Shown here in pieces: positions 1-49,272 of a DNA stretch of 49,272 nucleotides. Each line of letters opens with the position of its first letter. Within the stretch, counting starts at the first letter, position 1. The notes below the pieces were generated by a model, which ran no database searches, was not told where the DNA came from, and saw nothing but the letters and a program-made list of their open reading frames with translations. The translations under genes were made by a program, and so were the position numbers. Source of the DNA: Clostridioides phage phiCD508; sequence record OR295560.1. One strand, written 5' to 3'.

Positions 1-55
1 GAGGACGATATCTTACTTTTAATTGGAAGAGATAGAATGTTTAAGTTAGGAAGTA
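1..55. repeat. Terminal direct repeat, copy 1 (identical to 49218-49272)
   Basis: Bases 1-55 (gaggacgatatcttacttttaattggaagagatagaatgtttaagttaggaagta) recur exactly at the window end. This is either a circular-contig k=55 overlap or the att core. Confidence 0.9.
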
Positions 56-200
56 GTAATTATAGTTAGTTATTACTTTCTTTCACATATTTTTATTATT
101 TCAATAAGATTATTTCCAAATAATAATTTATTCAATGATAATAAGTAGAAAATAAAATTTTGAATCAATATAAAATTTAATGAAATGAGGTAGTAAAATC

Positions 201-719
201 ATGGATAAAAAAATAGACATAGCGAAGTTTATAGTAAATAGAATTGATTACTATATTGAAAAATCAGATAATAAAGCTAGTTTTTTACTATTATTAAATA
301 GCGCAATTATAGGTTTTTTATTTTCAGGGAAGGAAAAAATAATGAATCACTTAAGTATAAGTAATATCAGATGTTTAGAGATGCTATTTTACATTGTTAT
401 ATTATGTATATTTGTTATTTCAATTTATTTTTCGATTATGGTTTTAAAGCCAAGGAATTCTAAAATAGAAAATGAATATAAATCTATTTTTTATTATAAA
501 GAGATAGCATCTTTAAATAATGAACAGTACAAAGAAGCATTTGAAAATGCATTTAAAGACGAAGAAAACTTGATTAATGATGCACTTGTTCAAATAAAAG
601 AATTATCTTTAATCTGTGATAAGAAAATGTATAATGTAAAAAAGTCAGTAGAAGCTTTTATTTTAGGTGGTATTATATTGTTTATATATATACTTGTAGT
701 AGTTTTTAATGCTATTTAG
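201..719 (+). CDS. Small membrane protein with 3 predicted TM segments (possible SLATT/DUF4231-like pore-forming effector); convergent with the cyclase-Nudix gene
   Basis: 172 aa. Hydrophobic segments are ASFLLLLNSAIIGFLF, MLFYIVILCIFVISIYFSIMVL and a C-terminal AFILGGIILFIYILVVVFNAI. There is an amphipathic N-terminus and a helical middle. RBS is gaggtagtaaaatcATG. Confidence 0.5.
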   Translation: MDKKIDIAKFIVNRIDYYIEKSDNKASFLLLLNSAIIGFLFSGKEKIMNHLSISNIRCLEMLFYIVILCIFVISIYFSIMVLKPRNSKIENEYKSIFYYKEIASLNNEQYKEAFENAFKDEENLINDALVQIKELSLICDKKMYNVKKSVEAFILGGIILFIYILVVVFNAI

Positions 720-782
720 AAAATGTTTTATTTGGTTAGTATTCCTCTATGAAGATAGAATCAAATCATAGAAGAATACTAT

Positions 783-2369
783 TTACATATTTGTAGATTC
801 TTGTAATTGATTTTCATTTAATTTTTTAAATGCTAGTTTTAAAGTTTCTTTAAAATCAGGTACTGTGTTTTCATTAAAATCTTCAAGTTCATCCTCTCCT
901 ATCCATGCAAGTTCATTATGTTTTGATGTGGGTTCAAATTTAGAAATATCATAATCATTTATTATTTCTGCGAGAGTTATAATGCCTTTGTGTAAACCAT
1001 CACTTTTTTTAACTTGATAAATTGCTAGAGGTATAGGTTGGCAATCATCTTTTCTTGTGCAATCAGTAATAGGTTCAATGTTTATATTAAAATCTTTTTC
1101 ATATTCATCTTTAATAGTATTTATAATTGAAGTTTCTAGACTTGCCTTAGCACAACCAAATTCCCATTTACTCGCATTATTATTTCTATTATCACTTCTT
1201 TTCGCAATTAATATTTTTGAAGTTGATTTATTATAACAAACCGCAACACAGTGTAATTCCATTAAATCTACTTTTATATAGTCTTTATCTATTGTATTTT
1301 TATCATAACTGGGGTTTGTTTTAGAAATTACGTCACCTATTTTTTCAATCTTATCACTAAGGTTTCTGTCTATAAGTATTTTATCCAAAGCCTTGTCTAC
1401 AGAATTAAACATAAAAGAATCAATTAGTAATTTACTTTCTCCTTTTTTATTAAAAAAATATTCTCGAACCAATTCATTTTCTTCTATTTCATCAAAAGAA
1501 AAACTATCATCAAATTCTATATCATTATTTTTTCCTTTATTATGATACCAAATGATAGGGTATAGTTTATCTTTCCAGATACCCTTTAATTTTTTATATG
1601 TAATTATATGTAATTTAGATAAAATATCAGTTTTTCTTGATAATATATAAGCTAGTTCAAAACTAAGAACAAGTCTTTCTGGGCATGTTTGCTTTGATAT
1701 TCTGAAACCAGCATCAATATCATTTCCTAAGAACTCAAATATTTTATAATTATTGGATAAATCGTACATAGCAGAAATATTTTCATATTGTTCATTATTT
1801 TCTAAAGCATTAAAATTAGGATTTCTTGATACTATAGCAATCCAGGCCGCTCCTTTTAATGAAATAATATTTTGAAGTTTCATTAAGTATTTTTCAGATT
1901 CAGAAAATCCTTCTAGTGTAGAGAATATATTACCACTTTTTATATCTTTAGCAGTGCTTGTTAAAATATCAAAGATTATATCTATGTATTTATAAATTTC
2001 ATCATAATTTTTTAGTACGATAATGAAAATTACCTCATCACCAAGAACTCTCCAAAGTTGTGCTTTAAGGTTTTCATAAACTCTATATTGTAACTTACGA
2101 ATTATATGTGATAATACCTTAGCCCATCCGCTATAATTTATATTTTTATATAATGATGAATTAGCTATATCAAAAGAAAAGAACAAAATCACTTCTGGAT
2201 GATTAGGTTCTTTTTCTTTTTCATAAATATCAGTATTAATATTTTCTTGAAGTTTTTCCTTATACTTTTTAAGATTAAAAGCGTTTTCGTTTTTAGCTGA
2301 ATTATGAACATTATTTACATTTTGAGTTTTATATTCTTTATCATCTACCATTGTAAATATCCTAACCAT
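783..2369 (-). CDS. Two-domain protein: N-terminal class III nucleotidyl cyclase-like (CHD/palm) domain fused to a C-terminal degenerate Nudix-like domain
   Basis: 528 aa. FSFDIANSS then 44 residues to LGDEVIF matches the spacing of the two metal-binding Asp motifs of class III cyclases. FLGNDIDAGFRISKQTCPERLVLSFELAYIL resembles the (V/I)NxAARxE--hhVSe region. The C-terminal KILIAKRSDN..SKWEFGCAKASLETSIINTIKDEYEKDFNI..ELAWIGEDEL resembles a Nudix fold, but REx2EE is replaced by KDEYEKD. It overlaps the upstream peptidase gene by 25 nt. Confidence 0.5.
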   Translation of the reverse strand: MVRIFTMVDDKEYKTQNVNNVHNSAKNENAFNLKKYKEKLQENINTDIYEKEKEPNHPEVILFFSFDIANSSLYKNINYSGWAKVLSHIIRKLQYRVYENLKAQLWRVLGDEVIFIIVLKNYDEIYKYIDIIFDILTSTAKDIKSGNIFSTLEGFSESEKYLMKLQNIISLKGAAWIAIVSRNPNFNALENNEQYENISAMYDLSNNYKIFEFLGNDIDAGFRISKQTCPERLVLSFELAYILSRKTDILSKLHIITYKKLKGIWKDKLYPIIWYHNKGKNNDIEFDDSFSFDEIEENELVREYFFNKKGESKLLIDSFMFNSVDKALDKILIDRNLSDKIEKIGDVISKTNPSYDKNTIDKDYIKVDLMELHCVAVCYNKSTSKILIAKRSDNRNNNASKWEFGCAKASLETSIINTIKDEYEKDFNINIEPITDCTRKDDCQPIPLAIYQVKKSDGLHKGIITLAEIINDYDISKFEPTSKHNELAWIGEDELEDFNENTVPDFKETLKLAFKKLNENQLQESTNM

Positions 2370-2866
2370 TTCCCTCTATTAGATGCTGCATAAGAGGAAA
2401 CATTAAAGTATTCTGCAATTTTTGAAGTGTCGACCTTATTACCTACTGTGTTTTCATCCATAATTCTTTTATATTCATGTTTAGGCATCAACAAGGCTGC
2501 TGCAAATTCATTGGATTGATACTCCTTATTGGTATTGCCACTTCTAAAATACTGATTTCCATCTTGACTATTCCATAGTTCATCATCAATGCCATAACCC
2601 ATGTGTAAAAATAAATGTCCAAGTTCATGAGCAATGGTAAAATTCTTTCTGGTATCTGGTTGATAAGGAGATACCACTATTTCAAATGAATCATCAACTT
2701 TTCTAATAAATCCATCAGAGTATCCACTTAAAGAACTATCTTCTATTACCTTGCCTCCTAAAGCATCAACAACTTGATTTATATTTACTATTGGAATTTG
2801 GATTTTGTATGTTTGGATAATATCTTGGGTTATATCATTAATTAGCTCTCTGATTTTGAAATCCAT
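2345..2866 (-). CDS. ImmA/IrrE-family (DUF955) zinc metallopeptidase
   Basis: 173 aa with the HEXXH motif IAHELGHLFLH and the family-typical NEFAAALLMP segment. An extended -10 (tgatataat) lies about 60 nt upstream on the minus strand. The gene is translationally coupled to the downstream gene. Confidence 0.75.
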   Translation of the reverse strand: MDFKIRELINDITQDIIQTYKIQIPIVNINQVVDALGGKVIEDSSLSGYSDGFIRKVDDSFEIVVSPYQPDTRKNFTIAHELGHLFLHMGYGIDDELWNSQDGNQYFRSGNTNKEYQSNEFAAALLMPKHEYKRIMDENTVGNKVDTSKIAEYFNVSSYAASNRGKWLGYLQW

Positions 2867-3567
2867 AAAATCACATCCTTATATAATATTTTATTTAAAT
2901 AATTATTTATTATAATATTCATTATATCAAAAACTATTTTTTTTGGTACATTTAATATTAATTATTTTCATTAACCTTTTGTATTATACAATATAATTAT
3001 ACCATATAAAAACTGTTTTTTGTCGAATGTATGTTTGAAAAAATAAAAATTAGTAAATTATCTTAAAAATAATTAGATATACTTTGGAAGCAATAAGAAT
3101 ATTAACAATAAGATAAATCGTTGAAATACCAACATGTGTTAAATAATAACAATAAACAAATAATAAAATTTTAGATTTCAGAATATGAAAGAACCAAAAA
3201 ACGATTAACTAGTAATCTTAATTAAATTCATTTAGTTGATGTTAAAGTATGAAAACTATAGTAGAAGTTGTAATAATAAAACGAACGAAAATTATCATAC
3301 TAAAACATAATACATGCTATAATTGTATTAGATAAATGCTTGAATATATACCAAAAGTACTCTTTTTATAAGAGTGCTTATTTTTTTGAAATTCATCAAC
3401 ATATAAACTATCAAGAACATTACTCAACACACCTTAAAATTGATTTAAATTCTTTTTCATACACAAAGTTATATGATATAATAAAAAAGTAAATATGTAA
3501 CCCCAACACATCTTTACTAAGTCAAACATTATTATATAGAGCATTCTTCATTATGGAGAGTGCTTTT

Positions 3568-3756
3568 TCATTTCTTTGAATAATCATGTTGATTATTTAT
3601 AATATTTTCATTTAATTTATCTTTATCTATCAAATTTAATGCACAATTAATACAAATGTTAGTTTTCATATGACTTTTCTTATGAAAAGTAATATACTTA
3701 TTATCATCTTTATTTATTCCTTTATTACAGTAATCACATAATATAGTCTTAGTCAT
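3568..3756 (-). CDS. Small Cys-rich zinc-ribbon protein (hypothetical)
   Basis: 62 aa with CDYC..(37)..CINC. An isolated ORF inside a 1.8-kb AT-rich gene-poor stretch. Confidence 0.3.
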   Translation of the reverse strand: MTKTILCDYCNKGINKDDNKYITFHKKSHMKTNICINCALNLIDKDKLNENIINNQHDYSKK

Positions 3757-4015
3757 ATTTTTATTCCTTTCATTTTATATTTTCTATAATTAAGTTTAAC
3801 ATATTTAGTATATACCTATGTATATATATATTTAAAACAATGTTTTTTATTGCAATATAGAATATATTGTATAAATAAAAAATATGAAGAATAGATATTT
3901 GATAATTGTAAAATTATGTTATAATTAAAATGCAAGAATAATCTTGTGGAACTACAATCTAAGAGTGGAGCTTCATTTTCTACATTCCATCCCTTAAAAG
4001 GAAGGAGGTGGAGAA

Positions 4016-4156
4016 ATGAGCGAATTTTTACTAGGAGTGTTAGCTAGTTTAACAGCTAGCTTTATTACATATATTATTTCCAGAAAAGTAAAAAGCCACT
4101 CTGGCAGGAGTGACTTTGAGCTTGATGTAAAAATCAAGTTTAATAAAAAACGACAT
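4016..4156 (+). CDS. Small hydrophobic peptide, type I toxin-like (TM helix plus basic tail)
   Basis: 46 aa: MSEFLLGVLASLTASFITYIISRKVKSHSGRSDFELDVKIKFNKKRH. Strong RBS aaggaaggaggtggagaaATG. The ORF sits between about 30-bp inverted repeats (3947-3981 / 4168-4206), followed by a T-run. Confidence 0.4.
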
Positions 4157-4666
4157 TAATATTTAGTTAATGAAACTTCACTCTAGGCTAATAGATTGTA
4201 GTTTCTTTTTTTGTTTTTGATACGAATTTACATCTTTATTATATCGCATTTTGAGAAAAAATAAAACTATGAATATTAGAAATATATTTTATTTTATCTC
4301 TAAGTATATATATTATTAGCCACCTAAAAAACTTTCACAAAAACAAAAAGAGTATATGTTTTTGATAACTGGATGATATAACTTATAACTCATTTTACAA
4401 TTCTTAGTTCATATATATTTATGCCACTAAATTTCTCTAGTTTTGCCGATTTAGTTTTATTCTACAACTAAAATAATACAATAGAATTAGTTATTATTCA
4501 ACAGGATAGTTTGAAAGTTGAATAATTTTATAGAAATGAATAATATTTTACGCTTGAAAAAACAGACTAAATACGTAGAATATTTGGTAAAACTTACCTG
4601 TATTAATTGCAATTAGAAGGTTCTATTATTAATTTAAATTAAAATTAATTCAAGGAAGTGACATAA

Positions 4667-5056
4667 ATGGAACAACAAGATGTAATAGACAAACTACGTA
4701 GGGGCGAATTAATGCTAATGGAGTATTTGTGGAATAAAAAGTCTATTTTATCAAAAAAAGAAATAATAGAAGCAATGAAAAAGAGATATAAGTGGAGGAA
4801 AAGTACTACAGAAATTCTTTTAAAAAGATTGGTAAAGATGAAAACATTAAAAAAGAAGAGGATAGGTTTTCAGTTTAGCTATGAAGTATTAGTAACTAAA
4901 AAAGAATATTTAAATGCTAGAAAAGAAGAAAGAGATATAAGTAAATATGATAATTTTTTTGCACGAATATTCACAACTATACATAAAAGAGATAAGATGA
5001 CAGAAGAACAACTAAAGGCATTTATAAAAAATATGGAAAAAATTGGAAAAATATAA
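4667..5056 (+). CDS. BlaI/MecI/CopY-family (penicillinase-repressor type) winged-helix regulator
   Basis: 129 aa; SKKEIIEAMKKRYKWRKSTTEILLKRLVKMKTLKKKRIGFQFSYEVLVTKKEYL is a BlaI-like N-terminal DNA-binding domain. A perfect 12-bp palindrome TAATTGCAATTA lies about 60 bp upstream (4597-4608). Confidence 0.6.
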   Translation: MEQQDVIDKLRRGELMLMEYLWNKKSILSKKEIIEAMKKRYKWRKSTTEILLKRLVKMKTLKKKRIGFQFSYEVLVTKKEYLNARKEERDISKYDNFFARIFTTIHKRDKMTEEQLKAFIKNMEKIGKI

Positions 5057-5148
5057 TTTATATATATCAATTAATTTTAAATTAAATTTGTTATAATATT
5101 TATATATATTTTAATATGCAGAAATTTACAAAAAAGGGGGTGCATATT

Positions 5149-5529
5149 ATGGGATTTAAAAAATTACCTGATTCAGAATTAAAAGTAATGAAGTTTATCT
5201 GGGGATTAGAAAAAAAAGTAGCTTCAGGAGAAGTTGTAGAAGCTATGAAACAAACTTATGGTTGGAATAAAAATACAACACTAACAATATTGTCTAAGCT
5301 TGCAAAGAAAAACTATTTGTATTCTCAAAAAACAAGCAAGTGTACATATTATACTATCGCTGTAAGAGAAAAAGATTATTTAAAAGTTGAAACAAAAAAA
5401 TTCTTTAGTTTTTTTCATAATAATTCTTTAAAAAGTTTTTTCACTGCTTTAAATGATGAAGAAAATTTAAGTGATGATAAATTAGATATGTTAGAGGAAT
5501 GGGTGAAAAATTGGGAAGAAGATGAATAA
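5149..5529 (+). CDS. Second BlaI/MecI/CopY-family regulator (paralogue; ORF track starts at 5116, likely start is ATG 5149)
   Basis: MGFKKLPDSELKVMKFIWG...YGWNKNTTLTILSKLAKKNYLYSQKTSKCTYYTIAVREKDYL. RBS is aaaagggggtg before ATG 5149. Confidence 0.6.
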   Translation: MGFKKLPDSELKVMKFIWGLEKKVASGEVVEAMKQTYGWNKNTTLTILSKLAKKNYLYSQKTSKCTYYTIAVREKDYLKVETKKFFSFFHNNSLKSFFTALNDEENLSDDKLDMLEEWVKNWEEDE

Positions 5530-5535
5530 AATGAA

Positions 5536-5556
5536 TGTGATACTAAAATGATACTA
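5536..5556. repeat. 21-bp direct repeat tgtgatactaaaatgatacta, copy 1 (attP arm-site candidate)
   Basis: Exact repeat of 5728-5748. Additional aatatagaaa repeats lie between the two copies. Confidence 0.6.
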
Positions 5557-5679
5557 ATATGTTTTATAGCGTGTTAAAAAATATAGAAAATATAGAAATA
5601 ATAGAAGAAAATTAATGTAATAGATAAGGTTTTATCAGATTAAAAAGAAAATCAATAGAATGGGAATAGTAAATAAAAA

Positions 5680-5716
5680 AGTCGTAAGCCTTGTATTTTC
5701 AAGGTTTGCGACTTTT
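5680..5716. terminator. Bidirectional rho-independent terminator between the BlaI-like gene and int
   Basis: 14-bp stem agtcgtaagccttg/caaggtttgcgact with a tattttc loop, flanked by an A-run upstream and tttaaaaaaa downstream. Confidence 0.6.
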
Positions 5717-5727
5717 AAAAAAATCTT

Positions 5728-5748
5728 TGTGATACTAAAATGATACTA
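5728..5748. repeat. 21-bp direct repeat tgtgatactaaaatgatacta, copy 2 (overlaps the int stop codon)
   Basis: Exact match to 5536-5556. Confidence 0.6.
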
Positions 5749-6807
5749 TATATTTAAATTATCTAGTTTTTGGGCAACTTCAAGTTGCTTATTTGGGTAT
5801 AAATGTGAATATGTATTCCAAGTTGTTTCTACTTTTTCATGCCCCAATCTTTCTGCTATAGTTAATATATTTACATCCATATTTACCAATAATGACGCAT
5901 GAGAATGTCTCAAATCATGCACTCTAATTCTTTTTACATTAGATAACTTACAGCATCTATCTAGCTCTTTAGAAAGATAACTTTTAGCAAATTTAAATAT
6001 TCTTTCATTATCTTTTAAGTCATATAGCTTAGATAGATAATCTTTTATATTATTATATAAGAAATGTGGGATAGGGACAACACGTTTACTTTTAGGAGTT
6101 TTAGGAGAAGAAACAATATCCTCTCCATTTAGTCTTATGTAGCTTTTTTCGACGCTTATTTTATTTTCGAAAATATCTTTTGGAGTAAGAGCTAACAACT
6201 CCCCTAGTCTAAGACCTGTCCAAAATAAAATTTCAAATGCTAGTCTAGGTTCTGATTTCTTTTCAAATTCAATAAATTTTTTAAACTCTTCTAATGTCCA
6301 AAAGTTCATTTCATCTGCGTTTTTTTTACCGATAGAACCTGCCAAATGAGCAGGATTAGAAGGCAAGTTATAATATTTAACTGCATAATTTAATACAGCA
6401 ACAAGCTGGTTGTTTATCGTTTTAATATATGTTTGGCTATAATCACTTTTTAATAATTCGTTTTGCCATCTTCTTATATGTGTTGCAGTAATTTCATTTA
6501 TTTTTAGACTTTTAAAAAAAGGTAAAATTCTAAAGTTTATTAAATACTTTTTAGTTTCTAATGTAGATAATTTTAATCTAGAAGACATATCGTGCATGTA
6601 TTCTTCTATGAGACTTTCAAAACTCATATCAGTACTCATTTTAGATTTATTCAAAAATTCTCTTTCAAACTCTAGAGCTTCTTTTTTAGTTTTAAAACCT
6701 CTCTTAATTTTCTTTTTCCTATCCCCATCGAAGTCTGTAAAATAAAAGCTAGCATACCAACTTTTTCTTTGTTCGTCTTTGTAAGCAGGCATTTTAGACA
6801 CCCCCAA
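5746..6807 (-). CDS. int: Tyrosine integrase/site-specific recombinase (TTG start at 6807 or ATG at 6792)
   Basis: 353 aa. The C-terminal catalytic region HDLRHSHASLLVNMDVNILTIAERLGHEKVETTWNTYSHLY carries the R..HxxR..Y signature. It has an N-terminal SAM-like domain. Confidence 0.9.
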   Translation of the reverse strand: MGVSKMPAYKDEQRKSWYASFYFTDFDGDRKKKIKRGFKTKKEALEFEREFLNKSKMSTDMSFESLIEEYMHDMSSRLKLSTLETKKYLINFRILPFFKSLKINEITATHIRRWQNELLKSDYSQTYIKTINNQLVAVLNYAVKYYNLPSNPAHLAGSIGKKNADEMNFWTLEEFKKFIEFEKKSEPRLAFEILFWTGLRLGELLALTPKDIFENKISVEKSYIRLNGEDIVSSPKTPKSKRVVPIPHFLYNNIKDYLSKLYDLKDNERIFKFAKSYLSKELDRCCKLSNVKRIRVHDLRHSHASLLVNMDVNILTIAERLGHEKVETTWNTYSHLYPNKQLEVAQKLDNLNI

Positions 6808-6868
6808 TTATGTCATTTTAATATTACAATAATTATAACATGTTAGATATGCTATCTAAATAATTGTT

Positions 6869-7084
6869 TTATTTTCCTCTTCTTTTTATTTCTTGAAGCT
6901 TGTAATATTTACACAGTTCTAAGAAGTCTTCTTCTAGTGCTATAGATAAGTCTAATATCGTAGATATACCTATATCTTTGTACTCTTGATTTTCTAGTTT
7001 TGATATATAACTTCTGTTACGTCTCATTTTTTCTGCTAATTCTAGTTGTGTCATTCTTTTCTTTTTTCTTAATTTTTTCAACAT
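6869..7084 (-). CDS. XRE-family HTH transcriptional regulator
   Basis: 71 aa; HTH is MTQLELAEKMRRNRSYISKLENQ. Confidence 0.55.
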   Translation of the reverse strand: MLKKLRKKKRMTQLELAEKMRRNRSYISKLENQEYKDIGISTILDLSIALEEDFLELCKYYKLQEIKRRGK

Positions 7085-7154
7085 TTATTAAAATCCACCT
7101 TTTAATTATTTTTATGACATTTTTATAATTAATAGTTTGTGTAATTTCTTGTAA

Positions 7155-7179
7155 AAAATGTTCCTCATTAGAACATTTT
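7155..7179. promoter_or_regulatory. Perfect 9-bp inverted repeat AAAATGTTC-N7-GAACATTTT (operator candidate)
   Basis: Seen directly in the sequence, upstream of the 6869..7084 HTH gene. Confidence 0.4.
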
Positions 7180-7214
7180 TTGGTGGAAAAATGTGTTAAA
7201 ATGTAAGTAAGAAA

Positions 7215-7245
7215 AGCACTTTCAAAGCACTATAAAAATAGTGCT
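7215..7245. promoter_or_regulatory. AGCACT half-site cluster including the perfect palindrome AGCACTATAAAAATAGTGCT (operator candidate)
   Basis: Three AGCACT/AGTGCT half-sites within 31 bp. Confidence 0.4.
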
Positions 7246-7495
7246 GAAATAGATAAACAAATAAAAGTAATAAGGAGGAAAGATAGATTCTAGAGGGAAA
7301 TCATTATCATTTTTAAGAACGTATGTTCAGTTGGTGGGATAGAAAAATACTTTACAGGGGATGGTTTATTTGAATGAGAATGAAAATATGAGTTTATATG
7401 TCAGTAAGTTAAAAGAAGTATTGAAAAATAATTCAGAAGAGTATAAAAAAATAAGAGCTAAAATAAATGAAATTTATAATCTAAATGAAAAGAAA

Positions 7496-7523
7496 GAATA
7501 AAAGGGCTTTAGCTCTTTTATTC
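7496..7523. terminator. Hairpin gaataaaag-ggctttagc-cttttattc (bidirectional terminator at the 3' end of the repressor gene)
   Basis: 9-bp perfect stem, followed by a T-rich run. Confidence 0.5.
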
Positions 7524-7934
7524 TTTCTTAGTATTAACTGCTTTATAATAAGCATTATCTATCATTTTTTTTATTGCATTTTTATCATCTGAATCTAAAG
7601 ATGCTAATCTATTTATTAGTTCGTTAACTTCATTATCTTCTTTTGAGTTAACTTTTTTTAATAATTCATCATCTTGTTGAGTGTTAGGTTGTATTTTACC
7701 TAATTTAGTTAATAGCTCCTTTAAAGTTAAATTTAATCCAAAACTCATTTTTTCAAGCATATCTAAAGTAGGTTCAACAGCTTTACCATTCCTTGGGTCT
7801 CTGTTTTTTTCTATCTTATCTATATATGTATGGCTCACACCACAAAGATTAGAAAATTCTCTAAGAGATAAGTTATGTTCACTTCTATATTCTTTAATAA
7901 TTTCTGCTAATGTTTGCATAATTTCACACCTCAC
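7518..7934 (-). CDS. CI-like phage repressor (XRE HTH, no S24 peptidase domain)
   Basis: 138 aa. HTH is LSLREFSNLCGVSHTYIDKIEKN. It is the first gene of the leftward operon, facing a divergent cro-like gene. Confidence 0.7.
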   Translation of the reverse strand: MRCEIMQTLAEIIKEYRSEHNLSLREFSNLCGVSHTYIDKIEKNRDPRNGKAVEPTLDMLEKMSFGLNLTLKELLTKLGKIQPNTQQDDELLKKVNSKEDNEVNELINRLASLDSDDKNAIKKMIDNAYYKAVNTKKE

Positions 7935-8023
7935 CTAAATAATAGTTGACTTAATTATATCAGAAAAATGTAAACTATTGTTAACAAAAATAAAAATTTA
8001 GTAAAAAATAATTGACAAGAGTA

Positions 8024-8052
8024 AAAAAAAGACGTATACTATGATTAACAAA
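8024..8052 (+). promoter_or_regulatory. Sigma-A type promoter (PR-like) driving the cro-like gene
   Basis: TTGACA (8024-8029), 17-nt spacer, TATACT (8047-8052). RBS aggaggg at 8071-8077. Confidence 0.55.
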
Positions 8053-8083
8053 AAGGTTATAAATAAAGTTAGGAGGGATTAAT

Positions 8084-8296
8084 ATAAAAAATAATTTACA
8101 ATATATTAGAAAAGAATCTAGAATATCACAAAAAAAATTCGCTGATAAGATAGGTATATCAAGACCGTATTTATCTAGAATAGAAAACGGTAAGGTTAAT
8201 CCGAGTTTAGAAATAGCGCATAAAATCTCGCTCGAAACAGGGAAAACAATAAATGAAATTTTTTTTGATTTTACTGTAAATCATAGTAAACTATAA
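8084..8296 (+). CDS. Cro-like XRE HTH protein with an apparent non-AUG start (ATA 8084 or ATT 8078)
   Basis: The frame is open from 8063 to TAA 8294-8296 and encodes ...ISQKKFADKIGISRPYLSRIENGKVNPSLEIAHKISLETGKTINEIF, a canonical HTH_3. There is no in-frame ATG/GTG/TTG after the RBS. Confidence 0.45.
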   Translation: MKNNLQYIRKESRISQKKFADKIGISRPYLSRIENGKVNPSLEIAHKISLETGKTINEIFFDFTVNHSKL

Positions 8297-8590
8297 GGTT
8301 TTAATTGTACCTTGAAAACTAAATATAAAATATTTTAAAGGAGCAAGTATATGAAAAATAAAGAAAAAGAAATAATCATTAGAGGAATTTTAATAGGAAT
8401 TTTTTATTTTTTAGGAATTGTATTTAGTAATACTTTTTTTAAATAATAAATAGAAGGGGTAGGTGAAATACCAACTCCCCAAATCAAAATAACACTTTGG
8501 AAGTTAAATATAGAATATTCAAAAGAGGTGATTAGATGGAAATAGAGCAAACAACAATACGCCTGCTAAAAAGCAGACGAAAGTTGAATA

Positions 8591-8809
8591 TTAATTTCTA
8601 TTTTGGTTAGGCGAAAGACCTAACAAAAAATCTGTAGATACATTAAGTTTGTTAGAAATTAATATTAAAGTTTCTATATTTGGCTCTCTTGAACCCGATT
8701 CATAATATTGATATGCACGTTCTGAGATACCAAACAAACTAGCAAATTGCTTTTGAGTCATATTCATTTGCTTTCTTACTAGCTTAATATTATCTTTGAA
8801 TTTAGTCAT
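8591..8809 (-). CDS. XRE-family HTH repressor (start at the internal ATG 8809 of the 8591..8938 ORF)
   Basis: MTKFKDNIKLVRKQMNMTQKQFASLFGISERAYQYYESG... Confidence 0.6.
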   Translation of the reverse strand: MTKFKDNIKLVRKQMNMTQKQFASLFGISERAYQYYESGSREPNIETLILISNKLNVSTDFLLGLSPNQNRN

Positions 8810-8845
8810 AACTACACGCTCCAATAAAAAAATAAATAAATTTCT

Positions 8846-8904
8846 TGACACGAACAATATTAGCGTGTAATATATAAAACATAGCACGAACAATATTGGC
8901 GTGT
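8846..8904. promoter_or_regulatory. Divergent switch region: -35 TTGACA / -10 TAATAT promoter with two 20-bp operator copies
   Basis: The operator copies are cACGAACAATATTaGCGTGt and cACGAACAATATTgGCGTGt, each with inverted ends ACACG..CGTGT. Copy 1 spans the promoter spacer. Confidence 0.55.
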
Positions 8905-8921
8905 TAAATAAAAAGGAGAGG

Positions 8922-9116
8922 GTGAAAATAAATAACAATTTAAAACTACAACGTGAAAAAGTTGGCTTAACGCAATTAGAGGTTGCTCAAAAAGCCAAAA
9001 TAACAGAGAGAAGCTATCAATATTATGAAGCTGGCGAACGTCTCCCAAACATTCGTACAGCTTTAAAGATAGCTAGAATTTTAAATACTAATTGTGAAAA
9101 ACTCTTTAATGAATAA
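8922..9116 (+). CDS. XRE-family HTH protein (GTG start after RBS aaaaggagag)
   Basis: VKINNNLKLQREKVGLTQLEVAQKAKITERSYQYYEAGERLPNIRTALKIARIL. Confidence 0.6.
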   Translation: MKINNNLKLQREKVGLTQLEVAQKAKITERSYQYYEAGERLPNIRTALKIARILNTNCEKLFNE

Positions 9117-9157
9117 TAGCATAAAAGGACTCAGATTACAAGAAAGGAGCTTTAGAT

Positions 9158-9952
9158 ATGAATAATTTGCAACTTAACAATAAAAATACAATAACAACAT
9201 TAGAAATTGCTGATATGTTAGAAATTAACCATTGGGAAGTATTGAGAAAATTAGAAGGCACAGAAAAAACAAAAGGAATTATTGATATTCTTAACGACAA
9301 CAATTTTGTTGTGGTTGATTACTTTATAAAATCAGCTTATTTAGATTTAAAAAATGAAAATAGAAAATGTTACAATGTAACGAAATTAGGCTGTGACTTT
9401 TTAGCAAATAAATTTACTGGAGAAAAAGGAATTATTTTTACAGCTAGATATGTAAAAAGATTTAATAAAATGGAGCAAGAGTTAAAAGAACAACAACCTA
9501 AACTACCAACTACATACAAAGAAGCATTACAACAGTTATTAATAGAAGTTGAAGAAAAAGAACAATTACAATTAGAAAATCAAGAAAAAGATAAGGTAAT
9601 TCAGTTACAGCAACCAAAAGTATTATTTGCTGATTCGGTAGCGTCTTCTGACAATTCAATCCTAGTTGGAGAATTAGCAAAGTTGCTTAGACAGAATGGA
9701 ATTGATACAGGACAAAATAGATTATTTGACTGGTTAAGAAATAATGGTTACTTAATAAAACGTAAAGGTGAGGATTACAATACACCAACTCAAAAAAGTG
9801 TAGATTTAGGAGTTATAGAAACAAAAGAAGGTACAAGAGTACATCCAGATGGTCATACAAGTATTACTAAAACACCTAAGATTACTGGTAAGGGACAAAT
9901 ATACTTTATTAATAAGTTTAAAAAGAACAATCAAATATCAATGTTAGGTTAA
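9158..9952 (+). CDS. Phage antirepressor (Rha-like N-terminal domain plus KilA-C-like C-terminal domain)
   Basis: 264 aa. N-terminal ITTLEIADMLEINHWEVLRKLEG; C-terminal LFADSVASSDNSILVGELAKLL...LFDWLRNNGYLIKRK. Confidence 0.65.
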   Translation: MNNLQLNNKNTITTLEIADMLEINHWEVLRKLEGTEKTKGIIDILNDNNFVVVDYFIKSAYLDLKNENRKCYNVTKLGCDFLANKFTGEKGIIFTARYVKRFNKMEQELKEQQPKLPTTYKEALQQLLIEVEEKEQLQLENQEKDKVIQLQQPKVLFADSVASSDNSILVGELAKLLRQNGIDTGQNRLFDWLRNNGYLIKRKGEDYNTPTQKSVDLGVIETKEGTRVHPDGHTSITKTPKITGKGQIYFINKFKKNNQISMLG

Positions 9953-10035
9953 AGATTAATAGCACTTTGAAAACTAAATACAGAATATTTTGAAATATAT
10001 TGTTTTAATTAATTATTAACTAGGAGGTTAAATAC

Positions 10036-10416
10036 ATGAAAAATAATACAAGCGATTCAAGAGTAAAATATTTTTGCAAGTGTCCATATTGTGGGTTTGA
10101 TAATGAGGTAGAAGTTAAAAAAGGGTCGAAGCCTAAAATATGTTGTATATGTACAAAAGAAGTTGAGTATGAAAAATTGGAGCAACAAAGTGTTTTGGAA
10201 AATACCGAAATTAAAGAAGTATGTAATCAAATGAAAATTAAAAAATTAGCACTAGCAACAGGAGAAGTATTTGAAAATATAGAGCTCAAAGAATTTGAAA
10301 ATAAAGGAGAATGCTTACCACCAAATATGGTAAAGGTTATTGATGGTAAGCAAGAACTTCTAATAAATAAAGAGTTCATATTATCATTAGAAGTCAAAAG
10401 AAAGACTACTTTTTAG
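10036..10416 (+). CDS. Zinc-ribbon containing hypothetical protein
   Basis: 126 aa; CKCPYCGFDN...CCICTKE. Confidence 0.4.
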   Translation: MKNNTSDSRVKYFCKCPYCGFDNEVEVKKGSKPKICCICTKEVEYEKLEQQSVLENTEIKEVCNQMKIKKLALATGEVFENIELKEFENKGECLPPNMVKVIDGKQELLINKEFILSLEVKRKTTF

Positions 10417-10616
10417 GACCTTTCTTAGTTTGTGACAAAGCACTACCAGCAACCGATTTGGAAGCAGCACTATATCTTCCGTCTTTAAGAATCTTACTAG
10501 CCTTAGAAGCAACAGTTTTACTTGTTTGTTTAGTATTTTTAGCTATAGGTATCACCACCTTTAAATGTATTTATAGGATTTATCCTACAAATATAGTATA
10601 TCAAAGGAGGGAAATA

Positions 10617-10814
10617 ATGGCAATTAATGACAACATAAATAAAATTTTAAGAGATAGAGATTTAAAAGCGTGGAAATTAGCAAAAGAAATAGGCGTAGAT
10701 TCAGGAAATTTATATGCAATTTTAAGAGGAGAAAATAAAAATCCAACTATAGATACATTGATAAAACTAGCTGACTATTTAGATGTTACATTAGACGAAT
10801 TAGTTGGAAGATAG
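10617..10814 (+). CDS. XRE-family HTH protein (start ATG 10617 after RBS aaaggaggg; ORF track starts at 10458)
   Basis: MAINDNINKILRDRDLKAWKLAKEIGVDSGNLYAILRGENKNPTIDTLIKLADYL. Confidence 0.6.
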   Translation: MAINDNINKILRDRDLKAWKLAKEIGVDSGNLYAILRGENKNPTIDTLIKLADYLDVTLDELVGR

Positions 10815-10843
10815 AAATTAAATACAGAATATTTTGAAAGTAG

Positions 10844-11059
10844 GTGTATTGTATGGCAAAAGCAGTAGCTAAAGAACAATTGTTTTATAGGGCAAAAGAT
10901 ATAGCTAAGATTTTAGATGTATGTGAAGCAACCGCTTATAAAATAATTGGAGAATTAAATAAAGAATTAGAAAAAGAAGGTTGGAAGACCTTTCCTGGAA
11001 GGGTATCAGTAACTTATTTCAAAGAAAGATATTGTTATAAAACAAAAAAAGGGGCATAA
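10844..11059 (+). CDS. Excisionase/AlpA-type small HTH DNA-binding protein (candidate Xis)
   Basis: 71 aa; AKDIAKILDVCEATAYKIIGEL followed by GRVSVTYFKERY, resembling HTH_17/Xis-Tn916-type proteins. Confidence 0.45.
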   Translation: MYCMAKAVAKEQLFYRAKDIAKILDVCEATAYKIIGELNKELEKEGWKTFPGRVSVTYFKERYCYKTKKGA

Positions 11060-11230
11060 AAAATGCTATGAGAGTAGCTAAAGATATGTTTCCTAAAGTA
11101 ATTGTATAAAGAGGAAGGGGGTGATTTAGTTGAATGTAAGAGTACTGATAGCTTATATACAGTTTTGTAAGCAATACAATAAGAAAGCGAGTTTTGAAGG
11201 TCTTAAAAAATACAATAAGGGGATAGTGAT

Positions 11231-11458
11231 ATAAAAAAACTTAAAGTAAAATTTCCTACAAAAATTCTTAAAGCAGGTAAAGCAATCAGAGTAACATGTG
11301 CAAGATTTGGTTTTGAAAGCGATTGTATAATAACTCAATCGCAAGAATTTGAATTAACAGTAGTTTATTTTGATAAAGAATTAGATGATTTAGTACAATC
11401 GTCTATAACTATAGATGATGCAATAAGCTATGATTATTGCATTGAAACGTTAAATTAA
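11231..11458 (+). CDS. Hypothetical protein, possibly initiated at a non-AUG codon (ATA 11231)
   Basis: Open frame 11219-11458 encoding ...KILKAGKAIRVTCARFGFESDCIITQSQEFELTVVYFDKELDDLVQ...; it is protein-like, whereas the overlapping minus-strand ORF (11153..11344) is Cys/Phe-rich junk. Only an ATA follows the RBS-like aaggggatagtg. Confidence 0.25.
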   Translation: MKKLKVKFPTKILKAGKAIRVTCARFGFESDCIITQSQEFELTVVYFDKELDDLVQSSITIDDAISYDYCIETLN

Positions 11459-11471
11459 GAGGGGATTAATC

Positions 11472-11789
11472 ATGAAAAGTTTAATTATAGTGAGAAATTC
11501 AGTAGAGCAACAACTAAATAGAGCTAATTTAGAAATAAATAAAAACGAGCAACTTTATACAAAACTTAGAAAAAAAGAAGAAAGAAATATATCAGAAGAA
11601 ATTGAATTGAGTAATGCTTTAAGAGAAAAAAGTGTAAACGAAAGATTAAAAATATTTGCTGAGTCATTACTAAAAATTATAGATACACAAATTGAAATAA
11701 AAGAATATGAAGAAAGCGAGGATTACAAGATATTTGAATTAATTTCAGAAGAACTTGAAAGAGATATACCTATAGATGTTCAGATATAA
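11472..11789 (+). CDS. Hypothetical coiled-coil protein
   Basis: 105 aa, charged and helical. Confidence 0.4.
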   Translation: MKSLIIVRNSVEQQLNRANLEINKNEQLYTKLRKKEERNISEEIELSNALREKSVNERLKIFAESLLKIIDTQIEIKEYEESEDYKIFELISEELERDIPIDVQI

Positions 11790-11871
11790 GAAAAGAGCCA
11801 CTGCAATGGCTCTAATCAAAAATATATCAAAAATTTAATTAGCTATATTATAGCATAAATGGAGGGAAATT

Positions 11872-12381
11872 ATGAGTACTTTATACGAATTAACTACAGA
11901 TTTATTAGAAATAGAAGAAGGTTTAACAGAAACAACAGGAAATGAAGCTGAAAAACTAGAGGAAATAAAAGAAATAATAAAACAAGAGATACAAAATAAA
12001 AACACTAGGATAGTTTCAGTAATATTAAACATTGACAGTGATATAAACTCTATAGATTCAGAGATTAAAAGATTGCAAGAGTTAAAAAGGGCCAAAAAGA
12101 ATACTCTTGATAAATTAAAAAGCAATATAAAAGACTGTATGGAATTACTTGAGACTAAAAAAGTAGAAACAATTTTAGGAAATATAAGTATAAGAAAGTC
12201 GGCAGGTAGCTTAGTCATAGAAGATGAAGAAAAGATACCTGCTATATATAAAACAGTTGAGCAAGTTGTAAAAGTAGATAAGAACACTATTAAAGACTTT
12301 ATTAAAAAAGGTCATGAGGTTGAAGGTTGTAGGATTGAATATGGAACTACACTAACAATTCCAAAAGCTAAAAAAGAGTAG
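11872..12381 (+). CDS. Siphovirus Gp157-like protein (early, recombination-associated)
   Basis: 169 aa. Sits immediately upstream of ERF. N-terminal MSTLYELTTDLLEIEE with a coiled middle, typical of Sipho_Gp157. Confidence 0.45.
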   Translation: MSTLYELTTDLLEIEEGLTETTGNEAEKLEEIKEIIKQEIQNKNTRIVSVILNIDSDINSIDSEIKRLQELKRAKKNTLDKLKSNIKDCMELLETKKVETILGNISIRKSAGSLVIEDEEKIPAIYKTVEQVVKVDKNTIKDFIKKGHEVEGCRIEYGTTLTIPKAKKE

Positions 12382-12999
12382 GTGAGGACCATGGAAACTA
12401 ATAATGTTTATATAAAACTTGTAAATATACAGAGTACTTTAAAAGCTCCTAAAAGTCAATTTAATAGCTTTGGTAAATACAACTATAGGAGTTGTGAGGA
12501 TATACTAGAAGGTTTAAAGCCTATTCTAAAAGAAGAAAAAGCATTGGTTGTATTGGATGATAATATTGTTCAGATAGGAAATAGATTTTATGTAGAAGCT
12601 ACAGCAACTTTAATAGATGCAGAAACAGGAGAAAAAATATCTGTAAAAGCATTAGCTAGAGAAGATGAAACTAAAAAAGGTATGGATTTAGCACAAGTAA
12701 CTGGAAGTGTATCAAGTTATGCAAGAAAGTATGCTTTAAATGGATTATTTTGTATTGATGATACAAAAGATAGTGATGCAACAAATAAACATGGAAATGA
12801 GCAGAAAAAAAAAGAAGTTAATGAGAGCGAATTAAATATACTATATTCGCTAGGAGAATCTATAGAAAAAGATAAAAATAGAGTTGATAGTGAAGTATAT
12901 AAGAAGTTTGGAAAGTTAGCAGTAGATTTGACTAAGCAGGAGTATGAGAAAGTTTTAAATGGATATAAGAGCATTTTAGAGAAGCAAAAACAAGAGTAG
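12382..12999 (+). CDS. erf: ERF-family single-strand annealing protein (recombinase)
   Basis: LKAPKSQFNSFGKYNYRSCEDILEGLKPILKEE...YVEATATLIDAETGE...ALAREDETKKGMDLAQVTGSVSSYARKYALNGLFCIDDTKDSDA closely parallels P22 Erf. Confidence 0.8.
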   Translation: MRTMETNNVYIKLVNIQSTLKAPKSQFNSFGKYNYRSCEDILEGLKPILKEEKALVVLDDNIVQIGNRFYVEATATLIDAETGEKISVKALAREDETKKGMDLAQVTGSVSSYARKYALNGLFCIDDTKDSDATNKHGNEQKKKEVNESELNILYSLGESIEKDKNRVDSEVYKKFGKLAVDLTKQEYEKVLNGYKSILEKQKQE

Positions 13000-13890
13000 G
13001 TGATAGTATTGGGGATTATAAGAGTAAGCAAAGACAAAGATAATCCATATGTAGTTTTAAATAAAACTTGTTTGGAAGATGTGAAATTAAGCTGGCAAGC
13101 AAAAGGTTTACATTCATATCTGATTAGTAAGCCCGACCACTGGAAAATCTATGTTAATGATTTATATAAAAGAAGTAAAAATGGGAGGGATGCTACAGCA
13201 AATATTTTAAGGGAGCTCATAGAAAATGGATATATAACAAGAACACCTTGTCGAGATTCTAATACTAATAAGATGCTTGGAGGATATGATTATCAAGTAT
13301 ATGAGATACCACTTGAAAATCCTCAGAAGCTAAAATCCCGAAAAACTGATTTCCCGGAAACCGGATTTCCCGGAAACCGGGTTTCTCGGAAACCGGAAAA
13401 CACGGAAGTAGTAAGTAATGACTTTAAAGTAAATAATGATATTACTACTATTGTTATTAATGAACAATCCAATAAAGACAAAACCACCTACATAAAAAAA
13501 TACTTTGAAAAATATATAGGTGTGATTACTCCTAATAACTTTATAGAGTTAATGAGTTACTTAGATGATGGAATGGAAGCTGATGTAATTATAAGAGCTA
13601 TTGATGAAGCAATAGCAAATGGAGTTAAGAATTATAAGTATGTAAAGACAATATTAAATAATTGGATAGAAGCAGGTGTAAAAACTAATTTAGAACTTAC
13701 AGAGTATCAAAATGAGTTTGAGAGGAAGAAAAAGAATAAACAGGATAAGAAGCAGTCTAATAGTAAAGCTGTGAATACTCCTAATGTGAGTAAAAATAAG
13801 TTTCATAACTTCAATGAAACATTTACTCAATATTCACCTGACGAACTAGATGACATAATTAAGAAAAGCCAAAAGGTTAAATTTAAATAA
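13000..13890 (+). CDS. Phage replication initiation protein (replisome organiser N-terminal domain plus DnaD-like C-terminal domain)
   Basis: 296 aa. N-terminal LSWQAKGLHSYLISKPDHWKIYVNDLYKRSKNGRDATANILRELIENGYITR. C-terminal FIELMSYLDDGMEADVIIRAIDEAIANGVKNYKYVKTILNNWIEAGVKT is DnaD-like. It contains the iterons. Confidence 0.65.
   Translation: MIVLGIIRVSKDKDNPYVVLNKTCLEDVKLSWQAKGLHSYLISKPDHWKIYVNDLYKRSKNGRDATANILRELIENGYITRTPCRDSNTNKMLGGYDYQVYEIPLENPQKLKSRKTDFPETGFPGNRVSRKPENTEVVSNDFKVNNDITTIVINEQSNKDKTTYIKKYFEKYIGVITPNNFIELMSYLDDGMEADVIIRAIDEAIANGVKNYKYVKTILNNWIEAGVKTNLELTEYQNEFERKKKNKQDKKQSNSKAVNTPNVSKNKFHNFNETFTQYSPDELDDIIKKSQKVKFK
13348..13396. repeat. Three tandem 16-17-bp iterons GATTTCCCGGAAACCGG (GC-rich island inside the initiator gene); putative phage ori
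   Basis: Sequence gatttcccggaaaccg/gatttcccggaaaccgg/gtttctcggaaaccgg. Local GC is far above the 28% background. Confidence 0.6.
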
Positions 13891-13950
13891 AATTAAACTT
13901 CTAGGAAGTAAATATCAATATATTGCTTCCTAGAAAAGGGGAGGTATAAA

Positions 13951-14124
13951 ATGGCGAGAATATATGCACAAAGAAGTGGTTCTTTAAATGAACAAGATAG
14001 ATTGGAGTTATTAAGATTACTTGGGAAAGCTGGATATACAGTAAAGGTTGCTAGAGAGAAGCAAAATAGCAAGACAACTTATACTTACTTTGTTGAGTAT
14101 ACAGAAGAACAGGAAGAAAAATAG
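13951..14124 (+). CDS. Small hypothetical protein (57 aa, below the ORF-track cutoff)
   Basis: RBS aaaaggggaggtataaaATG; MARIYAQRSGSLNEQDRLELLRLLGKAGYTVKVAREKQNSKTTYTYFVEYTEEQEEK. Confidence 0.35.
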   Translation: MARIYAQRSGSLNEQDRLELLRLLGKAGYTVKVAREKQNSKTTYTYFVEYTEEQEEK

Positions 14125-14139
14125 AAGGGGGCTAGTTAA

Positions 14140-14547
14140 ATGAATACAATAACTTTAGTTGGAAGATTAGTTGCAGATGCAGAATTGAAGTACCTTCCAA
14201 ATTCAGGTACTCCAAAAATAACCTTTTCAATGGCAGTAGATAGAAGGTTTAAAGATAAAAATGGAAATAAAATAACTGATTTTATTCAATGTGAGCAATT
14301 AGGAAAACATGTAGAGAATCTAGTGCAATATCTTGTTAAAGCTAAGCCTGTTTATGCTGTTGGAGAGTTAAATATATATAATTACAAAGATGAAAATGGT
14401 TGCTGGAAATCTATTACTAAGGTTAATGTAAATGCTTTAGAACTACTTTCTAGTAAAAATGATAATAATGCTAAACAAGAATATGTACCACCAGGATTAG
14501 ACCCACAAGGTTTTCAAGCAATAGATGATGACGATATACCTTTTTAA
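14140..14547 (+). CDS. ssb: Single-stranded DNA-binding protein
   Basis: OB-fold N-terminus MNTITLVGRLVADAELKYLPNSGTPKITFSMAV and the acidic C-terminal tail DDDDIPF. Confidence 0.85.
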   Translation: MNTITLVGRLVADAELKYLPNSGTPKITFSMAVDRRFKDKNGNKITDFIQCEQLGKHVENLVQYLVKAKPVYAVGELNIYNYKDENGCWKSITKVNVNALELLSSKNDNNAKQEYVPPGLDPQGFQAIDDDDIPF

Positions 14548-14596
14548 TTAAGTTAAATAGTCTAGGGAGTGATTATACAATATTACTTCCTAGGAG

Positions 14597-15118
14597 TTGA
14601 AAAATATTGGAGGTCTAAGAGTGAAATATGAGTGTGAGAAAGTGTTCTTAGAATGCGATAAGGGAAGTTTTGAGATAAATGATACAAGAATTGAAGAAGT
14701 AACATTCGAGGGTACAGAAATAGACAATCCGTTTGAGAGAGTAAAATATGAAGGGACTTTTACAATAATATCTGGATGGGATTCTTTATTGAGAGATATA
14801 TTGTGGCTTGAAATGCGGAAAGTCTTAAAAATTATAACAAGAAAAATGATGATGGGGGTATTAGGAATGATAATAATTAGAAGTCAAGATAGATTAGATT
14901 TAATGAGAGTTAACAGAGTTGAAATATACGATAAACAAGTATTTGTAATATTTGAAGATGATGTCAAACGAATAGGTGTATATGAAAGTAATGAAAGAGC
15001 TATTGAAGTATTAAACAGAATACAGGAGGCTATTATTGCAGGAACTAAGTTTGACATTATAAATAAAGACGGGGTTAGATGCAACAAAGAAAAAGTGTTT
15101 GAAATGCCAGTTGAATAA
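14597..15118 (+). CDS. Hypothetical protein
   Basis: 173 aa; likely GTG start near 14629 after ttggagg. Confidence 0.35.
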   Translation: MKNIGGLRVKYECEKVFLECDKGSFEINDTRIEEVTFEGTEIDNPFERVKYEGTFTIISGWDSLLRDILWLEMRKVLKIITRKMMMGVLGMIIIRSQDRLDLMRVNRVEIYDKQVFVIFEDDVKRIGVYESNERAIEVLNRIQEAIIAGTKFDIINKDGVRCNKEKVFEMPVE

Positions 15119-15497
15119 GGAGGGAGCTGAAATGTTAAAGGTTGAAAAATATTTTAATGGTTCTGTTGCAGATAACATATTTGAAGATGATTTGACTCTT
15201 AGAAACTACTTAGCACTATATTGTTGTGTTTATGGAGTAAGAAAAAATGGAGAGCTTGTATTTCCAACTTCTGAAAAAATGCTAATAGAGTTTAATGTTG
15301 ATAAAAATAGAAAAAAGAAAAAGAAAGGTTCAAAGGTAAAGTTGATTAATGCCAAAACTGGTGAAGAAAAAATATTTGATTCTATAGATAGTGCAGCGTG
15401 TTTTTTAAGACTACAGAGTCAGGCAGTTTACCAAACAATTAAAAAGAAAACTAAAACAAGAAGTGGCTGGAAAGCTGAATATATTAAGGAGGAATAA
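15099..15497 (+). CDS. Hypothetical protein (probable start MLKVEKY at 15132)
   Basis: 132 aa; RBS aaggagggagctgaaATG. Confidence 0.35.
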   Translation: MKCQLNKEGAEMLKVEKYFNGSVADNIFEDDLTLRNYLALYCCVYGVRKNGELVFPTSEKMLIEFNVDKNRKKKKKGSKVKLINAKTGEEKIFDSIDSAACFLRLQSQAVYQTIKKKTKTRSGWKAEYIKEE

Positions 15498-15614
15498 TGG
15501 AAGTTTCAAGGACTGAATACACAATTAAAAGAGCAAAAGAGTTGTATGACAATGGAGAGGACATATTTATTGCTATAGATAAGGCTAGAGAAGAATATGA
15601 GGAGATGATTAAAA

Positions 15615-16064
15615 GTGAGTTTAATTAAGTACAGAGGTTATGATTTTGAGAACGAAAAGTGGATTTATTCAGCAACAATAATGTGGAGTAATATACTTGA
15701 ATGTTTAGTTATGTTGACAGAGGGTTGCAAATGGCAGAAAGTCTCTAATGTTGGGGTATGCTCTGGAGAATGGGCTAGAAACAATCAAGAAATTTGTGAA
15801 GGGGATATATTGAAAGGATATGATAATTCTAGTGATACAAGCCAATATGGAGTTGTAAAAAGAGATTTTAATAGTATTAAGTTATATTTGGAATGGCATT
15901 ATTTAAAGAAGTTTGAAGGAGAATGGATAGAGCTTATAAATAAAACAGAAATATATCATAGTAGAGATTACAAAGTAATTGGTAATGAATATGAGAATTT
16001 AGAGGAAGTCAGAACAGAGTTCTTAGAACGTAAGGAGAGTCTTGAAAATGAATATCTTAGCTAG
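15615..16064 (+). CDS. YopX-like phage protein
   Basis: N-terminal MSLIKYRGYDFENEKWIYS resembles the YopX family M.IKFRAWDK motif. Confidence 0.4.
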   Translation: MSLIKYRGYDFENEKWIYSATIMWSNILECLVMLTEGCKWQKVSNVGVCSGEWARNNQEICEGDILKGYDNSSDTSQYGVVKRDFNSIKLYLEWHYLKKFEGEWIELINKTEIYHSRDYKVIGNEYENLEEVRTEFLERKESLENEYLS

Positions 16065-16164
16065 TGCGATATTAGTAATAGGAAGTTTTATAACTGGTAG
16101 AGTTTATGAGTATAGATTGAATCTAAAAGAGTGTGAAAATTGCGACAATAAAAGAGGTGTATAA
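16048..16164 (+). CDS. Small TM peptide (38 aa)
   Basis: MNILASAILVIGSFITGRVYEYRLNLKECENCDNKRGV; RBS taaggagagt; shares LAS..SFIT with the 4016 peptide. Confidence 0.25.
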   Translation: MNILASAILVIGSFITGRVYEYRLNLKECENCDNKRGV

Positions 16165-16166
16165 GA

Positions 16167-16343
16167 ATGGATGATAGATTAGAAATGATAAATGCTTCTG
16201 TAAATTATATACAGATGATATGTGAAAGTTCAAATATAGCTATTATAGCAGAGCGAGGAAGAGTTAGAATATTAGATTTAGAAACTAAAGAAAAATATGA
16301 TTTATTAAAAAATAAACTCGAGGAAATGTTAGAAGAAATATAA
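16167..16343 (+). CDS. Small hypothetical protein (58 aa)
   Basis: MDDRLEMINASVNYIQMICESSNIAIIAERGRVRILDLETKEKYDLLKNKLEEMLEEI. Confidence 0.3.
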   Translation: MDDRLEMINASVNYIQMICESSNIAIIAERGRVRILDLETKEKYDLLKNKLEEMLEEI

Positions 16344-16378
16344 GTGAAAATATCTAATTAAGACAGTTTAGAGAGTTA

Positions 16379-16442
16379 CAAAATATCTTTTAGTATAAAT
16401 TATTGTTGAAGTGTTTTGTGACTCTCAAAAATGAAAATAAGG
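16379..16442. repeat. About 64-bp direct repeat, copy 1 (upstream of the methyltransferase gene)
   Basis: caaaatatcttttagtataaattattgttgaagtgttttgtgactctcaaaaatgaaaataagg; about 90% identical to 17533-17595. Confidence 0.7.
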
Positions 16443-16452
16443 AGGCGTTGTA

Positions 16453-17526
16453 TTGCTTACATTTTTAGATTTATTCGCAGGGATAGGTGGCTTTAGGCTA
16501 GGGATGGAAAAAGCAGGACATAAATGTTTGGGACATTGCGAATATGATAAATTCGCAAATTTAAGTTATAATGCCATGCACAAACCGAAGGAGGATGAAT
16601 GGTTTGAAAGAGATATTAGAGAAATTAGAACAGAAAATATCCCAAGAGCAGATGTCTGGTGTTTTGGATTCCCATGTCAAGACATTTCTGTTGCAGGGAA
16701 ACAATTTGGATTCAGAGGAGAACGTTCAAGTTTATTTTTTACAGTTACAAAACTTATTAGAGAACTCAAAGAAGAAGATAGACCCAAGTATTTACTTATT
16801 GAAAACGTTAAAAATCTACTTAGTGTTAATGGAGGATTTGATTTCCTCAAAGTTCTCGTTGAACTGGATGAAATCGGCTATGATGCAGAGTGGCAAGTTC
16901 TTAATTCTAAAAACTTCGGAGTACCCCAAAATAGAGAACGAATATTCATTGTTGGACATTTTAGAGGACGAAGTACACGAAAAGTATTTCCTATCGAAAG
17001 AAAAAGTGGAAAAAATCTTGAGCAACTAAATAATCCAACTCATAGTACAAATAGAATTTATGATGCAGTTGGAATTGCTAGATGTATTAGAAGTCAGGCA
17101 GGAGGTGGAGGTGCTAAAACAGGTCTATACTTTATAGACTTAAATAAAAACTCTAAAGTAACAATAAATGCTAGATGCCTTAAAGCAAAATATAATGCAG
17201 GTGTGACAAATAGAAATTGTGATAATAGTGGAGTTTTAGTTAATGCAGTTTTAACGCCCGATAGGGTAAATAAAAGACAAAATGGTCGTAGAATTAAAGA
17301 AAGCGGAGAAACAATGTTCACATTGACAGCTCAAGATAAACATGGAATTTTGAAAAATGGAGATATAAGAAGGTTAACACCAAAGGAATGCTTTAGGTTG
17401 CAAGGATTTCCGGATAAATATTACGAAAGAGCAGCAAGTGTATGCTCAGATAGTCAACTGTATAAGCAAGCAGGAAATGCTGTTACTGCAAATGTTGTAT
17501 ATGAAATAGCAAAAAGAATGGGCTAA
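16453..17526 (+). CDS. DNA (cytosine-5)-methyltransferase (TTG start)
   Basis: Motif I LDLFAGIGGFRLG, motif IV GFPCQDISVAGK, motif VI ENVKNL, and C-terminal QGFPDKY..QAGNAV. Confidence 0.9.
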   Translation: MLTFLDLFAGIGGFRLGMEKAGHKCLGHCEYDKFANLSYNAMHKPKEDEWFERDIREIRTENIPRADVWCFGFPCQDISVAGKQFGFRGERSSLFFTVTKLIRELKEEDRPKYLLIENVKNLLSVNGGFDFLKVLVELDEIGYDAEWQVLNSKNFGVPQNRERIFIVGHFRGRSTRKVFPIERKSGKNLEQLNNPTHSTNRIYDAVGIARCIRSQAGGGGAKTGLYFIDLNKNSKVTINARCLKAKYNAGVTNRNCDNSGVLVNAVLTPDRVNKRQNGRRIKESGETMFTLTAQDKHGILKNGDIRRLTPKECFRLQGFPDKYYERAASVCSDSQLYKQAGNAVTANVVYEIAKRMG

Positions 17527-17532
17527 AAGTTG

Positions 17533-17595
17533 CAAAATGTCTTTTAGTATGAATATTTTTGAAGTGTTTTGTAACTCTCAAAAATGAAAATAAGG
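17533..17595. repeat. About 64-bp direct repeat, copy 2 (downstream of the methyltransferase gene)
   Basis: caaaatgtcttttagtatgaatatttttgaagtgttttgtaactctcaaaaatgaaaataagg. Confidence 0.7.
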
Positions 17596-17605
17596 GGTGG
17601 GATAA

Positions 17606-17815
17606 ATGTATGAATATATATTAAGATGGCAAATAGGATTATCGTTAGAAAATAGAAAAATACATTATACATATGGAAGTAAAGAAGCTTTAAGAAAGAA
17701 AGCAAAGGCATTGGCTAAAGATGAAAATATAGTACTAATAACTATAGATAAGGTAGATGAAGTTATAAAAAATACTATAAGCGAGAAGATTATAGAACGT
17801 TTTGAAAATTTATAA
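17606..17815 (+). CDS. Hypothetical protein
   Basis: 69 aa; RBS aaggggtgggataaATG. Confidence 0.35.
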   Translation: MYEYILRWQIGLSLENRKIHYTYGSKEALRKKAKALAKDENIVLITIDKVDEVIKNTISEKIIERFENL

Positions 17816-17826
17816 GGGGTGGAATT

Positions 17827-18831
17827 ATGATAATACACAAATTTATAATACATGTTTTAGATAAGAATAGTGATACACCAATATTGAATGATTTTGAAGG
17901 TAGGGTTAATCAAGATATGGTCCTATTTTTTCAAAAGAAAATAAGCAAAGTATCAAGAGATAATGACATCAGAACAGCAGTATTTAATAACTATAGTAAC
18001 AATCTAATTAAGAAGTGTTGTGAACAAATTATTTATGATGAAAGTTCATTTTTAAATAACTCTAAAGAGATTGCAGCTTATTTATTTGATGTTATGAAAT
18101 TGAATGCTACATTAGAATCTTGCGACTTAGCAATTTGTTTATACTCTCAAAAAGATGAAAAGAAAGTTGCTATATTAAAGCTTGATTACAATAATTCGTA
18201 TACTCATTCAATTGAGTTTAAAGATGATAAATTTAATATACAGATGTCTAAAAATGAAATTAATATACAAGAGACTAAGACGGTTAAAATTGCTGCTTTG
18301 GTTGGATTGAGTGGAATGAATGACAAATATCATCTTAGGGTTTTAGACAAGGATGCAGAGAAGGAAGAAGCTAATTCTAAGTTTGTTACAGAGTTCTTAA
18401 ATGCCACTAAGATAAAAGATGATAAGTATAAGACTAAGAAGTTCAAAAATACAGCTGAGAATTGGATAACTAATGCTCTTAGTAATGATATAAAACAAGC
18501 AGAGGATGTAAGAAGTATATTAAATTATACTTTGAGAGAAAAGCATGAAATTGATATAAATGATTTTGTTGATAAAACAATTAAAGATGATAAGTTAAAA
18601 GATAGTTTTAAAGAACATATGGAAGAAAAAGGTCTTGTTGAAGGATTTAGTATAGATAAAAAATGGGTTGATAAAAAGCTTAAAAAGAGAAATATAAAAA
18701 CTGACAATGGCTTTGAAATAAAAGGTAACTTAACTGATTTTGAGGACCCAATGAAATATACAGTAAGACAAAATCAAAATGGGTCTATAGATATAGTTAT
18801 TAAGAATGTAACATTTTATGAGGAAAAGTAG
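17827..18831 (+). CDS. Possible nucleoid-associated protein (NA37/YejK-like)
   Basis: 334 aa. N-terminal MIIHKFIIHVLDKN resembles the NA37 family start; the size matches (about 335 aa). Confidence 0.35.
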   Translation: MIIHKFIIHVLDKNSDTPILNDFEGRVNQDMVLFFQKKISKVSRDNDIRTAVFNNYSNNLIKKCCEQIIYDESSFLNNSKEIAAYLFDVMKLNATLESCDLAICLYSQKDEKKVAILKLDYNNSYTHSIEFKDDKFNIQMSKNEINIQETKTVKIAALVGLSGMNDKYHLRVLDKDAEKEEANSKFVTEFLNATKIKDDKYKTKKFKNTAENWITNALSNDIKQAEDVRSILNYTLREKHEIDINDFVDKTIKDDKLKDSFKEHMEEKGLVEGFSIDKKWVDKKLKKRNIKTDNGFEIKGNLTDFEDPMKYTVRQNQNGSIDIVIKNVTFYEEK

Positions 18832-18912
18832 GTACTCATGTGACTATTGGCTAGAGAAGGAGAAGTAAATAATAAGAGGATGTAAATTTAAACTAGTTAG
18901 GAGGAATAACTT

Positions 18913-19242
18913 ATGAAGATTTTTTTATTGACTATACTGCTAATAATTATTTGTATATTAGCAAATTATGTGAAAAATCGCATATATAAAAAATCTATAA
19001 ATAATCTAAAATATAAATATTCTGTAGGGGAAAAGATTATATATCATCAAATAAACTGTTACTATAACAGAATGGTTGGTTGTGAAATTTTAGAAAAATG
19101 TTATAGTACGAAATTTAGAAAAAGAAATACCCCGCTTTATAAAGTAAAAGCATATGTAGGTGATAACGATACAACATGGGTTATACCAGAGTGGAGAATT
19201 GAATGTCTTGCTACGACTTATGGAGAATTTCCTAAATATTAA
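18913..19242 (+). CDS. Small membrane-anchored protein
   Basis: 109 aa with N-terminal TM/signal segment IFLLTILLIIICILA. Confidence 0.35.
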   Translation: MKIFLLTILLIIICILANYVKNRIYKKSINNLKYKYSVGEKIIYHQINCYYNRMVGCEILEKCYSTKFRKRNTPLYKVKAYVGDNDTTWVIPEWRIECLATTYGEFPKY

Positions 19243-19278
19243 ATAATAAAAATTGGCTGGAGAAGGAGATTGTAAATT

Positions 19279-19650
19279 ATGTTTAACATCTATAAAGTGA
19301 AAATAAAGACTAAAAGAACATTGGAGCAGGTAAGAAATCAAAGCGTAGACTTTGAGTATTCAGAAAAAGGATTAAAAAATACTCTGAAATACTATAACTT
19401 GATTGATGATTTAAAAGTAATAGTAGTTAAATTTGGAGATGAATATTGTCTAGCTAATTACAATGAAGAAGATAGAAAAATAATAATGGAAGCACATTAT
19501 CTTTTAGAGCAGGATGAATATACTGGATGTTATATAAATGAATATGAACGATTTAAAAAAGATTGGGAAAATGGTAATTGTGATGGGGAAGCCTGTATGG
19601 TATTTTCAGATGATGAAATTGAGATAATTGAGAAGCTAAGGGAGGGTTAA
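19279..19650 (+). CDS. Hypothetical protein
   Basis: 123 aa. Confidence 0.35.
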   Translation: MFNIYKVKIKTKRTLEQVRNQSVDFEYSEKGLKNTLKYYNLIDDLKVIVVKFGDEYCLANYNEEDRKIIMEAHYLLEQDEYTGCYINEYERFKKDWENGNCDGEACMVFSDDEIEIIEKLREG

Positions 19651-19652
19651 AT

Positions 19653-19835
19653 ATGAATAAAAGAATTAAAATGAAAAAAAGATTAATTCATAAAAAGTGT
19701 GATGAAAGATGTGTCAACTATGACTTTGTAATTAGCAATAACCTTATAACTTGTAATGTGTGTATAGGATGCAAATACAAAGAAAATATGGATAAAGTAT
19801 GTGAAGAGAACTATAAGAAATTAAGAAGTAAATAG
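19653..19835 (+). CDS. Small Cys-rich hypothetical protein
   Basis: 60 aa, CDERC..CNVCIGC. Confidence 0.3.
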   Translation: MNKRIKMKKRLIHKKCDERCVNYDFVISNNLITCNVCIGCKYKENMDKVCEENYKKLRSK

Positions 19836-19909
19836 AATAAAATAGTCAAGGTAAGTTTGTGAATGAAACTAGAATGTTATAGGCTTGACTTATAAAAGGA
19901 GTGCGTTAA

Positions 19910-20251
19910 ATGGCTAATATATATTGTGAAAATTATAATTGTAAAAACTACTTTGAAGATATGTGTATGCTTGAAAGAATTGAAATTAATAACTTCAAAG
20001 AATGCGAAAGCTATCTTGAAGGTAAAAATGAGCTATATGAATTAGAAAACGGATATACTATACATCCTAAAGATTTGAAAATGGTGAAAAGTAAAGATTA
20101 TTCTGTTGAAGTTACTCATATTCCAACTGGTATTACAGTAAAATGCCGTTCTACAAATAGTATTTTAAAAAATAAAAATAAGTGTTTGGAAGTTCTAGAA
20201 GAAGAACTAACAAAAATAAACTCTCACTTAGAGCTAGAAGATTTACGCTAA
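19910..20251 (+). CDS. Hypothetical protein with an N-terminal Cys cluster
   Basis: 113 aa. Confidence 0.35.
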   Translation: MANIYCENYNCKNYFEDMCMLERIEINNFKECESYLEGKNELYELENGYTIHPKDLKMVKSKDYSVEVTHIPTGITVKCRSTNSILKNKNKCLEVLEEELTKINSHLELEDLR

Positions 20252-20266
20252 ATAGGAAGTGAGCTT

Positions 20267-20380
20267 ATGAAACGAAGAAGATGCAGTTGGTGTGGTAAGT
20301 TATTTTATCTTGAAGAAAAATCTAAGGATGTTTATTGTTGTAAAGAATGTAGGAAGAAGGCTAAGAAGGTGAAAAAATGA
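20267..20380 (+). CDS. Small zinc-ribbon protein (37 aa)
   Basis: MKRRRCSWCGKLFYLEEKSKDVYCCKECRKKAKKVKK; its stop overlaps the rusA start (ATGA). Confidence 0.3.
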   Translation: MKRRRCSWCGKLFYLEEKSKDVYCCKECRKKAKKVKK

Positions 20381-20784
20381 AAGTTTTTCTTGTAATAGAT
20401 GGAGAACCAGTTGGCAAAGAAAGACCTAGAATGAACTCTATAACTAAAAGGATCTATACACCTAATAAAACTAGAGATTATGAGGAGTTAATAAAATGGC
20501 TGTATCAATCTAAAGTGAAGTATCGTTTTACTGGTTATATAAAAATGACTTTAAGATGTTATTACTCTATAGCTAAAAGTAACAGTAAAAAGGTTAAGGA
20601 GCAGAAAAGAAATAATGTGTTAAGACCTAGTAAAAAACCCGATATTGACAATGTTGTTAAGATTATAGCTGATTCACTCAATGAGATAGCTTATAAAGAT
20701 GATACACAGATTGTTGAGGTTGTAGCTAGTAAATACTATAGTGATAAGCCAAGGGTTGAGGTTATATTAGAAGATATTATTTAA
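20377..20784 (+). CDS. rusA: RusA-family Holliday junction resolvase
   Basis: GKERPRMNSITKRIYTPNKTRDYEE...KKPDIDNVVKIIADSLNEIAYKDDTQIVEV. Confidence 0.75.
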   Translation: MKVFLVIDGEPVGKERPRMNSITKRIYTPNKTRDYEELIKWLYQSKVKYRFTGYIKMTLRCYYSIAKSNSKKVKEQKRNNVLRPSKKPDIDNVVKIIADSLNEIAYKDDTQIVEVVASKYYSDKPRVEVILEDII

Positions 20785-20798
20785 GGAGGACTATAAAT

Positions 20799-21524
20799 AT
20801 GAATGAGATTATGACAAATGAAAATTTAAGAGTTGTAGCAGATGATTTAGTTACAGTTTATGAAACTGATACAGGAGAGAAAATAGTTTTTGCAAGAGAA
20901 CTACATAATAATTTAGAAGTTAAGAGACAGTTTATAGACTGGATTGAAGATAGAATTAAACAATATGGGTTTAAGGAAAATGAGGATTATTCAGTTTTTC
21001 ACAAAAATATGAAAAACTCAACTGGTGGGAGACCTTCAAAAGAATATGTATTGAAGCTTGATGTAGCAAAAGAACTTGCTATGGTACAAAACAATAATAA
21101 AGGAAGAGAAATAAGAAGATATTTTATAAGATTAGAAAAGTTACTAAATAGAACCTTATCAAATTCACAGCTTAGTCAAATTAATACTATTGTGAATGAA
21201 TCATTACTTAAGATGGAAGTTAAACATAATATCCAAATAGAGCAACTTAAAAAAGAGTGTTCAGAATATTATAGACCAACCTCTAAAACTAAATATGATA
21301 TATCTTCTTATATAAAAGAAAGACTAGGTATATCAAAAGTTAATGAAGAATTTGAATTAGTTAAGAAAAGAACTCTATTGGTATTAGGTGCTGACAAATG
21401 GGAGGATATCCCGAAAGATGTATTACTTAATTCATTAAACTTAATAGATGAATCAATCAGAATTATAAAATCTGAGAGAAAAACAAATCAAATTAGTTTC
21501 TTTGAAAAAGATAATTTCTGTTAA
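20799..21524 (+). CDS. AntA-domain phage antirepressor/regulatory protein
   Basis: VFARELHNNLEVKRQFIDWIEDRIKQYGFKENEDYSVF matches the AntA N-terminal domain. Confidence 0.55.
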   Translation: MNEIMTNENLRVVADDLVTVYETDTGEKIVFARELHNNLEVKRQFIDWIEDRIKQYGFKENEDYSVFHKNMKNSTGGRPSKEYVLKLDVAKELAMVQNNNKGREIRRYFIRLEKLLNRTLSNSQLSQINTIVNESLLKMEVKHNIQIEQLKKECSEYYRPTSKTKYDISSYIKERLGISKVNEEFELVKKRTLLVLGADKWEDIPKDVLLNSLNLIDESIRIIKSERKTNQISFFEKDNFC

Positions 21525-21617
21525 TAAAAAGAAAAAAGGAGTGCTTTCACACTCCACTTGTCAAAAATATAAAGCTTTTATCCAAGATTATTATAACATA
21601 AACAGGAGTGTGGAAGT

Positions 21618-22106
21618 ATGGATAATAATATCAATAAAAAAGAACTATTTAAAAAAGTAGAAGGTAGACTACATCATTATAAATTTTTAAGTGCAGAAAT
21701 TAAAAATCTTGAATTAGATATAGAAAGTAGAGAAAATGAGATATTTGGGTGTAAGGCTGTTGGATATGATGAAAAAGTAAGTCCAACATATGCTTTTAAT
21801 TCAAGTGTGGAGAATGAGATTATAAAAAAAGAAAGAGATATTACTAGATTGAAAAAACTGAAAAAAGATAAGGAAATTGAAAAGAAGAAAATAGAAAATG
21901 CACTTACATGCTTAGATATAAGAGAAGAACATTTTTTTAAACTGTTTTACAATAGCAGAATGAAAAATAGTATGGTTTATATATCCTTAGAGATGAACTC
22001 AGATAGAAAAACATGTAGATGTGTGAGGGAAAGATTAGTGTATAAAATTATGGATATGCTTTATCCAAGAATTAAGGAAAATGAACTACCATTATTTAAA
22101 AATTAG
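21618..22106 (+). CDS. Putative late-gene transcriptional activator (ArpU/RinA-like)
   Basis: 162 aa. It is the last early-region gene before the packaging module, the usual position for this family; it has a charged central region. Confidence 0.4.
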   Translation: MDNNINKKELFKKVEGRLHHYKFLSAEIKNLELDIESRENEIFGCKAVGYDEKVSPTYAFNSSVENEIIKKERDITRLKKLKKDKEIEKKKIENALTCLDIREEHFFKLFYNSRMKNSMVYISLEMNSDRKTCRCVRERLVYKIMDMLYPRIKENELPLFKN

Positions 22107-22111
22107 AAAAT

Positions 22112-22160
22112 TCCCCAGTTTTTCCCCAGAAATTCCCACTTTATTCCCTACTTTCTCCCC
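22112..22160. promoter_or_regulatory. C-rich repeat tract (TTCCCCA x2, TTCCCA, TTCCCT, TCTCCCC); G-runs on the minus strand
   Basis: ttccccagtttttccccagaaattcccactttattccctactttctcccc, in a 28% GC genome. Confidence 0.4.
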
Positions 22161-22433
22161 TTTTTGATTAAAAAAGCATGAGATAATAATATCGTGGAAA
22201 TAAAGATTTCCCTCTCAAAACTAAATAATTGCTAGGTTAGTTTAAAGGGCTAATCTAGCAATATGAACAGACTAGGCAGGGCGTGAGGACGCTGTAAGTT
22301 CAATTCTAACTATGTTCAAAACCTATTAATACACTATATGTAGTAGTTGAATTAAGATTAAAATCTCATACAATTTTGTATCTTAATTCAGAAGTCTAAA
22401 AACCGAGTGGGGCTTGGTAACCTCACTCACCAT

Positions 22434-22474
22434 GCAAGTACTGGTTTAATCTAGGTTCGATTCCTGGAACTTGC
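22434..22474 (+). other. tRNA-like minihelix: acceptor-like stem GCAAGT/ACTTGC enclosing a canonical T-arm (CTAGG-TTCGATT-CCTGG)
   Basis: The GGTTCGATTCC T-loop signature; there is no D or anticodon arm, so this is not a complete tRNA. Confidence 0.35.
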
Positions 22475-22505
22475 TCCCTTTAATAATATGTATCCCCCAT
22501 TAAAA

Positions 22506-22535
22506 AGGCTTAGATTAACTTCTAGGTCTTTTTTA
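22506..22535 (+). terminator. Rho-independent terminator separating the early and late regions
   Basis: aggcttag-attaactt-ctaggtct followed by tttttt; near-identical to 47490-47516. Confidence 0.6.
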
Positions 22536-22561
22536 ATACAAAAATTTATTAAAAATGCACG

Positions 22562-22622
22562 GCATGCACTATTCAGATATGCATGTCATGCATGTCTAAA
22601 GTCGAATATTTAATATTTTCGA
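22562..22622 (+). promoter_or_regulatory. Palindrome cluster (GCATGC, ATGCATGTCATGCATG, TCGAATATTTAATATTTTCGA) upstream of the packaging operon; candidate late promoter/activator site
   Basis: Overlapping CATG palindromes in an otherwise AT-rich context. Confidence 0.4.
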
Positions 22623-22666
22623 TGGCTCAAATTGAGGGGTCGAAAATAAAAACAGGAGGTAGTAGT

Positions 22667-23344
22667 ATGTTGAAAATTTTACAAGAGAAAAATGTAAAAG
22701 TAATGTGGTCCAAAAATGGAGAAGAAGTTTGGTTTAATGCAAATGACGTAGGAGAGGAACTAGGCATAGTAAATATTCGTGATACATTAAGAAATATAGA
22801 TAGAGAATATAAAAAGAAATTTAATGAGTCTACTGTCGGAGATTCCTACACTAGAAACTTTAAAGATAAATTGCCTAACTTCGGTACTACTTTTGTTACA
22901 GAAGAAGCTGTGTACAATATGTCATTTAGAAGTAATAAACCAGAAGCAAAGTTATTTACAAAATGGGTTACAAAAACACTTAAACAAATTAGAATACATG
23001 GTTATTATATTGCTACAGAAAAAGACCAGGAATGGCTGGATATAAGGACAGAAGGCAAAAAAGTAAGAAAAGATTTTACAGATGAAATACAAGAGTTTGT
23101 ATATTATGCTACTAGTCAAGGTAGCAATAAACCTCAGATGTATTATAAACATTTTACTGAACTTGTAAGAAAAAAATTAGGTATTCCAAAAGGTGTGAAA
23201 AGAGATGAGTTAAATCAAAGCGAACTATTTGATATACAAGCACTTGAAAGAATTATATCTATGAAATTACCTAAGTTAATAGATAAAGATATGAATTATA
23301 AAGAGGTATATAAAAAGATTAAGGAATTAATAGAAATGATTTAA
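22667..23344 (+). CDS. Bro-N domain protein (start ATG 22667 after RBS aacaggaggt; ORF track begins at 22583)
   Basis: [28 protein letters not shown]...[39 protein letters not shown] matches the BRO N-terminal domain. Confidence 0.6.
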
Positions 23345-23406
23345 GGGACTGTCTTGATGGAGGGTCTTTTTTAATTCCCAAAACGACAAACAAACGAGGT
23401 GGTGAT

Positions 23407-24108
23407 GTGCAAGATGTCAAAGAAAAGGTAAAACAAGATTACATAAAAGGTATGAAACAAAAGGAAATATCAGCAAAGTATGACATTAGTTTAAACACTT
23501 TAAAGTCATGGATAAAAAGATACAATTGGGCTAGTGAGAAAAAGAAGGGTGCACCTAAAAATAAAAGAGGTGCACCCATAGGTAATAAAAATGCCACTGG
23601 TCCTCCTGGAAATAAAAATGCTGAAAAGTTTGGTTTCTTCTCAAAATATCTACCTGAAGAAACTAGGGAATTAATACAAGAAATATCTATAAAAGATAAA
23701 TTTGATATTCTTTGGGAACAGATAACAATTCAATATGCAGCAATAATAAGAGCACAAAAGATAATGTATGTTAAAGACAAGGAAGAAATGATTAAGGAGT
23801 TAAAGAAACATGAAAGCACAGAAAATGGTGAGAAGATAGAGTATGAATTTCAATTTGCATGGGATAGGCAAGCATCTTTTCTTAATGCACAGAGTAGGGC
23901 TATGAGTGAGTTAAGGAGTTTAATTAAACAGTATGATGAAATGATTCATAAGGATTGGAATTTAGCTACAGAGGAGCAGAAAAATAGAGTTGAAAAGTTA
24001 AAATGTGAAGTTGATAACCTAAAGAAAAGTGATACTGGAGATGATTCAAAAATTTGGGTTGAAGCTATACAAAATATTGCAATGAAACGTGGTGTTAACA
24101 ATGGATAA
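23407..24108 (+). CDS. terS: Terminase small subunit
   Basis: [47 protein letters not shown], the GNKNA-repeat TerS signature of Firmicute phages. Confidence 0.75.
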
Positions 24109-25510
24109 AGCTTTATTGACACTATTAGATTGTTATTGGGATAATCCTGTTTGGTTTGCAGAGGATATGTTAAATTTTAAAGCTGACAAGTGGCAATCTG
24201 ATGTTCTGATGGCTTTAGCTCAAACCCCAAAAGTATCTATTAGAAGTGGTCAAGGAGTAGGTAAAACTGGATTAGAAAGCATTGCAACTGTATGGTATTT
24301 AAGCACTAGACCTTTTCCGAAAGTAGTTGCTACAGCTCCAACACGACAACAATTATATGACGTACTATGGGCTGAAATAGCTAAATGGCTAAGTAATAGC
24401 AAGGTTGAGAAGCTACTTGAGTGGACTAAAACAAAAGTGTATATGAAAGGCTTTGAAGAAAGATGGTGGGCTACAGCTAGAACAGCAGTAAAGCCCGAGA
24501 ATATGCAAGGTTTTCATGAAGATTATATGTTATTTGTTGTTGATGAAGCTTCGGGAGTTGCTGACCCCATTATGGAAGCTATATTGGGAACATTATCAGG
24601 TGCAGAAAATAAGCTTCTTTTATGCGGAAACCCAACTAGAACGAGTGGAACGTTTTACGATAGCCATAATAGAGACAGAGATTTATATAAAACATTTAAA
24701 GTATCTTCTTTAGACAGCCCTAGAACATCAAAAGATAATATTGAAATGCTAAAAAGAAAGTACCATGAAGGTTCTGACCCTTGGCGTGTCAGAGTACTTG
24801 GAGAGTTTCCAAAAGGTGAAAGTGATTCTTTAATATCTTTAGAAGCTGTTGAAACAAGCACAATAAGAGAAGTGAATATATCTAATGACTATATATTAAA
24901 TATAGGGGCGGATATAGCAAGATATGGTGATGATGAAACCATAATAGCTCCAAGAATAGGTGGGAAAGTATTTGATTTATTAACTTATTCAAAAAAAGAT
25001 ACAATGGAAACAGTAGGAAATATATTAAGAGCAGTTGATAAATTTAAAAATATGTATCATCAAATTAACAGAGTAAAAATAAAAACGGATGATGATGGCT
25101 TAGGTGCAGGTGTAACAGATAGATTAAAAGAAGTTATAAGACATGAAAGACTTAAATATGAAGTTATACCTATTCAAAATGGTTCTAGTGCTATAGAAAA
25201 AGATAAGTACTATAATAAAGCTTCTGAAATGTGGGATAACATGAGGGAGGAATTAGATGCAAATTTAAGTAGTTTTATACAAAATAAAGAAGCTATAATA
25301 CAGCTTCCTAATGATGATAAACTTATTAAACAACTATCAAATAGAAAATATACAGTAGATTCAAAAGGGAAAATACAAATAGAAAGTAAAAAGGAAATGA
25401 AAAAAAGAATTGGAGAATCACCCGATAGAGCTGATGCAGTAATATATTCGTTTGCAGAAAATAACAATACTGATTTATCTTTACTGAAAGGGGGTAGTGT
25501 ATGGGGATAA
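24089..25510 (+). CDS. terL: Terminase large subunit (probable start ATG 24101)
   Basis: Walker [10 protein letters not shown], Walker [11 protein letters not shown], and a C-terminal nuclease domain. Confidence 0.9.
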
Positions 25511-27003
25511 TATCTTATGTAAAAAAGCTATTTAAAAGACCTGCAGGAGAGATTATGCGTATGTCTAGTGGAAACATTGGCGTATATAAATTAGACGATT
25601 CTAGAGTTGATTATGAGTTAGCAAGAGAACTGTATCAAAATAAAAATGCTAATTACAAGTTAGGTTCTAGTTTTGTTAGACCGATTGTCAATTCAACAAC
25701 TGGTTTTATGGGTGTACCTCATTTTCAAATAGAAGATGAAGAAGCTCAATATATATTAGATGAATTTGTTTTAGATAACACATCTAAAATGTTAAAAACA
25801 CATACAGATAGTTTAAAGCAAGGTGATTGTTATATTTGGATAACTAGAGAAGAAAGAGAAAATCCTTTATATCCCGATAAAAAAGTTAGATTAATATATA
25901 ACTTCATATCACCCGAAGAAGTGAAAGAAATAATATTAGACCCTACAACAAAAGAGCCTATAGCTTATATATTAGAAAGTCAAAATGAATGGACTGACTT
26001 AGGAGAAAACAAGAGAAAGGCTAAGGTAAAACAAATAATAACTGCTGAAAGTAGATTTGTTGAGGTTGAAGGTGATAAGATAGAAGGTTTAGAAGAAGGG
26101 GAAACGCCTAATGTATGGGGTTTTATACCAATAATACATTTTAAAAATGAAGCTGATGAAACATTGAAATATGGGCAAAGTGATATAGAACCAATAGAAC
26201 CTCTTTTAAAAGCTTATCATGATGTTATGTTACATGCGTTAAAAGGTAGCAAAATGCACTCTACTCCAAAACTAAAGTTGAAATTAACTGATGTTGCAAG
26301 TTTTTTAGCACACAATTTTGGTGTTGAAGACCCAGTTAAATTTGCCAAAGAAGGTGGAAAGATAAATCTTGATGGGCATGAAATACTATTCTTAAACAAA
26401 GATGAAGAAGCTGAGTTTGTAGAAGTAAAATCAGCCATAGGTGATGCTAAGGAGCTTTTAAAGCTTCTTTTTTATTGCATAGTAGATGTATCTGAAACAC
26501 CCGAGTTTATATTTGGAGTACATACACCTAGTGCTTTAGCTTCTGTAAAAGAACAAATGCCTATTATGGTAAATAAGATAAGAAGAAAAAGAGAACAATT
26601 TACAAATAGCTGGCAATTACTTGCAAGAATGGTTTTAATAATGAGTTCTAATTCTAGTGGTATGAAATATTCATCTTATGATGTGACTATAGGTTGGGAT
26701 GAAGTAAATCCACGAGATGATAAAGAATTAGCTGAAACACTAGAAAAAGTATGTAGTGCATTAGATAAAGCTTTAGAGGGTGGATTTATTAGTGAAGAAT
26801 CAACAGTAAACTTTTTAGCACAGTATATAGATACAATGAGCAATTATATAAGTGATGACCCTGAAATAGTTGGAGAAAGAGAAAAGATAATAAAAACCAA
26901 GATGTTAAAATACAGATTAGATGACTCTCAAGGTTTAAATGATGAGTCAAATGAAATTGAGAAGGAAATAAATAAAATAAAGGATAATAATGGCAATGGA
27001 TAA
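25501..27003 (+). CDS. Portal protein
   Basis: 500 aa, immediately after terL, with acidic segments. Confidence 0.7.
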   Translation: MGIISYVKKLFKRPAGEIMRMSSGNIGVYKLDDSRVDYELARELYQNKNANYKLGSSFVRPIVNSTTGFMGVPHFQIEDEEAQYILDEFVLDNTSKMLKTHTDSLKQGDCYIWITREERENPLYPDKKVRLIYNFISPEEVKEIILDPTTKEPIAYILESQNEWTDLGENKRKAKVKQIITAESRFVEVEGDKIEGLEEGETPNVWGFIPIIHFKNEADETLKYGQSDIEPIEPLLKAYHDVMLHALKGSKMHSTPKLKLKLTDVASFLAHNFGVEDPVKFAKEGGKINLDGHEILFLNKDEEAEFVEVKSAIGDAKELLKLLFYCIVDVSETPEFIFGVHTPSALASVKEQMPIMVNKIRRKREQFTNSWQLLARMVLIMSSNSSGMKYSSYDVTIGWDEVNPRDDKELAETLEKVCSALDKALEGGFISEESTVNFLAQYIDTMSNYISDDPEIVGEREKIIKTKMLKYRLDDSQGLNDESNEIEKEINKIKDNNGNG

Positions 27004-28003
27004 AAGTACTTCGGAATTAATAACTGTTGCAGGGGAGTACAAGAAATGGGCATTAGAAGCTAGAAAAAAATTTATAGATTTAAGGCTCAAGCAAGATGAT
27101 GAAATAAGAACAATGTATATTAACATAACAAGAAATATTACAAAAGAAATAAGAAAAGGAAATCTTTCAGACTTTAACAAAGTTAGGTTAAAACAGATAC
27201 TAAAACAATTAACACAAGAAATAAAAATATTAAATGAACAACTAGTATTTAATTTTGATGAATACTTAAATAAAAATGTTGAAACAGCTACTAGTTACTC
27301 TAAAAATATTTTAATTAATGCAGTTGAGACAGCTCAAATAACTAAAGTAACTAAAACTATGATACAAAAAGCTTTCTATGATATTAATATAAGAACTGTA
27401 GAAGCTTATTATACAAGGGTTAAGGATGGTTTATTTTTATCTGATAGAATTTGGTCTAAGTGTAAGAAGTACAGAGAAGATATGAAAGTTATATTACAAA
27501 CAGCAGTAACAGAAGGTCAAGACTGTGTTAAAACAGCTAAGATGTTAGACAAATATGTTTTAAAAGGTAAGAAAACTTTAGTTGATGAATATCCAAATAT
27601 GATAAAAAGAATAGGAAATAGAGTACCTCAAAATATAAGTTATGAAGCTTTAAGATTGGCAAGAACTGAAATGACATCAGCTTATGGTGATGGGGTTTTA
27701 GCTTCTGCAATGATTAACCCTGCAACCATAGGTATTCAGTTTATGTTGTCCATGGCACATCCTCACACAGATATATGTGACGAAATATGTGGAGAGGATA
27801 ATTTTGGTTTGGGTAAAGGTGTTTATCCTATAAATGAAGCTCCTGTATATCCATTCCACCCTCATTGTTTGTGTATTATGCTTACTGTAGTTCAACCATT
27901 AGATATATTAGTTGGAAGGTTGAAAAATTGGATTAAAAATCCTATGAATGATGTACCTCTTGAAATGTGGTATCAAGAGGTGTATGGAAATTTGAATTTT
28001 TAA
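26990..28003 (+). CDS. Head morphogenesis protein (Mu gpF / SPP1 gp7 family)
   Basis: C-terminal CDEICGEDN...VYPFHPHCLC, the conserved Cys/His motif of the Phage_Mu_F family. Confidence 0.65.
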   Translation: MAMDKSTSELITVAGEYKKWALEARKKFIDLRLKQDDEIRTMYINITRNITKEIRKGNLSDFNKVRLKQILKQLTQEIKILNEQLVFNFDEYLNKNVETATSYSKNILINAVETAQITKVTKTMIQKAFYDINIRTVEAYYTRVKDGLFLSDRIWSKCKKYREDMKVILQTAVTEGQDCVKTAKMLDKYVLKGKKTLVDEYPNMIKRIGNRVPQNISYEALRLARTEMTSAYGDGVLASAMINPATIGIQFMLSMAHPHTDICDEICGEDNFGLGKGVYPINEAPVYPFHPHCLCIMLTVVQPLDILVGRLKNWIKNPMNDVPLEMWYQEVYGNLNF

Positions 28004-28022
28004 ATTGAAAGGTGGTGATTAA

Positions 28023-29357
28023 ATGAATGTAATAACTGGAGAAATGGACTCAATGAATGCGTTAATATCTAGTATAAAACCTTCTGATATTCCTTTAGCT
28101 AAAGATATAGACATAGAAGCTTTAAAATCTATAGATGATGACCCTCTTGAGGTAGTTGTTGAGATACCAGCTACAAAATCTAAAAGGGGATGGAATTATA
28201 CTGCTAAAAGCTTGAAAGATATTGTAGATTACACTAATGAAAATACTCTTAATGGCTTTTTAGGACATCAAAAAGCTGAAAATATATCAACTGAATTTGC
28301 ACTACCTGTAACGCATTGGATAGGTGCAGAAATGAAAGGGGATAAAGCTTATTTCAGAGGGCTGATTGATGCTGATGCAACAAATTTAAAAAGATGGATT
28401 AGAACTAAAAGGATAAAAGAAGTTAGTATATTTGGTTATCCAAAACTTAAAAAGAGTGCTAAAGGCGAAATGAATGTTATAGGATATGAGCCACTATCTA
28501 TTGATTGGACTCCTCTACATAGACCAGGTATGCCAACAAGTATTGTAGGTATGGAAATGAGTCCTAATGGCGAACAGTTAGATGGAACTTTTGAAGCTTT
28601 AAGAATAGATTTAAGAGAAGCTTTAAAAGCTAAGTTTTCTATTAATGATAATAATTCATATCTCTATATACAAAACATAAGATATGATAACAATACTGTC
28701 ATATATGAGTTGGAGCAAAATGGATTATGCAAGCTTTATAGTATACCATTTACTATAGTTGAAAATAAAATAAATCTAGGTGAAGAAATTGAAGTAATAA
28801 AGAAAATAAGCTATGAAGCTAAAGGAGAAATGAAAGGAGAGGAAAACAAATTGGAAGGAAAAGAGTTAATAAAAAATGTCAAAGGATTACTGCAAACTGG
28901 TGAAATATCATATTCAGAGGTCATACAAGGAATAGGCTTAACTAAGGAAATTGTGACAGGAGAGATGGAAGATGTAAAAAGTTCATTAAAAGCAGAAAAA
29001 GAATTAAGAGAAGTGAAAAAAGTACTTGGAATAGTAGGAGAGATGGACACAGTTGAAGTGGCAAAAAAGGCTTCAAAAGCTTTAGAAAATGAGAAAAAGG
29101 AAGCTTGGAACTGTATAGTTAATAAAGTAATTAAAGATAAAGTGTCAGGTGAAATAGCTCAAACATTAGTTAAGAAAATGTTAAATGTTGAGGAAGGCTC
29201 AAGTGAAGAAGTAATAACAGGAGAAATAGAAAATATATTAAATGATGAGTTTGTAAAAAATACAATGTCTAATATGTATAAAGATAATCCAACAACAACA
29301 GGATTATTAAACTCTAGCAATAATGGAAGTTTAACAACTAAGAAAAATAGAATATAA
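28023..29357 (+). CDS. Scaffolding protein, possibly with an N-terminal prohead-protease-like domain
   Basis: 444 aa with an acidic coiled C-terminal half. The N-terminus has GFLGHQ and KEVSIFGY, reminiscent of HK97-family (S78) protease His/Ser motifs. An (I/V)TGEM(D/E) motif repeats through the protein. Confidence 0.4.
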   Translation: MNVITGEMDSMNALISSIKPSDIPLAKDIDIEALKSIDDDPLEVVVEIPATKSKRGWNYTAKSLKDIVDYTNENTLNGFLGHQKAENISTEFALPVTHWIGAEMKGDKAYFRGLIDADATNLKRWIRTKRIKEVSIFGYPKLKKSAKGEMNVIGYEPLSIDWTPLHRPGMPTSIVGMEMSPNGEQLDGTFEALRIDLREALKAKFSINDNNSYLYIQNIRYDNNTVIYELEQNGLCKLYSIPFTIVENKINLGEEIEVIKKISYEAKGEMKGEENKLEGKELIKNVKGLLQTGEISYSEVIQGIGLTKEIVTGEMEDVKSSLKAEKELREVKKVLGIVGEMDTVEVAKKASKALENEKKEAWNCIVNKVIKDKVSGEIAQTLVKKMLNVEEGSSEEVITGEIENILNDEFVKNTMSNMYKDNPTTTGLLNSSNNGSLTTKKNRI

Positions 29358-29372
29358 AGGAGTGATGTTTAT

Positions 29373-29756
29373 ATGGCATTTAAAGGTCAACCAACGCCAA
29401 GCACAATAACACAGATAACAAGAGCAAAAATAAGTGATGGGAAATCTGTAAGAGTTATTCTTTCAGAAGGTGAAAGCACTAAAACACAACAATTTTATCT
29501 TATAAATGGATTCTTTGGAGTCGCTATGCAAGACGGAGAAAAAGGCGATGAAGTTACTTTGCAAATAGAGCAAGCTGAATACGAAACGGATAATATTGTT
29601 ACATCAGAAGCTTTTGAGGCAGGGAAATTGATTTATTGGGATAATACAGCTAAGAAATTTACTACTACATCTGCAAGTAATAGGCTAGTTGGTAGAGTAA
29701 CAGATGGGAAAGACAGTAATAATGTAATTTGGTTTATATTATTACCTCAACAATAG
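29373..29756 (+). CDS. Head decoration/DUF2190-like protein
   Basis: 127 aa, between the scaffold and the major capsid protein. Confidence 0.4.
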   Translation: MAFKGQPTPSTITQITRAKISDGKSVRVILSEGESTKTQQFYLINGFFGVAMQDGEKGDEVTLQIEQAEYETDNIVTSEAFEAGKLIYWDNTAKKFTTTSASNRLVGRVTDGKDSNNVIWFILLPQQ

Positions 29757-29774
29757 AAAAGGAGTGATAAATAT

Positions 29775-30812
29775 ATGGCATTTAAAGTAATTAGTCAGGA
29801 AAATTTGCTGGAACAAAAAAGAAAAGAAACTTTACAAGAAGATATACCATTTATAGTAAATGGTGAAATGGAATATGTAACAAAGAAAATATCAAATGGA
29901 GAAATGGAAACCTTGGAGTTAAATAAGCCACTTGGTGAAATGATGACTTTTAGCTCGACTTCAAATTTAAAAGAGTTATTAAGAAAAGTTGTATTAGATG
30001 TTGAACTAGGCAGAGAGCAAGTACAACTATTATATAAACCAATCTATGACAGTATAGCAGATTCTAATTTACCACAAGTTATGGATGCTAAGTGGGCTTT
30101 ACAAGGTAACTGTGTATTCCTAGAGCATATAGAAGGTGAAGAAATTAAATTCGGTACAATAAATGCAGAAAATGGTCCAGTTGCAAGGATACAAACTTAT
30201 GCAACTGGTTTTGAGTATACAAAAGAAATGAAGGATTTTAACCAAACATTTAGTGTTGAAATATTAAATAAATCAATTGGTGAGAGTTACAATGCCTTGT
30301 TAAACCACATACATCTAAGCCCAATAATAAATTTTAATTATAAAGCTTCTAATAAGACAGCTTTTAAAGGTGAAACTAATGACCCAATATGGCTAGGAAT
30401 TTGGAGAACATTAACACAAGCACAAAAAGATACAGTTATAGCAAAAAGACAAGGTAATATATTAATGGCTTCTAGTGCTGACCAAATTGAAATAGAAATG
30501 GCGTTAAATGGAGGACATTTATTAAACGGAAGCATGTATCCATCTATAAAAAATATATCAACAGTAATTTATTATGATGGGTGGGAGGTTACTGTTGGTA
30601 AAAAAACATATTCTTACAAAGGTGTTACACCAGGCAAAGGATATTTGATAAGACCTAAGCGAGGATTTAAAGAGTTAATAAAGAGAGATTTAACAACAGA
30701 GGTTGGAAATGCTGATTTAAGTAAGTTAGTAGAAAATCAAATTGTAGGTCATTGTTATAGAGGTGCTTTTGCAGCAGTAGAAGAAAATGTACAAGAAATA
30801 AGTTTTAGATAA
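29775..30812 (+). CDS. Major capsid protein
   Basis: 345 aa, in the expected position and of the expected size. Confidence 0.6.
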   Translation: MAFKVISQENLLEQKRKETLQEDIPFIVNGEMEYVTKKISNGEMETLELNKPLGEMMTFSSTSNLKELLRKVVLDVELGREQVQLLYKPIYDSIADSNLPQVMDAKWALQGNCVFLEHIEGEEIKFGTINAENGPVARIQTYATGFEYTKEMKDFNQTFSVEILNKSIGESYNALLNHIHLSPIINFNYKASNKTAFKGETNDPIWLGIWRTLTQAQKDTVIAKRQGNILMASSADQIEIEMALNGGHLLNGSMYPSIKNISTVIYYDGWEVTVGKKTYSYKGVTPGKGYLIRPKRGFKELIKRDLTTEVGNADLSKLVENQIVGHCYRGAFAAVEENVQEISFR

Positions 30813-30851
30813 AACACTCATAAGAGTGTTATTTTTATGAGGTGATAATAT

Positions 30852-31190
30852 ATGACACCAGCTAGAGATTTAATAGAAAAATTAAGACTATTATTAAATG
30901 ATAAAGATAAAAAATCATTTACAGATGAAGAATTAAACTTGTTTTTAGAGGAAGCAGACTGTATTTACTGTGCAGCTTCTCAAGGATGGATATTAAAATC
31001 TTTACAATATGAAAATACAGTAGGGGAAATGTATGAGTATAAAGTGGGTCAAGAAACATATAAAAGCTCTAGTATAAAAGACCTAGTATCTGTAGCTTAT
31101 CAAAATGCAGATAAATTTAAGGATATGTGTACTAACAAAAAAGAAAAGGGAAGTTTTATGTTAGGAATTAGCACAGAATTTGAAATATGA
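30852..31190 (+). CDS. Head-tail connector/DNA-packaging protein (gp6-like)
   Basis: 112 aa, position. Confidence 0.35.
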   Translation: MTPARDLIEKLRLLLNDKDKKSFTDEELNLFLEEADCIYCAASQGWILKSLQYENTVGEMYEYKVGQETYKSSSIKDLVSVAYQNADKFKDMCTNKKEKGSFMLGISTEFEI

Positions 31191-31564
31191 TAAATATTGA
31201 TAGAAGAAGAAAAGATATAATAAGAACTATTAATATAAACCCCACTAATATTACTATAACTAGTATTAAAAAAACCGAAATAGATGGAGCTTTTGAAGAA
31301 ACTGAAACAGAAATAAAATGTGTTGTTAGAATATTTAACGAAAAGACAGCAGAGAAGCAAATATCAAGTGAAAAGCAAGGTACATTTAGTTCTATTAGAA
31401 CATATGGAATGTTAGTAAGTAATGATGTTATCTTAGAGGTTAACAGTAGAGATTCTTTAGAGTTTGAGTGCATATATGGGAGAATGAAAATAGTTAATAT
31501 ATATCCTCAAATTGTAAAAGGAGAACTTTGTGGATATCAATGTTCACTTGAAAGGATTGATTAA
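31187..31564 (+). CDS. Head-tail joining/head closure protein
   Basis: 125 aa, position. Confidence 0.3.
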   Translation: MINIDRRRKDIIRTININPTNITITSIKKTEIDGAFEETETEIKCVVRIFNEKTAEKQISSEKQGTFSSIRTYGMLVSNDVILEVNSRDSLEFECIYGRMKIVNIYPQIVKGELCGYQCSLERID

Positions 31565-31565
31565 A

Positions 31566-31976
31566 ATGAGTGCTTTCACAAATGCAATAAATGATATAAA
31601 TAGAAAAAAAGCAGGTATGCTTGTACTTTGTATGAGTGCAAGTGCAATGCTAGAAGGTGAAGCTAAAGCAAATGCACGTTGGACAGATAGAACATCACAT
31701 GCAAGACAAAGTTTAAATGCTAAAACACTTAGTGGAGGAAATAATTTTATCATTAGATTATCTCATGGTGCAGAATATGGAGGGATACTTGAAGAAGGCT
31801 CAAAACCACATGTTATTACTCCAAAATCAGCTCAAGCCCTATACTGGAGAGGTGCTTCACATCCTGTAAAATCAGTTCAACATCCTGGTACAAAAGCAAC
31901 GCCTATTATAAAACCAACTATTGATAAAAATATAGGTAAAATAGGTAATATGATTTTTAGGTATTGGAGTGATTAA
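31566..31976 (+). CDS. HK97 gp10-like tail-completion protein (start ATG 31566; ORF track begins at 31530)
   Basis: MSAFTNAINDIN..., position. Confidence 0.35.
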   Translation: MSAFTNAINDINRKKAGMLVLCMSASAMLEGEAKANARWTDRTSHARQSLNAKTLSGGNNFIIRLSHGAEYGGILEEGSKPHVITPKSAQALYWRGASHPVKSVQHPGTKATPIIKPTIDKNIGKIGNMIFRYWSD

Positions 31977-32798
31977 ATGAGGGCAGGAATAAGAAAAGCC
32001 TTAATAGATAATATAAAAGAATTGAAAGGTTGTTATGAACCTAATGTACCAAACAAAGATACTAAAAAACCTTATATGGTAGTTGTACAAGGGCAAGACA
32101 ATGACCATGGAGAAACAATAGGTTTTGAAAGAAGTATAGAAGTATGGATTTATGAAGGTAGAACAACATTCAAGAAATTAGATAAATTAACTAAACAAGT
32201 TGTTGAAGTCTTAGATATGAATACTATAGTTGATGAATCTGAAAACGAAGCTTTTACTTGCATTTATAAAGGTACAAGTGAAAATGATATTGTTGTTGAG
32301 GAATGGGATGCTATAGCAAGAGGTATAAGGTTTAGTGTAATAGCTTTAGAAGATAAAGAAGATACAACTAATGATAGGTGGGTAGAAGCTCTATCTAGGC
32401 ACACAAAGGATTTATTAGAAATAGAGAGTTATAAAGATAATTGGAAGAAAAACTTTATAGCTCCATGTGCATTATGGCGAACTACACATATTGAAAATAA
32501 AAGAATTAACTATCATTTAATTGAGATTACTAAAACTATGAAATGTCATGTTGTAAGTAAAAATAAAGATGAAATAGTTAAGCTTCTTGAAACATTAGAA
32601 ACAAGCTTAATAATAGATAAAAGAGTAAGACTTAGAGAAGATAAGAATATGTATTTAACTCTTGTTAGCGTAGTTGAGGATAGGGAATCAGATATGTTTA
32701 CAACTGGACAATTAACAGCTGTGTTTAAAATGATAGGAAAGATAAAAAGAGAAGGTCCTACTATGGATAAAATTTATGGTAATGGAAATTTAAAATAG
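31977..32798 (+). CDS. Neck/tail-terminator-region protein (XkdH/I/J region)
   Basis: 273 aa, position before the sheath gene. Confidence 0.3.
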   Translation: MRAGIRKALIDNIKELKGCYEPNVPNKDTKKPYMVVVQGQDNDHGETIGFERSIEVWIYEGRTTFKKLDKLTKQVVEVLDMNTIVDESENEAFTCIYKGTSENDIVVEEWDAIARGIRFSVIALEDKEDTTNDRWVEALSRHTKDLLEIESYKDNWKKNFIAPCALWRTTHIENKRINYHLIEITKTMKCHVVSKNKDEIVKLLETLETSLIIDKRVRLREDKNMYLTLVSVVEDRESDMFTTGQLTAVFKMIGKIKREGPTMDKIYGNGNLK

Positions 32799-32801
32799 GA
32801 G

Positions 32802-33014
32802 GTGCAAGAATTGGCTGAAACAAATAATAAAAAGATTAATGTAAGTAAGCAAGAAGAAAAATATTTGAAAAGTGATTTTATAAAAAATAGCGAAGCACTT
32901 GGCTACGGAAAAATGGTAGTTGCAGGTGCTTTATTTAATTGTAAGAAAGAAGAACTTACAAAAGCAGAATTTGAGAAATTAATAAAAGATTTCTTAGAAA
33001 GAGAGGTGAAATAA
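32802..33014 (+). CDS. Small hypothetical protein
   Basis: 70 aa. Confidence 0.3.
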   Translation: MQELAETNNKKINVSKQEEKYLKSDFIKNSEALGYGKMVVAGALFNCKKEELTKAEFEKLIKDFLEREVK

Positions 33015-33015
33015 A

Positions 33016-34437
33016 ATGGCAACTGGTACATGGAATGAAAAAGAAAGAAAAGAGATACCTGGTTTTTATAACAGGTTCAAGACTCAAGCAGAAAAATCTA
33101 CAAACACAGGATTAAAGGGTAGATTAGCAATGCCTATTAGGGCTAATTGGGGAGACGTTGGCAAGGTTGTAACAATAAAAAATGATTTAAGACAGCTTAA
33201 AAATCTATTTGGGGATGATATGAATTATTCAGCTTTCAAGCTAGGCAAATTGGCTCTGTTAGGGAATGTAAAAGAGTTATTACTATATAGACTTGTAGAT
33301 GGAAATCAAAAGAAGGGTACATTAACACTAAAAGATACTACAGAAAATAGTGCAAAAGATGTAATTAAGTTAGAAACTAAGTATCCAACAGCTAGAAACT
33401 TTAATGTAACAATAAAATCCAATTTAGTAGATTCAGATAAAAAGGACTTTATATTCTTTGAAAATACTAAACAGTTATTTAGTTCAAGTATTAAAGGCAC
33501 TATAGATGAAATAGTACTAGAAATAAACTCAAATTTAGATAATGAGTATGTAATTGCAACTAAAGTAGCTGATAGCGATACAATTCTAGCAAATGTAGTA
33601 AATCAAGCTTTAGAGGGTGGGAATGATGGTTGCACATCTATTACTAATGAGTCTTATCTAAAAGCACTAGAAGAATTTGAAAGATATAGTTTTGACTCTT
33701 TTGTACTTGATGGTGTGGCTGATGAAGCATTGCAGGAAACTACAAAAGCTTGGGTAGCTAAAAATAAAGAATTAGGAAAAGATATACTACTTTTTCTAGG
33801 TGGAAAAACAGAGGATAATATAAAACAGATAAATGATAAATCAAAAAGTTTCAATGATGAAAATATAGTTAACGTTGGAAGCTCAGCTTATTATGAAAAT
33901 ATAAAATATACACCTAGTGAAGTAGCTGTTTACATTGCTGCTCTTTCTGTAAGTAAAGGTATAACGGGTAGTATATGTAATGCAAAAACTATATTTGAAG
34001 AAGTAGAACCACGATTAAGTCAATCAGAAGTTAAAGAGTGTTTGAAAAGTGGTACATTGGTCTTAGATTTTGATGATGGAGATGTGATTATAGTTGATGA
34101 TGTGAACACATTTAAAAAATATGTAGATGATAAAAACGAAGCAATGGGATATATCTCTAATATCATGTTTATTAATACTATAAATAAAGATACTTCATTA
34201 AAAAGAAAAGAGTTTGTAGGTAAGATATTTAATGATGCAACAGGTCAAACAACTGTTATATGTGCATTGAAGAAATATTTTGAAGAATTGATGAGTCAAG
34301 GTATTATATCAGAATTTAATGTTGATATAGATACAGAGCTTCAAGCAACTGCCAAAGCAGATGAATTTTACTGGAAGTGGGATGCTGTTAAGGTTGATGT
34401 CATGAAAAAAATATATGGTACTGGATACTTAGGATAA
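33016..34437 (+). CDS. Contractile tail sheath protein (XkdK-like)
   Basis: 473 aa; followed by tube, chaperone and tape-measure genes as in PBSX-like tails. Confidence 0.7.
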   Translation: MATGTWNEKERKEIPGFYNRFKTQAEKSTNTGLKGRLAMPIRANWGDVGKVVTIKNDLRQLKNLFGDDMNYSAFKLGKLALLGNVKELLLYRLVDGNQKKGTLTLKDTTENSAKDVIKLETKYPTARNFNVTIKSNLVDSDKKDFIFFENTKQLFSSSIKGTIDEIVLEINSNLDNEYVIATKVADSDTILANVVNQALEGGNDGCTSITNESYLKALEEFERYSFDSFVLDGVADEALQETTKAWVAKNKELGKDILLFLGGKTEDNIKQINDKSKSFNDENIVNVGSSAYYENIKYTPSEVAVYIAALSVSKGITGSICNAKTIFEEVEPRLSQSEVKECLKSGTLVLDFDDGDVIIVDDVNTFKKYVDDKNEAMGYISNIMFINTINKDTSLKRKEFVGKIFNDATGQTTVICALKKYFEELMSQGIISEFNVDIDTELQATAKADEFYWKWDAVKVDVMKKIYGTGYLG

Positions 34438-34452
34438 AGGAGGTTATAGATT

Positions 34453-34866
34453 ATGTATAATGATGATTATATAGAAGAAGCCAGTTTTCTGAATGGTTCT
34501 GATGTAGTTATACTTATTGATGGTGTAGAAGAGCTATACATGGAAGAAATAAAAGCTGATTTTGAGCAAGATGAGCAAAGTATTAAACTGTTAGGGTGTC
34601 AAAATGAAATATCAAGGGTTGGTACTACTAAAGGTTCATTCTCCTTGAATGGATATAAGACAGATTCAAAATTTGCAAAATTAGGATTTAGGTCTTTTGA
34701 AATAATATATAATTTATCTAATTCTGAAACATTAGGATATGAAAGTATTAGATTAAAGAATTGTAGATTAAAAAAATTGCCTCTTATAAATTCTAAAGCT
34801 GGTGAAATTGTAAAAATAGAAGTAGAGGGAAGTTTTAGAGGATATGATTTGTTAAATGAACTTTAA
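34453..34866 (+). CDS. Tail tube protein (XkdM-like)
   Basis: 137 aa, position. Confidence 0.6.
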   Translation: MYNDDYIEEASFLNGSDVVILIDGVEELYMEEIKADFEQDEQSIKLLGCQNEISRVGTTKGSFSLNGYKTDSKFAKLGFRSFEIIYNLSNSETLGYESIRLKNCRLKKLPLINSKAGEIVKIEVEGSFRGYDLLNEL

Positions 34867-34949
34867 AACAAAATAATGTTGTACTTTAAAGCTATGAACA
34901 ATTAATTTTGTTTGTAGCTTTTTAAAATTAAAAATATTGGAGGAATAGT

Positions 34950-35441
34950 ATGTCAGAGATATATAAAAGAGAGTTAGAAAATGAAGTAGTAGAAGATAAT
35001 GATTTAGATGAAGAAATAGAAGAAACAAATGAAGATAGATTGAAGATGAAAGAGGATGAAATAATAGCAAAGCTATTGGAGGATTCACCAGTTCCTCAGA
35101 GAACTGTGTTTTTAGATAGATTAGGAATACCAATTACTTTGAAAGCATTAACAGAAAAAGAGATTAGTAAAATAAGAAAAGAATGCACTAAAATTGTAAA
35201 GGTCCAAGGGCGAAGAGAAGAAAAATTAAATGATGATGAGTTTACTCTAGCATTAATAGAAAAAGGAACTGTAAAACCTAATTTTTCTAATCAAAAATTA
35301 CTTAATGCTATGAAAGTAACAAATGCTAGAGAATTTATAAAGAGAAAATTCTTAGCTGGAGAATTAAGTAAAATAAGTGACCAAATATTAGAATTATCCG
35401 GTTTTTATGATGAAATAAGTGATGATGATATAAAAAACTAA
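34950..35441 (+). CDS. Tail assembly chaperone (XkdN-like), G-type product
   Basis: 163 aa, acidic; it ends in the slippery sequence A_AAA_AAC. Confidence 0.55.
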   Translation: MSEIYKRELENEVVEDNDLDEEIEETNEDRLKMKEDEIIAKLLEDSPVPQRTVFLDRLGIPITLKALTEKEISKIRKECTKIVKVQGRREEKLNDDEFTLALIEKGTVKPNFSNQKLLNAMKVTNAREFIKRKFLAGELSKISDQILELSGFYDEISDDDIKN

Positions 35442-35599
35442 TAAAAATGGGGGGACGACTGACTGTTTTAAATAACATCTTTGTCAAGCATCATGTTCCC
35501 CCAGATGTTTATGTTAAGAAAAATTTAATGTCTCAACGCTTAATGAAAGTATTTACTCAAAATGAAATAGAGCAAGAGAATAAAGCTATGAAAAAATAA
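35432..35599 (+). other. Putative -1 programmed frameshift site and GT-type extension of the chaperone
   Basis: Heptamer aaaaaac (35432-35438) lies at the last codons before TAA. The -1 frame opens at 35429 and runs without stops to TAA 35597-35599, about 16 nt before the tape-measure start. A GGGGGGAC/GTTCCCCC stem begins 9 nt downstream. Confidence 0.55.
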
Positions 35600-35617
35600 A
35601 TATCTACAGAAAGGTAG

Positions 35618-38600
35618 GTGAGGGAAATAGCTAAAAAGGAAATGTATCATATTGATGTTGTCATAAGTGCAAAAGGCGACGGAGAAACAAAAAGCAAACT
35701 AAGTGCTATGGAAAAATACATGAAGCAGACAGAAAAAAGGATGCAAACACTTAATAGGATAAAGGTTAATCCTGCTATAAAAGCTACTGATAAAGCTTCA
35801 AGTGTTGTAAATAGAGTTAATAACAATATGAATAAAGCAAAAAAAACTGTTACAGCTAGAATAAAAGCTACAGATAACGCGAGTCCAGTAGCCAATAGAG
35901 CTAGCAATAATGTTAATAAAGCTAAAAAGACAGTAACAGCAAGGTTGAAAGCTACAGATAATGCGAGTTCTACTGTTAACAAAGTTAATAATAAGATAAA
36001 AGAAGTTGCTAAGCCTGTACCTCCTGTAATCATACGAGGACAAGATGAATCTAGTTCTATAATAGATAAAGTAAAAGCTAAGATTCAGAATCTAAAAGCT
36101 GATACTATCATAAAAATAAAATCACAAGCTGATGAAGCTATAAATACTATTTCTCGAACTAAAAATAAATTACAAGAATTTGTGAGTAAGAGATATGAAG
36201 CAGCAGTTAAGATTAGAGATGAAGCTAGTTCAGCACTTAGAGGGCTTACAGGAAAAATAGATTCTTTTGTAAGTGGAGCTATTAGTAAATTCGCTAGACT
36301 GGCTACTACCGCAGGAGCTTTAATAGGTGGAATTGGTGTAGGTTCTGCTGTAAAAGGATTTGCTACTTTTGAACAAAGTATGAAGAATACACAAGCCGTA
36401 AGTGGAGCAACAGGAAAAGAAATGGAAGCTTTAACTGCAAAAGCTAGACAGCTTGGGAGAGAAACTAGTTTTACAGCTAAAGATGCAGGAGACGCAATGT
36501 ATTACATGGGTATGGCAGGATGGAAGTCCGAGCAAATGATAAAAGCAATTCCTGACGTTCTTAACTTGGCAGCAGCAGGAGGAACAGACTTAGCGTTAAC
36601 GAGTGACATTGTGACTGATGGACTAACTGCATTAGGAATGACTGCAAATGACACAACTGAATTTGTTGATGTGATGGCAGCAACAATAACTAATTCAAAT
36701 ACAAGTGTTGAGTTAATGGGTGAAACATTTAAATACGTAGGCTCTATGGGCGGAGCATTAGGAGTATCTATGAAAGATTTATCTCTTGCGACAGGTCTAA
36801 TGGCTAGTGCAAGTGTCAAGGGAAGTATGGCAGGTACTTCGTTAAGAGGAGGTCTAGTTAGATTAATAAAGCCACCAGAAGAAGCCGCATCTGCAATTAA
36901 AAAATATGGAATAGAATTAAAGAAAAATAAAAATGGAAGTTTAGACTTGGCAGGAACAATAGGAAGTCTTAGAGAGAAATTAGGAGGATTAAAAGATGTT
37001 GAAAAAGGTGTTGCAATATCCTCTATATTTGGTCGTACTGCAATGGCAGGTTGGGCGGCTGTAGTAAATGCTAGTGAAAGTGACTTTAATAAGTTAACTA
37101 CAGCTATTGCAGAAAGTGAAGGAGAAGCTAAGAGAATTGCTGATATGAAGTTAGATACCTTATCAGGACAATTTGAAATTTTAAAAAGTGCTATTGATGA
37201 TGTAAGGATAAGTGTAGGTCAAAGACTAGGACCTATGACAAGAGGATTTGTAGAAGATTTAATTAAGAAAATGCCACAAATCGGTGATGCTATAGTTGGA
37301 GTAGTAGAAAAGTTTGTTAATAATTTCGATAAAATAAAAGCAGGATTTCAAGTATTATTGCCTGCAATTGGTTCCGTTATAGCCTCTGTTATGGTACTTA
37401 AAGCCACATTTGCTTTTGGAGGAGCCATTAAAAGTTTAAGTTTACTTGCAAGTACTTTTGGTACGGCTAAATTAGTTGCCTTCGGATTAACAGTTGGAAT
37501 AGGGGCTATTGTTATAGCTTTTGCAGGAATGACTGTTGCTATTTCTAATAATAAAACTGCTATGATGGACTTACAAACACGTTTTGGTTCGTTTGGTGAG
37601 TATGTTACTACAATAATGGAGACTGTTGGTGGAGTCATAAAGCTTACGTTAGGTAACTTGCTTATAATGTTAGGTGGAATTGGAAAAGGAATAGGAATAC
37701 TTTTATCTGATAAGAGCTGGGATGAAAAAGCTTCATCACTTAAAAATCTATTTGGCAAAACAACAGCAGAAATTAAAACAAATACAAAAGAAGCTTTATC
37801 AGATATAAATGGAGAAACTTCTAATGCAACAGCTCTATTAAAAAAGTCTACTTCAAAAGAGTTACAAGGTGTTACTAAAGCTTTCTCAACAGCATTTGAC
37901 CAATCTAAAAATGTAACAGAGAAGAAATCTAGCGATATAGCTAGAGCATTAACAAATGGATTAAAGGGTTTAGATGACCAATCTCTTACTATGATGAGAG
38001 GTTTGAATGACAATATGGCGATAATTTTATCTGGTGTGACAGCAGATATGAAACCTAGTGACAAAGTTAATAAAATCACCAAAAATCTTGATGATGCTTT
38101 CAAAGCAGGTAAATTAAGTGCACAAGAATACAGAAGTAGCATACAAGAGACTTTAAATTTTATAAGCAAGTATAGTGCAGATTCTTCAAATAATTTGAAA
38201 CAAGGTATGAGTGATGCTTTCAATGCCTTCAAGGAAGGGACAAATATAGGCGGATTAAAAGACGGAGTAACAGGAATGTTGAACTCTTTAAAAGCAACTG
38301 GTCCACAAGCTTTAGAAACCTTAAAAGGTTTAGGAGGAAAAGCAAGTGAGATTTTCAAAGGAGTGGATTTTAATTCTTCTATAGATGCACAGAAAACTAA
38401 AGTATTACAGAATTTAAATAGTTTAGGATTAGAAGGAACACAGGCTATAGATACTTTAAGAACTATTTTCTCACAAGCATCATCTGCTTTGGATACTACA
38501 AATTTAAAGCAAGGTTTAAGCAATACATTTAACTCTTTTAAAGAAGGATTTAATAGTGGAGGAATAAAAAACGCTATAAATAGTATGCTTGGAACTATTA

Positions 38601-39892
38601 ACCAAGCAGGTCCACAAATGCAACAAGCATTAGGCAAAATGGATGGAAAGATGGGGCAAGTATTTGCTAATGTAGACTTTAGTACTCCAATAGAAACACA
38701 AGCTAGTAAAGTTCTTGAAAATTTGAATAATCTAGGAATAGAAGGACCAAAAGCTTTAGAAACTGTAAGAAGTATATTTGCTCAAGCTTCAAGTCAAATA
38801 CAAGGTTCAGCTTCTCAAACGGCACAACAAGCGAATCAAGAAGTGGCTAATGCTCTAACTCAAGGTAATCCAGCTGTACAACAAGCAGGACAACAATTAG
38901 GTACAGATTTGACTAATGGTGTAGTAAATGGAGTACAGGCAGGAGTGCCAGTTGTACAGCAAAAAAGTAATGAACTTGCTACAGCAACACAAAACGGAGT
39001 AACAAATGCTGTAAATAGTGCAACTCCTCAAATAGATAATTCAAATCTTACAAGTGGTATAGATACAGCATTCAATCAAGCTACTGCAACAGTTCAGCAA
39101 GGGGCGAGTAGTATGTATAATGGTGCTAAACAAAGTTTTACACAACTAGCACAAATAGGTAGAGAAGCAGGTTCAAGTCTTTATAATGGTGCTACAACTT
39201 CTTTTAATATGTTAGCAACAAATGTTAGAGTTGCATGTAGTAGCATGTACAATGGAGCTAGAACATCTTTTACGAGTTTAAGCAGTTCAGCTATAAGTGC
39301 CATTTCTGCTATGTGTAGTTCTGTAGTAAGCCAAGTTAGTGCCATGTCGAGTCAAATTATCAGCTATTGGAATAGTGTAAGAGCAACAGTTTCAGCACCA
39401 ATTACAGCATCTTTTAATGTTAAGACTACTCAAACAACAGTTAAAAGAACCGTAAATGAAAGTAGTGGTGGAATACTGGGTAATATACTAGACCGTTTTG
39501 CTGATGGTGGAGTAGCAACAAGAACTTCTATCTGCGGAGAGAATGGAGCTGAAATGGTTATCCCTCTTACAAACACTAGAAGAAGTAGAGCAATAGAATT
39601 ATATGAACAAACAGGTAAAATGTTAGGATTAGGTTCAACTCCTTCTCAAAAAGTAGGTAATTCTAATATTGTAAATAATGTTAGACAATTTCCTCTTGCA
39701 AATGTTTTAGATACAGATAATAAAGAATATAAAGAAGCTACACCAAACAGTGTTAATTCTTCTAATAATACTATAAATTTAGGCGGAATATCTATAAATG
39801 TTCAAAATAGTGATAACAAAGAAGAAATGATACAAGAACTATTATCTCAAGTAGAAAGTGGAATAAGAGAAGCATTACAAGATATTGGATAA
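35618..39892 (+). CDS. Tail tape measure protein
   Basis: 1424 aa. N-terminal tandem about 25-aa repeats (ATDNAS..VNRxNNxxNKAKKTVTARxK), a hydrophobic central region, Gly/Ala-rich. Confidence 0.9.
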   Translation: MREIAKKEMYHIDVVISAKGDGETKSKLSAMEKYMKQTEKRMQTLNRIKVNPAIKATDKASSVVNRVNNNMNKAKKTVTARIKATDNASPVANRASNNVNKAKKTVTARLKATDNASSTVNKVNNKIKEVAKPVPPVIIRGQDESSSIIDKVKAKIQNLKADTIIKIKSQADEAINTISRTKNKLQEFVSKRYEAAVKIRDEASSALRGLTGKIDSFVSGAISKFARLATTAGALIGGIGVGSAVKGFATFEQSMKNTQAVSGATGKEMEALTAKARQLGRETSFTAKDAGDAMYYMGMAGWKSEQMIKAIPDVLNLAAAGGTDLALTSDIVTDGLTALGMTANDTTEFVDVMAATITNSNTSVELMGETFKYVGSMGGALGVSMKDLSLATGLMASASVKGSMAGTSLRGGLVRLIKPPEEAASAIKKYGIELKKNKNGSLDLAGTIGSLREKLGGLKDVEKGVAISSIFGRTAMAGWAAVVNASESDFNKLTTAIAESEGEAKRIADMKLDTLSGQFEILKSAIDDVRISVGQRLGPMTRGFVEDLIKKMPQIGDAIVGVVEKFVNNFDKIKAGFQVLLPAIGSVIASVMVLKATFAFGGAIKSLSLLASTFGTAKLVAFGLTVGIGAIVIAFAGMTVAISNNKTAMMDLQTRFGSFGEYVTTIMETVGGVIKLTLGNLLIMLGGIGKGIGILLSDKSWDEKASSLKNLFGKTTAEIKTNTKEALSDINGETSNATALLKKSTSKELQGVTKAFSTAFDQSKNVTEKKSSDIARALTNGLKGLDDQSLTMMRGLNDNMAIILSGVTADMKPSDKVNKITKNLDDAFKAGKLSAQEYRSSIQETLNFISKYSADSSNNLKQGMSDAFNAFKEGTNIGGLKDGVTGMLNSLKATGPQALETLKGLGGKASEIFKGVDFNSSIDAQKTKVLQNLNSLGLEGTQAIDTLRTIFSQASSALDTTNLKQGLSNTFNSFKEGFNSGGIKNAINSMLGTINQAGPQMQQALGKMDGKMGQVFANVDFSTPIETQASKVLENLNNLGIEGPKALETVRSIFAQASSQIQGSASQTAQQANQEVANALTQGNPAVQQAGQQLGTDLTNGVVNGVQAGVPVVQQKSNELATATQNGVTNAVNSATPQIDNSNLTSGIDTAFNQATATVQQGASSMYNGAKQSFTQLAQIGREAGSSLYNGATTSFNMLATNVRVACSSMYNGARTSFTSLSSSAISAISAMCSSVVSQVSAMSSQIISYWNSVRATVSAPITASFNVKTTQTTVKRTVNESSGGILGNILDRFADGGVATRTSICGENGAEMVIPLTNTRRSRAIELYEQTGKMLGLGSTPSQKVGNSNIVNNVRQFPLANVLDTDNKEYKEATPNSVNSSNNTINLGGISINVQNSDNKEEMIQELLSQVESGIREALQDIG

Positions 39893-39973
39893 TGTCGAAT
39901 TGTTGCTAAAAAAATCTTCCTCATAAATGATATAATATTGTTAAAATATGCAAATTTATGAGGGGGAAATTTT

Positions 39974-40717
39974 ATGTGGCAGAAATTTAAAAGTATGAAT
40001 GGAATTTTAAAAATTATTATTGGAATTATAGCTATAATTCTTTTACCAATAACATTGGTTTTGTTATCTATTGAGTTTTTAGTTAAAGCTATTGGAAGTA
40101 AGAAAAAAGCTAAAATTGCATTAGGTTGCATATTAGTTTTTTTGACAACACTTTGTACTAGAAATGTTTATAATGTACTAAGTATAGAGAAAGAAGAGCA
40201 TATTCCTGTGAAGCAAGTTTCTTATAATGATAAAGATAAGGGAAAATCCGAGAATAATATTCAAGAACAACAACAAAAGAAAGAAGAATCAAAAAAATTG
40301 GAAGAACAAAAAAAGAATGAAGAAAAAGAGCAAAACAATGAACCAACAAAGTTTTTTACTGATGTATATTTAAAAAATAAAAATTGTGTTAATATGACAT
40401 CTTATGAAGGTATAAAGTCAAACCTAGATATATTCGGTTATAAATATGAAGTTATAGAGCCGAATGAAACTACATTAAGACAGATTAATGTATATGATAA
40501 CCAAAGTAATGATACCATTCAATTTCAATTTTATGAAAATGATACTGGAGAAGAAGTTGTAACAGTTATGCAATACAATAAAAAAGATGAACCCGACAAA
40601 TCTGTTGCAATAAGTGATGGTTTCCATACACAACCACCAAAATTTCAGAATCATATTAATAATACAAATAAGGAAGTTAATAGCATAGAAGAACAAATAA
40701 ATTTTATGTTTAATTAA
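39974..40717 (+). CDS. Membrane-anchored protein with an extracytoplasmic domain (moron; superinfection-exclusion candidate)
   Basis: 247 aa, two N-terminal TM segments, a KE-rich linker. Own extended -10 tgatataat (39928-39936) and own terminator (40735-40765). Confidence 0.5.
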   Translation: MWQKFKSMNGILKIIIGIIAIILLPITLVLLSIEFLVKAIGSKKKAKIALGCILVFLTTLCTRNVYNVLSIEKEEHIPVKQVSYNDKDKGKSENNIQEQQQKKEESKKLEEQKKNEEKEQNNEPTKFFTDVYLKNKNCVNMTSYEGIKSNLDIFGYKYEVIEPNETTLRQINVYDNQSNDTIQFQFYENDTGEEVVTVMQYNKKDEPDKSVAISDGFHTQPPKFQNHINNTNKEVNSIEEQINFMFN

Positions 40718-40734
40718 TATTTGTATAATACTTT

Positions 40735-40765
40735 AAAGCTCTTACAGTTTGTAGGAGCTTTTTAT
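40735..40765 (+). terminator. Rho-independent terminator after the moron gene
   Basis: 12-bp stem aaagctcttaca/tgtaggagcttt, loop gtt, then ttatt. Confidence 0.5.
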
Positions 40766-40785
40766 TGTAAAAAAGAGGTGATAAC

Positions 40786-41457
40786 TTGGTAATAGATATT
40801 TATCTAAAAAATGAAAAAGAAAAAATAGATTTTCATTTTCCAGTAAATCCACAAGATTCTTTATCTATAAAAAAAGAAAAAAGGTTTGAAACTGTAGATA
40901 TAGTAAACTTAGGTGAATTTGATATAAAAAAAGAAGGGGAGAAGATAAGAGAAATATCATTTAAAACATTTCTGCCTAACTTATATGACGCTTCTTATTG
41001 CAGATACAGCGAGTTAAAAAATCCAATCGAAGTAGTGGCAATGCTTGAAAAATGGGTAGACCAAGCCGAACCTTTAAGACTTATTATAACTGGTTTTGGC
41101 TACAATGGATTAGTCACAATATCTAGTTTTAGCAATACTCAAACAGCAGGAAGAGAAGAAGATAGAGACATTGAGATAACATTTAGAACTTACAGAGAAC
41201 TGAAGATAGAGACATTAAAAAAAGATACAAAAAGTAATACTAAAACAGATTTAAAAGATAATAGACCTAATACCCAAACTAAATCTAAAATATATACTGT
41301 TAAAGCAAGTGATACATTATATAAGATAGCTAAAAATCTTTTAGGTAAGGGTTCAAGGTGGCCAGAGATTTATAATATACCCGAAAACAAAAAAGTCATT
41401 GGTAAAAATCCTAATATAATTAAAAAAGGACAAAAGTTGGTGATACCTTCTAAATGA
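40786..41457 (+). CDS. Tail protein with a C-terminal LysM domain (XkdP-like), TTG start
   Basis: YTVKASDTLYKIAKNLLGKGSRWPEIYNIPENKKVIGKNPNIIKKGQKLVIP is a LysM domain. Confidence 0.7.
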   Translation: MVIDIYLKNEKEKIDFHFPVNPQDSLSIKKEKRFETVDIVNLGEFDIKKEGEKIREISFKTFLPNLYDASYCRYSELKNPIEVVAMLEKWVDQAEPLRLIITGFGYNGLVTISSFSNTQTAGREEDRDIEITFRTYRELKIETLKKDTKSNTKTDLKDNRPNTQTKSKIYTVKASDTLYKIAKNLLGKGSRWPEIYNIPENKKVIGKNPNIIKKGQKLVIPSK

Positions 41458-42416
41458 AAATAATATTAAATGGAAAATATGATATTGCAAATTTTAACGA
41501 GGGAATAACATTAAGTGAAGCTATAGACGGAGTTGCATATAAGATGGATGTATCATTAGTAGAACCTAAACAACTTAAAGATATAAATATTAAAAAAGGT
41601 GATAAAATAATTCTAATTGATATAGCATATGAGAGTAAAAAAGAAGAGACAATATTTGATGGAGTTGTATGGGAAACTAGAAGGAGTGAAAAGAGTAAGA
41701 AACTAACATTGTCTTGCAGAGAAAGAACAGTTTACATGGAAGAATCAGAGGAACAATATCAGTTTAAAGAAAATACAGCAACACAGAGAATTGAATATTA
41801 CTGTAAGCAATGGAATATACCCTATTACAACTTAGCTAATACAGGGAAGAAACTTGCTAAAGTAATACATAAGACAAATATACTAGATATGATAAAAAAG
41901 GACTTAAAAGAAACAGCAACAAAAGGTGGAGACTTATTTAGAGTAAGGATGGATAATAAATTAAAATTATTCAAGCTTGGTACTAATGCAAATGTATATA
42001 AATTAGATAGTATATTAGAAGATGCTAACTTTACAAGTAGTTTTAATGATGCAGTAACAAGTGTAAAAGTTTTAGGTAAGAGTAAAGACGAAAATACAAA
42101 AGCGCCTATAATTGGGACATATAAAAAAGATGCTGATAAGTTTGGAACACTACAAAAGATTAAACAAGATGAAAAGATAAAAAATGCTAAAGAAGCTAAG
42201 AAAGCAGCAGAAGCAATGTTCAATAGTGGAGAGGAAACAATAAGTGTAGATTGTGCAGTAGATATAAATAGAATAAGAGCAGGTGACAAAGTAAGTTTAA
42301 AAAGTAAAGAATATTATGTTATAGATGTCACTCATACACTAGATTCTAGACCGAAAATGAAGCTGAATATAGGGTCTTTAGAATATATAAGGAGGAAATT
42401 TTATAATAATGACTGA
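41454..42416 (+). CDS. XkdQ-like tail/baseplate protein
   Basis: 320 aa, position. Confidence 0.45.
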   Translation: MKIILNGKYDIANFNEGITLSEAIDGVAYKMDVSLVEPKQLKDINIKKGDKIILIDIAYESKKEETIFDGVVWETRRSEKSKKLTLSCRERTVYMEESEEQYQFKENTATQRIEYYCKQWNIPYYNLANTGKKLAKVIHKTNILDMIKKDLKETATKGGDLFRVRMDNKLKLFKLGTNANVYKLDSILEDANFTSSFNDAVTSVKVLGKSKDENTKAPIIGTYKKDADKFGTLQKIKQDEKIKNAKEAKKAAEAMFNSGEETISVDCAVDINRIRAGDKVSLKSKEYYVIDVTHTLDSRPKMKLNIGSLEYIRRKFYNND

Positions 42417-42774
42417 TGCTAGATTTAATGGAATTGCTAGAATATTGAAAGAAAATATGAATAAAAGTGTAGCAAATGGCACTTTTGGAATGGGTTGTGA
42501 ACTTGCAGAAATAACAGCAAATGGATTAAAAGTAAATGGCTATAAAGATGAAATACAGGACTATCTAGTATTAGAGAATTTAACATTAAAAGAAGATTAT
42601 TTTACTTTTTCAGATGAAGCTTTAAGTGGAGAATATAGACATAAGCATAAAATAGAAACTCCAAAGGAATTGAAGCCACTACGTATAGGCGATAATGTGC
42701 TAGTAGCTGTTATGGGAGCTGAATTTGTAGTAATTGGGAGGGTTGTAAATGCCAAACCTATTTCCTCAAAGTGA
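42409..42774 (+). CDS. XkdR-like small baseplate protein (DUF2577-like)
   Basis: 121 aa, position. Confidence 0.4.
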   Translation: MTDARFNGIARILKENMNKSVANGTFGMGCELAEITANGLKVNGYKDEIQDYLVLENLTLKEDYFTFSDEALSGEYRHKHKIETPKELKPLRIGDNVLVAVMGAEFVVIGRVVNAKPISSK

Positions 42775-43207
42775 AACTTTTGAAACTGTAGAATTAAAAA
42801 ATAATGATGAAAATGAATTGGACCTAAAGGGTTCTTTTTTATTTGATTTTGAAAAAGGTGAATTTGTTAAAAACGCAGATGGAACACTAAAAAAATGTGA
42901 TAAGGTGCAGGCGTACAAACAATGGTGTCAAAAGGCTATATTAACACCTAGATACAAAAAAGCAGCTTATACAAACATTTATGGAAGTGAAATAAAAGAC
43001 TTAATAGCTAGTAACTTATCTCAAAGTGCAAAAGAGCTTGAAATAACTAGATTAATAAAAGAAACTATTTTGGTTCATCCTTACACAAAAGAAGTAGGAG
43101 AGTTTAGCTTTAATTGGTTGGAGAATAGCAGGTTAGTAGAGTATGAATTTGATGTACTAACAATAGATGATGAAAATATAGTAATTGATGGCAATATAAA
43201 AAGGTAG
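42749..43207 (+). CDS. XkdS-like baseplate protein (DUF2634-like)
   Basis: 152 aa, position. Confidence 0.4.
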   Translation: MPNLFPQSETFETVELKNNDENELDLKGSFLFDFEKGEFVKNADGTLKKCDKVQAYKQWCQKAILTPRYKKAAYTNIYGSEIKDLIASNLSQSAKELEITRLIKETILVHPYTKEVGEFSFNWLENSRLVEYEFDVLTIDDENIVIDGNIKR

Positions 43208-43215
43208 GTGATTAT

Positions 43216-44352
43216 ATGGAAAGAGAGCTACCTATACCAGTATTTTTAACAGAAGATGAGGACTCTGTACATGAAAGGATGTTAAGCAACTTTCAAGATG
43301 TTTCTACATTAGAAGGTGACTTCATCTATGATGCAACAAGACCTACAGCAGAGCAGATAGCTGAATTAAAACAACTAGGATTACAAAATAATTTAAAGAT
43401 AGCATTTCCTCAGACTTCTTATGGAACTTATTTAGAGTGGCTTGGTGAATGTAAAGGAGTATTTAAAAATCAACCAACTAAGGCTACTGGAGTTATTACA
43501 TTTACAGGTGTACAAGGAACTATCATTACAAAAGGAACTATAGTAACTACTATTGCAACTGATGAAAAACAGAGCATAGAATTTGAGCTTCTTGAAACCA
43601 AAACTATAGGAGAAAATGAAACAGTAGATATTAAAGCAGAAAGTAGGATTGTAGGAACTATAGGGAATGTGTCTAAAGGTAGTATATCCGTTTTACTAGG
43701 TTCTATTAGTGGTGTTAAATCAATTACTAATAAAGAAGATTTCAGAGGTGGAACAGATATAGAAGATGAAGAACATTTTAGAGAAAGAGTTCTTGTAGCA
43801 GAGCAAGAAGATAAACTTAGTGGAGCTAGTTCAGATTATATTCGTTGGGCTAAAGAAGTTGATGGAGTTGGATATGCTTATGTAGTTTCAGAATGGGCTG
43901 GAGCAGGGACAGTAAAAGTATTAATACTAGATAAAAACAGAAAAGCAGCAACACAAGAATTAATAGATAAGGTCCAAGAATATATATATCCATTGAATAT
44001 ATCAGAAGGAGAAAATAGAGATGGGAAAGCTCCTATCGGTGCATTAGTTACAGTTGTGACACCTGACACATTACTTATTAATGTAAAAGCTAGTTTTATA
44101 TTTAGTAATGGCTTTAGTGAAGAAACTGTATTAAACAATCTAAAAACTAAGATAGATAAATATTTAGATAAGATTGATTTAGGGGGGACAGTCTCATACA
44201 ATGCTATACAGGCGATAGTAGGCTCTATGATGCTGACAGATGAAGGTATAGAAGACTTTTCTAATCTTACTATAAATGATGTAAAAGAAAATATAAAATT
44301 GCAAGACCAAGTGGTCGGAATAGGGGAAATAGTTAACGAGGTGGTTGGATGA
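43216..44352 (+). CDS. Baseplate J-like protein (XkdT-like)
   Basis: 378 aa, size and position. Confidence 0.65.
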   Translation: MERELPIPVFLTEDEDSVHERMLSNFQDVSTLEGDFIYDATRPTAEQIAELKQLGLQNNLKIAFPQTSYGTYLEWLGECKGVFKNQPTKATGVITFTGVQGTIITKGTIVTTIATDEKQSIEFELLETKTIGENETVDIKAESRIVGTIGNVSKGSISVLLGSISGVKSITNKEDFRGGTDIEDEEHFRERVLVAEQEDKLSGASSDYIRWAKEVDGVGYAYVVSEWAGAGTVKVLILDKNRKAATQELIDKVQEYIYPLNISEGENRDGKAPIGALVTVVTPDTLLINVKASFIFSNGFSEETVLNNLKTKIDKYLDKIDLGGTVSYNAIQAIVGSMMLTDEGIEDFSNLTINDVKENIKLQDQVVGIGEIVNEVVG

Positions 44353-44978
44353 TAGCTTCTAAAAAAGGTAAAGAAATGCTTCTTACATTATCTCCTATTT
44401 ATGAACAATCTATCATAATGCAAAGCTTATATGAAGCTATAGGAAGCGAATTTGATAATCTAGAGTTATTGGATGAAGAAATAGAATTACAATTATTCCC
44501 TCAGAGTGCAACATGGGGTTTGGGCTTTTGGGAAAATAGAGTAGGGTTGATTACTAACTTAGATGAAGATATGGAAACTAGAAGAAGAAAAGTAATTGCT
44601 AAACTTCAAAGTAAATATATCATGACGCCTAAAAGAATGTCTATGATACTCCAATCTTATACAGGTGCAAACATAAAAATAAATGAAAATATATCTCCAT
44701 ATACTTTTGGTGTTGAATTAACCAGTACCCAAGGTTTTCCTAAAGATTTAGAAGATTTATATAAGAGAGTAAATGTTATAAAACCTTCTCATTTAGCTGT
44801 AAGTTATAAGTTAGTTTCTTTATTGAAAAGTAAAACCTATTTTGCACAAACAGCAATTATGAGCGAAGAAATAACTATATATCCGTACACAAGCAAAGAA
44901 GTAAAAGCAAGTGTTAAAGCCAAGTTTGCACTAGCTCATAACATGAGTTCAGAAACATTAACAGTGTATCCAAGATAG
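44349..44978 (+). CDS. XkdU-like tail protein (DUF2313-like)
   Basis: 209 aa, position. Confidence 0.45.
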   Translation: MIASKKGKEMLLTLSPIYEQSIIMQSLYEAIGSEFDNLELLDEEIELQLFPQSATWGLGFWENRVGLITNLDEDMETRRRKVIAKLQSKYIMTPKRMSMILQSYTGANIKINENISPYTFGVELTSTQGFPKDLEDLYKRVNVIKPSHLAVSYKLVSLLKSKTYFAQTAIMSEEITIYPYTSKEVKASVKAKFALAHNMSSETLTVYPR

Positions 44979-44990
44979 GAGGTGGTATAA

Positions 44991-46097
44991 ATGGCTGATG
45001 AACAATTTTACACGATACTAACAAATATAGGTAAAGCTAAGATTGCTAATGCAGGAATGTTAGGTAAGCCAGTAGTTTTAGAGAAGATTCAAGCAGGAGA
45101 TGGTGGAGGAAATTATTATAATCCAACAGAAGAACAAACAGCATTAAAAAATAAAGTTTGGGAAGGGAATATAAATGCTTTTGATAATGATGAAAATAAT
45201 CCTAACTGGATTATTGCAACAGCATGTATCCCTGGTTCGATAGGCGGATTTACAGTTAGAGAAATGGGTCTTATAGATAATGAAGGAGATATGATTGCAA
45301 TTTGCAAAAGCCCCGAAACTTACAAGCCAAAAATTGATAATGGAGCTATGAAAGATTTGTATTTGAAATTTATCATAGAAGTATCTAATGTAGAGAAAGT
45401 GACATTAGTTGTTGACCCTACAGCTATTTTTCTAACTAAAAAAGATGAAGAAAAAATATTAACAAATATTAATAAACTAGACACTAAAATAGATACAACC
45501 AAAATAGAATTAACAAGCAACATAGAAACTGCTAAAACAGAGTTAAATACTAGAATTGACACAGAAAATGAGAAACAAAATATTAAAATTGACCAATTAA
45601 TCGCAGGTGGTTCAAATGTGGCATCTACCCAAACGATAACAATTGATGATTGGGTGGAGGATGCAGAAAGTGGATTCAAAGCAACTGTAACACATGGTTT
45701 GTTAACACAGAGAATAGTTGTAAATATTATAGATGCTACTACAAAAGAAAATGTAGTTACAAACTTTAAAATTATAGATGATAATTCTATAGAAATTAGA
45801 AGTGAGGTAAAAGTTGAATTAAATGTCTATGTGATAAATGGAAATGCAGAAACTCATTTTATTAATGCAACTGTGGATGATAACAGAGTGTCTGAAATGA
45901 CTACTTATTCGTCTAAGAAAATAGAGGATTCTATTAGCCGTATACAGCTTATAGATACCAGTATAAGTATTACAGATGCTAATAATAGATTTACAAGTAA
46001 TAAGTTAGATGGGGTATTAGAAGAAATAATGGTAGAAATAAGTGGCCAAAGGACTAAAGGAATTACTATAGTAAATAATTTAATAGATATGATATAA
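44991..46097 (+). CDS. Tail fibre protein (tail-collar fibre N-terminal domain)
   Basis: N-terminal MADEQFYTILTNIGKAKIANAGMLGKPVVLEKIQAGDGGG typical of phage tail-fibre N-termini. Confidence 0.55.
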   Translation: MADEQFYTILTNIGKAKIANAGMLGKPVVLEKIQAGDGGGNYYNPTEEQTALKNKVWEGNINAFDNDENNPNWIIATACIPGSIGGFTVREMGLIDNEGDMIAICKSPETYKPKIDNGAMKDLYLKFIIEVSNVEKVTLVVDPTAIFLTKKDEEKILTNINKLDTKIDTTKIELTSNIETAKTELNTRIDTENEKQNIKIDQLIAGGSNVASTQTITIDDWVEDAESGFKATVTHGLLTQRIVVNIIDATTKENVVTNFKIIDDNSIEIRSEVKVELNVYVINGNAETHFINATVDDNRVSEMTTYSSKKIEDSISRIQLIDTSISITDANNRFTSNKLDGVLEEIMVEISGQRTKGITIVNNLIDMI

Positions 46098-46110
46098 GCG
46101 AGGTGAAAAT

Positions 46111-46749
46111 ATGACAACAAAGTTAACTGATAATGCTAGTTTAGAGGAACTTATGACTACATTAGAAAATGTACAAGCTGATTTTCAAACTGGTAAAAAT
46201 AATATATCTAGTGCATTGGGTAGTCCTTTTATTGGAACAGATAAATTTGGTACAACTAAAACAAAAATAGAAACATTAAAAAATGTATTAGTGGAGACAA
46301 TTAATTCTAAAAATGTTTCAGCAACATCATCTGAAACATTTACTAATTTGATTGAAAAAGTTAACTGGGTTTTTCAATCAATAGAAATTTTTTCTTTAAA
46401 AAATAGAATTCAGGCTACAATTGTAAACACTCCTAGCATCGTTTACAATGAAGTATCTAGTATAAAAGGTACATTAAGATTCACAGGCGAACTTCAATCG
46501 TCTAAAATGCGTGCTGATTATGCAACAGCAAAAATAGAGATACTATGTGGAAACCGAAAAGAATACTTTTATGTTACTGACAATACTCCTGGTGCATCTT
46601 CTTCTCTTGTAAGATTTACAAAAGATATTATTGTTGAGAAGGGCATGGATATAAAAGTACAAATATTATTAACATCTGTAGGAGCAGGAAATTTAGATGG
46701 TTCATATGCAGCTCGTGCAGAAATAGAAGAATTAAAAATATTAAGGTAG
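46111..46749 (+). CDS. Tail-fibre associated/hypothetical protein
   Basis: 212 aa. Confidence 0.35.
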   Translation: MTTKLTDNASLEELMTTLENVQADFQTGKNNISSALGSPFIGTDKFGTTKTKIETLKNVLVETINSKNVSATSSETFTNLIEKVNWVFQSIEIFSLKNRIQATIVNTPSIVYNEVSSIKGTLRFTGELQSSKMRADYATAKIEILCGNRKEYFYVTDNTPGASSSLVRFTKDIIVEKGMDIKVQILLTSVGAGNLDGSYAARAEIEELKILR

Positions 46750-46758
46750 GAATAAATT

Positions 46759-46971
46759 ATGAAAAAACAAGTATATTATAATTCTTTAGATGAAAAAGAA
46801 AAAATAATTGATGAAAACTCTAATTTATATATTATAGAAATATATGAAACTTTAAATGAAAATTATTTAGTATTATCAAGTAGTCCAGCAGAAGACAAAG
46901 AACTTAGTTATGAAGAATTAGAAAATGAATTATTAATTATAACTAATGAATTACAGGGAGGATTGTTGTAA
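46759..46971 (+). CDS. Small acidic hypothetical protein
   Basis: 70 aa. Confidence 0.3.
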   Translation: MKKQVYYNSLDEKEKIIDENSNLYIIEIYETLNENYLVLSSSPAEDKELSYEELENELLIITNELQGGLL

Positions 46972-47153
46972 TGAATATAAACAATGTTGTAGTAAGAATA
47001 TTAGCAGAGAGAATATTAAATAAAGGGTTAAATCCTTTAAAAAATCGAGAATTTGAGTTAGATGATGTAACTAACACAGACTATAGGACAGCAGTAGAGG
47101 ATTATATAATTAAACAGAGTGGAGTAGTAGAAGGAGCAGAACCAACAAAGTAG
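46971..47153 (+). CDS. XkdX-like small protein
   Basis: 60 aa, the position typical of xkdX/xhlA-region genes before the lysis genes. Confidence 0.3.
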   Translation: MNINNVVVRILAERILNKGLNPLKNREFELDDVTNTDYRTAVEDYIIKQSGVVEGAEPTK

Positions 47154-47252
47154 GTTCTTTTTTTATATAAATTAAAAATAATTTCCTTTTTTAGTTATAT
47201 ATTTTTTATTCTTATCTATAATAAAAAAATTCTATTAAAAGGAGATTGAAAA

Positions 47253-47471
47253 ATGAAGAAAATAATTGTAATTTGCATTCTAGTTCTAATGTTAATTATA
47301 CCTACTATGGGGGAGATATTTATAATGGTAGAAAATATAAAGCTAGAGGGGCTAGAACAAAACCCAACAAGTTGTTACATTTCTAATCCAGGGATTATGG
47401 GAGAAGCAAAATGTGATGCAGCATACTTTATTATAGCTGCAGATTTCGTTAACAATTTAAAGGTAAAATAA
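47253..47471 (+). CDS. Small secreted/membrane protein (signal peptide, 2 Cys)
   Basis: MKKIIVICILVLMLIIPTMG...; own AT-rich promoter region and a downstream terminator. Confidence 0.35.
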   Translation: MKKIIVICILVLMLIIPTMGEIFIMVENIKLEGLEQNPTSCYISNPGIMGEAKCDAAYFIIAADFVNNLKVK

Positions 47472-47489
47472 TAAATTAATACATTTAAA

Positions 47490-47516
47490 GGACTTAGATA
47501 ATTCTAGGTCCTTTTT
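47490..47516 (+). terminator. Rho-independent terminator (near-identical copy of 22506-22535)
   Basis: ggacttag-ataatt-ctaggtcc followed by ttttt. Confidence 0.6.
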
Positions 47517-47538
47517 AATACAAAAATTAGGAGGAAAT

Positions 47539-47970
47539 ATGAATTTAACAATAGTTTTTTTAGCAACAAATATATTTATAAAATTAGTAATATTAGCAAT
47601 AGCATTTGATACACTGTTAGGTTGCTTAAGAGCAATAAAAACACATCAGTTTAACTCAAGTTTTGGAATAAATGGTGGAATAAGAAAAGTCGCAATGATA
47701 GCATGTATATTTTTTCTAGCAGTAGTTGACATTCTTACAAAGTTTAACTTTTTATTTATGTTACCACAAGATTGGGTTGATTTCTTACGACTAAATCATC
47801 TTGGAATATCTGAATTTTTCTCTATTTTATTTATTCTATATGAAAGTGTAAGTATATTAAAAAACATGTATTTGTGTGGGTTACCAGTGCCTAAAAAATT
47901 AAAAGATAGAATAGGTAACTTATTAGATACTATGACAGATGAATTAAATGTTAAAGGAGGTAGTAAATAA
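47539..47970 (+). CDS. Holin (multi-TM, TcdE/phage holin-like)
   Basis: 143 aa with 3-4 TM segments, directly upstream of and overlapping the endolysin start. Confidence 0.6.
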   Translation: MNLTIVFLATNIFIKLVILAIAFDTLLGCLRAIKTHQFNSSFGINGGIRKVAMIACIFFLAVVDILTKFNFLFMLPQDWVDFLRLNHLGISEFFSILFILYESVSILKNMYLCGLPVPKKLKDRIGNLLDTMTDELNVKGGSK

Positions 47971-48809
47971 TGAAAATATGTATAACAGTAGGACACAGTA
48001 TTTTAAAAAGCGGAGCATGTACTTCTGCTGATGGAGTAGTTAACGAGTATCAATACAATAAATCTCTTGCCCCAGTGTTAGCAGATAGATTTAAAAAAGA
48101 AGGTCATAAGGCAGATGTAATAATATGCCCAGAAAAGCAGTTCAAAACTAAGGACGAGGAAAAGACTTATAAAATACCTAGAGTTAATAGTGGAGGATAT
48201 GACTTACTTATAGAGTTGCATTTAAATTCAAGTGGTGTAGGAGCTTTTGGAACAGAATTATTTTACTATAGTGAAAAAGGGAAGGAATATGCGCAGAGGG
48301 TGGTAGATAAACTGTCTAAACCTTTCATAAGAAAAAAAGGAGATAAAGAAGTAGGTAATAGAGGTGCTAAATTAGATAAAAGTTTATATATTTTAAATAG
48401 TTCTAAACCTACTGCAATACTAATTGAAAGTTTCTTCTGTGATAATAAAGAAGATTATGAGAAAGCTAAGAAACTAGGTCATGAAGGTATTGCTAAGTTA
48501 ATTGTAGAAGGTGTATTAAATAAAAATATAAATAATGAGGGAGTTAAACAGATGTACAAACATACAATTGTTTATGATGGAGAAGTTGATAAGATACTTG
48601 CGAATGTGCTTAGTTGGGGCTATAGTCCAAGCAAAGTTTTAGTTTGTGATATAAAAGATTACGTACCAGGTCAGACGGAAAATTTATATGTTGTAGGAGG
48701 TGGCGCATGTGAAAAGATAAGTTCTATTACTAAAGAAAAATTTATTATGATAAAAGGTAATGATAGATTTGATACACTTTATAAAGCATTGGATTTTATT
48801 AATAGATAG
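47970..48809 (+). CDS. Endolysin, N-acetylmuramoyl-L-alanine amidase (Amidase_3) with a C-terminal binding domain
   Basis: MKICITVGHSILKSGACTSADGVVNEYQYNKSLAPVLA...GGYDLLIELHLNSS; the N-terminus closely resembles the C. difficile phage endolysin CD27L as I recall it. Confidence 0.9.
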   Translation: MKICITVGHSILKSGACTSADGVVNEYQYNKSLAPVLADRFKKEGHKADVIICPEKQFKTKDEEKTYKIPRVNSGGYDLLIELHLNSSGVGAFGTELFYYSEKGKEYAQRVVDKLSKPFIRKKGDKEVGNRGAKLDKSLYILNSSKPTAILIESFFCDNKEDYEKAKKLGHEGIAKLIVEGVLNKNINNEGVKQMYKHTIVYDGEVDKILANVLSWGYSPSKVLVCDIKDYVPGQTENLYVVGGGACEKISSITKEKFIMIKGNDRFDTLYKALDFINR

Positions 48810-48883
48810 ATAAAAGTTATCAACTAGAAGTGGTTGTTTGTTGTGATAACTCTATTATTGTAATATAATGTAAATATATTATT

Positions 48884-49252
48884 GTGATAATGGAGGATTT
48901 ATGTATGGATGCATTGGTTTATGAGAGATTTGTAAGAGCAGCTTTTAGTATTAAACTTAATAACTTGATTAATAGAAGCGAAGATTTAGGTGGATTGGCT
49001 GAAGCTGATATCTTTAGAGCAGCAAATAATTTACATGAATTAAATGAGATAAAAATAGGTACTGGGTATGCTATTGCAATATTTAATAATGAGATATTAG
49101 AGTCTTGTAATGTTTCTGATAATGATAGCAATAGAATGATTGAACTATTTGATAGAAGTTTAATTGCAACTTCTAGGGAGGAAATATTGGATATTATAAG
49201 AGAATATGAAACTTATAGAGGACGATATCTTACTTTTAATTGGAAGAGATAG
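48884..49252 (+). CDS. Hypothetical protein whose 3' end lies in the terminal repeat
   Basis: 122 aa; the last 11 codons and the stop are inside 49218-49272. Confidence 0.4.
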   Translation: MIMEDLCMDALVYERFVRAAFSIKLNNLINRSEDLGGLAEADIFRAANNLHELNEIKIGTGYAIAIFNNEILESCNVSDNDSNRMIELFDRSLIATSREEILDIIREYETYRGRYLTFNWKR

Positions 49253-49272
49253 AATGTTTAAGTTAGGAAGTA
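49218..49272. repeat. Terminal direct repeat, copy 2 (identical to 1-55)
   Basis: Exact 55-nt identity with the window start. It overlaps the last 11 codons and the stop of the 48884..49252 ORF. Confidence 0.9.

Follow-up and report, generated by a model that had tools for sequence, protein, structure and literature searches.

The window analyzed here, i.e., the whole 49,272-nt stretch of DNA from Clostridioides phage phiCD508 (sequence record OR295560.1), has the layout of a temperate C. difficile myovirus. The accessory region (1-5529) is followed by the minus-strand integrase gene (5746-6792) and by HTH repressors, and further modules comprise the antirepressor, replication, terminase, portal, capsid, tail sheath, tape measure and baseplate genes. 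The small and large terminase subunits are encoded on the plus strand at 23407..25510 (phrog_509, E=1e-101, and phrog_2, E=3e-49, respectively), and the lysis genes encode a holin (47539-47970) and an amidase endolysin (47970-48809).

The two ends of the window are identical. Direct comparison shows that bases 1-55 and 49218-49272 carry the same sequence, GAGGACGATATCTTACTTTTAATTGGAAGAGATAGAATGTTTAAGTTAGGAAGTA, without a single mismatch, and that no other overlap length fits among all those tested between 40 and 79 nt; the window is thus one 49,217-bp unit plus a 55-nt overlap, and both points of an earlier note on this DNA are confirmed. A scan of both strands found only these two copies of the 55-mer in the window, both on the plus strand. 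At the base composition of the window (29% G+C), 55 bases would match by chance with a probability of about 2.5e-29; the 49,217-bp unit otherwise contains exact direct repeats of at most 22 nt. The 55-mer consists of 2 nt of a codon, 10 full codons (GRYLTFNWKR) and the stop codon of ORF 48884..49252, and 20 nt of intergenic sequence. The earlier description of the repeat as the last 11 codons and the stop of this ORF was right about the stop, and the count has to be amended to 10 codons and 2 nt, with the 20-nt spacer added after the stop. The right copy (49218..49272) is the one in natural surroundings, at the 3' end of a small ORF that comes after the endolysin gene; the left copy (1..55) is its redundant duplicate, a detached 3' end of the same ORF with the 20-nt spacer. 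ORF 48884..49252 is a conserved plus-strand phage ORF of 122 aa, a homolog of phiC2 p39 that belongs to phrog_5384 (E=4.8e-62; function unknown); Pfam and PADLOC scans of this ORF gave no match. Its place between the endolysin gene and the gene for a PycTM-like protein is the same in phiC2 and in the prophages described below, and the point at which the contig is cut within it is arbitrary.

The first gene after the junction, at 201..719 on the plus strand, encodes a PycTM-like two-transmembrane effector (Pfam PF18967, E=3e-12; PADLOC PycTM, E=2.9e-31) of the Pycsar effector family. No cyclase match was obtained among the neighboring ORFs scanned around this gene, and such an orphan effector on a prophage may merit a look. 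Among related C. difficile prophages that share the integrase, some code for a protein with the metallo-beta-lactamase fold that is Apyc1-like (anti-Pycsar), as at 1477-2145 in locus L005 and 2441-3154 in locus L009. An overlapping minus-strand gene pair at 783-2866 encodes a 528-aa protein, which has no Pfam domain and belongs to phrog_6174 (function unknown), and an M78/IrrE-like peptidase, for which the best PADLOC match is CapP (E=3.6e-25). Both phiC2 (p41/p42) and each of the eight chromosomal prophages analyzed retain the pair, which may constitute a prophage-borne defense or regulatory module. The last phage gene of the accessory region, at 5116..5529 on the plus strand, is the second of two genes for BlaI/CopY-like (Penicillinase_R) regulators (Pfam PF03965, E=2.4e-22); it directly precedes the attachment site in the window and is the last prophage gene at the end opposite the integrase.

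A repeat at both ends of a temperate phage sequence could reflect either the assembly of a circular genome or the attachment sites of a prophage. Since attP would join the prophage ends in the free phage, only integrated prophages separate these two readings, and the contiguity of the joined window ends in free phages cannot discriminate between them because attP is contiguous there as well. Chromosomal prophages were therefore fetched with the PycTM-like protein (window 201-719) as an anchor; the use of ORF 48884..49252 as an anchor gave a single draft contig of 5 kb, which demonstrates contiguity but not integration status. Eight loci (L014-L021) encode the identical PycTM-like protein; they lie on 2.7-4.3-Mb contigs of six C. 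difficile genomes. The gene order is the same in all eight prophages, namely the tail genes, holin, endolysin, the small ORF, the PycTM-like gene, a gene for a 522- or 528-aa protein (split into two ORFs in L018) and the M78 peptidase gene, followed in most of them by one or two genes for BlaI-like regulators and then by host genes. At these eight loci the lysis genes lie upstream of the PycTM-like gene, and host DNA begins only ~5.7 kb downstream of it. Each of the eight prophages contains one copy of the 55-mer, located as in the window 200 nt upstream of the PycTM-like gene, that is, ~5.9 kb inside the prophage end and with phage genes on both sides. When the window ends are joined, the alignment runs unbroken across the junction at 96-99.5% identity in 10 loci (phiC2, the 5-kb draft contig, and L014-L021). 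In the records of phiC2, phiCD27, CDKM9 and phiCDHM19, the window end and start abut with exactly one shared 55-nt overlap, and the 55-mer is present once, in the middle of the record (27-29 kb; 29338-29392 in phiC2). Among all 29 fetched related loci that hold the 55-mer, none has it twice; the phiMMP02 record has no occurrence of it. Scans of IMG/VR and of the metagenome collection with the 55-mer did not retrieve the contig from which the window stems.

Two of the chromosomes, CP049958.1 (L015 and L016) and CP149698.1 (L019 and L020), carry two related prophages each at different sites, and in both cases the two prophages share an identical PycTM-like protein and an identical 55-mer. Short-read assemblies of such two-prophage strains could yield chimeric phage contigs.

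The prophage-host junctions map to another part of the window, next to the integrase gene. All 10 listed loci with an identical 348-aa integrase, seven of them from contigs of at least 3.4 Mb, adjoin the host gene guaA, encoding GMP synthase, 76 nt after the integrase stop codon. In these 10 loci, guaA is convergent with the integrase gene and is followed by host genes such as groEL and groES. On this side, the last mismatch between the window and the lysogens falls at position 5657, and identity holds from 5658 on in 10 of the 10 listed loci; the guaA-side junction was aligned base by base in five loci, and in the remaining ones the alignment breaks at the same coordinate. At the opposite junction, which was read from other assemblies than the guaA-side junction, identity extends up to 5668 and is lost from 5669 in seven loci, three on large contigs (L014, L016, L018) and four on short contigs (L022-L025). 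The host genes past this junction in the same seven loci encode Metallophos and LysR proteins and a chromate transporter, and these genes lie ~1 kb downstream of guaA in C. difficile-labelled genomes that have no prophage there. Because similarity ends at 5657|5658 on the guaA side and at 5668|5669 on the opposite side, the identity core of attP is GAATGGGAATA (5658..5668, plus strand), an 11-bp sequence common to the window, the guaA-side junction (five loci, base by base) and the opposite junction (seven loci). The core equals the last codons of the host guaA, encoding E-W-E and continuing into the first two stop-codon bases (protein end …PPGTIEWE). The GuaA protein end is retained in the lysogens, in which only the third base of the stop codon differs, being TAG at the junction of guaA with the integrase side and TAA at the opposite junction. 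Thus, these sequence comparisons place the predicted phage attP at 5658-5668, 77 nt downstream of the integrase gene and overlapping the last guaA codons, and integration would proceed via the 11-bp core into the 3' end of the host guaA, leaving the GuaA protein unchanged. The earlier proposal that attP lies in a gene 3' end that is restored upon integration therefore survives in principle, with the host guaA and the 11-bp core as the site in place of ORF 48884..49252. A tRNA-type att site was ruled out, as the window contains no tRNA genes.

The attP sequence is uninterrupted both in the window and in the record of phiMMP02, which is annotated as circular and is 99.93% identical over window positions 3252-10000. 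The reconstructed unoccupied attB has no exact match in the species-representative genomes; the guaA ends of the four C. difficile-labelled representatives are diverged, and in three of these four an apparent prophage remnant is retained beside guaA, as found by a scan with the GuaA protein. In three C. difficile-labelled species representatives without a full prophage at guaA, a segment of ~570 bp between guaA and the Metallophos gene (L044 5773-6291, L045 5774-6345, L046 6893-7470) is 85-88% identical to the prophage DNA upstream of the BlaI-like genes, and the sequence just past the guaA stop resembles the hairpin of the phage P' arm described below. This segment has the appearance of a degraded prophage left behind at the same hot spot.

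The attP core is flanked by two direct repeats and a hairpin. A 20-nt sequence, GTGATACTAAAATGATACTA, occurs at 5537..5556 and again as an exact direct repeat at 5729..5748 (both on the plus strand), where it overlaps the integrase stop codon. Two exact copies flanking the core have a chance expectation of 0.03, and no further copy was found in the window, even with three mismatches allowed. We propose these repeats as candidate arm-type sites of the integrase in the P and P' arms, respectively, in keeping with the arm-binding domain of the enzyme. Between the core and the integrase stop codon, a hairpin with flanking A/T runs at 5677..5716 (inverted repeat I3; 17-nt arms, 88% complementary, 6-nt loop) probably acts as a bidirectional terminator for the integrase gene and, after integration, for guaA. 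In locus L022 (~1180-1290), the host flank on the side of the BlaI-like gene contains, ~65-90 nt past the core, the sequence GTTATACTGGTTTGATACTAT, which resembles the P' arm repeat of the phage, GTGATACTAAAATGATACTAT, at an equal offset; the likeness could be due to chance or be a trace of an earlier integration.

The tyrosine integrase itself (5746..6792, minus strand) has 348 aa when read from ATG and contains the Pfam domains Phage_integrase, Phage_int_SAM_3 and Arm-DNA-bind_4. The listed ORF, 5746..6807, starts at a TTG codon located five codons upstream of this ATG. The 348-aa product is recorded very widely, across thousands of index blocks in the assembly collection, and has the same length as phiMMP02 gp41, whereas the 353-aa product of the TTG start has no record in that collection; hence the TTG-start ORF is probably five codons too long. 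The distance of ~5.7 kb between the left repeat and the integrase, given earlier for the ORF as listed, is correct, with the ATG start giving 5746..6792.

We consider it very likely that the 55-bp terminal repeat is an assembler overlap, produced when a circular phage genome was written out linearly, and does not represent attachment sites. A de Bruijn graph assembler run at k=55 would close the cycle and repeat the first k-mer at the end of the contig; this value is the largest default k of SPAdes and metaSPAdes for short reads. CheckV and similar tools score such a k-mer overlap as a 'direct terminal repeat', a mark of a complete genome. We infer the assembler and its k value from the length of 55 and the context. 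SPAdes contigs with 55-bp overlapping ends have been taken as a sign of a circular genome in two published cases (PMC8483715; PMC8851603), and the relatives CDKM9 and CDKM15 were 'assembled as a circle' (PMC5127024). The true sequence would then be the 49,217-bp unit with a single 55-mer, which ends the small ORF located between the endolysin and PycTM-like genes; the real DNA molecule would lack the duplication. Since attP is carried intact, the window represents the joined, non-integrated arrangement of the phage. The reads would have come from a joined form of the genome and not from a single integrated prophage. Candidates for this form are excised circles, concatemers made during replication, virion DNA with circular permutation and prophages in tandem, all of which would give a graph cycle. 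The circular assembly with an overlap of k-mer length, suggested in the earlier note, is supported by the contiguity of the ends in 10 loci, the single 55-mer in 29 of 29 loci and the intact attP elsewhere in the window. The repeat marks the contig as a complete phage genome that is closed at 49,217 bp. Annotation, counting or comparison of the sequence requires that one copy be removed first. The 55-mer is unfit for att inference, and its reading as attL/attR would misplace the integration site in the wrong gene.

Three other explanations of the repeat were considered. In the first, the graph cycle arose without any free circular or permuted phage DNA, either from two integrated prophage copies in tandem or because two related prophages of one sample, both with the 55-mer, were joined into a chimera. 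The chromosomes CP049958.1 and CP149698.1, each with two related prophages holding the identical 55-mer, provide a setting in which a k=55 graph could in principle cross from one prophage to the other, and tandem copies would recreate an attP-like joint. However, about 44 kb of the window align colinearly with phiMMP02 at 98-99.9%, and the remaining cassette of the window is continuous with single prophages and phiC2 across the junction, with no sign of a chimera at the 55-mer; we regard this explanation as very improbable. Even under it, the repeat stays an assembly overlap, and only the form of the source DNA that one would deduce is changed.

In the second explanation, which we rate as similarly improbable, linear virion DNA packaged in a T7-like manner truly carries the 55 bp as a short direct repeat at its termini, and the contig ends are physical ends. 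Some phages have short exact repeats of this kind. In the clade of phiCD27, phiMMP02 and CDKM9, no cos ends have been found (PMC5127024). On the other hand, the repeat falls within coding sequence, in an ORF that separates the lysis module from the lysogeny module, at a distance of 23 kb from the terminase genes. The records of phiMMP02, phiCD505, CDKM9 and phiCD27 have their base 1 aligned to about window positions 23345-23400, so that the virion-derived records of the relatives open just upstream of the terminase genes, 23 kb from the 55-mer, and the virion-derived records of four relatives (phiC2, phiCD27, CDKM9 and phiCDHM19) contain the 55-mer once, in the middle. Furthermore, read mapping of CDKM9 and CDKM15 revealed no defined genome termini (PMC5127024), and the length of the repeat is exactly a default k of an assembler. 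A real direct terminal repeat would place the genome ends at an unusual position, in a gene that lies between the modules for lysis and lysogeny, and is in our view extremely improbable; if true, it would reveal the packaging mode of the C. difficile myoviruses related to phiCD27, phiMMP02 and CDKM9.

The third explanation, put forward as an alternative in the earlier note, takes the two 55-mers as attL/attR cores of an integrated prophage, with attP in the 3' end of ORF 48884..49252; the window would then have been cut out of a chromosome at the repeats. Although direct repeats that bound a temperate phage with an integrase are a classical att signature, the repeat overlaps the 3' end of a gene, and the joined ends are contiguous in free-phage records as attP would be, we assign it next to no probability, because the 55-mer is single and internal in eight of eight chromosomal prophages, the prophage-host junctions are found 5.6 kb away from the repeat and beside the integrase, ORF 48884..49252 belongs to the phage and not to the host, and the window contains no host DNA and an intact real attP. 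The note's further point, that either layout would suit the accessory genes found between repeat and integrase, is wrong; in the prophages these genes form the end opposite the integrase.

The preferred reading, a k-mer overlap left by circular assembly, agrees with the circular contigs of SPAdes and metaSPAdes at k=55 in the exact 55-nt end repeat, the arbitrary cut inside a gene and the contiguity of the joined sequence in independent genomes. There is no observable difference between such contigs and the window.

The phage adds a new, mosaic member to a known group and is Colneyvirus-like. Its identity to phiMMP02 (Colneyvirus MMP02, JX145341.1) is 99.2% at 23346-47163, where the packaging, head and tail genes lie, and 98-99.9% at 3252-23345, the lysogeny and replication region that includes the integrase and the attP region. 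In contrast, a lysis/accessory cassette of ~5.3 kb (about 47164-49217 plus 1-3251), within which the 55-mer is located, is replaced in the window. The swapped cassette resembles those of phiC2, CDKM9 and chromosomal prophages (up to 99.5% identity to L014); relative to phiMMP02, it carries a different holin/endolysin allele and adds the small ORF, the PycTM-like gene and the gene for the 528-aa protein paired with the M78 peptidase gene. Mosaic relatives are phiC2, CDKM9 and phiCD27.

The attP with an 11-bp core at the guaA 3' end provides a useful annotation for the phiMMP02-type integrase, although it is an ordinary kind of integration site. No report of guaA as the site for phiMMP02-type phages was found in the literature searched, the coverage of which was incomplete; that tyrosine-recombinase elements can integrate at the 3' end of guaA is already known (PMC5704250). 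The elements described there, ATE-1, the Brucella suis IncP island and Gisul2, have a site overlap like that of this phage, in which the att site covers the last guaA codons and the coding sequence stays intact after integration. They differ in being integrative mobilizable elements of other phyla, whereas the element described here is a C. difficile myovirus.

Follow-up and report, generated by a model that had tools for sequence, protein, structure and literature searches.

The window, meaning the whole 49,272-nt stretch of DNA from Clostridioides phage phiCD508 (OR295560.1) that was analysed, carries a group of three genes with the following features.

201..719, plus strand: gene for a membrane effector of the PycTM family (172 aa), in convergent orientation to the other two.
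783..2369, minus strand: open reading frame of the cyclase-Nudix fusion gene (528 aa from the ATG at 2369).
1500..2204, minus strand: predicted class III nucleotidyl-cyclase-fold domain (residues ~56-290 of the fusion protein), with the key residues D67, W106, R107, G110-D111-E112, E212, G215, D217, D219, G221, F222 and R223.
1305..1499, minus strand: helical linker of the fusion protein (residues ~291-355) and, after it, a flexible stretch of low confidence (356-371).
786..1256, minus strand: domain of Nudix fold whose catalytic box is degenerate (residues ~372-528 of the fusion protein).
2345..2866, minus strand: gene for an M78 zinc metallopeptidase of the ImmA/IrrE/CapP type (173 aa, limited to the catalytic core); it overlaps the fusion gene.
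2867..3010, minus strand: probable promoter region of the operon formed by the peptidase and fusion genes (hexamer pairs; weak evidence).

All three open reading frames described by a preceding sequence-only reading are present (201..719 on the plus strand, 783..2369 and 2345..2866 on the minus strand), as are the 25-nt overlap of the peptidase and fusion genes (2345-2369) and the 63-nt gap (720-782) between the convergent PycTM and fusion genes. The block had been drawn as 201-2933; its genes are present, but its end lies 67 nt past the peptidase start codon (2866). The conserved Met7 of the fusion protein, encoded by the ATG at 2351, is an alternative start that would yield 522 aa and a 7-nt overlap (ATGGTAG), and overlaps of 25 nt (24 loci) and 7 nt (22 loci) are the commonest classes in homologues. 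The peptidase and fusion genes overlap whichever start is used. A GAGGG Shine-Dalgarno sequence was noted with the start codons of the fusion gene. On the minus strand, the promoter-like hexamer pairs 3010-2983 and 2930-2902 have 10 of 12 matches each; since the scan returned 48 sites in this AT-rich DNA, close to the 44.8 expected by chance, a promoter at 2867..3010 is a suggestion only.

The 172-aa protein had been likened to SLATT/DUF4231 effectors, but proved to be a PycTM protein, matching Pfam PF18967 (E 3e-12, 47.3 bits; cut-off 27.2) and the PADLOC PycTM model PDLC02364 (E 2.9e-31), the model that likewise ranks first for the PycTM of a canonical C. botulinum Pycsar system. The Pfam scan (E up to 1) that returned PycTM gave no SLATT family. 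Of the three hydrophobic helices that had been proposed, two are strong segments (64-82 and 154-172) and the third (~27-43) is weaker, a pattern that fits the '3TM' description of the PycTM family (preprint 10.64898/2026.08.12.744502). For the PycTM family, a role as anti-phage effectors has been established by experiment (PMC11224242; 10.64898/2026.08.12.744502). As the membrane protein belongs to this Pycsar effector family, the analogy with Pycsar is much stronger than had been supposed, and the protein is very likely the effector of the putative cyclase fusion.

The motifs from which a class III cyclase had been proposed are present in the translated fusion protein: FDIANSS (D67), LGDEVIF (with D111 44 residues after D67), GNDIDAGFRIS (215-225) and RLVLSFE (232-238). 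No cyclase match to the fusion protein was obtained in Pfam or PADLOC: neither the window protein nor any of 69 relatives matched Pfam Guanylate_cyc or a PADLOC PycC model, the GGDEF domain was not matched either, and a canonical C. botulinum PycC, the positive control, matched nine PycC models (best 4e-95). Because no sequence model recognises the cyclase, its assignment rests on predicted structure and motif conservation. The AlphaFold2 model of the fusion protein (mean pLDDT 87.8, pTM 0.76) was assigned to the cyclase fold by Foldseek (E 3e-9), with D67 at the end of strand 59-69 and D111 at the 104-109/112-118 hairpin, and no alignment of the N-terminal domain to an unrelated fold was seen. 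When a profile of 238 N-domain sequences was compared by hhalign with 12 class III cyclases, a 169-column alignment was obtained with P 0.006 and an hhalign probability of only 6%; the score was 24.8, whereas 30 column shuffles scored 8.1-16.1, the reversed alignment scored 13.9 and the Nudix half, taken as negative control, scored 9.3. In this alignment the two proposed metal-binding positions, D67 and D111, fall on D396 and D440 of AC5, R223 falls on R1029 of AC2, the transition-state arginine on helix alpha4, and R107 falls on the base-selecting position, which is R142 in EaPycC (PMC11224242). Among relatives, down to 26% identity, D67 is conserved in 236/238 sequences and D111, D219 and R223 in 238 each. 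The canonical transition-state Asn, four residues before the Arg, is absent, its place being taken by the invariant D219, and the second metal Asp is directly followed by an invariant Glu (D111-E112, in a G-D-E hairpin), so that chemistry or product could differ from those of known cyclases. Conservation and structure prediction together indicate that the N-terminal half has a class III cyclase fold in which the metal-Asp pair and the transition-state Arg are conserved.

Such a fold could still be a pseudo-cyclase, that is, a non-catalytic NTP-binding sensor, with PycTM controlled by protein-protein contact or proteolysis and no diffusible cNMP. We consider this improbable, as the presence of both metal Asp residues and the catalytic Arg in 236-238 of 238 sequences is a pattern typical of an active enzyme, and as the effector family of the partner is used by cNMP-producing Pycsar and Pucsar systems. 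Judged from its residues and model, the fusion protein is probably an active cyclase.

The C-terminal half contains KWEFGCAK (401-408) followed by IKDEYEKD (419-426), and the Nudix fold suspected there earlier is borne out as an alpha/beta/alpha fold, as is the degeneration of its catalytic box. The fusion protein lacks the Nudix box GX5EX7REUXEEXGU and its catalytic Glu residues, with D421, K425 and T413 at the positions of R14, E18 and E6. Across the family, R14 is lost, E18 and E6 are variable, and the fold- and pocket-lining residues are invariant; moreover, the peptidase and PycTM are still found with a natural variant that has no Nudix domain. These observations argue against an active hydrolase that would degrade the cNMP or its NTP precursor to limit background signalling, or would deplete nucleotides as a second effector, and we regard such an enzyme as unlikely. 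On balance, we lean towards a non-catalytic, regulatory role for the domain. NrtR and the NUDT9-H domain of TRPM2 are non-catalytic Nudix-fold sensor domains, which the window domain resembles by fold and logic only, whereas the output of the window protein is a putative nucleotide cyclase. In the model, the preceding linker is formed by helices within residues 294-350, and pLDDT dips to 56-64 around residues 351-370. The linker gave no Pfam match, AGS_C included, and AGS_C (PF18134) was found neither in the 69 members (E up to 1) nor in separate segments (E up to 10).

The peptidase carries the HEXXH motif IAHELGHLFLH at residues 78-88, as had been reported, and matches Pfam Peptidase_M78 (E 2e-18); H80-E81-x-x-H84, E115, N119 and E120 are invariant in its homologues. 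Its best PADLOC model is capP (E 3.6e-25). The best solved structural match of its AlphaFold2 model (pLDDT 90.8) is likewise CapP (7t5t), with a TM normalised on CapP of only 0.37, alongside the IrrE/PprI structures 3dti, 8slm and 8sln, the last a PprI-ssDNA complex. Since the alignment to the 242-position capP profile is confined to positions 5-149, the 173-aa peptidase is without the C-terminal part of CapP, which at full length has a core plus a C-terminal domain (~240-280 aa). Fourteen PADLOC RmrA models and the spr1629 repressor/antitoxin family also match the peptidase.

The three genes are linked well beyond phiCD508. An M78 peptidase gene lies directly upstream of the cyclase gene in all 58 scorable loci, overlapping it in 57, and PycTM is adjacent in ~86% of loci (43/50); the gene set was found again in 60 species-level genomes, and the same operon on independent Pfam-annotated contigs. 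There is no conserved fourth gene, the commonest flanking family occurring in only 9 of 61 loci. The lack of an adjacent HTH partner, already remarked upon for the phage, extends to its relatives, none being present in the window and no HTH gene being conserved nearby in the relatives. An adjacent PycTM is missing at 5-7 of 50 loci, including the widespread lineage P0116, and Leptospira phage LE1 carries the peptidase and cyclase genes alone, in its immunity region next to CI; the core pair can thus persist without PycTM. The family comprises 1,967 clusters at 50% identity under a permissive threshold, and at least 427 at E 1e-30 or better. Positions 1-4000 of the window are 100% identical to phages phiC2 and phiCDHM19; the module is present in these two and in CDKM9 and phiCD27, and other genes occupy its place in phiMMP02. 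Relatives adjoin recombinases, transposases, HipA and a ThsA-like SIR2 gene. Many chromosomal copies lie among housekeeping genes and not in defence islands, some of them as lone cassettes between housekeeping genes with no mobile-element markers. The module is best explained as exchangeable cargo of C. difficile temperate phages, and it is widespread yet unannotated in gut Clostridia.

Cleavage of phage or ICE repressors is the classical activity of ImmA-type M78 peptidases, and the sequence-only reading had offered the alternative that the peptidase is the anti-repressor protease of the prophage, acting on the CI-like repressor at 7518..7934 or on BlaI-like regulators, with the cyclase-Nudix protein as a second-messenger input to lysis/lysogeny. 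This would fit a CI-like repressor without an S24 domain and the position of the LE1 pair beside CI, but the distribution of the genes speaks against it. In phiMMP02 the CI repressor (138/138), the integrase and the first BlaI-like regulator are identical, and neither the module nor a peptidase is present, which argues against the peptidase being the anti-repressor protease of the prophage. Phage phiC2, in turn, has the identical module with an integrase only 30% identical and no CI-repressor match in the 13-kb stretch searched, and in 58 bacterial loci the companion of the peptidase is the cyclase and not a repressor. The anti-repressor role is accordingly very improbable. Alternatively, the peptidase could be a CapP-type regulator that cleaves a distant or unrecognised repressor and thereby raises expression of a two-gene Pycsar system after DNA damage, leaving the cyclase protein untouched. 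The capP matches and the finding of CapH+CapP beside Pycsar operons (PMC13373217) are compatible with this, whereas the missing C-terminal part and the lack of a CapH-like HTH gene, whether adjacent in the window or conserved in the 61 loci, are not. Nor is there a separate upstream regulator pair: the peptidase gene stands in the operon, overlapping the cyclase gene in 57/58 loci, which makes a transcriptional repressor an improbable substrate, and we give a CapP-type role little chance. Proteolytic action on the fusion protein itself is possible, and we propose it tentatively; neither the N-terminal tail nor the linker of that protein showed a conserved cleavage motif.

Together, these data lead us to favour, with moderate confidence, a self-contained three-gene Pycsar-type cyclic-mononucleotide abortive-infection cassette, and a defence or abortive-infection role is predicted with equal confidence. 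Upon infection of the lysogen by another phage, a cyclase homodimer would make a 3',5'-cNMP from NTP. The nucleotide would probably be a pyrimidine, because the partner is PycTM and because an Arg occupies the base-selecting position, as in the cCMP synthase EaPycC. PycTM would bind the signal and disrupt the membrane, leading to cell death or growth arrest before the invading phage matures. The Nudix-like domain would be a non-catalytic nucleotide-binding regulatory or sensor domain. ImmA, IrrE and CapP become active in response to DNA damage or ssDNA; the peptidase may be a switch activated in the same way, and its target would be a module protein, most likely the cyclase fusion (at its N-terminal tail or the flexible pre-Nudix linker), and not an HTH repressor.

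A cassette of this kind might instead have no anti-phage function and stabilise mobile elements, as a module for addiction or stress response that resembles a toxin-antitoxin system; the peptidase would then be its antitoxin-like part. Its location in a prophage, neighbours including recombinases, transposases and HipA, and the peptidase matches to the RosmerTA antitoxin (RmrA) models and the spr1629 family are in keeping with addiction. We nevertheless judge this quite unlikely in view of the lone cassettes without mobile-element markers and of PycTM being an established anti-phage effector family. Addiction and anti-phage roles are not mutually exclusive.

Within the favoured abortive-infection reading, we further put forward, as a doubtful but far-reaching idea, that the conserved core is a protease-gated cyclase rather than 'Pycsar plus extras': an ImmA/CapP-like peptidase that senses infection, ssDNA being one conceivable cue, would by proteolysis license a cryptic class III cyclase clade restrained by a pseudo-Nudix nucleotide sensor. 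If true, this would be the first cNMP immune pathway in which second-messenger synthesis is turned on by proteolysis and would explain in concrete terms how phage is detected by a Pycsar-type cyclase, and the P0116 and LE1 pairs without PycTM would send the same signal to other receptors.

We know of no report that explains how infection activates Pycsar cyclases. Likewise, no account of infection-triggered cyclase activation was found in the Pycsar and Pucsar literature consulted, including the summary in PMC11224242 and the preprint 10.64898/2026.08.12.744502. The module brings along two candidates of its own for a sensor or regulator, namely a dedicated protease and a pseudo-Nudix domain, which makes this question directly testable. 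Its cyclase family escapes Pfam and PADLOC throughout its 1,967 clusters (427 at the stricter threshold); current defence-annotation tools would show no more than an orphan PycTM and a stray CapP, and would miss the system in gut Clostridia. The carriers phiC2, phiCD27, phiCDHM19 and CDKM9 are well-studied C. difficile temperate phages, whose lysogens may be protected against other phages, with a bearing on phage therapy and prophage competition in C. difficile. The invariant Asn-to-Asp exchange and the G-D-E hairpin, finally, could mean an unusual cyclase chemistry or product.

The combination had not been recognised as a described system, and we found no description of this architecture in the literature. 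RosmerTA likewise places an M78 peptidase beside a toxic partner in a defence system; however, RmrA has ~360-400 aa with an N-terminal HTH, of which only the peptidase part aligns (e.g. 139-263 of 380), and the window is without an RmrT homologue. ImmA/ImmR and IrrE(PprI)/DdrO share the peptidase family, the invariant HExxH...E and, for ImmA, a similar size, but the window peptidase is unlinked to a repressor and assorts independently of the phage CI-like repressor. CapP, its best HMM and structural match, is likewise an M78 zinc peptidase found with nucleotide-signalling operons, CapH+CapP being regulators of immune operons that include those of CBASS and Pycsar (Lau et al. 2022, as summarised in PMC13373217); in contrast, the window peptidase has no CapH HTH partner, is 173 aa instead of ~240-280 aa long, and is encoded inside the operon, overlapping the cyclase gene.

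Also related are the immune cNMP cyclases with a pJV1-spdB3 3TM (PycTM/PucTM) effector, namely Pucsar, Pycsar-1/-2/-3 and Pycsar-like-4 (10.64898/2026.08.12.744502), since the window module also pairs a cyclase with a 3TM effector. According to that survey, Pycsar-2 has N- and C-terminal extensions and TM effectors only, and Pycsar-like-4 is associated with a peptidase (JAB); it makes no mention of a Nudix fusion or an M78 peptidase. The C-terminal domain of Pycsar-2 is AGS-C, which is mainly helical (PMC7288161), whereas that of the window protein has a Nudix fold and AGS-C was not detected in it. Compared with Pycsar (2021), as summarised in PMC11224242, the window too encodes a predicted class III-fold cyclase beside a PycTM effector, one of the two Pycsar effector types (PycTM or PycTIR); this cyclase has the same metal-binding Asp pair as PycC and, like EaPycC and AnPycC, a basic residue four residues before the second Asp. 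It differs in lying outside the PycC sequence family (no PycC/PF00211 matches, against nine for a canonical clostridial PycC), in its Asp at the catalytic Asn position, and in the addition of an N-terminal extension, a helical linker and a C-terminal Nudix-like domain. Finally, Pycsar consists of two genes, whereas the window module consists of three, the overlapping M78 peptidase gene being obligatory.

The module was analyzed gene by gene. All three open reading frames lie where the sequence-only reading had placed them, and every motif quoted there was found in the translations:

201..719, plus strand: PycTM (TM protein) gene, open reading frame of 172 aa
783..2369, minus strand: fusion gene (cyclase-Nudix protein), open reading frame of 528 aa
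2345..2866, minus strand: peptidase gene, open reading frame of 173 aa

An overlap of 25 nt joins the two genes on the minus strand, and a 63-nt gap separates the fusion gene from the convergent PycTM gene. A second start for the fusion gene, at the conserved Met7 (the ATG within ATGGTAG), yields 522 aa and a 7-nt overlap. Promoter predictions were at chance level (48 sites versus 44.8 expected), the gap between the convergent genes yielded no terminator call, and an Rfam scan of window 1-9000 returned no match. Within the 63-nt gap lies an imperfect inverted repeat with 11-nt arms at 742-752 (TTCCTCTATGA) and 766-776 (TCATAGAAGAA), one mismatch and a 13-nt loop; it may act as a weak bidirectional terminator, missed by the terminator scan because its stem is AT-rich. 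The region 5' of the peptidase gene (2867..3567) is intergenic over approximately 700 bp, much more than is usual in a compact phage genome, and very AT-rich (≈20% GC in 3001-4000); it holds no open reading frame of at least 60 aa and no Rfam match.

The TM protein matched Pfam PF18967 PycTM with 47.3 bits (cut-off 27.2) and the PADLOC PycTM model with E 2.9e-31, which identifies it at the level of sequence as PycTM, the Pycsar membrane effector. The canonical Pycsar of C. botulinum plasmid pCLK, consisting of PycTM and an annotated cyclase of 244 aa, was used as positive control, and its PycTM had the same best PADLOC model as that of the window. The protein had previously been likened to SLATT/DUF4231 effectors; as the Pfam scan gave PycTM and no SLATT family, a SLATT effector was rejected.

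For the 528-aa fusion protein, Pfam, NCBIfam and PADLOC revealed no family beyond faint Nudix hints. Scanning its segments separately gave no cyclase, GGDEF or AGS_C match, none of 69 relatives matched Guanylate_cyc, GGDEF or AGS_C in Pfam, and the family profile found only weak MutT matches among PDB sequences. An AlphaFold2 model built on a 69-sequence alignment reached a mean pLDDT of 87.8 and a pTM of 0.76. The best Foldseek match was CyaC for the N-terminal domain (E 3e-9, TM 0.79) and 3grn for the C-terminal domain (TM 0.76). On the basis of model and matches, the fusion protein is predicted to be built as follows:

residues ~56-290: class III cyclase domain (AlphaFold2/Foldseek)
residues ~291-355: short helical linker, then a flexible stretch (AlphaFold2)
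residues ~372-528: Nudix fold (AlphaFold2/Foldseek)

To place the catalytic residues, the family was aligned to known cyclases by hhalign. Against single sequences of AC5-C1 (the 1CJK_A match over residues 1-189) or AC2-C2 (1CUL_B, identical over all 201 residues), the family profile gave spurious short alignments only. A profile of 12 cyclases (AC5-C1, AC2-C2, nine plasmid-borne bacterial class III cyclases and the C. botulinum PycC) aligned with an N-terminal-domain profile of 238 sequences over 169 columns with P 0.006 and a score of 24.8. Controls scored 8.1-16.1 when the template columns were shuffled (30 shuffles), 13.9 when the template was reversed and 9.3 when the Nudix half served as query. 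The two aspartates proposed earlier as metal ligands thereby fall on those of AC5, and further active-site positions could be assigned:

D67: AC5 D396, metal binding
D111: AC5 D440, metal binding
R107: AC2 K938, base selection
E212: AC2 D1018, base selection
D219: AC2 N1025, transition state; Asn in canonical enzymes
R223: AC2 R1029, transition state

Conservation was counted in 238 sequences, the most divergent of which shares 26% identity with the window protein. W106, G110, D111, G215, D219, G221 and R223 are kept in all 238, E112 in 237 and D67 in 236, while position 107 is Arg in 184 and Lys in 54. The base-selecting residue of PycCs with solved structures stands four residues before the second Asp (EaPycC R142, AnPycC K104, BcPycC D94; PMC11224242), the position occupied by R107 in the fusion protein. 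This conservation of catalytic residues is the pattern expected of an active enzyme. Departures from canonical cyclases are the invariant Asn-to-Asp exchange at D219 and the hairpin, which reads G-D-E (G110-D111-E112, window 2034-2042), given that Glu follows the second metal-binding Asp in all but one of the sequences. G-D-E recalls the GG(D/E)EF of diguanylate cyclases, whereas class III cyclases usually carry a small residue there. Together, E112 and D219 hint at altered metal or substrate handling.

The family profile aligned to MutT with E 0.002. On this alignment the catalytic positions of the Nudix box are replaced in the window protein (R14 by D421, E18 by K425, E6 by T413), in line with the degenerate box described from the sequence, and they vary across the family: at position 421, 89 sequences have E, 30 have K and 28 have D, and at position 425, 66 have E and 63 have K. 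W402, F404, G405, C406, Y423, P447, Y451 and G462 are nearly invariant. The Nudix half is thus probably a ligand-binding, non-catalytic domain. It is accessory rather than core, since a natural 365-aa variant without it (locus L103) keeps the overlapping peptidase upstream and PycTM downstream.

The peptidase is an M78 (ImmA/IrrE) enzyme with CapP as top PADLOC model; H80-E81-x-x-H84, E115, N119 and E120 are shared by all 47 homologues compared. Its predicted structure is confident (pLDDT 90.8) and best matched CapP (7t5t) and IrrE/PprI (3dti, 8slm, 8sln). CapP and IrrE/PprI are switched on by ssDNA or DNA damage (PMC13373217; 8sln is an ssDNA complex). Their structures comprise 240-280 aa, whereas the window peptidase is the catalytic core only.

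We then asked how widely the three genes occur together. The fusion family comprises 1,967 representatives at 50% identity (E ≤1e-3), or 427 at 1e-30. Fusions of 450-530 aa make up almost the entire top 150 matches, with no canonical cyclases or bridging sequences among them. A scan seeded with a sequence pattern and covering one genome for each species gave 62 loci, mostly from Lachnospiraceae and other gut Clostridia and further from Leptotrichia, Odoribacter, Megasphaera, Melainabacteria, Mycoplasmatota, Floricoccus, Sarcina and Romboutsia. In all 58 loci that could be scored with iterated HMMs, the gene immediately upstream of the fusion, in the same orientation, is the peptidase; the two overlap in 57 of these, with 25 nt (24 loci) and 7 nt (22 loci) as the two commonest classes. 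PycTM follows directly downstream on the same strand in 41/50 scorable loci; it is convergent in one (Sarcina, beside an integrase and arranged as in the phage), upstream in one, absent in five and unscorable due to masked DNA in two. Precomputed Pfam calls showed the Peptidase_M78, fusion and PycTM operon recurring on independent contigs. There is no conserved fourth gene or HTH partner (commonest flanking family, 9/61 loci).

Module contexts range from housekeeping neighborhoods to recombinase, transposase and HipA islands. In one chromosomal context (loci L003-L006, 8188-11265), a ThsA-like SIR2 (PADLOC E 1e-36) and a 562-aa protein without assignment lie within 2 kb after the module, and one variant also carries a BrnT toxin, forming a small defence cluster.

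A gut Lachnospiraceae lineage (P0116; L104-L106, L018, L020) has the peptidase and an intact 512-aa fusion with no adjacent PycTM. Leptospira phage LE1 (L111, 84-1799; gp81, gp80) encodes a peptidase from the same subfamily (E 1e-31), followed by a 394-aa cyclase-only relative with the same motifs and no Nudix domain, and lacks PycTM. As both keep the pair without an adjacent PycTM, peptidase and cyclase are the invariant core and PycTM is the usual output. The P0116 lineage is widespread (214 contig-index blocks), with a convergent DUF2079 membrane protein in the place of PycTM; in LE1, a temperate phage of a spirochaete, the pair lies beside the CI repressor in the immunity region. No swapped effector was recognized in PycTM-less loci, which showed only truncations, masked DNA or unrelated membrane proteins. 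In L013 / L049 (7555-8709), a 384-aa multi-pass membrane protein without Pfam or PADLOC match lies approximately 100 nt downstream of the fusion gene, in the usual PycTM place; it may be an alternative effector, or unrelated.

Over window 1-4000, phiC2 and phiCDHM19, both temperate phages of C. difficile, are 100% identical; for CDKM9 and phiCD27 identity is >99.8%. Holin and endolysin lie at the far window end, which places the module between lysis genes and integrase, as originally proposed. The order in phiC2 is holin, AbiD, endolysin, p39, PycTM, fusion, peptidase, p43, two CopY/BlaI-like regulators and integrase. The sequence-only reading had offered as alternative that the peptidase cleaves the phage's own CI-like repressor or the BlaI-like regulators. 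The lysogeny genes compared include:

5746..6807: integrase, protein 100% identical to phiMMP02
7518..7934: CI-like repressor, protein 100% identical to phiMMP02

Phage phiMMP02 lacks the module, yet its CI-like repressor (138/138), integrase (353/353) and first BlaI-like regulator (129/129) are identical to those of the window. Conversely, phiC2 carries an identical module with an integrase of only 30% identity, and no CI repressor match was found in the 13-kb stretch searched. Judged from these comparisons, the module is exchangeable cargo whose presence is not tied to the lysogeny switch; the anti-repressor role was therefore rejected.

The window is a mosaic: 1-4000 is 100% identical to phiC2, while the proteins of 5746..6807, 7518..7934 and 4667..5056 are 100% identical to phiMMP02 and unlike phiC2, which locates a recombination junction between about 3250 and 4667. 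In the module's slot, phiMMP02 has two unrelated hypothetical genes, gp35 and gp36 (L080 3848-4907; 163 and 188 aa), which could be another cargo system. The AbiD-family abortive-infection gene of phiC2 (p37, L079 1676-2539; PADLOC E 7e-95) sits between holin and endolysin; in the window, no AbiD insert separates holin (47539..47970) and endolysin (47970..48809), which abut. As a candidate defence hotspot the slot is marked by the module and the phiC2 AbiD, and we limit the claim to these because gp35 and gp36 have no Pfam or PADLOC match. Next to the module, 3568..3756 (minus strand) encodes a 62-aa protein with CxxC...CxxC pairs (phrog_2569) that is 100% conserved with or without the module and hence not part of it; the gene lies downstream of terminator-like hairpins on the plus strand (3355-3379, 3538-3566). 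Tandem BlaI/CopY-type winged-helix regulators (4667..5056 and 5116..5529, both phrog_1077) are encoded between module and integrase; a cognate BlaR/MecR sensor protease is missing from their vicinity.

The mechanism that we propose starts from what the analysis showed: the protein folds, conservation of the catalytic residues, decay of the Nudix box, the PycTM identity of the effector and a tight operon. Upon infection, a cyclase dimer would make 3',5'-cNMP; PycTM would sense it and compromise the membrane, and the resulting abortive infection would shield the lysogen population. The Nudix-like domain might bind a nucleotide cue or keep the cyclase off, and the peptidase, like its relatives responding to ssDNA or DNA damage, could be the switch. 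Its target would be the fusion protein, at the variable N-terminal tail or the flexible linker 351-371, a proposal that draws on the lack of a repressor partner and on the overlap between peptidase and cyclase genes. Neither site showed a conserved cleavage motif, and this weakest step we hold only tentatively, at somewhat below even chances.

The proposed working logic is that of Pycsar. In contrast to Pycsar, the module has an obligatory third gene, and its cyclase falls outside every PycC model, while the clostridial PycC control matches nine. The latest survey of immune cNMP cyclases distinguishes Pycsar-1, -2, -3, Pycsar-like-4 and Pucsar (bioRxiv 10.64898/2026.08.12.744502) and contains no mention of a Nudix fusion or of an M78 peptidase. 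Pycsar-2 carries a C-terminal helical domain, AGS-C, which was undetected in the fusion protein and 69 relatives. No description of this architecture was found in the literature covered, a scope exclusive of subscription-only papers and DefenseFinder updates. Together, these data indicate that the module is real, conserved and previously unannotated, and most likely a variant of cNMP-based anti-phage signalling, set apart from known systems by a cryptic cyclase clade, a pseudo-Nudix fusion and a dedicated protease.

Follow-up and report, generated by a model that had tools for sequence, protein, structure and literature searches.

A type I toxin-antitoxin module matching CD2889-RCd12 in a phiMMP02-like phage of Clostridioides difficile, with predicted pairing between the ends of its toxin mRNA

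Background

Positions 3920–4501 of the window (the whole 49,272-nt stretch of Clostridioides phage phiCD508 DNA analysed here, sequence record OR295560.1) almost certainly hold CD2889-RCd12, a type I toxin-antitoxin (TA) module of phiCD119-like (pro)phages in C. difficile; the phage that carries it here is phiMMP02-like. The module is already known, down to the identical sequence, and its toxicity, its antisense RNA, and its role in prophage maintenance have been published. Five type I TA pairs were characterised in two prophages of strain 630 by Peltier et al. 2020 (PMC7699646), including CD0977.1-RCd11 in phiCD630-1 and its duplicate CD2889-RCd12 in phiCD630-2, both of which have toxins of 47 aa. 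Functional data on these C. difficile modules are available in PMC7699646, PMC5961336, and PMC6563280.

NCBI already has a curated model for the toxin, and little is added here as discovery. The analysis does demonstrate that a type I TA module that is not annotated can be recognised from the raw sequence alone. Beyond this, two points of value remain. The first of these is a family-wide clamp, a predicted pairing between the two ends of the toxin mRNA whose arms fall on the antitoxin target, and which could be tested as a regulatory element. The second is an allele of the module in which the riboswitch has decayed.

Results

The toxin gene and its product

The toxin gene (4016–4159, plus strand, ATG start, stop codon included) is the CD2889 allele and encodes the peptide MSEFLLGVLASLTASFITYIISRKVKSHSGRSDFELDVKIKFNKKRH, which has a hydrophobic N-terminus and a basic tail. 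The original prediction gave the letters of this peptide correctly but counted 46 aa, where there are 47 residues. A Shine-Dalgarno (SD) sequence, AGGAGG, can be read at 4003–4008 on the plus strand, 7 nt before the ATG, which bears out the strong ribosome binding site (RBS) that had been claimed for this small ORF; the SD feature is likewise given for the C. difficile type I toxin family in PMC7699646. The hydrophobic helix and basic tail that had been read into the peptide were recovered by a rule-based scan, with a hydropathy of 1.98 over 15 residues and five K/R in the last 15. In the same scan 4016–4159 was the only ORF in the window that combined the RBS, the transmembrane (TM) segment, and the basic tail. 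All of the features used to delimit the family are present, these being a length of 30–56 aa, a hydrophobic N-terminal helix, a lysine-rich tail, and AGGAGG 7–8 nt upstream.

The peptide scores 82.2 bits (E 2.5e-23) against a cutoff of 60 with NF047374, 'CD_typeI_toxin' (type I toxin-antitoxin system toxin), which is a curated NCBIfam equivalog model, and it is placed in PHROG 738 (E 2e-20). Searches of Pfam and PADLOC gave no match for the toxin. A strain 630 protein, UniRef Q183X5_CLOD6, has the identical sequence (100%), and 4,467 blocks in the assembly collection contain the exact peptide; a variant ending in ...KLNKKQH is another strain 630 protein in the protein collection. The proposal of a type I toxin of the C. 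difficile prophage kind is upheld by the identity with the 630 copy, by the NF047374 score, and by the mapping of published primers described below. KVKSHS is the only invariant peptide motif of the toxin family.

Searches of all six-frame segments with the family HMM and with phmmer found no second toxin copy in the window, nor did the rule-based RBS/TM/basic-tail scan, and the short-variant toxins of 34–35 aa (e.g. L012 970–1074 in other phages) were not detected in the window. A peptide at 16048–16164 had been put forward as sharing a core with the toxin. The letters LAS and SFIT are indeed present in this ORF (16042/16048–16164), but the kinship is not borne out: it belongs to PHROG 6827, as against PHROG 738 for the toxin, it is without the KVKSHS motif, and the family HMM does not retrieve it. 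The ORF lies within a co-directional gene string; the gene before it ends inside it, and 3 nt separate it from the gene after it. It is a small phage gene of the ordinary kind and no paralogue of the toxin.

Transcripts, promoters, and the antisense RNA

The oligonucleotides listed in Supplementary Data 2 of Peltier et al. 2020 (PMC7699646) were mapped to the window, where more than 20 of the published primers, probes, and transcript-end oligonucleotides match exactly. The published toxin and antitoxin Northern probes have exact or one-mismatch matches. The putative toxin promoter has a -10 box, TATAAT, at 3920–3925 on the plus strand with TGT before it, as read from the sequence, and the primers OS652 and JP481 of the published CD0977.1 promoter fragment match the region from 3797 onward. 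The ends of the toxin mRNA are set by the in vitro transcription primers T7CD0977.1 (5' end at 3933) and 'CD0977.1 term' (30/30, ending at 4210). This gives a plus-strand transcript of 278 nt (3933–4210), comprised of an 83-nt leader, the coding sequence, and a 51-nt 3' UTR; the published toxin transcript is ~300 nt (PMC7699646).

On the minus strand, the short antitoxin RNA is 150 nt long (4081–4230, read from 4230 to 4081) and is of the RCd12 allele. Its 5' end is given by the published primer T7RCd11short (33/33, at 4230) and its 3' end by 'RCd11 term' (24/24, at 4081), and it folds into hairpins and a terminator. The overlap with the toxin mRNA is 130 nt (4081–4210), made up of 79 nt of coding sequence including the stop codon and the entire 3' UTR. 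The promoter P2 region is placed at 4231–4324 on the minus strand by primer match, with its -10 element, TATAAT, running from 4243 to 4238, and the P2 reporter-fragment primers JP730/JP732 and JP492 match exactly (4223–4324). The distal antitoxin promoter P1 and the start of the long antitoxin are assigned to 4464–4501 on the minus strand, where a promoter-like TTGAAT-17-TATTAT runs from 4501 to 4473; primer T7RCd11long aligns at 4437–4464 with 2 of its 28 bases mismatched (alignment score 24).

The intrinsic terminator of the antitoxin is inside the toxin coding sequence, at 4092–4117 on the minus strand, and has 10 pairs, 4 of them G-C, followed by a U-run (-12.7 kcal/mol, z -2.8). It was found independently by the terminator scan and had been missed by the original prediction. 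A minus-strand terminator within the ORF is the signature of an antisense RNA ending within the coding sequence. The codons that it occupies encode the invariant ...KSHS... stretch, and the sequence AAAGTAAAAAGCCACTC is unchanged in 19 divergent loci. Judged from the sequence, a convergent antisense RNA would thus overlap the toxin 3' end, transcribed from a promoter of its own and stopped at a terminator of its own.

Identity of the allele

Comparison with the copy of the module at ~3.337 Mb in 630Δerm (LN614756.1) shows complete identity over the toxin mRNA (278/278), the antitoxin (150/150), and the P2 region (94/94). The P2 region is equally identical (94/94) in the second 630Δerm copy, at ~1.147 Mb, from which there are exactly three differences within the antitoxin (4129, 4139, and 4152). 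The Q183X5_CLOD6 peptide is encoded at ~3.337 Mb (LN614756.1) and the ...KLNKKQH variant at ~1.147 Mb (CP016318.1), and the module in the window is 2 aa and 3–5 nt apart from CD0977.1-RCd11. Three mismatches near the 3' end have been described between RCd11 and RCd12 (PMC7699646), and the CD0977.1 and CD2889 toxins are given as 95.7% identical in a review (PMC6563280). Both the three antitoxin mismatches and the 95.7% toxin identity are reproduced here, which identifies the allele in the window as CD2889-RCd12, on the basis of genome position and of the published description of how RCd11 and RCd12 differ.

Genomic setting

The region 3850–4350 is 99–100% identical to ~20 C. difficile phage records, including phiMMP02, phiC2, phiCDHM19, phiCD119, and phiCD27, and 4240–4700 has 100% identity with phiMMP02 only. 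In most of the matching phage records the toxin ORF is a 'hypothetical protein' or is not annotated, the latter being the case in many of them. In phiMMP02 the counterpart is gp38, a 'hypothetical protein' with the lysis genes ahead of it and two BlaI-like regulators and then the integrase behind it. Location in the accessory/lysogeny region of the phage is confirmed. A PDB sequence search with the neighbouring 528-aa protein gave no match.

A decayed riboswitch upstream of the antitoxin

A decayed c-di-GMP-I riboswitch aptamer is present upstream of the antitoxin, at 4372–4457 on the minus strand. Its match to Rfam family RF01051 is 18 bits (E 0.96), below the gathering score of 35, whereas at the same position in both 630Δerm copies, phiCD119, phiCD505, and phiCD27 the family scores 69–75 bits. 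Across the whole window no Rfam family was found at the gathering threshold, and the relaxed threshold added chance-level matches only, plus this weak c-di-GMP-I match. The aptamer differs from the 630 copies at 16 of 86 positions, mostly by G/C to A/T changes at conserved sites, while its flanks are identical. The same decayed allele is found, identical, in phiC2 and phiMMP01.

The window is therefore without an intact counterpart of the c-di-GMP-I riboswitch (Cdi1_4/Cdi1_5) that forms part of the published module. The long antitoxin transcript that this riboswitch drives is dispensable for neutralisation (PMC7699646), and so the decay of the aptamer leaves the toxin-antitoxin assignment unaffected. 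With its upstream riboswitch decayed, the module in the window probably runs on P2 alone. The module receives a passing mention in a 2026 preprint about small proteins under the control of c-di-GMP riboswitches. The combination of a decayed aptamer and an intact TA core, in phiMMP02, phiC2, and phiMMP01, provides a natural control for the role of the riboswitch.

Predicted folding of the toxin mRNA

The original prediction had described inverted repeats around the ORF, a T-run after the downstream repeat, and a 5' UTR that would fold back upon the 3' UTR. The repeats are present, with arms at 3948–3985 and 4161–4205, as is the T-run (4206–4219). A repeat finder resolves them into one pair at 3950–3961 and 4192–4203, in which 12/12 bases are complementary, and another at 3962–3985 and 4161–4184, a 24-nt arm with 79% complementarity. 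The two repeats are contiguous on the 5' side and are parted on the 3' side by a bulge of 6–7 nt.

In the RNA these repeats are predicted to form an end-to-end clamp. Its 5' arm A, GGAACUACAAUCUA (3948–3961, plus strand), is partnered by 4192–4205, and this helix of 14 bp is included in the minimum-energy fold of the 283-nt transcript. That fold is -87.4 kcal/mol (z = -6.8 relative to dinucleotide shuffles), a stability reached by 0 of 200 shuffles. The 5' arm B, AGAGUGGAGCUUCAU... (3962–3985, plus strand), is complementary to 4161–4184 and is part of the duplex predicted for the first 50 nt of the transcript with its last 62 nt, at -38.0 kcal/mol (z = -6.4 against shuffled 5' segments). In the minimum-energy fold for the window the ends are held together by helix A (14 bp) alone, and AGAGUG of arm B pairs with the coding-sequence CACUCU near 4098–4104.

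Further structures are predicted at both ends of the transcript. The toxin terminator (4172–4219, plus strand) has a hairpin (4172–4205, fold -10.3 kcal/mol) and the T-run (4206–4219), and the 3' arm of its hairpin doubles as the partner of 5' arm A. The 3' arm of the clamp is separately constrained, both as terminator and as antitoxin template. At the 5' terminus the minimum-energy folds have a small hairpin, CAAGA-AUAA-UCUUG (3933–3946, plus strand); in other family members the 5'-terminal stretch GCAAGAAG pairs with the 3' end CUUCUUGC instead. A hairpin at 3973–4019 on the plus strand is predicted to sequester the RBS and the AUG through pairing of an anti-SD sequence, CUACAUUCCAUCCC, with GGAAGGAGGUGGAG. 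It forms in the isolated leader as well as in the full transcript, with a paired probability of 0.95 for GGAGG. Sequestration of the RBS has been stated for these mRNAs ('data not shown') in PMC5961336.

Conservation of the pairing between the mRNA ends

Relatives of the module were collected from phage records, from both 630 copies, and by a scan of viral and genome collections for the 17-mer AAAGTAAAAAGCCACTC, giving ~25 distinct toxins and 38 distinct transcripts in total. Most of the 17-mer matches in genome contigs were chance matches in unrelated phyla, and in these contigs family ORFs were found in C. difficile and one Intestinibacter MAG only. The clamp is predicted in 19/19 divergent mRNAs, that of the Intestinibacter MAG included, with 27–40 base pairs. 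The clamp duplexes of these 19 representatives have energies of -32 to -46 kcal/mol and z-scores of -5.5 to -10.5 (RNAduplex), and their full-length minimum-energy folds contain 14–40 long-range pairs each.

Helix A is kept in the RNAalifold consensus of the 19 homologues (MAFFT alignment). Its variation consists of exchanges between C-G and U-G, with which pairing survives in RNA but not in DNA, and at one helix position U-G is found in 10 of the 19 sequences. Helix B varies by subgroup in both sequence and register, yet the complementarity is kept: it is GCAGUUUCC/GGAAACUAC in phiMMP01, GGUAGCUUCA/UGAAGCUAC in Intestinibacter, and GGAGUUCA/UGAACUCC in most others. MAFFT put helix B in registers that differ between the subgroups, as a result of which RNAalifold recovered helix A only, and helix B was judged per sequence with RNAduplex. 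Most helix positions are conserved or show wobble changes on one side, and true double changes that compensate each other are few.

These models are good evidence, short of proof, that 5'-3' pairing is a conserved RNA-level feature across the family, and with the z-scores for the window they lend support to the fold-back that was originally proposed. Shared ancestry could by itself account for much of this complementarity. Explicit pairing of the 5' and 3' ends was not found in those papers on these C. difficile modules whose text was searched (figures aside). It is reported that the CD0977.1 mRNA is 'tightly folded' and that only a fraction of it binds the antitoxin in gel shifts in vitro (PMC7699646).

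Discussion

Alternative explanations

Do the repeats have any regulatory role? The 3' arm might be present only as terminator and antitoxin template, with the 5' arm a leftover of an ancient inverted duplication and control exerted by the antisense RNA and the SD hairpin only. We think this unlikely. In its favour, the leader at 3948–3985 reads like the antitoxin segment from 4206 to 4165 with a 6-nt gap, the helix positions are mostly invariant or changed on one side, and arm B takes no part in the end-to-end pairing of the minimum-energy fold for the window. A mere leftover is harder to reconcile with complementarity of 27–40 bp in every lineage despite arm differences and indels, with clamp z-scores of -5.5 to -10.5, and with the published gel shifts, which indicate a tightly folded mRNA that resists the antitoxin (PMC7699646). 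Or, might the repeats act as DNA, either by bounding a small mobile cassette as its terminal inverted repeats or by serving as a site of recombination through which the toxin gene passes between phages? The arms do bracket the ORF, and the module is found in many phage backgrounds, on plasmids, and beside CRISPR arrays. However, both arms are inside the mapped transcript, and the promoters of toxin and antitoxin are outside the arms, so that a cassette bounded by the arms would be non-functional. The exchanges between C-G and U-G, with U-G in 10/19 at one position, preserve pairing in RNA and not in DNA, and there is no associated target-site duplication or transposase. Function at the level of DNA is thus extremely improbable.

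The loss of the aptamer raises a different question, which is whether the module in this phage is a decaying relic under relaxed selection, with a toxin that is not expressed or not toxic. The substitutions at 16 of 86 aptamer positions and the score of 18 bits are what such decay would look like. The toxin mRNA, the antitoxin, and P2 are, however, 100% identical to the functional-type copy, 4,467 assembly-collection blocks contain the exact peptide, and what the riboswitch drives is a long antitoxin that is dispensable for neutralisation (PMC7699646). Decay of the module as a whole is very unlikely on these grounds.

Mechanism and function

Induction of the CD0977.1 toxin halts growth and reduces viable counts, the toxin when tagged is recovered with the membrane fraction, and the antisense RNA, when co-expressed from its own promoter, rescues growth either in cis or in trans (PMC7699646). 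CD0977.1 is neutralised by RCd12, the sequence of which is that of the antitoxin in the window (150/150), and not by the more distant RCd10 (PMC7699646). The half-life of the toxin mRNA is ~89 min and that of the short antitoxin ~8 min (PMC7699646). The TA modules stabilise a plasmid, and deletion of the toxin genes results in phiCD630-1 being more easily lost; among prophages, stabilisation by these modules has been demonstrated for phiCD630-1 only (PMC7699646).

In the window, the plus strand would give rise to the 278-nt mRNA and from it the 47-aa membrane toxin, and the minus strand to the 150-nt antisense RNA, starting from P2 at 4230 and ending at the terminator within the toxin codons. 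The antisense RNA would pair with the toxin mRNA over its final 130 nt (4081–4210). Should the element be lost, the antitoxin would decay first and toxin would then be made. The mechanism with the best support is post-segregational growth arrest, through which prophage retention is favoured.

The toxin mRNA may be held inert by two predicted structures, the hairpin over the SD and AUG and the end-to-end clamp, in which the first ~50 nt would pair with the 3' UTR and terminator. The leader shares with the antitoxin its complementarity to the 3' UTR, which makes it a partial sequence mimic of that RNA, and the two should compete. Such competition would explain gel shifts in which only a fraction of the mRNA is bound. 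The clamp should also shield both ends of the RNA, adding to the long half-life of the mRNA. It is possible, if somewhat short of probable, that this applies throughout the family: the leader would be an antitoxin mimic, its first 40–50 nt complementary to the 3' UTR/terminator segment that the antitoxin targets, and the modelled clamp of 27–40 bp would silence translation, protect the ends (the 89-min half-life), and limit the antitoxin, with KVKSHS possibly conserved mainly for its codons as the antitoxin terminator. Neither the leader as mimic nor the KVKSHS terminator was found stated in those papers whose text was searched (figures aside).

Comparison with known systems

The closest known systems are CD2889-RCd12 and CD0977.1-RCd11 themselves, with which the module in the window has common neighbours, a 62-aa ORF upstream and BlaI-like repressors downstream, and the same convergent layout, RBS, and 47-aa toxin. 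Unlike CD2889-RCd12 in phiCD630-2, it sits in a phiMMP02-like phage, and unlike in the 630 copies, the c-di-GMP-I aptamer upstream of its antitoxin is decayed.

The CRISPR-adjacent TA pairs of C. difficile, CD2517.1-RCd8, CD2907.1-RCd9, and CD0956.2-RCd10 (Maikova et al. 2018, PMC5961336), are of the same toxin family. They have the KVKSHS core, the hydrophobic N-terminus, the basic tail, and the antitoxin overlap at the 3' end, and they share the leader/3' UTR motifs CTACAAT.TA.AGAGTGGAG / CACTCT...TAGATTGTAG. RBS sequestration has been noted there too (PMC5961336). These toxins differ in being 50–53 aa long, in having another N-terminal half (53–64% identity), and in being without an adjoining riboswitch. 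The antitoxins of the CRISPR-adjacent and CD0977.1-type subfamilies do not cross-react (PMC7699646).

The fold-back of the mRNA had also been likened to those of hok and txpA, and this holds in part. The resemblance to hok is confined to the end-to-end pairing and does not extend to antisense control at the 5' leader, while the 3' overlap is of the txpA type. In hok of plasmid R1, fold-back inhibition is achieved by fbi-tac pairing, and activation needs trimming of the 3' end. As in hok/Sok, end-to-end pairing would keep the toxin mRNA compact and, by inference, poorly accessible to ribosomes and antisense RNA. Sok, in contrast, binds the 5' leader (mok region), whereas in the window the antisense RNA lies against the 3' end. 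Neither the proteins nor the RNAs are of related families, and the window phage has a Gram-positive host. A Hok peptide, a Sok-like RNA against the 5' leader, and a mok frame were not found in the window, which has no Rfam or Pfam match for them.

The txpA/RatA and bsrG/SR4 systems of Bacillus subtilis reside in prophage-like elements, and in these the antisense RNA overlaps the 3' end of the toxin mRNA and the RBS is structured. The module in the window is alike in its convergent layout, its prophage-type location, its 3'-end antisense overlap, and an RBS that is predicted to be within a stable structure. It is without sequence homology to them, as no Rfam family is found at threshold and as PMC7699646 also states. 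The likeness of the C. difficile modules to txpA/RatA and bsrG/SR4 is likewise drawn in PMC5961336.

Antitoxin terminator within the toxin coding sequence

Only one peptide motif, KVKSHS, is invariant throughout the family of toxins to which the CD2889-type toxin of phiCD508 belongs. Its codons, AAAGTAAAAAGCCACTC, lie within 4085-4117 of the window, a region that serves both strands: the strand opposite AAAGTAAAAAGCCACTC supplies the 3' half and the U-tract of the predicted terminator of the antitoxin RNA. The 17-mer here is unchanged across 19 loci that diverge elsewhere. Since the same nucleotides encode KVKSHS and double as part of the antitoxin terminator, conservation of the peptide may reflect constraint on the RNA.

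Riboswitch upstream of the antitoxin

Upstream of the antitoxin, the aptamer of a c-di-GMP-I riboswitch (4372-4457, minus strand) is decayed, with a score of 18 bits; the equivalent site reaches 69-75 bits in strain 630Δerm and in phages phiCD119, phiCD505 and phiCD27. Substitutions are present at 16 of the aptamer's 86 positions, most of them G/C to A/T, and the flanks are unchanged. The identical decayed allele is also carried by phiC2 and phiMMP01. In some C. difficile genomes the riboswitch is intact and is separated from the antitoxin promoter P2 by an insertion of 233 nt, as at two of the loci compared, L002 and L005. An ORF of 58 aa (MFKNKMDKCTHVLTAYISSSYDYC...; 3349-3525 in both loci, minus strand) is contained within the insertion, so that in these alleles the riboswitch would control a small protein gene first.

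Genes flanking the toxin-antitoxin module

Immediately upstream of the module is what is likely a prophage-borne, three-part anti-phage cassette. The first part is a PycTM-like effector with two TM segments (201-719, plus strand; Pfam PF18967, 47 bits; PADLOC PycTM, 107 bits). The second (783-2369, minus strand) encodes a protein of 528 aa, assigned to PHROG 6174, that is without a match in Pfam or PDB; reading by eye, it has a cyclase-like motif, FSFDI...GDEVIF, and its C-terminal part is weakly NUDIX-like. An M78 peptidase resembling CapP (2345-2866, minus strand; PADLOC capP, 87 bits) makes up the third part.

Directly downstream of the module are two tandem BlaI/MecI-type (Penicillinase_R) repressor genes (4667-5056 and 5116-5529, both plus strand), followed by the integrase. 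This tandem repressor arrangement beside the module is also kept in the 630 prophages.

Relatives of the toxin

The original prediction had proposed a second peptide of the window as sharing the toxin's core. The ORF concerned (16042-16164, plus strand) is unrelated to the toxin family; it belongs to PHROG 6827, of unknown function, and sits in a string of co-directional genes. A 34-aa short-variant toxin, MIGFLLSILAGVISAYIYDKIKNHPDANKGDLKK, is encoded in phiCDKH02 (970-1074 of that locus, plus strand), with a long toxin approximately 350 nt upstream; the short variant was looked for in the window and not found. The family extends beyond C. difficile, with a 40-aa toxin (MENFLLNVLFGIVTTIICCTAKYIYKKVKSHSKIGNKSGL) in a MAG of Intestinibacter sp. 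(L031, 2427-2691, minus strand). There the leader and 3' UTR are complementary as in the C. difficile family, over 32 bp, with a predicted -39.6 kcal/mol.

Follow-up and report, generated by a model that had tools for sequence, protein, structure and literature searches.

Long-tailed phages classically express their tail assembly chaperone genes through programmed -1 frameshifting of the kind that produces G and GT in phage lambda (Levin, Hendrix & Casjens, 1993; Xu, Hendrix & Duda, 2004, 2013, 2014; all via PMC5009743). In lambda, gpG attaches to the tape measure protein, and the tube or major tail protein is brought in by the T segment (PMC5009743). The locus described here lies in a 49,272-nucleotide stretch of DNA from Clostridioides phage phiCD508 (sequence record OR295560.1), the whole of which is referred to below as the window. 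It resembles lambda gpG/gpGT in having two overlapping open reading frames immediately upstream of the tape measure gene, the second without a start of its own, and in having an X_XXY_YYZ sequence near the end of the first frame, where a -1 slip would give a C-terminally extended fusion. It is unlike lambda in that the lambda tail is non-contractile and the lambda heptamer is G_GGA_AAG; the two are likened here by arrangement. Lambda G/GT is not known to need a downstream stimulatory structure.

A contractile-tail counterpart is the E/E+E' pair in the FETUD operon of phage P2 (Christie et al., 2002; via PMC3091744), which shares with our locus the gene order sheath - tube - E/E' - tape measure and a -1 shift placed close to where the small chaperone frame ends. 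P2 differs in its heptamer, T_TTT_TTG, in belonging to a different protein family and in its proteobacterial host. Neither P2 nor its Burkholderia relatives possess a downstream hairpin, and downstream structures at phage tail frameshift sites have been identified only in rare cases (PMC3091744). The heptamer A_AAA_AAC, which is the one found here, serves the tail chaperone G-T of the haloarchaeal siphovirus HCTV-2 (PMC5009743), a virus which nevertheless has an archaeal host, a non-contractile tail and unrelated proteins. Outside the phages, the E. coli dnaX gene provides an example of a bacterial -1 frameshift at an A-rich heptamer (A_AAA_AAG) with a stem-loop a few nucleotides downstream. 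In dnaX, a cellular gene, the shifted product is the shorter one, since a stop follows soon after the shift, and the frameshift efficiency is about 50%. The Shine-Dalgarno-like stimulator found upstream of the dnaX heptamer is absent from our window, but a GGAGG is present upstream of the heptamer in two distant relatives, the phages BalMu-1 and Lietuvens. Finally, PBSX xkdN/xkzB and the PBSX-like elements belong to the same protein family as our chaperone (PF08890, Phage_TAC_5). In PBP180, a PBSX-like element of B. pumilus, A_AAA_AAC likewise stands at the end of the XkdN-like frame and is followed by a -1 frame of 68 codons, partly annotated as the hypothetical ORF21. The proteins are only about 32% identical, however, and PBSX is defective and produces tail-like particles.

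The region of interest lies among the tail genes of a phiMMP02-like C. difficile myophage, whose tail is contractile. Positions 34400-36200 match Clostridium phage phiMMP02 (NC_019421) at 100% identity and phiCD418 at 94%. Taken as a whole, the window is mosaic: phiCDHM19, CDKM9 and phiC2 share its first 2.5 kb at 100% identity, and the best match of its last 2.5 kb is CDKM9. Pfam searches and the phiMMP02 record give the gene order, all on the + strand, as sheath - tube - tail assembly chaperone - (T) - tape measure. The tail sheath gene occupies 33016-34437 (Pfam Phage_sheath_1, 1C and domII; annotated as tail sheath in phiMMP02). It is followed by an XkdM-like tail tube gene at 34453-34866 (Pfam DUF2001, "Phage tail tube protein", E 1.4e-19), whose product is the presumed binding partner of the T segment. 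The next frame, at 34950-35441, is preceded by a strong GGAGG Shine-Dalgarno sequence and encodes an XkdN-like protein of 163 aa, the equivalent of G. A preliminary description, made from the DNA letters alone, had called it a tail assembly chaperone. This is borne out by its match to Phage_TAC_5/XkdN (112 bits against a cutoff of 27, E 2.7e-32), in which residues 42-162 cover profile positions 4-135 of 135, and by its assignment to phrog_389 in PHROGs. The tape measure gene, at 35618-39892, encodes 1424 aa (Pfam PhageMin_Tail, E 2.5e-51; annotated as tape measure in phiMMP02), and its product is the presumed client of the chaperone. The same description had placed the site between the tube and tape measure genes, and the DUF2001 and PhageMin_Tail matches, both downstream of the sheath gene, put it there.

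The 3' end of the chaperone frame reads ...GAT ATA AAA AAC TAA. The slippery heptamer A_AAA_AAC occupies 35432-35438 on the + strand, in the X_XXY_YYZ register with respect to the 0 frame (ATA AAA AAC), and the 0-frame stop, TAA at 35439-35441, follows it directly and terminates the short, 163-aa product. In the -1 frame, a TGA at 35426-35428 is followed by a stop-free stretch from 35429, 3 nt before the heptamer, to the TAA at 35597-35599. The heptamer thus lies inside the overlap of the two frames, and the overlapping chaperone and -1 frames (the latter at 35429-35599) both lie between the tube and tape measure genes, two features that are shared by members of the G/GT class. After a slip, the first -1 codon would be CTA at 35438-35440, and the extension, equivalent to T, runs on the + strand over 35438-35599 as 53 codons, CTA...AAA, followed by the TAA at 35597-35599. 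It encodes the peptide LIKMGGRLTVLNN...AMKK. The heptamer at the end of the 163-aa frame and the limits of the -1 frame had been given correctly beforehand, as the sequence and the list of open reading frames confirm. Two counts needed adjustment. The extension is real, but adds 53 residues rather than about 54, giving a fusion of 216 aa, and the gap to the tape measure gene is indeed short, but measures 18 nt to the GTG at 35618 annotated in the phiMMP02 record, rather than about 16 nt.

How much of this could be coincidence? A chance encounter of a heptamer with an open -1 frame, with no expressed product, is a natural objection in a window of 29% GC, which contains 17 copies of AAAAAAC on the + strand. 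Slippery-type heptamers are very common in such a genome: the window frames of at least 100 codons contain 182 of them in frame, and the median length of the -1 extensions that follow is 4 codons. Because the window is so AT-rich and in-frame slippery heptamers are so many, the heptamer alone is no more than would be expected by chance. The probability that the I-K-N terminus is encoded as ATA AAA AAC is about 0.08 from the codon usage of the window, in which AAC makes up only 17% of the Asn codons. By contrast, an open -1 frame of 53 codons has a probability of about 3e-4, given a stop density of 14% in -1 frames. The combination of the heptamer with the long open -1 frame exceeds chance. Further long -1 extensions, found in the window at 16696/16735, were discarded as candidates; they fall within a spurious reading frame nested inside a C-5 DNA methylase gene.

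Comparison with relatives bears on the same objection. We assembled 87 related loci, 80 from IMG/VR (99-40% amino acid identity) and 7 from GenBank phages (25-37%) with Bacillus, Sporosarcina, Lactobacillus and Brevibacillus hosts; phages of Clostridia are also represented among the 87. The distant GenBank phages were BalMu-1, Lietuvens, the PBSX-like PBP180, phi jlb1, Osiris, phiAQ113 and Abouo. The heptamer arrangement was found in 87/87 loci: 85 have A_AAA_AAC, one (L081) is alone in having A_AAA_AAG, and one has a one-base deletion in the A run. In 77 of the 80 IMG/VR loci (L037 included), an in-frame A_AAA_AAC stands 0-21 nt before the 0-frame stop, the distance being 0-3 nt in most relatives, and the open -1 extension comprises about 48-66 codons across the related loci. 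In all seven distant GenBank phages, the -1 frame runs on for about 55-65 further codons from an A_AAA_AAC. Two loci that looked like exceptions proved not to be: L051, with A5 in place of A6, and L059, with one T lost inside the extension, carry single-base homopolymer indels, and in both the peptide goes on in the shifted frame. The preliminary description had proposed a comparison with related phages, and had held that relatives without an open -1 frame would speak against it. The outcome is decisive in the other direction, since the 80 IMG/VR and 7 GenBank loci keep both the heptamer and the open frame. Conservation of the arrangement down to 25% amino acid identity is what would be expected of a member of the G/GT class, and together with the protein-coding substitution pattern in the -1 frame (see below), these comparative data effectively refute a chance coincidence.

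The slip site is more constrained than the proteins require. In an alignment of 44 XkdN-like proteins, obtained by a protein search with the conceptual fusion, the C-terminal I-K-N is nearly invariant. At the nucleotide level, the base preceding AAA AAC in the related loci is always A, with the codon to which it belongs specifying Ile, Val, Leu or Ala. The Lys codon is always AAA and the Asn codon always AAC, the heptamer of L081 being A_AAA_AAG. Neither protein frame can account for this constraint, since the Asn, the stop and a -1 Leu would equally be preserved by AAT TAA.

The extension itself behaves as a coding sequence. Its peptide is conserved among relatives as LI.xGG.IT.LYNLF.KH...P..F....M.R.LL.AF..YE.E.E.K. 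Mean pairwise amino acid identity within the first 28 codons is 46% in the -1 frame, which has no stops there, compared to 26% in the other two, where stops occur. The -1 frame alone is stop-free in all sequences, and column entropy decreases from codon position 3 to position 1 to position 2, which is the periodicity of coding sequence. The -1 frame is under protein-coding selection.

If the extension is translated, it might be so as a small gene in its own right. Its last 50 codons are annotated, in both the GenBank and the RefSeq records of phiMMP02, as gp16, a separate hypothetical protein of 50 aa that would start at the ATG at 35447, codon 4 of the extension. This ATG is present in our window, and PHROGs holds a family for the T piece (phrog_4503, listed as of unknown function). 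However, the sequence upstream of the ATG, gatataaaaaactaataaaa, contains no Shine-Dalgarno sequence within 20 nt, unlike the neighbouring sheath, tube and chaperone genes, all of which have GGAGG- or GAGG-type sites. Only in the phiMMP02 clade is this residue a Met; elsewhere it is R, S, W or L, and in L009 it is N. The conserved peptide already begins (LI) at the slip site, ahead of the Met. Half of the distinct sequences (25/50) have no ATG, GTG or TTG among the first 12 codons of the T frame, and in none of the 50 was there a Shine-Dalgarno-like match of more than 4 nt for this frame. The annotators of phiCD418 and phiCD27 called no gene in the corresponding gap. An independent gp16 is thus very improbable, and the comparison of Shine-Dalgarno sequences, Met and start codons points instead to a downstream frame without a translation start of its own, as in the G/GT class.

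The annotation record at large tells a similar story. As a called protein, the T piece had only two matches, of 50 and 53 aa, in 1.84 billion representatives; these are proteins of the kind that an independent gene would produce. No annotated or natural in-frame G-T fusion was present among the 44 XkdN-like homologues. The near-absence of T gene calls and the absence of annotated fusions are as expected if expression needs a frameshift. The seven distant GenBank phages have no annotated frameshift, several of them having the fragment called as a hypothetical protein, and no record that we examined annotates one. Pfam has no match for the T piece, and no NCBIfam model matches G, T or the fusion.

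Downstream of the heptamer, a stem-loop can be formed at 35448-35503 on the + strand, with an outer helix of 10 bp (35448-35457 with 35494-35503) and inner helices in the loop. In its core, GGGGGGAC at 35449-35456 pairs with GTTCCCCC at 35495-35502. A stem starting 9 nt past the heptamer had been proposed. The stem is real, but the G-run arm GGGGGGAC starts after a spacer of 10 nt, which becomes 9 nt only if the U35448-A35503 pair is counted. The minimum free energy of the stem-loop is -22.8 kcal/mol (z -2.3 versus dinucleotide shuffles). A helix starting at 35448-35449, with a spacer of 9-10 nt, is in keeping with canonical -1 frameshift signals, where a stable structure begins some 5-9 nt past the heptamer. 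Since a scan for terminators and promoters was empty at this position, the hairpin is no terminator, and Rfam gave no match within 35300-35700.

The conserved Gly-Gly and Pro of the extension supply G-runs and C-runs, so the complementarity could be a by-product of the protein. This was addressed by a synonymous-codon test over the 83 nt after the heptamer, in which 300 variants of each distinct sequence were generated with the -1 peptide and the codon usage of the locus kept. The window sequence folds at -21.9 kcal/mol, compared to -11.9 +/- 2.6 kcal/mol for its variants, none of which (0/300) was as stable, and the arms are rich in rare codons (GGG 9%, CGA 5%, CCC 8%). Over all distinct sequences, the 83 nt just after the heptamer gave a mean z of -3.4, with p<=0.05 in 86% (43/50). 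Control segments inside the chaperone gene, upstream, and inside the tape measure gene gave mean z values of -0.84 and -0.48, with p<=0.05 in 26% and 14%, respectively. The arms vary considerably in sequence: 48 distinct arm pairs were found, with clade examples such as TCATCAGG/CCTGATGA, GTCGGGG/CCCCGAC, CTCCGGGG/CCCCGGAG and GGAAGA/TCTTCC.

The covariation evidence points both ways. In the best register, 62% of the cells were paired, compared to 56.5 +/- 1.0 in shuffles, and 50 cells showed double compensatory changes, compared to 25 +/- 4.5; 0/500 shuffles reached the observed value in either case. These counts are to be read with the structure having been derived from the same sequences and the shuffles ignoring phylogeny; the slid controls were all lower, and the best register lay at i+j = 89/90. 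RNAalifold gave no single consensus structure for 35 aligned sequences, because the register of the stem shifts by one or two columns between clades. Four distinct sequences (L031, L060, L062 and L081) showed no excess structure, so the hairpin is not universal. By the synonymous-codon test, the hairpin is under RNA-level selection. The potential stimulatory stem of the preliminary description therefore exists and exceeds its synonymous-codon controls, with stimulation itself being predicted.

These observations also bear on two further ways in which the extension could be expressed. Ribosomes that stop at the TAA at 35439-35441 could restart at the ATG at 35447, producing a free 50-aa T peptide in a coupled manner. 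Termination-reinitiation coupling is common in phage operons, and only 5 nt separate the stop from the ATG. Reinitiation is, however, possible in the phiMMP02 clade only, and it would leave unexplained the invariant heptamer, the LI that precedes the Met and the selected hairpin in clades that have no start codon. We consider it extremely unlikely as the explanation, although some reinitiation may occur in this clade. Alternatively, RNA polymerase could add an extra A in the A6 run (35432-35437) and thereby bring G and T into one frame; transcriptional slippage is employed by some bacterial and phage genes (PMC5009743). In its favour, the A6 run is invariant and one inserted A would give nearly the same fusion. 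In bacteria, however, some 9 or more consecutive A/T are normally required for transcriptional slippage to be productive, and here the run is never extended beyond 6. Its seventh base is constrained as well (C, or G in L081), as it would be in a ribosomal heptamer. The selected hairpin, 5-10 nt downstream, fits a ribosomal stimulator; it could have no effect on a polymerase by which it is still to be transcribed. Transcriptional slippage is accordingly a highly unlikely source of the fusion.

Taken together, the data suggest that the XkdN-like chaperone gene of this phiMMP02-like myophage very probably undergoes a programmed -1 frameshift of the lambda G/GT (P2 E/E+E') type. At the level of sequence, the locus has every feature that characterises the G/GT class. 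The G/GT arrangement between the tube and tape measure genes, as first described, is supported by the gene order, by conservation, by the coding -1 frame and by selection on the hairpin. The mechanism is already known, and the locus is an unannotated instance of it, ordinary and expected for a long-tailed phage. The locus departs from the known G/GT and P2 cases in its A_AAA_AAC heptamer, in the family-wide invariance of this heptamer and in the selected downstream hairpin. One report counts against the frameshift reading: in E. coli, A_AAA_AAC is said to shift far less readily than A_AAA_AAG (PMC5009743). In the literature searched, there was no description of frameshifting for XkdN, xkdN/xkzB, PBSX or C. 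difficile phages, and no proteomic, ribosome-profiling or reporter result on this phage or its family; Xu et al. (2004) may conceivably have priority for the family.

From this arrangement we infer the slippage, its efficiency or product ratio, and the roles of the two products, which in the proposed mechanism would be as follows. Most ribosomes would read ATA AAA AAC and terminate at the TAA at 35439-35441, releasing the 163-aa chaperone as the major product. A minority, held up by the stem-loop at 35448-35503, whose base lies 9-10 nt downstream, would slip back by one base while the P site holds tRNA-Lys, paired with AAA (35433-35435), and the A site holds tRNA-Asn, paired with AAC (35436-35438). 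The two tRNAs would re-pair with AAA and AAA, and decoding would resume at CTA 35438 in the -1 frame, giving the minor product, a GT-like fusion of 216 aa, ...DDDIKN-LIKMGGRL...AMKK. The analogy with lambda gpG/gpGT suggests that the N-terminal part common to both products may coat the tape measure protein, while the C-terminal T segment of 53 residues may recruit the tube protein and so start its polymerisation. The same analogy predicts that neither form of the chaperone would be retained in the virion.

For the annotation of these phages, our findings imply that gp16 of phiMMP02 (phrog_4503), and the unannotated gaps at the T piece in the records of phiCD27, phiCD418 and many myophages of Firmicutes, would correspond to the C-terminal segment of a frameshifted chaperone. 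An annotation rule for the family would be to look for A_AAA_AAC at the end of a PF08890 gene and to join this gene to the -1 frame. In tail engineering, whether of C. difficile phages or of PBSX- or diffocin-like particles, the heptamer and the hairpin should stay intact, since codon optimisation would destroy both and thereby probably abolish tail assembly. Phage G/GT sites seldom have a conserved stimulatory hairpin, and the locus may offer a tractable model for frameshifting in Gram-positive bacteria. It is tempting to extend this further: the whole PF08890 family of Firmicute contractile-tail phages and tail-like particles might use one invariant A_AAA_AAC together with a bipartite hairpin that is maintained in most lineages, a proposal that we regard as tentative and slightly more open to doubt than to acceptance. 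If it is true, the exclusive use of A_AAA_AAC would point either to host-specific decoding, through modification of tRNA-Asn or tRNA-Lys, or to a low G:GT ratio set by RNA structure, and the family would provide a natural model, rich in its phylogenetic spread, of how -1 frameshifting works in Gram-positive bacteria.

Among the relatives compared at the slippery heptamer and the -1 extension (the T segment), excess structure downstream of the heptamer was assessed against synonymous-codon variants of the same sequence. A_AAA_AAG in place of A_AAA_AAC occurs in one relative only, the IMG/VR locus UViG_3300001592_001581 (L081:2851-2965), and no excess structure was found downstream of the heptamer in this locus (p 0.71). 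This is a single case, which would fit a trade-off between the slipperiness of the heptamer and the need for a stimulator. A separate clade, formed by loci L060 and L062 (about 2896-3010), keeps the heptamer and encodes a divergent T peptide (LIRTRYKLTLMNFLWIRHSLRFREFY...), from which the Gly-Gly and the Pro are absent. Here the fold is weaker than that of the synonymous controls (p about 0.95). Two other loci carry a one-base indel in a homopolymer that moves the T peptide into another frame. In L051 (2900-2960) the slip site has A5, not A6, and in L059 (285-400) one T is lost within the T segment. These indels represent either sequencing errors or decaying prophages.

Two distant phages carry a GGAGG motif a few to about 17 nt 5' of the heptamer: Bacillus phage BalMu-1 (L084:1590-1620) and Sporosarcina phage Lietuvens (L085:1575-1596) (gaggaggacaatgaggcAAAAAAC; ggtggaggacgcAAAAAAC). 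By analogy with dnaX, where an upstream stimulator resembles a Shine-Dalgarno sequence and to which they offer a possible counterpart, these motifs may be considered candidate upstream stimulators of the same type. A GGAGG-type motif is absent upstream of the heptamer in the window. In Lietuvens, and also in Osiris (L088) and Abouo (L090), one to three additional small genes separate the -1 extension from the tape-measure gene. Since these genes intervene, adjacency of the chaperone and the tape measure is not strict in the family.

The protein search with the fusion query, a conceptual 216-aa chaperone plus T protein, also returned P0044, a 125-aa database protein from a 957-nt contig, with 95% identity over 20% of the query. 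P0044 contains the tube-protein Pfam domain PF09393, and probably reflects a gene that was truncated or mis-called where the contig ends.

Judged by its sequence matches, the window is a mosaic, more than plain phiMMP02. Across the tail module the identity to phiMMP02 is 100%, the Nudix hydrolase/metalloprotease region (1-2500) is 100% identical to phiCDHM19, CDKM9 and phiC2, and the holin and endolysin region (46773-49272) has CDKM9 as its top match, at 94%. These two ends do not form a wrap-around duplication. The C-5 cytosine DNA methylase gene (16453-17526, Pfam E 7e-74) wholly contains, in another frame, an ORF of 152 codons (16571-17029), a considerable length for an alternative frame to stay open at 29% GC. 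No family match was found for this nested ORF, and it is probably spurious.

In the gap that separates the tube gene (stop at 34866) from the chaperone gene (start at 34950), folding revealed a hairpin at 34888-34921, with a 14-bp stem free of mismatches (arms AAAGCUAUGAACAA / UUGUUUGUAGCUUU) and a 6-nt loop, followed by a U-run. It folds at -17.3 kcal/mol (z -3.4), a stability reached by 0 of 200 shuffles. A simple terminator scan did not pick it up. The hairpin looks like a terminator or an attenuator, and in this putative role it would set expression of the chaperone and the tape measure below that of the sheath and the tube.
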